From contig JWZX01001537.1 of the NCBI GenBank assembly GCA_001275005.1, positions 1 to 33,674 of the forward strand: DNA of 33,674 nucleotides. The letters are read 5' to 3'. The stretch's first letter is position 1. Each line of letters opens with the position of its first letter. The stretch is from Chrysochromulina tobinii. Lineage: Eukaryota. The translations under genes were made by a program, and so were the position numbers. Below the pieces are notes generated by a model that was not told where the DNA came from, did no database searches, and was given only the letters and a program-made list of their open reading frames with translations. This document shows, one piece after another, positions 1 to 33,674 of this stretch.

Positions 1-1823
1 GGCGGTGGCGTTGGCGGTGGCGTTGGCGGTGGCGTTGGCGGCAGCTGAGGCAGGGGCAAAGCAGGCGGCAGAGGAGGCAGCGGCAGAGGAGGCAGCGGCA
101 GAGGAGGTGACAGTCGAGGCGGCTGCCGACGAGCTGGCAGCTCCCGGAGCACTGGGCGCCTCTGGTTTGGAGTATCCCAGTGCCGACAGGTGCAACGAGT
201 GCAGCAACGGAGGCAGTGGTGCCGCGACCAACGTGGCGGATCCCGCGGCAGCCCCACTAGCGGCGGCGGCCGCGGCCGCGGAGGCCGCGCTGTCGGAAGC
301 GTTGGTGGCGGTGGCGGCGACGGTGGAAGCAGCGGCGCTCGACACGGCGCTACACTCGAAGGCATTGCCGTTGGAGGTGGGCGAAGGCGCGGCGGGTGGC
401 GCGGCCGGCACCGTCACCCGAAGCGTCGTGACTGTCGCCATGCGCTGCTGCAGCGTCGCACAGTCGAGGTGGCGCGAGGAGCGCGTGTCCAGCGATGCCA
501 AGCGAGGGCTTCCGTGGAGCGCCGAGCTGAGCATCGGCGCGCGGAGGGCCTCACAGTCTCTCACCTGTGGGAAGAGGGTGGAGCGCCGTGGTGAGCGCAT
601 GCATGCAGCCGTAGCGTCACGTGGAGGGCCTCGCAGCCTCTCACCATGAGAGTGCGGAGCGCGGGTAGGGCCCACTCGAGCCGCTCCAGCTTGACGCACC
701 CGTCCAGCCGCAGCTCACACAGCGACGGCGCCGCGAGCACGAGGACGCGAAGCTCCTTACACCCAGCGAGGTCGATGCATCGCAACGCGGGGCAAGTGCG
801 ACACGCGAGCGTGAGAGCCTCGGGCCGGAGCTCACGGCAGCTCTGGAGCTCGAGGGTCTCAAGGGCCGGGCACACGAGGCTCGGCGTCGCGAGCGCGCGG
901 CAGCCAGAGAGCACCAAGGTCCGCAGCCTTGCCGCCTCGAGCGTTGGTGCCCGGAGTTGCGACACGCCGTAGCACTCGAGTACAGTCAGCTGGGGCAACG
1001 TGGCCGCAGCGCGGCTGATGGCGACGTCGCCGAGGCGCATGCACATGGAGACATCGAGGCGCGTCACGCGGCTCATCCGCGGCAGCAGCAGCTGCAGGCT
1101 CGGCTCCGAGAGGCGCGCGATCTGGCTGAGCTCGACGACCTCGAGCCGCGGCAGCACGTAGAGCGCTGCCGTCATCCCGGATTCGGAGAGGTCGCATCCC
1201 TTGGTGAGGAGCTGCGTGAGCTGCGGGAGTGCGCATGCAAGTGCAAGCAGCGTGTCGTCGCTCATGCGGCACCCGTTGAGCGCCAGCTTCTCGAGCCGCA
1301 GGCAGTGCTTGCCGATGGCGCGCACGCCGCGGTCGGTGATGCCCGATCCATTCCACGAACAGTCGAGTGTACGCAGGCCCGCACAGCTGCGCACGAGCCG
1401 CTCGATCGCCGCATCGGAGAAGCGGCAGTGTGCCAGCTGCAGCTGCAGCAGCTGCGGGCACTCGTGCACCAGCGCGATCAGCCCAGTGTCCTTGAGCCGC
1501 GGACAGAATGAGATGTCGAGCGACAGCAACCGCGAGCCGCAGGCACGGCCGAGGAGGCACAGGCCGCGATCGCTCACGCGCGAGCCACGCAGCTTCAGCT
1601 CAGATGCGGCAAAGTTTGCCATCACGCCGTCCGTGAGCGTGCCCTCAGCGATGCAGCATGCGAGCAGCCGCATGCGCAGACGCTCACTGAGGCTCGACAG
1701 CCGGTGGGGCGGACAGTGCTCCTCGGAGCCGAGATGCCGCGCTACCTCGACGCATGCGAGCGCGACAAGTGAGGGGTGGCCATCGCCGCCGCACATTGGT
1801 CGTTGCTCGCCGATGCCCTCCAT
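1..1823 (-). CDS. Leucine-rich repeat protein, FBXL/AMN1-like (cysteine-containing LRRs); 3' end runs off the window. Exons 1823-645 and 564-<1
   Basis: Many LxxLxLxxC repeats (LLSLDISFCPRLKDTGL, LRTLDCSWN, LEKLALNGC, VTRLDVSMC). First ATG is at 1823. Removing the GT-AG intron 644-565 continues an LRR (LRTLM|VRDCEALRAPMLSSALHGSPRLASLD) into an Ala/Ser-rich tail with no stop to position 1. Confidence 0.85.
565..644 (-). other. Spliceosomal intron (80 nt, phase 0), duplication-plus-core family 1
   Basis: GTGAGA...CCCACAG. The first 22 nt match the first 22 nt of the next exon with 2 mismatches. Contains GCATGCATGCGCTCACCAC, related to the cores of introns 6274-6355 and 6556-6624. Removal restores the LRR frame. 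Confidence 0.85.
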
Positions 1824-2076
1824 CGAGGCGGCACCTAAGCGTCGCAGCCCAGGGTCTGCTTTTGCAGAGCCGAAGTGTTCGACACGACGGCTTGTCGTGA
1901 ACAATCACACCAAGGGCCCCGACATTCATACAACTTACGGTTCTAGCGAAATAACAGTGTTCGATGCGACGCGTGTGTGAAACCGCCTCGACGACGAGTA
2001 TGGGCACTCCACGGTCCCCTTCAAAGTTGTTTTTGTATTGTCCTCTTTTCGAAACCGCGCTTTCCGCACTTTGGCG

Positions 2077-4263
2077 ATGTCGACCGTCCTGGCCTCTTTC
2101 GCCACGCTCCTCGGGGGCAAGGCGGCCAAAGTCGCGAAACCCGCAGAAGCTGCAGATATTTCGCAGGCCGCAGCGGTACGGCCTGCACGCCCACGCAACG
2201 CCGCTCTCGCAATGCATGGCTCGCCGCCACAGAAGCAGCAGCAGCTCACCGCCAATGACGCTTCACCGCCAGATCCGCTGCGAAGCCCGGAACCGCAGCC
2301 GCTGGCCGACGGCGACCGGCGTGAGATCACAAGGCGACTGACGGAGCGGCTGAAGAAACGGCAGATTCTGCCCGCGCCGCTGCCGCCCAACATTGCGAAG
2401 CCGCTGAAAGAGTCTGAGTTGTCCCGCTGCGGCGGCGAGAATGCAAAGATGCGACGCTTCCGTGAGCGGATCATGCACCGACATCACTTTGAAATGCAGC
2501 TCTCGGAGCAGTACATGGGACCAATCCCCGCCACGCACACGTCCACGATGGCCACCCCTCTTAGCACGAGCCGCACGGAGTCTGCGAGCTCGACCCTTGG
2601 CAGCCAATCCGACCCGTCAAAGGTGCCAGGGTACATGAAGCCTGTCCGGCCGCCAAGCGAGACCACGGTGCCGACGAGTGGGACCGAGGCACCGCCAGTG
2701 CCTGCCGGCTCCTGGCCAGCCGGCTCCTGGTTTGCCGGCTCCGCGCTTGAGGTTCCGATCGAGCCGACGGCGTCGACGGACCTCAAGTCGCTGGCGGGCA
2801 GAGAGGGAATGCTTACGCGGCTTCTAGCGAAGCACGTCAGCGACCAGCAGAGGGAGCTCGAGCTCTTCGAGGAGTATGCGCGCAGCCTTCGTATACCACT
2901 GGAGGAGGAACTCGGCAATATTCGTTCGCAGATCATCCTTATGACCACGCGCGCCGCCAAGTCTGGGCGGCCGAAGCCGTCGTCGGACCTCCGTAATAGA
3001 GAGTCGGAGCTCAAGAAGCTTCTCAGGACGCTCGAGATCGAGCGGCAGGAGGAGCTCGACTACTTTGAGCATCAGACGCACGGCCAGCGTCTGAAGGTGG
3101 AGGAGGAGCTCGAGCGCCTCCGTGCCGTGATAGCCTTGAAGGCCGCGCGCTCGGCCACTGGTCGGGTGTCAAATAGTCTCGACTACGAGATCGAGGAACT
3201 GGCCGCGGGCCTCAAGGAAACAATTCACTCGGGCGACACGCCAGTCATCGAGCCCGAGGTCTCAGGCTACCTGATGGGTAGCCCCGTCCCAGATTGGCAG
3301 GCTGAGGAGTGGACGTGGGCTGCCGCGGATGAATGGAGTCGTGCTGCTGAAGAGATGGTCCCAGCCACGCACAGTGGCAGCCCGCCGCGGTCGCCGCCGG
3401 AAATCCTTCGGCGCTGGCACGCCGATGTCCCAGTCGGTTTCGCAGACGAGGCCGAATCCAAGAGCGCAGCCAAGGCCGCCGCCGTCAGACCCTCTAGCCC
3501 CTCAGGGAACTCGGCCGGCTCAAGCACACAGCGGAAAAGCGTGCGGGAGGGGCGGGGAAGCATCAAGGGAGCGACCAACTCGGGCGTGCACAAATCTCCA
3601 CCAAGATCGCCCGTACGAGTTGCGGACGTGCTGGCAGTTGCCGGCTCGCCGGGCACGTTAGTGCCGATCGACCCCGCGAGTCCTGACCCACCCGCGTTCG
3701 ATCAGGTCGTGCCGTTCGATCCCGCGAAGGTGACCCTCATTGGAGGCCCGCGAGGCAATTACTTTGATCGGCGTGCGGCGCCTCTCGGCCCCGACGAACG
3801 CAAGACAGGCTCACCTTCGGGAAAGATGCATGCCGATCCCGAACGCCGCAAGCAGATCCGCGACCGCGACATGGTGTCCGAGATCGATTTCATCGTCGCC
3901 AAGCCGGGCTCAACCGAGAATGTCTGCAAAGTAAAAGAGGCGGGATGGGTGCCCTCGCAGGCGTGGTTTGAGCAATTGCGATACTATCCGACGAAAAACG
4001 AGGAGCTCAAGTACGGTGAATCGGAGGTGGCCTTCTCGGGCAACACGCACGGACCCGATCAGTTCGTCGTCCACATCGAGCAGAATGTGCGCACGCGATT
4101 GGGTATCGGGACCGCCGACCCCGATTGGCGGCCCGATCAGCTGCACCGCCGCTGGGCGACCAATCTGCCCAAGCACCTCGTTCACCCTCAAGCTCAACCG
4201 CCGGACGACCCGTACATTCAGGGGCGTCAACTTTATATGAGGACGCAGCCGGCGCGTAGGTGA
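2077..4263 (+). CDS. Hypothetical protein with a central coiled-coil and Pro/Ser-rich low-complexity regions
   Basis: Long ORF (728 aa from ATG 2077) with an E/L/R-rich heptad segment (ELELFEEYARSLRIPLEEEL...LKVEEELERLRAVI). No recognisable family. Head-to-head with the LRR gene. Confidence 0.7.
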   Translation: MSTVLASFATLLGGKAAKVAKPAEAADISQAAAVRPARPRNAALAMHGSPPQKQQQLTANDASPPDPLRSPEPQPLADGDRREITRRLTERLKKRQILPAPLPPNIAKPLKESELSRCGGENAKMRRFRERIMHRHHFEMQLSEQYMGPIPATHTSTMATPLSTSRTESASSTLGSQSDPSKVPGYMKPVRPPSETTVPTSGTEAPPVPAGSWPAGSWFAGSALEVPIEPTASTDLKSLAGREGMLTRLLAKHVSDQQRELELFEEYARSLRIPLEEELGNIRSQIILMTTRAAKSGRPKPSSDLRNRESELKKLLRTLEIERQEELDYFEHQTHGQRLKVEEELERLRAVIALKAARSATGRVSNSLDYEIEELAAGLKETIHSGDTPVIEPEVSGYLMGSPVPDWQAEEWTWAAADEWSRAAEEMVPATHSGSPPRSPPEILRRWHADVPVGFADEAESKSAAKAAAVRPSSPSGNSAGSSTQRKSVREGRGSIKGATNSGVHKSPPRSPVRVADVLAVAGSPGTLVPIDPASPDPPAFDQVVPFDPAKVTLIGGPRGNYFDRRAAPLGPDERKTGSPSGKMHADPERRKQIRDRDMVSEIDFIVAKPGSTENVCKVKEAGWVPSQAWFEQLRYYPTKNEELKYGESEVAFSGNTHGPDQFVVHIEQNVRTRLGIGTADPDWRPDQLHRRWATNLPKHLVHPQAQPPDDPYIQGRQLYMRTQPARR

Positions 4264-4516
4264 TTGAGCAGCAAGCCAATAATCGATAGTTCGCTGAGCT
4301 CTGCAGGGGGGTAAGGATTGACTTTTCTAGACGTGAAGCACGCTGGCTGAATCGCCAGGAAAGAGACACCGATACATCCTCAAGAAAACGACCCAGGGGC
4401 CGCACATTCCACAGCAAACGCGGGGTCCCCGAGCCCGCGACGCCGACGGTGCGTCACAGCCTTCCGTCGATCCATCCTGGATCCATCCGTATTGTCTGCG
4501 TGGATAGTGGCGGCGT

Positions 4517-6964
4517 ATGCTGGGTAGCATACGGGCAGTATGCCGGGCATGCTCGTGCCGAGCGTGCTTTACCATCACCTTCGCCGCTCTTTGGGTGCTC
4601 TGCCTCTCGGGCCCGTGCTTTGGCTTCAACTCGCTCTACCCGGTGCTGTACGCCGAACAGCTCTTTGTCGACGCGTGCGATGCGGATGTTGCCGCCGTAT
4701 GCAAGGCAGCCATCAACACGACCCGAGGAGTGCCGTGCTGTGACGAGCAGAGCAAGAAGATCGTGATGCTCTCGACGATAACGCTCTTCGCTGAGGACGG
4801 CGTGCTGGTCCTGTACGGCGAGCTTCAAGACCGGGTGGGCGCTCGCAACTCGCTGCTGGTGGCCGGGTCGATCATGAGCACAGGGCTGGGGATACTGGCG
4901 TACAACTCGCTCATCGCTGATATCGAGCTGCTATGGTATTCGGGCTTCTTCCTGCTGGGTGTCGCGGGTCCTGGCATCTTCCTCTCCGCGCTCTCGCTCG
5001 GCGAGAAGTTCCAGGGGCTCGAACCGGTCATCACGCCGATTATCACGGCGATGTTTGATGCCTCATCGCTCGTATTCTTGATCTGGTCGGCCCTCTATGC
5101 CCAGGGGTCTGGCGTCCCATTCGCCACAATCCTCCTGAGCTGGCTAGGCCTCGCGTTACTAGCATCTGCATGCGTCTACTTCTTGATTCCGACCTACAAG
5201 GCACTACAGACGCTGCACCTGCAGCGGCAGGAGAACGCGCTGACTCGCTCGCGAGAGCTGCCAGACTCGCTCCTCGACCCCTTTTGTAGTACCTCGTCGC
5301 TCGCTGGAGGCGGATCCATGCGAGCGTCTCGAGAGTGCCTCGATCCCGACGCATCTCGTGGGAGATACACATCTCGAGAGTGCCTCGATCCCGACGCATC
5401 TCGAGGGAGATACACATCTCGAGAGTGCCTCAATCCCGTGCGGGAGCCCATCCCAGCAATGCACAGCCACGACGGGCAGACGCGGGAGGCGCACCACGAA
5501 GGCGGCGGCGGCGAGGGCGGCGGCGAGGGCGGCGGCGGCGGCGGCGAGGGCGGTGGGGGCGCGGTCGGTGTGAGCACAGCGGCGGCGGCGAGCGCTGCTG
5601 GGCTCGTGCACGCCGAGCAGTACCGCCTGTACTCTCACTACCGACAGCCTGAAGGCCTGCCCTATGGCCTCATTAGGGACGGCCAAATTAGGGACGGCCT
5701 CATTAGGGACGGCCAAATTAGGGACGGCCTACTTAAGGACGGCCTGATTAAGGACGGCCTAAGTAGGGATGGCCCGCCCTATGGCCCGCCCTCGCCCGGC
5801 AGGAGGATGCACTGGCAGAGGCCCACCAAAGCAGTGACGGCGGCTCCAACGGTGGCGCCAACGGCCGCTGCGGCGCGCCATCGCCATCGCCGCAGCGGCA
5901 TCATCCCAGAGTCGCTCAGCCATTGAGTGCGCCGATGCTCAACGGCTCCTCGCCCGCTCGTGTGGACCGTGAACATCGTGTGGACCGTGAACACCTTCGG
6001 CGCCGCTCACGCGAAGAGCTGCAGGCGGACGGGCGGCTCAATACGGCGCCCATGTTGCCGCCCGTCGGTAGGGACTCGCTCAATACGGCACCCCTGTTGC
6101 CGCACGTCGGTGGGGGCTCGCTGGTAGGAGAGGTGGAGGTGATGCATTACGACGACACGACGACGCTGCGTGAATTACTCTGTCGGACGGACACGGTGCT
6201 TATGGTGAGCTTCATGGCCAGCCTCAACCTGAAGCAGGCCTTTTACATCCAGACGGTCGCGCAGCAGCTTGAGGTGACCTGGGACCTCGAGATCTCGAAC
6301 CCTCATGTACTCTTAGCATGCAAGTGCTCACCACAGCGCCATCACCTCCCCACAGGTGACCTGGGACCTCGAGATCTCGAACCACATCTCGAACTACTTC
6401 AACGTGCTCTTCCCGGTACTCGCGCTACTCTCGACGCCCATCGCCGTATGGCTCTTCGCCAGGTTCCAGCATCGCGACCACGAGTACATGCTCGTGTGTG
6501 GAGGCCTCATGTCGGCCTGGGCGATCTGTCAAGGGATTCCCACAGTGGCCACCCAGTACGCTGCCGCGACGCTCTTCGGGCCGGCTGCATGCAAGTGCTC
6601 ACTACGATGCCTCCCTCCCCACAGGTACGCTGCCGCGACGCTCTTCGGGCCGGCGCGCACGCTCGTCTGGGCCGCGTACTTCCACTTCTTCCAGAACGCG
6701 GCGCGCTACCCGCCCTCGAAACTGGGACGGTTGATAGGCTACTCGAACCTACTGCTCGCCGTCGTGGGCGACCTCCCGCCGATTCCACTCTACTCGTATG
6801 TGAAGAACCAGCGCGATGACGCGGCATCGACCCTGGTGTTCACAGTCATCCACGCGGTGCTCACGGGCGTCGTGCTGGCGATCCTCGTCGTCCTAGTCGT
6901 CTACCTGCGCCGGCAGCACCGCCGAATGCTCGAGCGATTCACGATCATGACCACGGGCGCGTGA
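4517..6964 (+). CDS. MFS transporter, SLC43/FMP42-like. C-terminal exons ...-6273, 6356-6555, 6625-6964; junction in the central loop (about 5570-5926) unresolved
   Basis: N-half has about 6 TM with GPCFGFNSLYPVL, GELQDRVGAR (MFS motif A-like) and MFDASSLVF. C-half has about 6 TM after removing two introns. The two halves are in different frames across the low-complexity loop. Confidence 0.75.
5327..5438 (+). repeat. 45-nt tandem repeat (about 2.5 copies) encoding SRECLDPDASRGRYT
   Basis: TCTCGAGAGTGCCTCGATCCCGACGCATCTCG(T/A)GGGAGATACACA at 5327 and 5372, partial copy at 5417. Confidence 0.9.
5666..5770 (+). repeat. 15-nt tandem array, 7 units, encoding G(L/Q)(I/L/S)(R/K)D
   Basis: GGCCTCATTAGGGAC / GGCCAAATTAGGGAC and variants, flanked by GGCC(T/C)GCCCTATGGCC at 5654 and 5771. 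Confidence 0.9.
6274..6355 (+). other. Spliceosomal intron (82 nt, phase 0), duplication-plus-core family 1
   Basis: GTGACC...CCCACAG. The first 28 nt (GTGACCTGGGACCTCGAGATCTCGAACC) are identical to the start of the next exon. Core GCATGCAAGTGCTCACCACAG. Removal joins the 5923 frame to the 6356 frame. Confidence 0.9.
6556..6624 (+). other. Spliceosomal intron (69 nt, phase 2, in-frame, stop-free), duplication-plus-core family 1
   Basis: GTACGC...CCCACAG. The first 30 nt are identical to the start of the next exon. Core TGCATGCAAGTGCTCACTAC. Removal eliminates the duplicated peptide YAAATLFGPA. Confidence 0.88.
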
Positions 6965-7196
6965 GAGTGCCTGAGTGCGCCGTCACTGTGTGGAGAGAGA
7001 CAGTGCAAGAGTGCACCCCTTCACCGGACAGGGTGAGAGCCCATTCATTGCACATTGGTAGACCAGCAGCACCTCTCGAGATAGTCTGAGAGAGTGCAGC
7101 GCGGGCACCAACCACCGAGCAGAGTGCGGCTTAATTAATGAGGTTTGGAACTTCGGTAGAGTCCTATTCACAGATGTGAGATGAACATCGCAACAC

Positions 7197-8069
7197 ATGG
7201 AGCAGTCCGAGCCGCTGACCGCGCTCGTGCTCGTTGCCAAGAGCCCGAGGAGTGGCACTTCGAAGACGCGTCTGACGCGCGAGCTCGCCGCTGCGTTGGC
7301 CGCGCTTGCCAGCAACGCAGCGGCTTCGCCAACCACCCAAGCGCAGCTGGATGCGGCGCAGCAGTGGACGGAAGCCTTATCGCGCGCCTCAGTCAAAGAC
7401 CTCATCAGTCGACTCACAGTGGATTCATATCGACGCGTGCTGCTTTACGCACCACCGGACGATGCGGCACGCGCTTATTTCGCCGAGCTGCTCCGTGAGG
7501 TCGTCCCGGGCGGCGAGGGCGAGGCGAGCTGGATGCTCATGCCCGTGCTGGCGGGTTCCAATCCAAGGTCCTCTGACCTGAGCAGCGTGCTCTCGGACGC
7601 GCTGACGCGCGTGCGCACTACGACAGGATGCATGCGCGTCGCCTTTCTCGGCTCCGACTGCCCCGAGCTGCCTCTCGCCTCGGTCGATGCCGCAACCGAA
7701 GCGGCCAAGGAGCATGGCATTGCCAGCCTCTGCCCGGCCTCCGACGGCGGTTACACGTTTCTGGCTCTGCCCGCCGAGGCGGATCCGTCGAGGGTCTTTG
7801 AGGCGGTGCACTGGTCCGCCAAGGACACAGCGCTCTCGCAGCTTGCTGCGCTCTCGCGTTCGGGCCTCCGCTGCCACGTGGGACGAACGCATTCGGACGT
7901 CGACGAGCTCGACGACCTTCGCGCCCTCGCTGCACGGCTGCGCGGGGCTGAGCGCACCGAGCTGTGCCCACATACGGCTGCGCTCTGCGCCGAGATACGC
8001 CACGTCCTCGACCCCGGAGGCACTGCTGAGGAGGATCGGGTCGCTGGGGTCTCGACGGGTGCAACATGA
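7197..8069 (+). CDS. DUF2064 / TIGR04282-family transferase (CofC-like GT-A fold)
   Basis: Family motifs in order: VAKSPRSGTSKTRL, VAFLGSDCPEL, LCPASDGGY, VFEAVHWS, SDVDELDDL. Single exon, 290 aa. Confidence 0.85.
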   Translation: MEQSEPLTALVLVAKSPRSGTSKTRLTRELAAALAALASNAAASPTTQAQLDAAQQWTEALSRASVKDLISRLTVDSYRRVLLYAPPDDAARAYFAELLREVVPGGEGEASWMLMPVLAGSNPRSSDLSSVLSDALTRVRTTTGCMRVAFLGSDCPELPLASVDAATEAAKEHGIASLCPASDGGYTFLALPAEADPSRVFEAVHWSAKDTALSQLAALSRSGLRCHVGRTHSDVDELDDLRALAARLRGAERTELCPHTAALCAEIRHVLDPGGTAEEDRVAGVSTGAT

Positions 8070-8807
8070 CGAAACTGTGACGGGTGCAACATGACGGCTG
8101 CGGAAGTACGGTTACAGCTCAACTGACGGCAGCTCGCGGTCAGCTCGTTGCGGCGAGCTCACAGCATCCAGCAGCAACCACAGGCCAGAGGCGCGCAACC
8201 CCCACAGGCGCAGCGCCTGGCGCGTTGGGCTGCAGTGTGTCCATGCCTCGCATCGTAGCCGCCAGTAGGAATCCTACTGGTACAAGGAGTGGGCTCATGC
8301 CAGCGGATATCCGTCGACGCCGCGCGTTGGGCTCGCGCTCGCCTTTTGCCGTGAGCTGTTTCTTGCGGTGTGCACGCGCTGTGGGCAGGTGGGCGGTGTG
8401 CCCCCTGGAGTGCAGCTTCTCCATCGCGCACACAGGGCGTCCGGTGCGTCGCGTGGCAAGCTGTAGTCGTAGTAGCTGACCTGTCAGCGTATGTGACCGC
8501 CATGCCCCATCGTGGCGATGCGATCCGCGCGTGGCCGGCCGGTCCGGCCGGTCCGGGTCCGGTCTTGCTCGCGCCGCCGGCGCGGACTAAGACTCCGAAC
8601 GACGCCAAAGGCGAGGAAGCAACGCCAGACGGCCCGGTCCGGTCGGGTCGGAAGACGGAACGTGGTACGTGCAACGTCCGTTCTGCTGACGTTTTTCCTT
8701 ATACATATTCTAACGCAATCTCTAAAATAGGAGAGAGTAAGGATCGCGCGCCGCGCCAACCGCCAAGCGAGGTTGACCGTGCACCCCCACACCTATCTCC
8801 GCTCGCC

Positions 8808-9518
8808 TTACCTCTCGCCGTCAATGGTCGCGCTCCGGGTGCAAATCTCGTTGATCGCACCCCACACCTCTCGCTTCCCCAAGCCCGTGACACTAGACAG
8901 CGCGATGGGCTGGTCGGACGGCAGCGCGAGGCTCTCACGTAGGTACTCAAGGCTGCTCTGCAGGGCTTGCTTGGCAAGCTTATCAGCCTTTGTGGCGACC
9001 ACCAGCGTGCTCTTCGCCTCCGCCTCGAGAAAATCGAGGAGCTGCGCGTCCGACTCCTGCGGATCGCGCTGTGCGTCTACGAAGAGCACCGCCAGCTTGA
9101 GCTCCTCGCGCCGGCGCATGTACGCCTCAATCTGCTTTCTCCAGTCGTCCTGCATTTCCTTGGACACCTTAGCGTAGCCATAGCCTGGCAGGTCGGTGAT
9201 GGTGCACACATTGCCCAGGCGGTAGAGATTGATGAGGCGTGTGCTACCAGGCGTCTTGGAGACCTTTGCAATCTTCTTATTCGGGCGACCGGCGAGCGTA
9301 TTAAGCGCGGAGGATTTGCCCACGTTCGAGCGGCCAGCAAGTGTGAACTCAGGTAGCCTCAGGGAGGGCATGTCCTGCACGCGCACGTACGAGCCAACAA
9401 AAACGATGCCTTCCCGTTCCGCTGCATTCGCCCACGAGACGATGCCGGCACGCGGCGGCAGACACCGCGGTCGCAAAATTGCCAGCGCGCTGGCAAGGCC
9501 GCCCACGACCCCGACCAT
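8808..9518 (-). CDS. engB: Ribosome-biogenesis GTPase EngB/YihA/YsxC family, probably organelle-targeted
   Basis: G1 GRSNVGKSS, G2 SKTPGSTR, G3 DLPGYG, G4 TKADK, G5 LSSVTG. First ATG at 9518 gives an N-terminal extension. Confidence 0.92.
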   Translation of the reverse strand: MVGVVGGLASALAILRPRCLPPRAGIVSWANAAEREGIVFVGSYVRVQDMPSLRLPEFTLAGRSNVGKSSALNTLAGRPNKKIAKVSKTPGSTRLINLYRLGNVCTITDLPGYGYAKVSKEMQDDWRKQIEAYMRRREELKLAVLFVDAQRDPQESDAQLLDFLEAEAKSTLVVATKADKLAKQALQSSLEYLRESLALPSDQPIALSSVTGLGKREVWGAINEICTRSATIDGER

Positions 9519-9954
9519 GACAAAGACCGGCTCAAGCGTTTTCCTCCGCGCCCACACAGTCTCCACGAGTCTCCAACGATCTCCGAAAGTACCCCCCCAA
9601 AAGGTCAAGGGCGCGCTAGATTACGTGCTTGCTCATTCGAAAACATACGGCCGCAGGTAGCGGTCGGCTCCAGGGCTGCTGCACAGCGGGCTGCGGCTGT
9701 TGAGTCGGCCGCGGATTCGGTCATCGCGCGTTCGTGCGGGTGCGTTGGTGGGTTGGGATGGTTGTGAGGTTCGTCTGTGTGATCCTTCAGTGTCCCGGTT
9801 CCCCCGATGAAATTTTACCGGTATCGGCTCGCTGCTCGCAAGTGGGAGCACACAAAGCACAATGCGGGAGTTCATTAGGCATAGCAAAAACCCGCCACAG
9901 CCTGCTGGCCGCCTCACGTAGAGGCGCGTCCCGAACCGAGGGTGTTTGCTCCGC

Positions 9955-10926
9955 ATGTTCGCTACTGCGGGGGTACTCATCATGCTCGTGCTCTACACGA
10001 TGTTCCTCCTTGGTGTCCTTTCCGGCTGGTTGTGGCTCCCATTTTCCCTTGAAGCGACGCTGTCCAAGATTGTACCAGGGATCGCTGCGTCCTTCTTCAC
10101 CTGCAGCGTGTTGTCCATGCGGGAACTATGCAGTGGTGCGGTCGTTGGCTGGCCGTACTTCAAGGTCCAACCTGTTGACCCAGAGATTACGAATTTGATG
10201 GCGACGCCGGTCGCCCTTTTCAGCGCACTTCTCATTCAGGGCGTTCTGCAGGTCATGTCGAGCGCGAACAGTCAGACTTTGTTGGTCACGCCCGCGTTGG
10301 TTGTGCACGTGGTCGCCACCCTCTTCTACACGTGGCAAGCCTTTGCCCCATCACCGTGCGAGCTGCAGTGTTGCTGGCCACTCGCTAGAGCAGGCATCAA
10401 CCCACTGCACAGTGCCCTCTGGATGTCGTCCGTCAGCAGTCAAGTGATGACGCTGTACGGGTTGAGCCAGAGCCTGCAGTCTGCGCCGTCCACCACCACG
10501 CTAGTCGCGGTCACGGGCCAGCGGCGCGTGTGCTTTGCGTTGCTTTGCGTGTCGACCATGCTCATCTCTGGTGCCTTCGCTGACGGCTACCTCCGTGATG
10601 AGCGCGTGAGCATAGCCATGGCGTTTGTGAGCTTCGTCGCGTTCTACGCGCTGCTGTTTACGGGCATCTACCTTCCACTCGTCGACTGCTACTCACACGC
10701 GGTGCTCTCCGACAACCCCAGGCGCAAGAAGAGCGCCACGAGCTACCGCGCGGTCTGCGCCTATCTCGTCCTCGCGTGGCACAGCTTCCCGATCGTTTGG
10801 ACAGCGAATGTTCTGGGTAAAGCGACGCGCACCCAGATCGAGATAGGCTACATCATTTGCGACGTCCTCGCGAAGTTTCTGCCGCCGTCGCTCTATTTGA
10901 CAGTGGCCACGTCCAGAACCAGATAG
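9955..10926 (+). CDS. Divergent microbial (type 1) rhodopsin-like protein with extra N-terminal TM helices
   Basis: Helix G EIGYIICDVLAKF (DxxxK; Lys codon 10873-10875), helix F WHSFPIVW, helix D STMLISG, helix C PLHSALWMSSVSS. About 9 hydrophobic segments, single exon, 323 aa from ATG 9955. Confidence 0.78.
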   Translation: MFATAGVLIMLVLYTMFLLGVLSGWLWLPFSLEATLSKIVPGIAASFFTCSVLSMRELCSGAVVGWPYFKVQPVDPEITNLMATPVALFSALLIQGVLQVMSSANSQTLLVTPALVVHVVATLFYTWQAFAPSPCELQCCWPLARAGINPLHSALWMSSVSSQVMTLYGLSQSLQSAPSTTTLVAVTGQRRVCFALLCVSTMLISGAFADGYLRDERVSIAMAFVSFVAFYALLFTGIYLPLVDCYSHAVLSDNPRRKKSATSYRAVCAYLVLAWHSFPIVWTANVLGKATRTQIEIGYIICDVLAKFLPPSLYLTVATSRTR

Positions 10927-11199
10927 TCCATCGCTCTACTTGAACGTGGCCACGTATACCGCGCACCGCGGCTCCGTAGAGAGCCACCGACAGCGACAAC
11001 CTGGCGAGCCGCCGTCGTTTTGTGTGTGTAACAAGATGCACGAGCTCTCGAACTATCCCCCAGGGAGGTGCCGTAGGGTTTCACACCTGTGCCTTAATTA
11101 GTTACGTGTGAAATTAAAGTTGAGGTCACATTTGCTGCGAATTAATTGCGGGAAACTCGATGTCGACAGTGCGAAGGTCGACTCCCTCGACTCCCCTCG

Positions 11200-13111
11200 A
11201 TGTCGACTGCGATGATGTTGATGCTCCTGATGTTCTCGGTGCAAGGGAGTGTTTGCGCACTCATGAAAGTTCCATTTGTCACATCTGCCAGAGCCAATGC
11301 GCCTTCTACTATGAGCCGCGTGGATTCCAGCGCCTGGCCCATAAGATGCACGACGCCTGGAAGCAGCCGCCGCTGTGATTCGCCAATGTGCGCTCTGTCC
11401 CGCGGACCAATGTTTTCGCCGATGTTCTCAAGAGCCCGGGCTGTTCCGCAGACGGACTTGCTGCCTCGTATACCCGGGTCTCCGTCCCGCAACCGCAAAC
11501 CGGTCGTCAAGACCCCTGGCTATTTGACCACTGGTCCAATTCTGCTCTCGTGGATCGGCGCCATTGTGACTCTGATCTTGCAAGCATCGCTCACCGACTG
11601 GGCACAGCTCGGGCTGGATGCGCAAGCGACTTTTGGCTTTCTTTCAAATGACCCCACCTTGCAACGCGTTGCGATGTACTCATGCATCTTCGTATCCGCC
11701 TTCGGTTGGAGCGCTGCGGTTATGCCACGACTGCTACCCCCGAAGCAGTCGCAGCCAGATGCCGACGGGAAGACAGTCTCCCTTGAGGTGCCTCTCCGGA
11801 GCCCGAGCAGCATGGTGCAGCACCCGCTAAATGGAATCGACGCCTCATACATGGCTCTCAACGCGCTCTGCATGCCCGGCCTCTTCTATCACTTCATCTG
11901 CCTGATGCGCTCCTTCGGCCTTGACTTCGCCTCGCCGCCTATGTTCGGCATCTACCCCGAATCCCCATTCGAACTCGTGACACAGACATTGCCGGAACTG
12001 GTGGTTGCAGTGCCGCTCTACATGGTGAGCTACGAGTTCGTGTACTATTGGTGGCATCGCGCCATGCATGTTTCGCCCATCCTGTACAAGTGGGTGCACC
12101 GGCTCCCTCGGCTCTGATTGCCTCTGATGGTCGCTGATTGCATAGTCTCTGATGGCCTCTGATGGCCTCTGATGGCCTCGGATGACCCCCCTTTTCAGGT
12201 GGGTGCACCGGCACCACCACCAGCAGACGTACCCCGACCGCGGCCTCGTGGACACCTTCAACACGTGCTGCATCGAGTCGCAAGTGGGCCTCTACATGCA
12301 GCTGGGCGTGCTGTGGGCCTTCGATCGTGGCCTTGGGTACTCCAGCCTACCAGGCGCCATCTGGTTCTTCAGCATCGCAGGCTTGCTCTCTGTGCTCTCG
12401 CACGACAACATGGATCGCGCCTTGCCCTTTGATCTCTGGCGAGCAGACGAGCATCACATGCATCATGCGATTGCCAAATGCAATTACGCCCCATACACAA
12501 CGCTGTGGGACCGCGTCTTTGGGACGTATAAGGAATTCGAAGTGAAGCCCGTCACGGCGCCCCGCGAGCTACTACCGGAAGAGGCGATGGCGATTGCTTT
12601 CCTTCCGGTAGTAGCACGCGAACGCGAACCAGAAGGGTCGATGGCACTCGCCCCGATGCGCATCACCGTGTCGGACAGCGCCACCGCTGCTGCCGTGCCG
12701 CCGCTGGCAGAGCGAGAGAGGGAGATTGCAATCTCGAGAGAGAGTGAGATTGCGCGCTTGTCGGAACGCATCTGGAAGGCGGTCCATCACCGCCTTGGCA
12801 TCAGCGACGTCGCAAAAGAAGATGCGATGGAGATGAAAATGAGCCTCGCAAAAGAAGATGCCATCGGCGAGGACCGAGATGACCTCAATGACCTCATGGA
12901 CAGGTCCGCTGACAACGGCCGTCTCAACGGCTACTGCGACGAAGACGACGAGGCCTGCCGCCTCGAGGATCAGCTTGAACGTTCGCAGCTGGTCGATGGC
13001 GATAACATGGTAAAAATGCGAGGGCTCGCCTGGGGCTCCGCCTCGATCATCACCACGCTGCTGTTGTTGTTTGCTGCAATGATGATTTCCTCCGAGAGCC
13101 CGGCGCTCTGA
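11200..13111 (+). CDS. Fatty-acid hydroxylase / sterol desaturase superfamily di-iron membrane enzyme with bipartite presequence. Exons 11200-12089, 12199-13111 (600 aa)
   Basis: His boxes YYWWHRAMH, WVHRHHHQ and EHHMHH followed by NYAPYTTLWDRVFGTY. Signal peptide MSTAMMLMLLMFSVQGSVCA followed by an S/R-rich transit-like segment. Confidence 0.88.
12090..12198 (+). other. Spliceosomal intron (109 nt, phase 2), duplication plus 10-nt array, family 2
   Basis: GTGGGT...TTTTCAG. The first 14 nt (GTGGGTGCACCGGC) are identical to the next exon start. Body is (CTCTGATGGC)-like decamers. Removal restores YKWVHRHHH. Confidence 0.9.
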
Positions 13112-13353
13112 GAGAGGCAATGGAGACCCTTGTACTTATACTCGAGTTCACCACGCTCGACGCTGCCCACTGTTTCAGCGTTGATCCAAAGGGGAGTGGT
13201 CCAAAGGGGAGTGGTCTACTATTTTATCCCCCCTGTTTGAGATATGCAAAAATTTCTCCTTCACAAGTTTAGTTTCCAAAAATAGAGCTCCACAAACGTA
13301 AACCGAGCACACAATCCGCCCGTCGACCGCCCGTCCCCAACAGCCTCGAGACC

Positions 13354-13686
13354 ATGGGCGGACATGATTCTTCGATCATGGTGCTATCCTCTTGCGCGCA
13401 AGTCACAACGTCCTGGCTACCGCGCTCCATCTACGTTCTGCTTCGCAAGATGATTCCATCACTGCCGAGCTCAGACCAGTGCCTCGAATACTCGAGTACT
13501 TCGGCCGGCAGCGCCTACGCCACCGCAGTCGACTGTGATGTTCGTAAGCAATCGCAGCAGCTGCCGCCGCCCTCGTCCAATCCACCACACCATTCTCATC
13601 AGCCGCTACATCATCATCATCATCATCAACAGCAGCAGCAGCAGCAGCAGCAGTGGCAGCATCGGCAGCAACGGCAGCAGGAACAT

Positions 13687-13717
<31 letters not shown>

Positions 13718-15264
13718 AGCCCAAATCGCCGCAGTGGCCGAGCAAAGCCTCGCAGCAGCCCGCGCCCGTGCCAGCATCGTGGCAGCCGGAGATTGACGCA
13801 GAACAGGCAGCGCCACCACCGCCGCCGCCGCCGCCACCACCACCGCCGCCGCCGACGACGACGACGATGACGCCCTCGCTGTACACAAGTCGCTCATACG
13901 TCATCGATGGGCTCAGTTTCGAGGTGGACGCCCGCTACACGATCAGGTCGATGGTGGGTAAGGGAGCGTACGGCCTCGTCTGTGCCGGCGAGGACACACG
14001 ACCGCCGCCCGAGACGGAACCGACGGCCAGCAGCAGTTCCGTAGTCCCTTCGAGCAGCGACAACTCGTTCGACGCGCGTACGCCGGACGCTCAGTACGAC
14101 GCGCGTTCGCCGGGCAACCACGCGGCCGCGGAAGCTGCGTCGACCAGGGCCAGGCCGGCGCCGGCGATGGTGGCGGTTAAGAAGGTGCTCGACCCCTTTC
14201 ACGACCACACTGACTGCAAGCGGCTTCTGCGGGAGGTTCGTCTGTTACGCTCGCTACGCCACCCGAACGTGCTCCACTTGACCGACCTGATGCCACCGCC
14301 CTCGCTCTCGCTCGCCGACTGGACCGACGTGTACCTCGTCACGAGGCTCTTCGATACGAATCTGCACCGTGTCATCTACTCGGGTCATACGCTCACGGAC
14401 GCGCATGTGCAGTACATCCTGTGGCAAGTCTTCCGCGCGCTCCGGTACCTGCACACGGCAGGCGTGGTGCACCGCGATATGAAACCGACCAACCTGCTGC
14501 TCAATCGAGACTGCGAGCTTGCCCTCGCCGACTTCGGTCTTGCGCGCTTGCTTATCCCATACAGCGGCGAGCCACACGTCGCTGTCGGCCACCGACGCGG
14601 CGGCAGTGGCGGTGGCGGCGGCGGCGGCGGCGGCGAGGGGGACACACCGCCGGCAGAGCCACGCTCGAAGTCAGGCCAGCTCACGAGGTACGTTGTCACG
14701 CGATGGTATCGCGCACCCGAGCTCCTCGTACAGAATCGTGTGTACGACTTCAAGGTGGACATGTGGTCGGTGGGCTGCATCCTCGCCGAGCTACTCGGGG
14801 TGAAGGCTCTTTTCCCTGGGAAGGACTCGCTGCACCAGCTGCGGCTCGTGGTTGAGCAGCTTGGCGTGCCCACGCCCGAGGAGCTGCTCGGGATCCACAA
14901 TGAGCAAGCCGTGCAATACATTCGAAACCTCGTCCCTCGTGATCCCGCGGGCGCATCGCCCGCGGCGGCCGCCGAGCGCTTCGCGCGCCTCTATCCGCAG
15001 GCGCACCCCCTCCTCCTCGACCTGCTGGCACAGTTGCTTCACTTCGACCCGAAGAAACGGCCGAGCGCTGCCGAGGCTCTCGCACATCCGTACCTTGCCG
15101 CCTATCGTGACGCGCCCGAAGAGGTTCTGCCCATCCCCGAGATTGAGATGGGATTCGAGAGCGAGGCGCCCACTAAGGAAACCCTGCGTCAACTGATCTG
15201 GGAAGAGGTGCTGCGCTACCACCCGCATCTCGCGCGGCCCCTGCCAGGCTCGCGCACTACCTAA
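13354..15264 (+). CDS. Mitogen-activated protein kinase (T-R-Y activation loop) with poly-H/Q/P N-terminal extension
   Basis: [62 protein letters not shown]. Start codon uncertain. Confidence 0.93.
13608..13870 (+). repeat. Coding trinucleotide repeats (CAT)n, (CAG)n, (CCG/CCA)n, (ACG)n
   Basis: Encode poly-His, poly-Gln, poly-Pro and poly-Thr tracts in the MAPK N-terminus. Confidence 0.9.
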
Positions 15265-15885
15265 GTAAAGTACCCGATACGACTTCGTGGTCGCAGCATA
15301 CGCTCATCGCATGGCAGTAGGTGTTGAGTGTTTGTCTTGGTGGGCGTCATGCTCATGGCGCGTGATGCATGGGAGTTATACGCGGTTGTATACTGCCGTC
15401 GTATCCTCTCACGAGATGGTGCCGTCGCCACTCGGCTGGTGGGCCGTGGGCGGGTCGGCGCGCGTCCGGGCGCCGGCCCAGTTCATCTCCTGCATGTTAT
15501 ATCGTTTGCGGTTTGGCCGCGGGCGACCAGACCCCGGCGCCAGCCCGGGACCGCACGCGCGCCCCCCGCGCCCGCTCGGCTCGCCGGGGCCCAACCCGGG
15601 GATGTCAAACGCCGACGACGCCCCCTCGAACGGTAGTAGCTAGTACGGTACCGCTCGTCGAAGCTAACGTTCTGACTTCCGTTGAGCGCATGGCGACCCA
15701 TTGATACTAGCAGCTCTTAAGAGCAACCTTTCAATATAGAAATATAGGTACTAAAAAGGCAGAGGCACTCGTGATAGGCTTCGTCAGAGTAATTATTGGG
15801 CGGCGTCCGCGGTCCGGTCGCGGCGTCCGGTCGCAGCGGTTCCGAGCACCGAGGTTGGGCATAGCTCGCTGTTGGACTTCATCAC

Positions 15886-16731
15886 TCATAAACGCTCGCG
15901 TCTGGCCGGCACCGGCGCGAGCGCGTACGTGAGCCACGATTTGCGGTCGGCATCACCCAGGTTGGGTTCGGGTACGGGAGCGAAGAGGCTGGTGCAGGCC
16001 GAGCCGCGATAACGGTCCTCGAGGTAGTCGAGGGCCGTGCGCGCGCCGAAGCACTTGAAGCCCGTCGTAGGGTCCTCGAGATGCGGCAGCGGCGCGGGCA
16101 GGCTGGTGGGCACATGCATGTAGGGAAGCTGCAGCTCGCACAGGCGCTCACGCACGAGACGCGAGCCCTCATCCGGTTCGCAGCCGTGAAGCACGAGGGG
16201 CGTGCTCTCGAGCGCGTCTGCGTGCTGCGACGGGGCTGCCGCCATCAGCCCGGCATTGGGCAGCGGGCGCAACCCACTCGGCGCCGCTAGCAATGCAAAG
16301 CTGAGCGCGAGTGGAAGGACGTTACCATTGAGAATGGCGTCTTCCCGGGGTCGGTCAACATCGGTCCCATAGGAAGACCAAAGATGCTCACAAATCGCTG
16401 CGCTCTGGTTGAGCGTCACTCCGGCGGTGCGGTCCTCGAGGAATGGGAACAGTAGATACCCTCCGAGTGCCTTGATCTTGTGCTTGTGGCGCGCCAACGA
16501 CCCATATGCGCCTTCCAGCCGAAGAGTTTCACGAGGGCAAGGCAGTATTAATGCCCGCAGCCCGAGAACGCACAAGGTCTCCCGCACACGTCGGCAGTAA
16601 GGGGAAGCCTCGTATTCGTAGAGGATAAGCTCGGGCATCGTTAACGGCCCACGCCGCTGCGCCAAGTGAGCGCCGTTCCAGAGCCGCGTCGCCGAAGCCA
16701 ATCGGTGCCATGTGCTCGAGCATGATGACAT
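15886..16731 (-). CDS. Thioredoxin-fold protein with two GST-N/glutaredoxin-like domains
   Basis: LYEYEASPYCRRVRETL..PCPR..FPFLEDRTAGVTLNQSAAICEHL. Second, degenerate domain: LVLHGCEPDEGSRLVRERLCELQLPY..LPHLEDPTTG. Confidence 0.85.
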   Translation of the reverse strand: MSSCSSTWHRLASATRLWNGAHLAQRRGPLTMPELILYEYEASPYCRRVRETLCVLGLRALILPCPRETLRLEGAYGSLARHKHKIKALGGYLLFPFLEDRTAGVTLNQSAAICEHLWSSYGTDVDRPREDAILNGNVLPLALSFALLAAPSGLRPLPNAGLMAAAPSQHADALESTPLVLHGCEPDEGSRLVRERLCELQLPYMHVPTSLPAPLPHLEDPTTGFKCFGARTALDYLEDRYRGSACTSLFAPVPEPNLGDADRKSWLTYALAPVPARRERL

Positions 16732-17231
16732 TTCCGGGGCTGCTCGGATTCACAGTCAAAGTTTATAACTCGACACCCAGCCTCTGGGACTTTCCCGTAT
16801 TTGAATTCACTCAATATGTACGAAATTAGCGGTGGCGCAGAATTATCGGCGTGAGCTCTAACACTGAAGTGTTTGAGAGAACTATGAATACAGTCTGTAA
16901 CACGAACGAAGAACGTTACAGCAGTACACGTGAACGGACAAGAAGGCACGAAGCAGGTGCTGCGCTATAAGCGCTACGCACGCGCGCCCAGCCGGGTCCA
17001 CGGCCCTCGCCCCCTTGACCCAATTTGCAAACTCGCGTATTCGACGTCTCTTATCCTAAACTGTACAGTACATTGTATCCCCGGCTTTACAGTTATTACC
17101 GTCCGTCCATCCGCTCGTCTCCGTTCCTAAACAGTGCAGTACCGGTATATTCTCAACAAAATTCCCTCTCCTCGGCACCCCAAATCCCTCTCCTCGGCAC
17201 CCCGTGGCTTCGCCGTCCAAAATAATTATCC

Positions 17232-19157
17232 ATGGATGACGACCACGAGGACGAAAACGACCCGTCCAACGGCATCATAGCGCAATCACTTCCGCCGGCG
17301 CCGGTGCCGAACGGCGTCAGTGACAGGCAGCTGCCGCCTGCTGCCGCCTCGCTTAGCTCTCTCAATCGCAGTCAGCACCAGTCAATGCGTCCGATGTTTG
17401 AGGTCATTGCACCGCACGGAGTCATTGTGCGCGAGAAAATTGAGACGGCGTCGCGAGAGGTTTGCACGCTACCTTACGGCTCCAAGGTGATTGTTGTCGA
17501 CGCGCGAAGGAATGGCGAGGGTGCCCACCGCGTGTGCATCAAACATCCTGGCGTTCAGAATTCGCTTGGCTGGATCACAGCAAAGAAGCAGGAACGTGGG
17601 GAGACGAATGTAATGATCAAGGAGATTACCGAAGAGGCCTCTCATTCGCATGAGCCCCCCGGCAGCCACCATCGTCTCGTAACGCCATTGTGGGCCAGCA
17701 CACCCCCTGCATCTGCCCGCGGGCCCAGCACAGGACGAGACCTCCCAGGCTCATCACGTGGCTCCGCACGCGGCTTAGGCTGGAGCATATTGCAGCCGTG
17801 GGGAGCTCGGGCAACGCCCTCGTCTGCAAGTGGTTCCCACTCTTCTCTCTCAGATAGTCGATACCTCGCTTCAGCTCGAGGCTATGGATCTGCAAGAGCC
17901 AGCAGCACCGGTTCCCTATCTGCTAGAGGGAACCTCCTCTCGCCGTCAAGTGTCATCTTCCACAGCAGCACGCCTGGCACGCCGGGTTTCACACGCCGAC
18001 AATTCATTATTGATGCCGCCAAGACGGCACGAGAGGCAGCAGAGGCCAGCTTTCGGGCGAGCAGGAGCGGTAATGCCCCCGGTTTCTTCACTGGAAGAAG
18101 CGCCTCGAGTGCATCGAGTGAGGAGCCGAAGGCCCCGCGAGCGGCACACTCTCCGAAGTTATCCTCGCCGGACAAGGCTAAACGCGGCGGCAAGGTGAAT
18201 TCTGCGTCGCTGCTGATTACGTCGGCCGCACTCGAGGGCATTGCAGTCAATCTGCAGCAGCAGGCCGACACTCTGGAGAAAGGATTTGGACTCGAGAAGA
18301 CGGTTGCTATCCTGCTGGGCGAGGTGCTCTCGGCGCGCAACGTCAAGTTGGCCCAAATGGTCAAGCAGTTGGCTAAAAATGGCGAGGACCCTATTTCAAA
18401 GATGGAATTTCGACAGCGTGTGCGCAAACTGCTTCCCAAGGTGGATACGATCAAGATCGATGCACTCTTTGTGGAGTGGGACAAGGATGGTGGCGGCTCT
18501 CTGGACGTGGACGAGCTCAAGGATGCCCTGAGACAATGTTGCGAGAGTGCAGCAAAATATGCGGAGCTGTCGGCGAACGCGCGTTCAAAGATCACGCGGC
18601 TGCAAGAGCGCATGGCGCAAGCGCGAGAAGCGGCAGCCGCCATGGCTGCCGTCGAAAACGCCAACGTGGAGATCGAAAGGATCTCCGCGATGGTGAACAC
18701 GAGCACTGAGTTCCGGCTAGGAACGTTGCTTTTGCAGAAAGCGTCCAGCTTGAAGATGTCCGACATCGTGCGAAAGTGGGATGCGAACGGTGATGGGAAG
18801 ATTGACCCCGACGAGTTCAGACTGAATGTGAAGAAGCTCGGTCTTGTCGCGCCCAATTTCGAGATTGACCGGTTGTTCAGGGACCTAGATGTCGACAATG
18901 GTGGCGACCTCGACGAAGACGAGGTCAAGCAAGGGTTCCGCGACCTGATGGAATCAGCATCAAGGGATGCAGCGCGCCAAAAGGAGCTGCGACAGACATT
19001 GTCTGCGCTCGTGAGTTCTGCACGCGCGTTGCAAGCCGAGCTCCGCAAGCGGAATCAGGAAGAAGAGGCAGCCGCCATTCAGGAAGAAAAGGAGGAGGCT
19101 GCAAGGCAGGCGAAGGTGGCCACGTCGGCGAAGGTCATGGCGAATGTGACTTGCTGA
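17232..19157 (+). CDS. EF-hand calcium-binding protein with N-terminal SH3-like domain and coiled coils
   Basis: EF loops DKDGGGSLDVDE, DANGDGKIDPDE, DVDNGGDLDEDE, plus degenerate AKNGEDPISKME. N-terminal beta-rich segment GVIVREKIETASREVCTLPYGSKVIVV...LGWIT. Confidence 0.82.
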   Translation: MDDDHEDENDPSNGIIAQSLPPAPVPNGVSDRQLPPAAASLSSLNRSQHQSMRPMFEVIAPHGVIVREKIETASREVCTLPYGSKVIVVDARRNGEGAHRVCIKHPGVQNSLGWITAKKQERGETNVMIKEITEEASHSHEPPGSHHRLVTPLWASTPPASARGPSTGRDLPGSSRGSARGLGWSILQPWGARATPSSASGSHSSLSDSRYLASARGYGSARASSTGSLSARGNLLSPSSVIFHSSTPGTPGFTRRQFIIDAAKTAREAAEASFRASRSGNAPGFFTGRSASSASSEEPKAPRAAHSPKLSSPDKAKRGGKVNSASLLITSAALEGIAVNLQQQADTLEKGFGLEKTVAILLGEVLSARNVKLAQMVKQLAKNGEDPISKMEFRQRVRKLLPKVDTIKIDALFVEWDKDGGGSLDVDELKDALRQCCESAAKYAELSANARSKITRLQERMAQAREAAAAMAAVENANVEIERISAMVNTSTEFRLGTLLLQKASSLKMSDIVRKWDANGDGKIDPDEFRLNVKKLGLVAPNFEIDRLFRDLDVDNGGDLDEDEVKQGFRDLMESASRDAARQKELRQTLSALVSSARALQAELRKRNQEEEAAAIQEEKEEAARQAKVATSAKVMANVTC

Positions 19158-19679
19158 GCACCCCAAGTCCTTGACAACCCGCGAGACTCTTTCTCAGTCC
19201 CACACACCGGACAGTCTTATTAGGCCGGTGTTCGGGATTGGACTTTTACTCATAGAGGATAGACTCAGCTGCGTAGCCGCGTACAAGGTACGCTACTAAT
19301 CTAGTAGACTTGCCCACGTCTTATCGACGTCTACTCGTATTTAACATGTCGGTACACGCGCTGTGAACAGGAGGTGAAGATTCAAGATACAGCCGGCAGT
19401 ACCTCGCACTTGCGACTACCGCGCCTGTCGAGTAGGAAATTCCTAAACACCTCGCCTCTCATTCACAAGTGAAGAGACAAGCAAGCAAGCTAATTAGTCG
19501 AAACACACTGAAGAGTCAAGCGAAGCGGCATTGCCCGTGCGTCAAACAGTGTGCCTGTGGGGAAAGACGTGTTTACTCGTCACGCCGCCGCCGCCCGCCC
19601 AAGGCCCAAGCCACCCGCATCAACGCTGCGAGCTCTCGCGTGCTCCGCCCAAGGGCCAAGCCACCTTTGCGCTTGCGCA

Positions 19680-21845
19680 ATGCGTCAGATTTCTTCTTTC
19701 CTCGTCGCCATTGCGGCTGTCGCCGGGCGGCTTGCGTCGCCGAACGACTTGGGTGCGCGGCGTTCGGCTGAGGCGGCACCCCAGCAGCCAACTCTCCTTC
19801 GCGGCGGTGGCAGCGTGCACTCTCCTTTTCGATTGAAGGGATCCCGTTCTGCGTCCGTAATAGAAGGCGTCGACCTCTCCTTTTCGGACCTGTCCTTTAC
19901 GGTCAAGGACGGCATGAAGACCATCCTTTTCAATTGCAGCGGGCACGCCACACGCGGGCGGTTGCTCGCCATCATGGGACCTTCGGGTGGCGGCAAGACC
20001 ACGTTGCTCAATGCTCTCTCAGGCAACGTGAAAGCTAGCAAAGGCGCGTCGCTGAAGGGCACGTTGCTCTGCAATGGTGAGCAGTGCGGCGGCGCATCTC
20101 AGGTGCCAGGGCTGCGCATGGCCTTCGTGCAGCAAGAGGATACCTTTTACACGCAGATGACTGTGCGCGAGACCTTGCTGTTTGCCGCACGGCTGCGCCT
20201 GCCCAGCAGTGTGTCTCTCATAGAGAAGGAGCGTCGCGTGGACGACATCATCGCCAAGCTGTCGCTCGTCAAGGCGGCAGGCACGATCATCGGCGATGTC
20301 AAGCGGCGCGGTATCTCGGGCGGCGAGCGCAAGCGCCTCGCCATCGGGTGCGAGTCGCTTGATTGCCACTGATGGCCATTGATTACCACTGATGACCTCC
20401 CTTGATGGCGCGGGCCAGGTGCGAGCTGCTATCAGACCCGCAGCTTCTTTTTTTGGACGAGCCCACGAGTGGACTGGACTCATTCCAGGCGCAACAGGTG
20501 GTGCAGTCCCTCAAGGCTTTGGCCGACGAGGGGTGCACGGTGGTCATGTCGATCCACCAGCCGCGCGGCTCCATCTACAACCTCTTCGACGACCTTCTCC
20601 TCCTCTCCGAAGGACGCGTCATGTACGACGGCACCGCCGCGGGCGCAGCTGCCTATTTCGGCAGCCTTGGCCATCTTTGTCCGGCGGGCATCAACGCGGG
20701 CGAGTTTGTCGTCGACTTGGTCTCGGTGCCATACGGCAGCAAGGACGAGGAGGGCGAGGCACATCGGCGTATCCTCGAGTTGGCAGCTGCCGCCAAGCAG
20801 CAGGCGGCGAATGGTGGCCTCCGGTTTGGTCGACGCGCCAGTGCCCGAGACGCCGTAGCGAGCACTGGCGAGGCGGCGAGCGGCAACGCCCGGTGGCGCC
20901 GTAGTGGGCAGGTGCAGGCAGGCTCGCGCTGGACGCAGTTTCGTCTTCTCTTCCGTCGCGCGTGGAAGGAAGTCTCTCGATCCAAGGCCGCCTTCTTGAT
21001 CAAAGCGTCACAGCAGTTGATGATTGCCCTCATCTACGGAGGCATCTACTCCCTCGGACGTACGCAGAGCTCGATCCAGGACCGTTTCGGCCTGCTCTCG
21101 CTCGTGGCCATCGGTGCGGGCAATCTCGCCATCGCGAGCACCATCCGGACCTTTCCAAAAGAAAAGGCCATCGTGGCAAGCGAGCGTTCAAAAGGCATGT
21201 ACACTGTCGCGCCTTACTTCCTCTCAAAGGTGCTCCGCTGATCCTCCTGATTCCTCTCATTCCTTCCGATTCCTTCTGATTCCTTCTGATGGCTTCCTCT
21301 CGAAGGTCGTCGCCGAGGCGCCAGTCTCGGCGCTCATCTCGGCGCTCGGCGGCGTGGCGCTCTATCCGCTCGTGGGACTCAACCCGCAGCCGGGCAAGTT
21401 TCGCAACTTTCTGATGACGCTCGTACTCGAAGGTTTCGCCTCGGGCGCGCTCGGCCTCCTACTGGGCGCCGCCGCTCCCACGACTGACGTGGCTCTCGCC
21501 ATGTTCCCACCGATCCTCGTGCTCATGATCATCTTCAACGGCTTCAACCTGGCCGAGGAGAACACGCCTAAAGTGCTCCGCTGGCTGCCCAAGGCTTCTT
21601 TCATCCGCTGGTGCTCTGAGGGTCTCGCTGTGAACGAGTTCACCGGCCTCACCTTCTCGTGCGAGGGGAGCCGCGGGCCTTGCGCGCAGACTGGCGAGCA
21701 GGCGCTCGAGCGGGTTTCGTTCCAAAAATCGACGGTCCGGCACGCGGCCATGATGCAGAGCCGGATCATCGGCGCGTGCTACGGCCTCACGTTACTCATG
21801 CTTCAGCGCAACAGGCCCAAGTTCCTGAGTGTGACGCCTGCGTGA
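19680..21845 (+). CDS. ABCG half-transporter (NBD-TMD), plant ABCG7-like. Exons 19680-20347, 20419-21229, 21306-21845 (672 aa)
   Basis: Walker A GPSGGGKT, signature ISGGERKR, Walker B LFLDEPTSGLD, H-loop SIHQP, then SIQDRFGLL, FPKEKAIV and AVNEF. Two introns restore the frame exactly. Confidence 0.93.
20348..20418 (+). other. Spliceosomal intron (71 nt, phase 2), family 2
   Basis: GTGCGAGTCGCT versus next exon GTGCGAGCTGCT (10/12). Body is GATTGCCACT/GATGGCCATT/GATTACCACT/GATGACCTCC decamers. Removal restores LAIGCELLSDP. Confidence 0.88.
21230..21305 (+). other. Spliceosomal intron (76 nt, phase 0), family 2, duplication at the 3' end
   Basis: Upstream exon ends CTTCCTCTCAAAG|GT and the intron ends CTTCCTCTCGAAG|GT. 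Body is (GATTCCTTCT)-like decamers. Removal gives PYFLSK|VVAEAP. Confidence 0.85.
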
Positions 21846-22413
21846 ATGTAGGCTTGAAGGGCGGCACGATTGCTTTCACAGCGAGCCTTCACAGGCCACG
21901 CTGTGTCGCAGAGCTGGTGCCGTTGGATAGATGAACAGGCGCGCGCGCGCGCGTCCTTCACGGCGAAGGCATATCGCGGGCAGCCACGCAAGCATTCAAA
22001 CTCCACGAGCACTTGCGACTTGCCACCCCACGCTACGCCGAGGTACTATCCGCGGTAACTCCTTCTAGAACACACGTCCGGTGTCTCGCGGTGTGAGACG
22101 AGAGACGCTGTCGGAATCTGAATCGGCGTATTTCCGGACTTTGCACTTTCGTTGTATTTCCTTTACTCTTTGTGGTACGTTCATACGACATACGTGCGCA
22201 TGCAATGGACTTGTGGCGCGCGCACAAATCACCCTTCGGGGACCCCGGAAAACACGAACGATCTGTGGCCCACACGGCGCTGACTGACGAGACGTGAGTG
22301 GACCGGACCGGACTGTAGCTCCGGCTACGCTCTAGCTGGTGGCGCCGGTTTCTTCTCGACTCTCGAGTCTCGTCTCAGCTGATGTGCTCCGGCACGCAAT
22401 TGCCTCTCAGGGC

Positions 22414-23580
22414 TCAGCCCTCCTCGTTCGTTCCAACGTGCGGCTCAACCTCGCGCGCCCAGCGGCTCATGCGCCGGCCTCGGCTGCCTCGGCCGCCTCC
22501 TCGGCGGCGGGCGCGAGGTCGCGCGACAAGGGGCGTAGTCGAGGCAAGGTACTCGGCGGGCGGATCGCCGAGGTTGCGGTCACAGCGACCCCAGTGCGGC
22601 ACGAGCTTGCCCTCGCGCGCCATGCGTTGCAGAGCGTCCGCCTGCGCCGAGAAGTTGTGGAAGCCTCCCGAGACGCGGGGGTTGTGCAAAAAGTCAGACT
22701 GGTTGAGACCCGCGGAGCCGGCGGTGGGCCCGCAGTCATAGTAGTGGTAGCACACATCCTCGCATGAACCGTTGCCAAAGCCGTACAGGTGCACCTCGTC
22801 GCACAGCTGCTGCGCGAATGCGACCGCCGTCATGCCGGTCGAGAGAGTCTTCTGATTGGCCACGCCAGGGAAGTACGTTCGGCGCACCTCGTCGATGAGC
22901 ACCGGACTGATCAGGTACGAGGCCGACCACGGATGCGCGAAGACCTGGCGAAGCCGCTCGGCGCGGCAGCGCCCCATGTTGCTCGAGGGCGTGTGGCACG
23001 AGACTGCCAGCAGCGGCCGCTGCGGGATGCCGCTCATGTCATCGTTCTCGCCGTGCCCTTTCGGCGGCTTGAGCCAGAAGCGCGGGTAGTGGCTCAGGTA
23101 GCCGTAGCCCTCCATCGTGAGCACGCGCCAAGTTGTGCGCGCACCCACGTCGGCCACCCACGTCGGCCCGTGCGAGTGCGGCGCGTGCTTCTGACGCACC
23201 GCCATCGGCCCGTCCGGAGCAAAGTTGACGCGGATCACCGCCTCGTGTGAGTCGATCTCGCGCCCAAGCCGCGCTCCAAGCAGCGTGCCGCTCGCGCCCA
23301 CAAGCGCACACGTCTTGTAGTGGCACGTCGCCGGATCGCGCAGCTCGCGCAGCATCTTGAGCGCGCTCGACGCGCCCTCGCCGCGGCACATAGGGCGGAA
23401 GCCATAAGGCGGGTCCTTTGCGCACAGGCGCTTCTCGTCGGCGTGCTGGACCAAGGCGGCGGCCCCGCCGGCGGGTTTGGCGCACACGCCGGGTGCGTCA
23501 GGCTGCCAGCAATTGCCGTCGGAGTCCTCGAAGTGGCATGGTATGGAGTCGGGCGGTGCCGGGCGAAAGACGCGAGGCAT
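22414..23580 (-). CDS. Glycosyltransferase family 29 (sialyltransferase-like) protein; 5' end uncertain
   Basis: Sialylmotif L CALVGASGTLLGARLGREIDSHEAVIRVN..ADVGARTT, motif S LSTGMTAVAFAQQLCDEVHLYGF, motif III HYYD, VS-like HNFSAQ. Confidence 0.88.
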   Translation of the reverse strand: MPRVFRPAPPDSIPCHFEDSDGNCWQPDAPGVCAKPAGGAAALVQHADEKRLCAKDPPYGFRPMCRGEGASSALKMLRELRDPATCHYKTCALVGASGTLLGARLGREIDSHEAVIRVNFAPDGPMAVRQKHAPHSHGPTWVADVGARTTWRVLTMEGYGYLSHYPRFWLKPPKGHGENDDMSGIPQRPLLAVSCHTPSSNMGRCRAERLRQVFAHPWSASYLISPVLIDEVRRTYFPGVANQKTLSTGMTAVAFAQQLCDEVHLYGFGNGSCEDVCYHYYDCGPTAGSAGLNQSDFLHNPRVSGGFHNFSAQADALQRMAREGKLVPHWGRCDRNLGDPPAEYLASTTPLVARPRARRRGGGRGSRGRRMSRWAREVEPHVGTNEEG

Positions 23581-24481
23581 TTCAGTGTCGTACACGGGGA
23601 CTGACCTTTTGACTCGTGTGAACCCGTTTTTTCTCACGAAAAGCCTGGCTTCGCAGACTGTGGCGTCTTTTGACACGGAGCGGCGTCTTTGGGAAATTCT
23701 TTTTCCGAGAGTCTGACCTGCGGCCTCGAGTCTTCGGATCGGAGACACATATGAGACATGGTAGAAGCGATCTGGTTCTAAGGTACTGGAAAGCAAGACG
23801 ACCGAGCCGCGAGCGTACTACGGTAACGCGCTTCGTCGTTCGTCGCGTGTTTGGTTGTGTAATAAAGCGTGAAGCTACGGTTTTGGACAGTTATTGAACT
23901 CTGTTCACTTCTCGACATTTACCGATTTTTAGTCGAATATACATGTACATGTATACAAGGTGAATGGTGATGTTACATTCTTACAAGGGGTTTAATCGCA
24001 TTCTCACCAACAGATACTGTAGTCGAGTCGATAGTCGAGTTCATGAGATAGTTACAGGGAGCACCGCCTTCGAGCGCACCTCATACAACAGACAGAAGTG
24101 ACAAGTGAGACAAGCCAGATTACACATTGCACACACGCCTAGCCGACACACGGCGCGAGCAAGCCTCGATCGGTACTCGATCGGGGGCCGGACTCGAGAC
24201 TGCACACACACACACACAGACAGCCAGACTTCATTGAGAGTTCAGCTCACTCCTTTTTCCTTCACTGGATCTCGCACAGCTCACGAGAACGCCTCGCGCC
24301 TACTTGAAGATGGCGGTGGACGCTCGTTCCAAATTTGGATCTGTCTCTGTTAGAGCGCTCGGCCAAAATAAGTCCAACGAGGCTGGGGCGACGACGCTCG
24401 AGCGAAGCAGCGTGCATCTTCGCTGCAAGCAGCTCATCGTCGCCGTCGTCAAGTCGCGCCGCCGTGATTCTCACCCGGGTC

Positions 24482-26005
24482 CTAGTTATGATGATCTTCG
24501 CCGACCTTCTCCACCCGGGCGAAGATGCCCTCAGGGAGCGTTGGGTCCTTGACCTGGATCTCGAAAATGGCGTACGGGGTGTCGGCGCAACTCTGTTCCT
24601 GCTGCTTCGAGTTCTGCGTGTCCACTTCGTGCTTCCTTGCCGGCTTGGCTGCGAGAGCAACCGGCTTTGCAGCAGCCGTCTTTGCAGGCGGCAGTGAGAC
24701 CTTGTGAGGACCGTCCGCCAACAAGATCGTCGCGCCCTTCCCGGCCATCGGCTCGGAGTCCAGGCCGACCAGCGCCAGAGCGTCATTCAGGCACTTTTCG
24801 GCCGCCGGCATTTCCGTCCAGCACGTCTCGATCTGCTTCTTGTCATCGACGTAGGCATTCGACACGTCTTGGAACTCGCTCGAAGAGCGCTGGAGGTTGC
24901 AGTCGAACTGGGTACCCGGGGGGCTGAACTGGCGGAACACGTCGAACTGCCTGTCCACTTCGTTGCGCATGATCTTGTACATGGAGACCTTCGGGTGGGC
25001 TTGCATATCGGTGAGAGCCTTCGTCCACGCATCCATCGCCTTCGCGTTCCGCGCCGCCGTGCATGCCGACGGCGCATCGTCCTTGGACTCCTGCCACGCC
25101 GTGTTGGCGTTGACGAACTGCGGGAAGAACTGCATGGCGATCGTGCACTCCGAGGGGGGGCACACGTCCGCGGGCACGCCCTGGCAGACGAGATCGCGGA
25201 TGCGGACGAAGTAATCGGCGATGTTGTACTTCAGACCTTGGTAGATTGGCGAAACGGGGCCTGCCAGAGCAGAGGGCGTCACGCTGAGCGGCTTTTTCGT
25301 GCTCGTCGTCAGCTTGAGGATCTTCGCCTTCAGCTGCGGGTTATCGTCGTTCATGAGGACTTTCGGCGAGTCCGAGTTGAAGACAGCATCCGGCATCGGA
25401 ACGTCTGCGCACTCGGGAAGCTCGTTCGTCGACGACCAAATCATGCTGCTGTACGAGAACGGCGTCTCGACGTCGTACACGCACGGGTGCGTGTTGAGCG
25501 CCTTTCCAAACTCCGCCGTGTGGGCTCCGTGGTCAGAGATGACGACGAGCACCTGCGAGCGCACCGCCGGTTTCACGGCCGCTGCCGGTGTTGGTCTCGC
25601 GGTCGCCATCGGCGCCGGCGTAGGCTTCTTGACCGCAAGGGGCGCGGGCTTGGCCACATACGGAGCGGGCTTGGCCGCGAGCGGCGCCGGCTTGGCCACA
25701 TACGGAGCGGGTTTGACCGCGAGCGGTGCCGGCTTGGCCACATACGGAGCGGGTTTGGCCGCGAGCGGCGCCGGCTTGGCAACGGGCTTGGCTGCGACGG
25801 GAGTCGGAAGGACCCCCGTAAACTGCACAGGGTCCGGGTGGTGCACGCGCTCCATGTACTGCTTCGCGCCATCACGCCAGTTGATCTCGGGGTGCGCGTC
25901 GAAGTACGCCTCTGGCCCCAGGTTCTGAAGTACTTCGCTTTGAAGATTGCTTTTCTCAAGTGGCACGCCGAGGACTGCGAGAATTGTGACCGCGACGACG
26001 AGCAT
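24482..26005 (-). CDS. Secreted protein with Pro/Ala/Lys-rich linker and a degenerate sulfotransferase-like domain
   Basis: Signal peptide MLVVAVTILAVLG and (AKPAPLA/AKPAPYV)n repeats. VLVVISDHGAHTAEFGKALNTHPCVYDVETPF and KIMRNEVDRQFD echo the 5'- and 3'-PAPS-binding regions of sulfotransferases. Several Cys. The domain call is tentative. Confidence 0.65.
   Translation of the reverse strand: MLVVAVTILAVLGVPLEKSNLQSEVLQNLGPEAYFDAHPEINWRDGAKQYMERVHHPDPVQFTGVLPTPVAAKPVAKPAPLAAKPAPYVAKPAPLAVKPAPYVAKPAPLAAKPAPYVAKPAPLAVKKPTPAPMATARPTPAAAVKPAVRSQVLVVISDHGAHTAEFGKALNTHPCVYDVETPFSYSSMIWSSTNELPECADVPMPDAVFNSDSPKVLMNDDNPQLKAKILKLTTSTKKPLSVTPSALAGPVSPIYQGLKYNIADYFVRIRDLVCQGVPADVCPPSECTIAMQFFPQFVNANTAWQESKDDAPSACTAARNAKAMDAWTKALTDMQAHPKVSMYKIMRNEVDRQFDVFRQFSPPGTQFDCNLQRSSSEFQDVSNAYVDDKKQIETCWTEMPAAEKCLNDALALVGLDSEPMAGKGATILLADGPHKVSLPPAKTAAAKPVALAAKPARKHEVDTQNSKQQEQSCADTPYAIFEIQVKDPTLPEGIFARVEKVGEDHHN
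25641..25791 (-). repeat. Coding tandem repeat of alternating 21-nt units (42-nt period)
   Basis: GGCTTGGCCACATACGGAGCG-type units alternate with GGTTTGGCCGCGAGCGGCGCC-type units and encode AKPAPYV/AKPAPLA. Confidence 0.88.
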
Positions 26006-26965
26006 TGTGTCCGAGTCCGGATTTGGGACCTTTCAAAGAATCCATATTAGGGAACAAATTAGGAAGGTCCCAATTAAATGTGACAGGAGACTCTGACTTT
26101 CTGAAGAAGTAGACGGATGATGGATGCACCGTCGATGAGCGTGTGAAGCGCACGCTCGCGAGACACCGGAACAGGTCGGTGTAGGTGAAGGAAGCCTTCG
26201 CACAACGAAACGAACAACCCCAGCACCGATACAGCGCTTCCGGAAACTAGGGCCGCGCTGGGAACCTATACGCTCGAGGACCGCGCTCAGACGCACGCCT
26301 CGCCCCGGCTTTTGGAAATCTTATTCGCAGGTCTGTCGAAATCACACACCCACCTGCGAAGTCACAAGACCCCTCAAACCCTAATGTGGGATGACCCGCA
26401 GCTGGGACGACCCAGTCAAAACTAAACTCGGGACAACCTACCCAAACTGGGACAGCCCACCGAAACGCGTCCCCAATGGAAGAGGTACTCCACTGCACCG
26501 CGGAGCGCCGGCGGGCGGGTGAAACTATAACATGCGTGCAACGTGCATGCACAACCAAATCACCAGGGGCCTCACACTATCCTTTAGCAAGAAGCAACCG
26601 GGAAAAAATTGGGATGGACTCGCGATAGACCTTCCCTAGATGCGGAAGGGGCGCGCGACGGCCGCTCACGACGAGGCGAAAACCAAGACATTTCGAACTA
26701 TCGCGAGGTCTATCGCGAGTTCTGGCAAGGGGGTGGGAAATGCAAGGACCAGGCGACTAGAAACTCTATACACAATTGGAAAAGCGACGCGCGTTGGTCT
26801 CTTGCGCTCTGCCTCTGGCTCGCACGACGCTGTCGCCGGGTCGCGAACTGGCCAGGTTCGGGTTATAGACAGCCCAGAACCCACCAAAACCAGACACAGT
26901 GCGCTTTCATCGGAGACGGCTATGCCAAGCCGTCAGCTTGAGCTTGAAGATGCGGTCCGCAATGT

Positions 26966-28265
26966 TCAAGAATCGAGCTGCATCGGATCATCATCTCGAG
27001 TCTGACGCGAGTCTGATGGAGGAGGTGGTTCGCTGATGATTACAGATTTGCATGTCAACAACTGGCCTGCTAGGCCAGCTTCGTCCGCAACGGCCGAAGA
27101 GGAACTGCTTGGGAACTCGGGGTGGAACGCCAACATCTCCTTGGTGACGAGCTCGTGCAAAACCTGCTTGTTGAGAGCCATACGTTCGAATTCGAAGCTG
27201 AACTCGGCATGCGCAAGCGGCTCGTCGGAAGGGTCGTGCAAAGACGCGAGGTACGGCTGGGTGAGCGCATCTTCGACAGTGATGCGCTTTGTAGGCGAAA
27301 AGGTGAGCATGCGCTGCAGCAAATCGACAGCCACTGGGTTGGCGTTCGGATATATGCGTTGAGGCGGGATAGGCGGCTTAAAGGGCAGGCTGCTGATGTA
27401 ACGGCGCGCCTTTTCGGACTCGATCGAATCTACATCCTCAGCGTCTGGAGTCCCAATGACATCGGTGATCAGGTTGAGCTGATGGATGTAGTCCTTACCC
27501 GGAAAGAGCGCCTTCCTACCGAGCAGCTCGGCAAATATGCAGCCAACCGACCAAACGTCGATAGCTTTCGTGTACTCCTTCCATGACAGCATAATCTCAG
27601 GCGCGCGATACCACCGTGTTGCCACGTACTCGGTCATGAAACCCGCGTGGTTCTCTTCCGGGTGCGCCACACGCGCCAAGCCAAAGTCGCAAACCTTGAG
27701 GTCGCAATTGCCGTTGAGAAGCAGATTTGAGGGCTTGAGATCACGATGGAGCACATGTGCCGAATGAATGTACTTGAGCGCCCGCAGGATCTGGTAGAGG
27801 AAGTACTGGCAATGGTCGTCTGTGAGTGGCTGAGGCGAGCAGATTATCTGGTGCAGATCAGTGTCCATGAGCTCCGATACGATGTACACGTCTTCAAACT
27901 TGTCTGGAGCAACAGGAGGCAAGATGTCCCTGATGCGAATCACATTCTCATGATTGAAATGGCGCAGGATCTTCACCTCGCGTAGAGTCCTTTTTGTGTC
28001 GGTGAGGTGCTCGAATGCCTTGTTGATCTTCTTGATAGCGACCTTTTCGCCCGTGCGATTGTCCATGGCAGAGCACACGACGCCATATGCACCTGAGCCG
28101 ATGGGCTTGATGAGTGTGTAGCGTGCGTCAACATCAAATCGCGTGCCTACAGTATTTGTGCACTGTTATCGTCGGAGCGAGCTGTCGAGTGTGGCGTGTG
28201 GACAGTCAAGTGCACTGGCTCAACTCACCGCAAACAATGAACGAGTTCAGGTCGCCGAAGGACAT
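26966..28265 (-). CDS. Mitogen-activated protein kinase, canonical TEY type. Exons 28265-28229, 28146-26966 (405 aa)
   Basis: Exon 1 [13 protein letters not shown], intron GTGAGT...CTGTAG (28228-28147), then [49 protein letters not shown] and CD domain LHDPSDEP. Confidence 0.95.
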
Positions 28266-29765
28266 GGCGACCCCGACGTCGAAGGCTGGGCACAGGAATG
28301 GCACGTTTCAATCAGTCGCGGGTGTAGAGGATGACGGTGCCTTACGTGGGTAAGGCACGAAGGGCATCGCGAGCATTGTGGAAAGGCGAGCGCACATGAA
28401 TGCTGAGAGACGCCCAAAGTTACGCAGCTGTGAACTCAACGTGAAAGCGACACCATTTCTCTTTCAGTTTCCCACTTTTGGGTTGTGTCCTTTTGAGTGC
28501 GCCATGTGGTGACCCCTAGGCCCTATCCTCGTTATCTCGCTTCTCTCGACCGTTATTCGATATGGCTTCCCTTCCGGGAATAAGGGAATGGCTTTGAACC
28601 TGGGGCAATCCACGTTGGACTTAGCCCCGCTTCAGCTATCCCAAATATCACTATGTCACGCGACTGTCGTCTGTAGGTCCCTCAAACACCCAAGTTTGGC
28701 AGCGTCATGGCTTTTGAAGACCGCATCGTGTCTGATGTCTGCTGTCTCAGCATCCTCGTGCTCGACTCTCGCGCTTGTGCTCATGCGGCTTGGTTTGATT
28801 GTTCTGCCCTGATCCGTCTCGGATACGTCTCGGACTGGTGCTTCCTACTCGCCTCACTCACCTTGCAGCTAAGCACGCGCGCCTCGTCCTCGGCGCGCCG
28901 CGCAGCCCTAGGCTGATCTTCCTTCTCTGTAGACATCAGCCTCTAGAGTGATTGAGGTGTTACGGTAGCCGCACGGGGCGAAGGATGAGTCGTCAAGGTC
29001 CGGGACGCTCACCTTCAATATTACTCACGCATCTGAACGCGGCGTGGCCGCGAGAAAAAGTCGAGTGGGGTCCCGCATTGCGGGAGTTCGAAAATTTTGT
29101 CGGATCTCGTTTCACGCCGGCGTGCAACACGTCTACCACGGCATTGTACGTCTAGGATTTATTTCCCGCTTTTTAGCCCGCCCAGCAGCAAGCGCGGGCA
29201 CGGCGACGCGTGCGCGAGCGCTGGCGGCGTGCGGACGGCGACGCTCGCTAGCCGGCCCTTGAGAGAAGGCCGCGCGCCAGCCGTGAGGGTCCGCCGTGGG
29301 CGTTTGGGACCGGTCAAACGAGTATTGTACCGGCCTCGTACATGCTTGGGCCGGAGGTACACGCATCAGTAACATGTGTAGGCTTTACTAACGACCCGCA
29401 TTCAATCATTTGTCGGAAAGCGACGCGCTTGCGTTTCACCCTGGCATGCAACACGTCGGTAAAGAGTTAACTTTTTACGGATTTAGCATTTACGGCACGA
29501 CCTGCCGATCCCAGACGTGTGAGGTGTGTCAAGTCACAAGTCTGCGGTGGGTCACCAAAAGCAAACTTTCCTATCTATACGTAATTCCTACGCGCTACGG
29601 AGCGTATATGCTTGTATATGAGTACCGAGACTACATCAACTGACGATAAGGAGGTTTACACCGCCGCCCTCTGTCCCTACCGTAGCGACGCGATGAATCA
29701 CTCCATCGCTGACGTTCCGCGTGGAGATCTTCGGAGGTTCTTCAAGCAGAAGCCCGATAGTCAAC

Positions 29766-32700
29766 TCAGAGCGAGCGGGTCGGCGCCCGCACACGGAGCG
29801 GCAGCGTATGCAGTCGCGCGCCCTGCAGTGCATGCACAGCAACGGCGTCTTGCTTTGCGATCGTCGCTGCGGGCGTTCGCGCGCCGACCACGCTGTCTCG
29901 CGCTGCTGGGGCATGTGAGACCTGCTCGGACAAGCCCAGAGAAAAGCCGCACGCTGGCGGCGTGCAGCGGCGGCGCTCGGGTGCTGCGCCGATGCTACCC
30001 TGACGCCGAGAGACCCACCATGGGTCCGGGTGAGGTTGCAGCTGCGCAGTCGTGTGCGGCATGCCGCTGCGGGACTGCCCGCCATGCCCACCTGCGCCGC
30101 CTCCGCCGCTGCCACCACGATCGCCACTTGCCCCTAGGGAGGCCTGGGCACCTGAAGAGGAGCCCACGCACCTGCTAACGGACCGACCATCGCCATCTGT
30201 GTAACCCTCGGCAGTGGCCACGACGCCCTCAGCACAAGTCGGATGCTGCGGCTCACCCCCGTGCATGGCGTGCGTACAGGAGGGACTGCCCGCGGCAGGG
30301 TGCGAGCGGCCACGACCACCTGCCCACGCGGGGGCAACGGACGCTCGGCTGGCGTCGGTGCCAGCGGAGTATCCCCGTTCTCGAACAGTGGCACTCAGGT
30401 GAGCAGGACCTGCGAGCGTGCTGCGGCCGGCAAACCAGCTGATGGCGCCGTGGGACCCGCACCGACTCGATGGCGAGCTTGCGCCTGCGCCTGCACAGCC
30501 CTCGCCACTGCCGATGACGCTACTGATACCGCCACTGTAACCATTGCTGGTGCCGGCACTGCCTTCAACTCCAGCTTTCTCACTAGGACCGCTGCCTTTG
30601 GTGATGATGCCGCTTCCGCCTCCGCTGACAACACTGGCCATGCTCAGCGCGTCGCCGACGTCGCCACAGGCAGCTGAATTGCCGGCCGCGGCACTCAATC
30701 GGGAGCCCTGAGCGTGGCCTCCCATACCCTTCGCAGCCGGAGCCAAAGGGCTGCTGCCACCACGTCGGCGGGCCTCCAATTGGTCCACGCGCGTCAACAG
30801 TTCAAGGCGCGCGGCGCCCGCAGCACTGCAGCTCATGGCATAAAAGGCACTGCTGCCACCACAACTTAGACCGCTGCCGAGGAAAGGCGAGCAGCCCACC
30901 AGCATGTCTCCAGCGCCCACCCCTCCGCCAGCAGCGGTCACTGGGTGGCCGGCTGAGTGACCAACCTCCTCTTGACACTGGCGGCGTGAGATGGCACTAA
31001 CTTCGTGTATGGACGGACAGCGCCAGTGCAGTCCATAGCCACAAGTGCATGGCTCAGAGGAAGGCGCGCATCCAACTGCCCCCATGTGACCGAGGGACGC
31101 GCCTACAACAGTGGGTGTGGCGCACGCGCCATTGCTGTCCTCGTGCGGCCTTACGTTGCACAGTGTGAAGAAGGAAGGGTGCATCAACCGGGAAAACGGG
31201 TTGCGTGCGGTGTCCATGGGTATTGACGAGGCGTCGCCTCCACACGCAGGAAGGCTTGCCATCGAGAACGGCGCGGCTTGTGCGCACACGGCGCAACCTG
31301 GGCCAGCACTGCAGGCGGCGCAATCGGTCGAGCCGCTGCCGGCGGTTCCAATGGCCGCATTTGATGCCGGCAAACCGAGAAAGCAGGCTGCGGCCGCGAT
31401 GGCAGCGGTCGCTTTGTCGTCTGCATTCGCTATCGCCGCCTCAGACGGCGATTCGCGGCCTGCCCCCGTCGGCACCGTGCTATCATTCGAGCTGCTTACG
31501 CTCGACACATCCGGTGACGAACCTGGTGCCGCCACGCTGCCGGATCCCAGTCCCGCGCTCACGGCCGCAGCGGCGGCCGCCTGCAGCTTCTTCAGTGCTC
31601 TACTCGCTGGCTTGGAAGCATCCACCTTGGCACTAGTCGCGTTCTGCTGCGCCACAGTGCGCCGGTTGGTGGCGGTCCGACCGAAGAGGGTCTGGGCGGT
31701 GTTGAGAACGCGATCGTAGCATTGAGCACGTATGGGCTCCTCGTCAGGGTAGATGCGCTCAAAGTTGCCGAGCACCTGAATGGGGCAAGGTAGTAAGGTT
31801 AGGAGGAGCAATTTTGTCAACGGTCATCAGTCTTGAACATGTCCTCACCTGTTCCTCATGCTTGGTCATGGCGGTCTGGGCGATCTCCTGCTGTTGCCTG
31901 CGCAGCCTCTCACGCTCCTCGAGTGACAGCTTGGGCCCAGCGGTGCCACGCACCTAGGCAGCCAGAGAGGTGGTGCAGCGACGATTAGTGAAGGAGTTGA
32001 GAGGAATAGCCGTGTGAGAGGGGCGAAAAGGACCAGGAAGATGAAAAGGAAATGGCGTTTGCACCTGCTGCATCCGCTGCTGCCGCGCCAGCTGTTGTTC
32101 CTGCTTGAACTTCTTCTTGTGATATGCTTGCAAGTGAATCAGGCGCATCGTGTTGCGCAGCAGCTCGAGCTTGATCTTCTGATCGAGCTGCGAGCCGCAA
32201 GAGAACGACGGAGCGTGATTCACCTCAAGCAGCCACGGCTTCCCCTTTCGATCCAAGATCACGTCAAATCCGAGAATTTCGAAGCACGAGAAACCAACAT
32301 TGTCATCACCGAGCAGCGAGTGATACACGTGCGCGAGGTGGGGCTGGACAGATAGCAAAGTCTTCACAATCAACTGCTTGATCTGGGCCCAGATGCGCTC
32401 CGTCGCATAACCCACCTGCTTCAGCCAAGCGAAAAGAGACGAGACCGAGCGCTTGTGGCCACCATCGCCACCCTCGTCGATAGTGAACTCCTCGTGGTGC
32501 TTATTGATCGCAAAGTTTGTTAGGTGCATATACGCGTCGTCAAGATTGGACTCGTTGGGATGCTATGTCAAGTCAAGCCAACGGGAACACGCGGGTGGTT
32601 ATCGAAGGGAATAAAATGGGTTTGGTAAGGACAGGGCCACAGAGTTCTCGACCAGCGCCGCGTCAGCCGCTCACCCGGTAGCGCTCCGTACAGAAGCGCG

Positions 32701-33640
32701 CGAGGCCCTCCTTGAACAGAAGGATGCGCATCGGCGAGCACGAGAGCACGAGCACATATAGCCGAAGGTCGAACTTGTATCCGTCGACAAGCAGCGGCGT
32801 TTGCAGGTATTGTTGAGCGATCATTCCGTCCGCCTCCACGACGTCATCAAGGTGCTTCGTGAGGAAGATACCCTTCCCCTGGCATCCCGCATCCGGCTTG
32901 ACGATTAGAGTGGGCTTTCGCTTCTGCGCAGGATGTCGCCAAGGGTAACGCGTGGGATTTGAGGGTCGGATGAGCGGTTCAAGATACGCAGAGATTCCTC
33001 GGCCACACGCGCACGCCGCAACGGCAGCGGGAGGGCAGAAGACAGCAGCGCGTGCCTGCGACTGGAACCATGATTTGAGGGGCTCGGCCTCGCCAGGAAG
33101 GATGAACGTGGGTGGAACAAAACCGAATTCTCCTGGCATCTGCTTCGCAATTCGGTTGAGGTTTTTGGCGAGAAGATTTTTTTTGGCAAGCTCTGACATA
33201 CCGGGGAAATGGTTGACCTTTTGGTATTTGTTCAGCTGCGCGATTGTGTCGAAAGGCACGTAAGAGTCATTCCAAAGCAGGTTGAACTCCTCATGCTCAT
33301 CGGTAGTGCATCGCCAGCCAAGGCCACGCGCCGCCTGTGCAACGACGTCGTACTTGCAGGAAACGACGGATACTACCACACGCCGGTGGTTCTTCTTGCG
33401 AGTTCGCCGCACTTTCTTGCCATGGCGCAAGGTGGACGTGGACAAAGCATCATCATCGTCCGATTCGCCTGGTACTTGCTCATGAAGCGCACCATCCTCG
33501 TAAAAGGTAAGAGAAGTCTCGGTGCCTGCTGATTCAAAAAACGACGGGCCTGTCGACGGCGTCGGCACGCCCTTGGGCTGCTGCTCGTCCTCCTCAGAGT
33601 CGGCGTCGACTGTCTCCGCGGCGGCGGGTCGAGTTGGCAT
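29766..33640 (-). CDS. Tubulin-tyrosine-ligase-like protein, polyglutamylase type (TTLL6/7/13-like). Exons 33640(or upstream)-33056, 32923-32675, 32562-32065, 31953-31849, 31775-29766
   Basis: QKVNHFPGM, IVKPDAGCQGKGIFL, QQYLQTPLLVDGYKFDLRLYVLV, EGLARFCTE, MHLTNFAINK, CFEILGFDVILD, WLLEVNHAPSF. Four phase-0 introns keep the frame. Long Ala/Gly/Ser-rich tail. The frame is open to the window end, so the start may lie outside. Confidence 0.9.
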
Positions 33641-33674
33641 GTTCACGGGGGCCACCGGAGAGGGGTGGGGGGTG

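What the first reader, a model, noticed from the sequence alone, without database searches (positions are those of the whole stretch)
6274..6624. Intron-generating element: long exon duplication supplies the 5' splice site, a shared cassette supplies branch point and 3' splice site (family 1)
Seen: two neighbouring introns in the MFS gene begin with a perfect 28-nt or 30-nt copy of the downstream exon's first bases, which start with GT. Each then carries a shared cassette of about 40-55 nt, GCATGCAAGTGCTCAC(C/T)AC...CCTCCCCACAG. A third copy lies in an unrelated gene on the other strand (565-644). Splicing removes one duplicate plus the cassette and restores the pre-insertion coding sequence exactly. 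Known: introner elements (Micromonas, Aureococcus, dothideomycete fungi) create introns, and the DNA-transposon types have short target-site duplications and terminal inverted repeats. Inference: here the duplications are 22-30 nt and variable and I see no TIRs. That points to a different route, such as staggered-break/target-primed insertion or repair capture of a mobile 3'-splice-site cassette at an exonic GT. Perfect duplicates imply recent gains. I cannot confirm from the sequence alone that this is undescribed.
Basis: partly seen in the sequence, partly recalled or inferred. Interest (0 to 1): 0.88.

Follow-up and report, generated by a model that had tools for sequence, protein, structure and literature searches.

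The report
Introns that seed new introns
Genes of a freshwater alga carry a large family of short inserts, predicted to be spliced out as introns, each lying between two 10-47-base copies of the gene's own sequence; they likely spread when DNA repair copies part of an existing, often neighbouring, intron into a break, which would show where new introns come from.

Summary
Observation confirmed. The window is a Chrysochromulina tobinii contig. Both inserts have perfect 28/30-nt duplications and are absent from orthologues 94-100% identical; a third lies at 565-644. The family is large: about 3,800 metagenome stretches hold the core. Of 118 isolated copies, 65 take the 5' site from a 10-47-nt duplication (type A) and 14 are mirror images taking the 3' site from one (type B). 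No inverted repeats, no poly(A). New here: copies carry leftovers of a traceable source locus, joined at short shared sequence, and related copies cluster on one contig (4 of 32 contigs; 0 of 1,000 permutations), also across strands. A second, unrelated intron interior shows the same footprint. Best reading (0.55): microhomology-guided repair copying from existing introns, filtered by selection, not a transposon. Splicing is supported by frame, codon and orthologue tests, but I did not see a spliced RNA junction directly. The 2025 introner survey lists 0 families for this species. This scan noted a repeat-flanked intron family in this genome before (e1-2577349).

The parts
6274..6355 (+). Insert 1, predicted intron, type A, 82 nt
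   Evidence: absent from 13 of 13 orthologue proteins that span the site
6274..6301 (+). Insert 1: 28-nt perfect copy of the downstream exon start; supplies the GT
6302..6315 (+). Insert 1: 14-nt linker; 9 nt of it match 6482-6490 in inverted orientation; source not established
6316..6338 (+). Shared 23-nt core; inferred branch A at 6330 (CTCAC; branch consensus recalled)
6339..6355 (+). C-rich tail and CAG acceptor
6356..6383 (+). Exonic copy of duplication 1
6556..6624 (+). Insert 2, predicted intron, type A, 69 nt, in frame, no stop
   Evidence: absent from 15 of 15 close orthologue proteins aligned and from the distant homologue P0003
6556..6585 (+). Insert 2: 30-nt perfect copy of the downstream exon start
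6587..6609 (+). Core of insert 2 (4 differences from core 1)
6625..6654 (+). Exonic copy of duplication 2
565..644 (-). Insert 3, predicted intron, type A, 80 nt, in an LRR gene
   Evidence: absent from orthologue P0039
623..644 (-). Insert 3: imperfect 22-nt copy of the downstream exon start (543-564)
605..634 (-). Insert 3: 30 nt identical to an exon that follows a type-A copy in another gene (locus L097); 10 nt of it are shared with the target exon
584..606 (-). Core of insert 3
4517..6963 (+). Host gene of inserts 1 and 2: predicted multi-pass membrane protein, ~776 aa in orthologues; family not assigned
1..1823 (-). Host gene of insert 3: leucine-rich-repeat protein, runs off the window's left end

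Best explanation
These are inserts between long copies of the gene's own sequence, predicted to be spliced as introns, that likely arise when repair or replication synthesis at a staggered break switches, at a few shared bases, onto an existing intron (often a neighbour), copies 40-80 nt that include its branch-point core and one splice end, and switches back 10-47 nt upstream on the target. The return duplicates the target, and the duplicate supplies the missing splice site: GT in type A, AG in type B. Only events that splice out exactly would survive in exons, and each survivor can serve as the next template, so the core would behave as a lineage without needing a transposase. Shown: anatomy, family size, empty orthologous sites, mirror forms, source-derived linkers, local clustering. 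Inferred: splicing, branch point, break and template switch, selection. Untested: the enzyme (Pol theta end joining or MMBIR are recalled candidates) and whether the template is DNA or nascent RNA.
For: 86 of 127 isolated core hits have flanking duplications above the 99th percentile of swapped-flank controls. Duplications 10-47 nt, median 28. Source-derived linkers joined at microhomology: insert 3 holds 30 nt identical to an L097 exon, 10 of them shared with its own exon (expected by chance ~1e-8); L095 holds 12 nt of neighbour L094's duplication, 5 of them shared with its own; L084 holds the double-core intron of L082; L134 has two opposite-strand copies sharing 8 nt. Linkers of 8 nt or more are shared in 12 of 161 same-contig pairs (tandem neighbours under 200 nt and module-module pairs left out) versus 6 of 20,401 other pairs; by contig 4 of 32, permutation mean 0.21, 0 of 1,000 reach 4. 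3 of 19 opposite-strand same-contig pairs share 8-11 nt. Types breed true at one core letter: 13 of 14 B versus 5 of 65 A. Same A/B footprint around a different, repeat-like interior. No TIR, no poly(A); no sharp 5' edge in 43 copies found without the search 16-mer. Exact junction is the best coding register in 46 of 62 A and 13 of 14 B; sense beats antisense in 49 of 62 and 14 of 14.
Against: No de novo event, enzyme or intermediate seen. The sourced pairs are few (4 contigs plus insert 3) and the control pool mixes strains, which lowers the background. For insert 3 the source match is to an exon, and L097's present intron does not hold that stretch next to a core, so an unseen allele or an extra switch must be assumed. 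Most linkers have no traced source, and linkers match their own +-280 nt only slightly above chance (5 of 36 at p<=0.05, mean 7.2 vs 6.6). One end is always exact at a splice site, which selection and microhomology can explain but which excised-intron RNA or a nicking transposase explain as well. The plain open-frame test was weak for type A (49 of 63 spliced versus 40 of 63 unspliced). The spliced junction itself was not listed.
Confidence: 0.55

Rival explanations
1. RNA-templated gain: a reverse transcriptase copies excised intron RNA or pre-mRNA at a staggered nick (TPRT or RNA-templated repair). Starting at the RNA's 3' end and stopping early gives type A; starting inside and running off the 5' end gives type B.
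For: The exact ends coincide with splice sites in both types and the other end is ragged; linkers can be read as the source intron's own 5' part (L094 to L095).
Against: No poly(A) or tail; local clustering including opposite strands; insert 3's source stretch is exonic; duplications up to 47 nt are long for TPRT (recalled). Nascent pre-mRNA used in cis is not excluded.
Confidence: 0.17
2. Non-autonomous element moved by an HUH (Replitron/Helitron-type) transposase that joins one end exactly, with host repair finishing the other end.
For: Replitron-1 in Chlamydomonas inserts after RG with one exact end, a parent-derived fuzzy end and variable duplications (PMC10288648): the layout of type B. 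A 12-bp palindrome overlaps the core in 10 of 14 B copies. A Replitron-like protein is listed for C. tobinii.
Against: That Replitron is a single-copy incomplete fragment and the core is not in the paper's supplements. Type A has its exact end on the opposite side and keeps the palindrome in only 8 of 65; unrelated interiors show the same footprint; weak folds; no terminal direct repeats evident on reading the inserts.
Confidence: 0.15
3. Two steps: a classical short-duplication introner inserted whole, and a later local duplication overwrote one of its ends with exon sequence.
For: A and B overlap in the core and together spell one ~70-nt intron; Chrysochromulina MAG introners with 4-bp TSDs are published. 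L015 (second copy) looks close to a full copy with a ~6-nt repeat.
Against: Among 118 isolated copies, only 3 of the 18 with the 5' module end in a CCCACAG-like tail, and there the tail belongs to the duplicated upstream exon end; A and B differ at a diagnostic core letter, so they are separate lineages; linkers come from other loci; inserts 1 and 2 are perfect and absent from 94-100% identical orthologues.
Confidence: 0.08
4. Assembly artefacts or unspliced exonic insertions.
For: Insert 2 is in frame without a stop; no spliced junction row was seen; some core copies lie between duplications with no splice sites or in tandem arrays.
Against: An unbroken DNA contig spans both inserts; the same anatomy recurs in many separate assemblies; type-A lengths are spread over all three frames (24/21/18); P0008 is 100% identical to the exons and lacks insert 2; RNA contigs begin or end on the duplication borders.
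Confidence: 0.03

Closest known systems
Introners / introner-like elements that co-opt one splice site from the target duplication (Aureococcus, Symbiodinium, Polarella classes 4/5, 6/8/10; Chrysochromulina Tara MAGs; Emiliania fam24)
   Same: Families of similar introns; one splice site carried, the other taken from the duplication; exact restoration of the exon.
   Different: Published duplications that I saw are fixed, 2-10 nt; here 10-47 nt and variable. Similarity does not reach both intron ends; no TIRs; mirror forms; source-derived linkers; local spread. C. tobinii is scored 0 introner families in the 2025 survey.
[quoted passage not shown]
   Same: Direct repeat of the adjacent exon end at the far end of a new intron, read as a staggered break (PMC4202315).
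   Different: There 4-12 bp repeats, AT-rich unique inserts, source mostly unknown; here 10-47 bp, GC-rich, one shared core and traceable sources.
Replitron-1/-N1 insertions in Chlamydomonas reinhardtii
   Same: One exact end, parent-derived fuzzy end, variable duplication including the target dinucleotide.
   Different: 0.9-3.6 kb elements with terminal direct repeats and a transposase; not reported to make introns in the passages read; no such ends found here.
Tandem genomic duplication and intron transfer/transposition models (PMC3443670)
   Same: Duplicated exon sequence yields a splice site; an existing intron is the donor.
   Different: Tandem duplication has no foreign insert and needs AGGT; intron transfer needs paralogues; here unrelated genes, a foreign core, and only 5-10 nt of shared sequence.

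Membership tests
Introner (functional definition) | Many similar introns at unrelated positions | tested here: met
   193 unique copies with the 23-nt core in the fetched loci and window; ~3,800 stretches estimated
Introner (functional definition) | Empty orthologous site with one copy of the duplication | tested here: met
   At protein level; the DNA of the orthologues was not seen
Introner (functional definition) | Exact removal from mRNA | tested here: inconclusive
   Coding-register test positive, P0008, RNA contig borders; junction not seen directly
Introner (survey definition) | Similarity extends to near both splice boundaries | tested here: not met
   One end is target-derived in both types
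MITE / DDE introner | Terminal inverted repeats | tested here: not met
   Mean 2.8 (A) and 3.2 (B) matches of 10, best 6
MITE / DDE introner | Fixed short target duplication | tested here: not met
   10-47 nt, sd 8.6
SINE / non-LTR (TPRT) | Poly(A) or repeat tail at one fixed 3' end | tested here: not met
   0 of 79 inserts with an A5/T5 end run; the fixed end differs between A and B
SINE / non-LTR (TPRT) | Partner LINE sharing the 3' end | not testable with these tools
   No genome held
Replitron (non-autonomous) | Exact end at an RG target, fuzzy parent-derived end, variable duplication | tested here: inconclusive
   Fits type B; type A has the opposite geometry
Replitron (non-autonomous) | Short terminal direct repeats | not tested
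   None evident on reading the inserts; no formal scan run
Replitron (non-autonomous) | Intact transposase with matching ends in the genome | not testable with these tools
   Paper lists a single-copy incomplete fragment; genome not held
Break-repair intron gain | Direct repeat of the adjacent exon across the intron | tested here: met
Break-repair intron gain (templated) | Microhomology at junctions and a nearby template | tested here: met
   In the few sourced pairs; most linkers unsourced
Break-repair intron gain (templated) | Dependence on a repair enzyme | not testable with these tools
   Needs mutants

The most novel reading that the evidence does not exclude
A transposase-free replicator: intron fragments that propagate genome-wide, intron to intron and mostly to neighbours, through the host's microhomology-guided repair, leaving a readable parent-to-daughter record, and making a large share of this lineage's introns while staying invisible to introner screens.
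Probability: 0.4. Interest if true: 0.92.

Novelty: new variant of a known kind. Interest (0 to 1): 0.78.

Why it matters
[quoted passage not shown] Here the scar, the donor and the empty site are all readable, in a cultured alga whose genome the largest survey scored as introner-free. If the reading holds, mass intron gain needs no transposon, surveys that demand end-to-end similarity undercount it, and the mechanism can be tested by genealogy of copies and by mutation-accumulation lines.

Tried and rejected
No whole genome held; genomes behind five loci not held, so no genome-wide count, no search for a transposase or RT. A cleaner RNA lay was not obtained, so the spliced junction stays unseen. 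Viral contigs: 2 hits, one a family copy at a contig end, one unrelated. Prokaryote genomes: 0 hits. Rfam: 0 matches in 1-8000. Search with the LRR gene's downstream exon found nothing. Plain open-frame test weak for type A. Linkers from the immediate flanks: not supported overall. My first automatic 'AB' class mostly counted one type-A duplication twice and was replaced by stricter classes; of the 14 strict B, L080 looks like a type A with a module-like linker and L106/L118 are one site, so about 12 are independent. The generic GT-AG scan is not deduplicated and is swamped by simple repeats; used only to show examples. G at -1 (53 of 70) and A at -2 (32 of 70) cannot separate microhomology from splice-site selection. 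The lower word share of RNA runs (0.69-0.86 versus 1.00) and read depths were not used as evidence. Inserts 1 and 2 are not parent and daughter (4 core differences, different linkers).

Full report
Observation. The two inserts are as described: 6274-6355 (28-nt perfect GT-started copy of the next exon, 14-nt linker, core, CCCCACAG) and 6556-6624 (30-nt copy, 1-nt linker), plus a minus-strand copy at 565-644 with a 20-of-22 duplication. Only 1 of 100 triplet shuffles gave any such repeat of 12 nt, none longer. Removing both inserts gives one open frame; insert 1 (82 nt) must go, insert 2 (69 nt, no stop) could be read through. A DNA-run contig spans both without a difference (possibly the source DNA). 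The window is a Chrysochromulina tobinii contig: the named protein Ctob_005056 lies on a 33,674-nt contig and matches its exons. No genome is held.

Empty sites. I aligned 15 of the 29 members of the orthologue cluster (94-100% identical to the query, contigs up to 21 kb). All 15 lack insert 2 and all 13 that span the first site lack insert 1, each with one copy of the duplicated peptide; a 36%-identical homologue lacks both too. One member begins with M at the GTG of 6356, which indicates a caller that does not splice, so the long contigs are likely intron-less DNA (inference). That member, P0008, is 100% identical to the window's exons and lacks insert 2 (spliced RNA or an allele; not decidable). 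Bias: intron-broken alleles may cluster elsewhere. For insert 3, of 10 close orthologue proteins read, 8 read into the insert, 1 lacks it (P0039), 1 ends earlier: an older gain.

RNA. Six RNA runs hold the stretch; three were laid. One RNA contig aligns from 6625 with its first 52 letters lying elsewhere, and in another run contigs start at 6354 and 6625 and end at 6585, the duplication borders. The table of joints was cut (24 rows not shown) and no splice joint was among the rows listed. Splicing is therefore indicated, not seen.

The family. The 16-nt core matches about 3,800 stored metagenome stretches by the tool's estimate; 137 loci came back; 0 in prokaryote genomes. Of 127 isolated hits, 86 have an upstream/downstream duplication above the 99th percentile of swapped flanks. 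Of 118 isolated copies with the 23-nt core, 65 are type A (duplication of the downstream exon gives GT; own C-rich tail gives CAG), 14 are type B (own 30-nt 5' module gives GT; duplication of the upstream exon end gives AG; about 12 independent) and 39 are other, 14 of these with a strong duplication, some of them type-A variants and some with no splice sites. Type-A duplications run 10-47 nt (median 28), 19 of 65 are perfect, and duplication and linker lengths are anticorrelated (rho -0.60), keeping GT to branch at 32-65 nt, as a spacing need would. With a codon model trained on the window's long ORFs, the exact junction is the best of three registers in 46 of 62 A and 13 of 14 B, and sense beats antisense in 49 of 62 and 14 of 14; duplication mismatches fall 15/10/27 on codon positions 1/2/3, as if perfect at birth and aged on both sides. 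The plain open-frame test was weak for A. No TIRs, no poly(A), no Rfam match. An unrelated repeat-like interior shows the same A and B footprints in the window (12090-12198, 20348-20418, 21230-21305) and in the loci.

Sources. Insert 3 holds 30 nt identical to a 48-nt exon that follows a type-A copy in another gene (L097) and stays in frame with its neighbours there; 10 of the 30 are shared with insert 3's own exon. L095's linker is the end of neighbour L094's duplication, joined at 5 shared bases; L084 carries L082's double-core intron; L024/L025 and the two L134 copies share linkers across strands. Sharing of 8 nt or more: 12 of 161 same-contig pairs versus 6 of 20,401 others; 4 of 32 contigs, 0 of 1,000 permutations. 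Non-consensus core letters are also shared locally (34 of 154 versus 1,520 of 18,623). A and B differ at one core letter (5 of 65 versus 13 of 14). Against: most linkers are unsourced, the control mixes strains, and L097's present intron does not hold the matched stretch beside a core.

Mechanism. Most likely (0.55) synthesis at a staggered break switches by microhomology to an existing intron, copies the core and one splice end, and returns upstream; the duplicate supplies the other site; selection keeps exact events; survivors become templates. Break, switch, enzyme and selection are inferred. Rivals: RNA-templated (0.17), HUH-mobilised (0.15), two-step (0.08), artefact or unspliced (0.03).

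Literature seen. Gozashti 2022 (bioRxiv 10.1101/2022.06.06.494994, parts 1-2 of 5; PMC9860276 supplement searched, cut when stored, SI PDF unreadable): the pipeline needs similarity near both ends; Chrysochromulina introners come from Tara MAGs, 4-bp TSD in the figured case, many families with TSD '?'; C. tobinii appears only in the input list of what I could search. Gozashti 2025 (PMC12130899, parts 1-2 of 7, passages, 12 of 14 supplements searched): C. tobinii 0 families; noted TSDs 2-10 bp in the 19 of 25 places shown; one Emiliania family with 10-bp direct repeats. Roy 2020 (10.1101/2020.10.14.339549, parts 1-2 of 4): fixed 3-8-nt TSDs. Craig 2023 (PMC10288648, passages, section 9 part 1 of 2, supplements). 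Li 2014 (PMC4202315), Yenerall 2012 (PMC3443670), PMC11282704, PMC8469720, Hovde 2015 (PMC4580454; one mention of introns): passages. PMC12403724: abstract. Ten searches showed no description of this family; subscription papers are not covered, and the unread SI and the Tara families marked '?' could hold relatives.

Earlier scan notes. e1-2577349 reported a repeat-flanked intron family in this genome and read it as a short mobile sequence; I confirm the footprint and add the mirror form, sources, local spread and empty sites. It is not independent support.

Verdict. Real, recent, large, and outside the published introner types in duplication length, mirror symmetry and traceable local ancestry. 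It works like an introner; it fails the MITE, SINE and survey definitions. New variant of a known kind; interest 0.78.

Noticed in passing
window 12090-12198, 20348-20418, 21230-21305 (+): Three predicted introns with a different, GATTGC/CTGATG-repeat interior and the same footprint (14-nt and ~7-nt downstream duplications; ~13-nt upstream duplication). The type-B 5' module contains this repeat motif, so the two families have recombined.
   Followed up: partly
window 5793-5798: A DNA-run contig has about 64 more bases here (record 29), which matches the frame break in the membrane-protein gene; orthologues read through. Likely an assembly collapse in the window.
   Followed up: partly
window 2218-6963: The public model Ctob_005056 (P0002) fuses an upstream ORF to the membrane-protein exons and uses both type-A acceptors with other donors: probably mis-annotated, which may help explain why annotation-based screens missed the family.
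   Followed up: partly
window 6304-6312 and 6482-6490: 9 nt of insert 1's linker are an inverted match to the exon 170 nt downstream; its left border also resembles a linker seen in L003, L012, L028.
   Followed up: partly
L009, L016, L070, L004, L019, L037, L046: Tandem arrays of the core (45-nt period in L009 and L016) and back-to-back repeated introns at one site.
   Followed up: no
L017, L020, L025, L058, L091, L135: Core copies between 17-43-nt duplications with no clear splice sites: possibly the unselected products of the same process.
   Followed up: partly
core 5' edge in 41 of 206 copies: A 12-bp perfect palindrome overlaps the start of the core; 10 of 14 type B but 8 of 65 type A.
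   Followed up: partly
L001 301-360: A family copy at the end of a 4.5-kb IMG/VR contig; host DNA or a virus carrying the intron, not resolved.
   Followed up: no
P0018 cluster; window 565-644: Unspliced read-through of the core ends many database proteins with the same short peptide, a marker by which the family could be counted in protein collections.
   Followed up: no
L097 whole locus: Four predicted introns within 616 nt; the exons resemble a family-A DNA polymerase motif (recalled, not tested).
   Followed up: no
window about 31770-32680 (-): Several AT-richer gaps in a coding region that look like ordinary introns, with no flanking repeat of 14 nt or more; borders not checked.
   Followed up: no

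What the first reader, a model, noticed from the sequence alone, without database searches (positions are those of the whole stretch)
9955..10926. Stand-alone, about 9-TM microbial rhodopsin-like protein with a rewritten helix C
Seen: helix G DVLAK (retinal Lys and D212 equivalent), helix F WHSFPIVW, and helix D Met/Gly at the bacteriorhodopsin M118/G122 spacing. Helix C reads HSALWMSSVSSQVMT where bacteriorhodopsin has RYADWLFTTPLLLLD, i.e. R82->H, D85->L, T89->S, P91->S, D96->T (an L-S-T triad, manual alignment). Two further hydrophobic helices precede the 7-TM core, and the protein ends about 16 residues after the Lys with no effector domain. Known: enzyme rhodopsins (histidine-kinase, cyclase and phosphodiesterase types) have one extra N-terminal helix and a fused C-terminal enzyme, and proton pumps need a D85-type acceptor. 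Inference: this is not an outward proton pump. It may be a sensory or UV-absorbing/bistable rhodopsin of an uncharacterised clade.
Basis: partly seen in the sequence, partly recalled or inferred. Interest (0 to 1): 0.8.

Follow-up and report, generated by a model that had tools for sequence, protein, structure and literature searches.

The report
Enzyme-less nine-helix haptophyte rhodopsin
An alga transcribes a complete gene for a microbial rhodopsin that lacks the residues pumps need and carries no attached enzyme; it is predicted to have nine membrane helices and belongs to a large, untested haptophyte family that likely arose from light-sensing kinase rhodopsins and likely still senses light.

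Summary
Window 9955-10926 encodes a 323-aa type-1 rhodopsin. RNA contigs from 4 of 4 runs cover it unspliced. The model has nine long helices (pLDDT 92). Its best structural match is rhodopsin-phosphodiesterase (Z 25.7, including TM0), so helix 32-59 is the enzyme-rhodopsin TM0 and helix 2-22 is extra.

It is not a one-off. A profile finds 114 representatives, none over 507 aa and none with a kinase H-box; named members are haptophytes. Of 52 aligned members, none has an acid at D85 or D96, while D212 and the retinal Lys are kept.

Seven members already sit in a supplementary tree (Coesel 2021, clade A.5), labelled enzyme rhodopsins, beside algal histidine-kinase rhodopsins that also lack D85. 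So the odd helix C looks largely inherited.

Best reading: an enzyme-less offshoot of that lineage, probably a blue or near-UV sensor acting through membrane partners rather than a pump. A light-gated channel remains possible. Retinal binding, spectrum and partner are untested. New variant of a known kind.

The parts
9955..10926 (+). Intronless ORF, 323-aa stand-alone type-1 rhodopsin (P0001)
9853..11124 (+). Span of unspliced RNA contigs covering the gene (about 100 nt leader, 150-200 nt after the stop); strand taken from the ORF, contigs cannot show it or the true ends
   Evidence: X1 9853-11124, X2 9853-11079, X3 9863-11101, X4 9856-11084
9862..9921 (+). 19-codon upstream ORF in the same frame; its TAG (9919) closes the 5' end of the main ORF
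9958..10020 (+). Extra ninth helix (TM-1, residues 2-22), uncharged; predicted N-out signal anchor
10048..10131 (+). TM0 (residues 32-59), superposes on TM0 of rhodopsin-PDE and bestrhodopsin
   Evidence: 7D7Q model range 31-323, 7PL9 range 30-323; all plain 7-helix rhodopsins but four start at residue 66 or later
10201..10914 (+). Seven-helix rhodopsin core (residues 83-320)
10408..10452 (+). Helix C motif: H152 (R82), L155 (D85), W156 (W86), S159 (T89), S161 (P91), Q163 (L93, L/Q switch), T166 (D96)
   Evidence: L/Q switch position from PMC13739731 section 9
10777..10800 (+). Helix F pocket residues W275, F278, P279, W282 plus conserved H276
10861..10875 (+). Helix G D303 (D212 counterion) and K307 (retinal Schiff-base lysine)

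Best explanation
This is a transcribed, stand-alone type-1 rhodopsin with a predicted nine-helix fold that likely arose from algal histidine-kinase rhodopsins by losing the kinase and likely works as a non-pumping blue or near-UV light sensor acting on a partner in the membrane. Shown: ORF, unspliced transcript, rhodopsin fold with TM0, family-wide retention of the retinal Lys, D212 and pocket aromatics, family-wide absence of D85/D96 acids and of any enzyme domain. Inferred step 1: retinal binds K307 with D303 as sole counterion. Inferred step 2: one counterion plus Gln at the L/Q switch gives a blue-shifted pigment and possibly a deprotonated UV state, as in HKR1. Inferred step 3: with no proton acceptor or donor, isomerisation moves helices but does not transport ions vectorially. 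Inferred step 4 (weakest, about 0.2 alone): since helix G stops where the kinase rhodopsins continue into their signalling coil, the signal passes sideways in the membrane, most simply by pairing with a full-length kinase rhodopsin as a tuning subunit, as NeoR does for fungal rhodopsin-cyclases.
For: Fold: best match SrRh-PDE 7D7Q for two independent clades (Z 25.7, rmsd 2.8, 257 aligned; Z 26.6, rmsd 2.5, 254 aligned). TM0 is characteristic of enzyme- and channel-fused rhodopsins (PMC13739731 section 9; bioRxiv 2020.04.14.040642 passages). Lineage: seven haptophyte members (edges 253-261, 221-516 aa) lie in clade A.5, annotated as two-component sensor kinase rhodopsins. The next rows (edges 266-275) are 511-1060-aa proteins; by eye they have no acid at D85, a His after the helix-F Trp in three of seven rows, two hydrophobic N-terminal segments in most, and an H-box after helix G in five of seven. 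A full-length 730-aa Emiliania kinase-type rhodopsin also has Leu at D85, so a candidate partner exists in haptophytes. Selection on retinal binding: D212 in 50 of 50, Lys in 49 of 50 (the exception is a truncated sequence), W86 in 50 of 52. No acid at D85 or D96 in 52 of 52. Of 74 hits with the helix-G motif, 65 end 11-19 residues after the Lys; 0 of 114 carry an H-box pattern. pN/pS 0.008/0.033 against one allele type (6 vs 8 changes).
Against: No spectroscopic or functional data exist for any member. The sister relation to kinase rhodopsins is read from consecutive edge numbers and by-eye comparison in one supplementary table; I did not see that tree and could not rebuild it with those sequences. 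Sequence profiles hit ordinary pumps best (6KFQ, 6LM0) and did not list Rh-PDE among the 60 rows shown. Neither the 114-hit profile search nor the 747-2130-aa search recovered any kinase rhodopsin. The high Z to 7D7Q partly reflects one more aligned helix. No partner gene is evident nearby. Conserved polar residues inside the bundle (Q95, H118, S159, Q163) fit a channel too.
Confidence: 0.55

Rival explanations
1. It is an independently evolved light-gated ion channel, probably for anions, as apusomonad rhodopsins turned out to be.
For: All known anion channelrhodopsins lack a carboxylate at D85 (PMC8818676 passage). XTQ apusomonad rhodopsins lack it too and have fixed Gln residues in TM1 and TM3 proposed as gates (PMC12557545 section 7 and passages). 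Here Q95 (TM1) is in 31 of 31 and Q163 in 33 of 33 clade A+B rows, and H118 lies mid-TM2. Loss of the kinase frees the protein for a new role. The small A1 profile hit ChRmine best (E 5.8e-6).
Against: No Cys/Asp DC gate (V160/V199). TM1 carries no charge, TM2 only H118 and TM3 only H152, unlike channel pores. Channelrhodopsins rank below Rh-PDE, bestrhodopsin and pumps in both structure searches. The ChRmine hit covers only helices D-G and leaves the top 60 with the larger profile.
Confidence: 0.2
2. It binds retinal but does not signal: a retinal store or photoisomerase serving the many other rhodopsins of haptophytes.
For: The Lys and pocket are conserved while every known output element is missing. 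Phaeocystis species carry 7-16 rhodopsin genes (PMC12480563 Supplementary Data 8 row). Clade B members begin with a signal-peptide-like leader and a basic Ser/Thr-rich segment, suggesting organellar targeting.
Against: At least four old, well-supported subclades with distinct fixed residues near the Schiff base suggest spectral or functional tuning rather than storage. I know of no type-1 rhodopsin shown to have this role (own knowledge).
Confidence: 0.13
3. It is an inward proton pump (schizorhodopsin-like) or a chloride pump.
For: Schizorhodopsins replace D85 by a hydrophobic Phe and keep D212 (PMC13739731 section 9). Chloride pumps head the Foldseek list. Clade R has a Glu in TM1 in 14 of 14 rows.
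Against: Schizorhodopsins need Glu at the D96 position (FSE) and chloride pumps need Thr/Asn at D85. Here D96 is never acidic and D85 is Leu or Met in 49 of 52. The Foldseek hits are at 12-18% identity with near-tied E-values.
Confidence: 0.06
4. It is the 5' part of an ordinary enzyme rhodopsin whose effector exons are spliced on downstream, or a decaying fragment.
For: It sits in an enzyme-rhodopsin clade and was labelled so. RNA contigs drop rare isoforms.
Against: Unspliced contigs run through the stop in 4 of 4 RNA runs with no joint in the gene. The next downstream gene is a fatty-acid hydroxylase. Homologues stop at the same place, including a complete Phaeocystis cordata transcript ORF of 321 aa. 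pN/pS is about 0.25.
Confidence: 0.03

Closest known systems
Algal histidine-kinase rhodopsins of clade A.5 in Coesel et al. 2021 (PMC8017926, Dataset S3A: Dictyocha, Aureococcus, Pelagomonas, Pavlova rows) and the Emiliania A.2 protein
   Same: Same tree clade; by eye no acid at D85, similar BC-loop and helix F/G motifs, two hydrophobic N-terminal segments in most rows. Seven members of this very family are listed there.
   Different: Those proteins are 511-1060 aa and most continue from helix G into a kinase H-box. This family stops 11-19 residues after the Lys in 65 of 74 cases, and clades A/B have R82->H and L93->Q.
Rhodopsin phosphodiesterase of Salpingoeca rosetta (PDB 7D7Q, 7CJ3)
   Same: Best structural match with TM0 superposed (Z 25.7 and 26.6); D212 as sole counterion in Rh-PDE, as inferred here.
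   Different: 12-14% identity; Rh-PDE has Glu at D85, eight helices with a cytoplasmic N-terminus and a fused PDE. Here there is a ninth helix, a predicted outside N-terminus and no enzyme.
Bestrhodopsin Tara-RRB (PDB 7PL9)
   Same: TM0-containing rhodopsin module found in haptophytes; Z 21.0, range 30-323.
   Different: Fused to a bestrophin channel and far-red absorbing (abstract listing); 9% identity.
Apusomonad rhodopsins, XTQ type (PMC12557545)
   Same: Stand-alone, no D85, fixed Gln residues in TM1 and TM3, UV/blue absorbing.
   Different: Seven helices, Gln at D96 and M20 rather than at L93 and about G23, Arg82 kept, specific to apusomonads.
H-type Alt-rhodopsins (Bulzu et al. 2022, PMC9601134)
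   Same: Arg82 replaced by His; an umbrella label that clades A/B fit.
   Different: A polyphyletic label, not a family. That survey kept only sequences with seven predicted helices, which would tend to exclude this family; five family motifs were absent from its two supplementary files.

Membership tests
Type-1 (microbial) rhodopsin | Seven-helix rhodopsin fold | tested here: met
   ranks 1-36 of 48,161 chains are rhodopsins
Type-1 (microbial) rhodopsin | Retinal-binding Lys in helix G within DxxxK | tested here: met
   D303/K307
Type-1 (microbial) rhodopsin | Sequence homology to PF01036 | tested here: met
   Query alone does not hit; 38 of 52 family members do; profile hits PDB rhodopsins at E 4.5e-13
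Type-1 (microbial) rhodopsin | Forms a retinal pigment that photoisomerises | not testable with these tools
   needs expression and spectroscopy
Enzyme rhodopsins (HKR, Rh-PDE, RhGC) | Extra N-terminal TM0 helix | tested here: met
Enzyme rhodopsins (HKR, Rh-PDE, RhGC) | Enzyme domain fused in the same polypeptide | tested here: not met
Enzyme rhodopsins (HKR, Rh-PDE, RhGC) | Eight helices with both termini cytoplasmic | tested here: not met
   Nine helices predicted in two clades; loop charges favour N-out in 37 of 39 rows. Prediction only.
Enzyme rhodopsins (HKR, Rh-PDE, RhGC) | Rhodopsin domain groups phylogenetically with HKRs | tested here: inconclusive
   Published table places members in clade A.5; my own trees held no HKR sequences
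Enzyme rhodopsins (HKR, Rh-PDE, RhGC) | Dimer formation | not tested
Outward proton pumps (DTD/DTE) | Carboxylates at D85 and D96 | tested here: not met
   L155, T166; 0 of 52 acidic at either position
Schizorhodopsins (FSE) | Glu at the D96 position | tested here: not met
Chloride pumps (TSA/TSD, NTQ) | Thr or Asn at the D85 position | tested here: not met
Channelrhodopsins | TM2 glutamates and Cys/Asp DC gate of canonical dimeric channelrhodopsins | tested here: not met
   no Glu in TM2; V160/V199
Channelrhodopsins | Light-gated passive current | not testable with these tools
   needs electrophysiology
H-type Alt-rhodopsins (umbrella term) | His in place of Arg82 | tested here: met
   H152; His in 18 of 19 clade A and 11 of 13 clade B rows

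The most novel reading that the evidence does not exclude
Haptophyte algae have turned a kinase rhodopsin into a new class of nine-helix, enzyme-free photoreceptor that acts in trans within the membrane, either as a colour-tuning subunit of full-length kinase rhodopsins or as a light-gated channel of independent origin, with one subclade sent to the plastid membranes.
Probability: 0.35. Interest if true: 0.85.

Novelty: new variant of a known kind. Interest (0 to 1): 0.6.

Why it matters
Haptophytes are major marine and freshwater primary producers whose light sensing is poorly mapped. A family of about a hundred 50%-identity clusters, partly invisible to Pfam and to surveys that require seven helices, has been filed as enzyme rhodopsins although it has no enzyme. 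TM0-type rhodopsins have been described as fused to an enzyme or channel; a natural free-standing form would show a separate route of signalling, or another independent origin of channel function. The small intronless gene can be expressed directly, so pigment, spectrum and current are simple to test, and a compact single-counterion blue/UV pigment could be useful for optogenetics.

Tried and rejected
No genome is held for the window, so paralogues and a kinase-rhodopsin partner in this organism could not be sought. The Pfam hit LptF_LptG (15.7 bits, cutoff 27.9) is rejected as noise. Fused forms: none among proteins of 747-2130 aa (weak evidence) and none among 114 hits of the length-free search. 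The third word-indexed search returned only 8 hits. Viral copies: 0 of 38 and 0 of 32 pattern matches confirmed. Prokaryotic copies: 1 of 6 matches confirmed, a 1,289-bp contig in an Actinomycetota MAG that is 99% identical to the algal protein, read as bin contamination. A second read-laying run gave no result, so there is no DNA-run control. Neighbouring genes (GTPase, fatty-acid hydroxylase, MAP-kinase-like, DUF2064) show no link. Two low-ranking hits (P0160, P0169) look like ordinary rhodopsins and served only as outgroups; their long branches make the root unsure. Rows dropped: alignment A2 uses 52 sequences chosen by eye for intact helices from the 68 of at least 225 aa plus two shorter ones; fragments and frame-shifted hits were left out. 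Literature: ten full-text searches found no paper describing this family as such; subscription papers such as the Rozenberg 2021 review and the HKR1 paper were not readable. Supplements of PMC13739731 and PMC12557545 could not be read; the former has 13 uncharacterised rhodopsin clusters, of which 7-13 are not defined in the section read, and one could be this family. Earlier scan findings: none by sequence or place.

Full report
Observation. The window is eukaryotic: it holds a spliced intron, MAP-kinase-like genes and about 60% GC. Bases 9955-10926 translate to 323 aa and a stop. The sequence alone is hard to recognise: no Pfam rhodopsin hit and E 0.036 to a solved rhodopsin. A 52-sequence family profile hits solved type-1 rhodopsins at E 4.5e-13 across helices A-G and confirms the register H152=R82, L155=D85, S159=T89, S161=P91, T166=D96, D303=D212, K307=K216. 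Of the 52 members, 38 hit PF01036. Other bacteriorhodopsin equivalences quoted here (helices A, B, D, E) come from this alignment plus recalled numbering and are less sure.

Gene structure. Single RNA contigs cover about 9853-11124 without a joint in 4 of 4 runs laid. The neighbouring hydroxylase gene loses a GT..AG intron (12089-12199) in run X2, so at least that library reports spliced RNA. These are contigs, so rare isoforms, strand and true ends are not shown, and I have no DNA-run control. An in-frame TAG at 9919 lies inside the leader, ending a 19-codon upstream ORF. Three identical alleles at 98% protein identity give pN 0.008 and pS 0.033 (6 and 8 changes), weak but in the direction of purifying selection.

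Structure. AlphaFold2 gives pLDDT 92.4 and nine long helices. A distant member, P0097 (about 23% identity), also gives nine (pLDDT 88.0). For both models the best of 48,161 chains is the membrane part of Salpingoeca rhodopsin-phosphodiesterase 7D7Q (Z 25.7, rmsd 2.8, 257 aligned; Z 26.6, rmsd 2.5, 254 aligned), aligned from residue 31 and 45 respectively. Bestrhodopsin aligns from residue 30 (Z 21.0). So helix 32-59 is TM0, and the short helix at 76-80 resembles the ECL0 helix described for Rh-PDE (passages). Helix 2-22 has no counterpart in these structures. The loop after it is more positive than the loop after TM0 in 37 of 39 members (means +1.6 and -1.5), and clade B members carry a signal-peptide-like leader ahead of it. 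Both fit an outside N-terminus and a cytoplasmic C-terminus. Enzyme rhodopsins have been predicted before to have one or two extra helices, so nine helices is unusual but not unheard of.

Family. The profile search returns 114 representatives at E<=0.001, 78 at 1e-10. The longest is 507 aa. Of 74 with the helix-G motif, 65 end 11-19 residues after the Lys. The seven longer family tails (37-90 aa) look low-complexity, and 0 of 114 have a kinase H-box pattern. Named members are Phaeocystis cordata and Haptolina ericina; the nearest Atlas cluster has 84 members, all eukaryotic, commonest Haptophyta with phylum known for 5. No viral copy was confirmed and the one prokaryotic hit looks like contamination. 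Four groups, A (the query's), B, R and C, each form one side of a branch with bootstrap 97-100. Across 52 rows: no acid at D85 (Leu 39, Met 10) or D96; D212 in 50 of 50; Lys in 49 of 50, the exception truncated; Pro91 replaced throughout; His at the S183 position in 45 of 50. Arg82 is kept in R and C and is His in 29 of 32 A+B rows; Gln at L93 is in 33 of 33 A+B rows.

What is already in print. Coesel et al. 2021 (PMC8017926; main-text passages; Dataset S3A parts 8-9 and searches; Dataset S5) list seven members from Haptolina, Chrysochromulina polylepis, Phaeocystis, Imantonia, Emiliania, Coccolithus and strain CCMP2000 at edges 253-261 of clade A.5, labelled as enzyme rhodopsins. They are 221-516 aa; two cells were cut at 400 letters, so the end of the 516-aa Phaeocystis row was not seen. 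The passages I read do not discuss them. The next rows, edges 266-275, are pelagophyte, dictyochophyte and Pavlova-type proteins of 511-1060 aa. By eye they lack an acid at D85, most have two hydrophobic N-terminal segments, and five of seven show an H-box after helix G. If edge numbers are post-order, which reproduces the R versus (A,B) split of my tree, these are the sister group; this is inference. An Emiliania 730-aa protein in clade A.2 also has Leu at D85. Bulzu 2022 (parts 1-2 of 6, passages and supplement search) coined H-type Alt-rhodopsins but kept only seven-helix sequences. Hidber 2026 (outline, passages, sections 8, 9 part 1, 10) describes uncharacterised clusters 1-6, none matching; clusters 7-13 are in a supplement I could not read. 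Also seen: PMC12557545 passages and section 7; PMC12558739, PMC8815786, PMC8818676, bioRxiv 2020.04.14.040642 and 2020.04.15.042127 as passages; PMC12480563 passages and supplement rows. Ten searches found no description of the family; subscription papers are not covered.

How it most likely works. The retinal pocket is under selection, so the protein likely binds retinal with D303 as the only counterion; D303 is the one acid in the middle of the membrane. One counterion and Gln at the L/Q switch predict blue absorption, and a deprotonated UV state is known from HKR1. Motifs of outward proton, inward proton and chloride pumps are all unmet. Helix G ends where the related kinase rhodopsins run on into their signalling coil, so output must pass through the membrane face or the cytoplasmic loops. 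The simplest partner is a full-length kinase rhodopsin, by analogy with NeoR tuning its cyclase partner in a heterodimer. I put 0.55 on a non-transporting sensor of this ancestry and about 0.2 on the heterodimer route itself. A light-gated channel (0.2) is the main rival, since anion channels lack D85 and the bundle holds fixed polar residues. A retinal store (0.13), a pump (0.06) and a spliced enzyme or fragment (0.03) follow.

Verdict. New variant of a known kind; interest 0.6.

Noticed in passing
P0070, P0082, P0083, P0084, P0134; L009:3-1295, L010:2-1264: Clade B relatives start with a conserved signal-peptide-like stretch followed by 60-80 basic, Ser/Thr-rich, acid-poor residues before the first anchor helix, resembling a bipartite complex-plastid leader (resemblance recalled, no predictor run).
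   Followed up: partly
window 9862-9921 +: In-frame 19-codon upstream ORF inside the transcript leader, a possible translational control element.
   Followed up: partly
P0141, P0171: Clade C has Glu where the otherwise invariant W86 aligns (probably with a one-residue insertion) and His at the Y185 position.
   Followed up: no
P0148, P0157: A further divergent stand-alone group with His at R82 and an Asp-to-Lys spacing in helix G that appears one residue short.
   Followed up: no
window 10645-10647 and 10780-10782 (Y231, H276): A Tyr in helix E (46 of 51 rows) and a His in helix F (45 of 50 rows) are conserved outside the usual pocket positions and may pair across the E-F interface; geometry not checked.
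   Followed up: no
window 8808-9608 -: YihA/EngB-like GTPase (MMR_HSR1 domain, E 4.6e-18; subfamily name recalled) transcribed divergently, its start region about 350-450 bp from the rhodopsin start.
   Followed up: no
window 11146-13111 +: Fatty-acid hydroxylase gene with a 109-nt GT..AG intron (12089-12199) built of a short repeat that is very abundant elsewhere in the transcriptome.
   Followed up: partly
L012:3-857: A 99%-identical copy on a 1,289-bp contig of an Actinomycetota MAG, most likely algal contamination of the bin.
   Followed up: partly
PMC8017926 Dataset S3A, edges 266-275: Pelagophyte and Pavlova-type kinase rhodopsins appear by eye to have two extra N-terminal hydrophobic helices, so nine-helix enzyme rhodopsins may exist too.
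   Followed up: no
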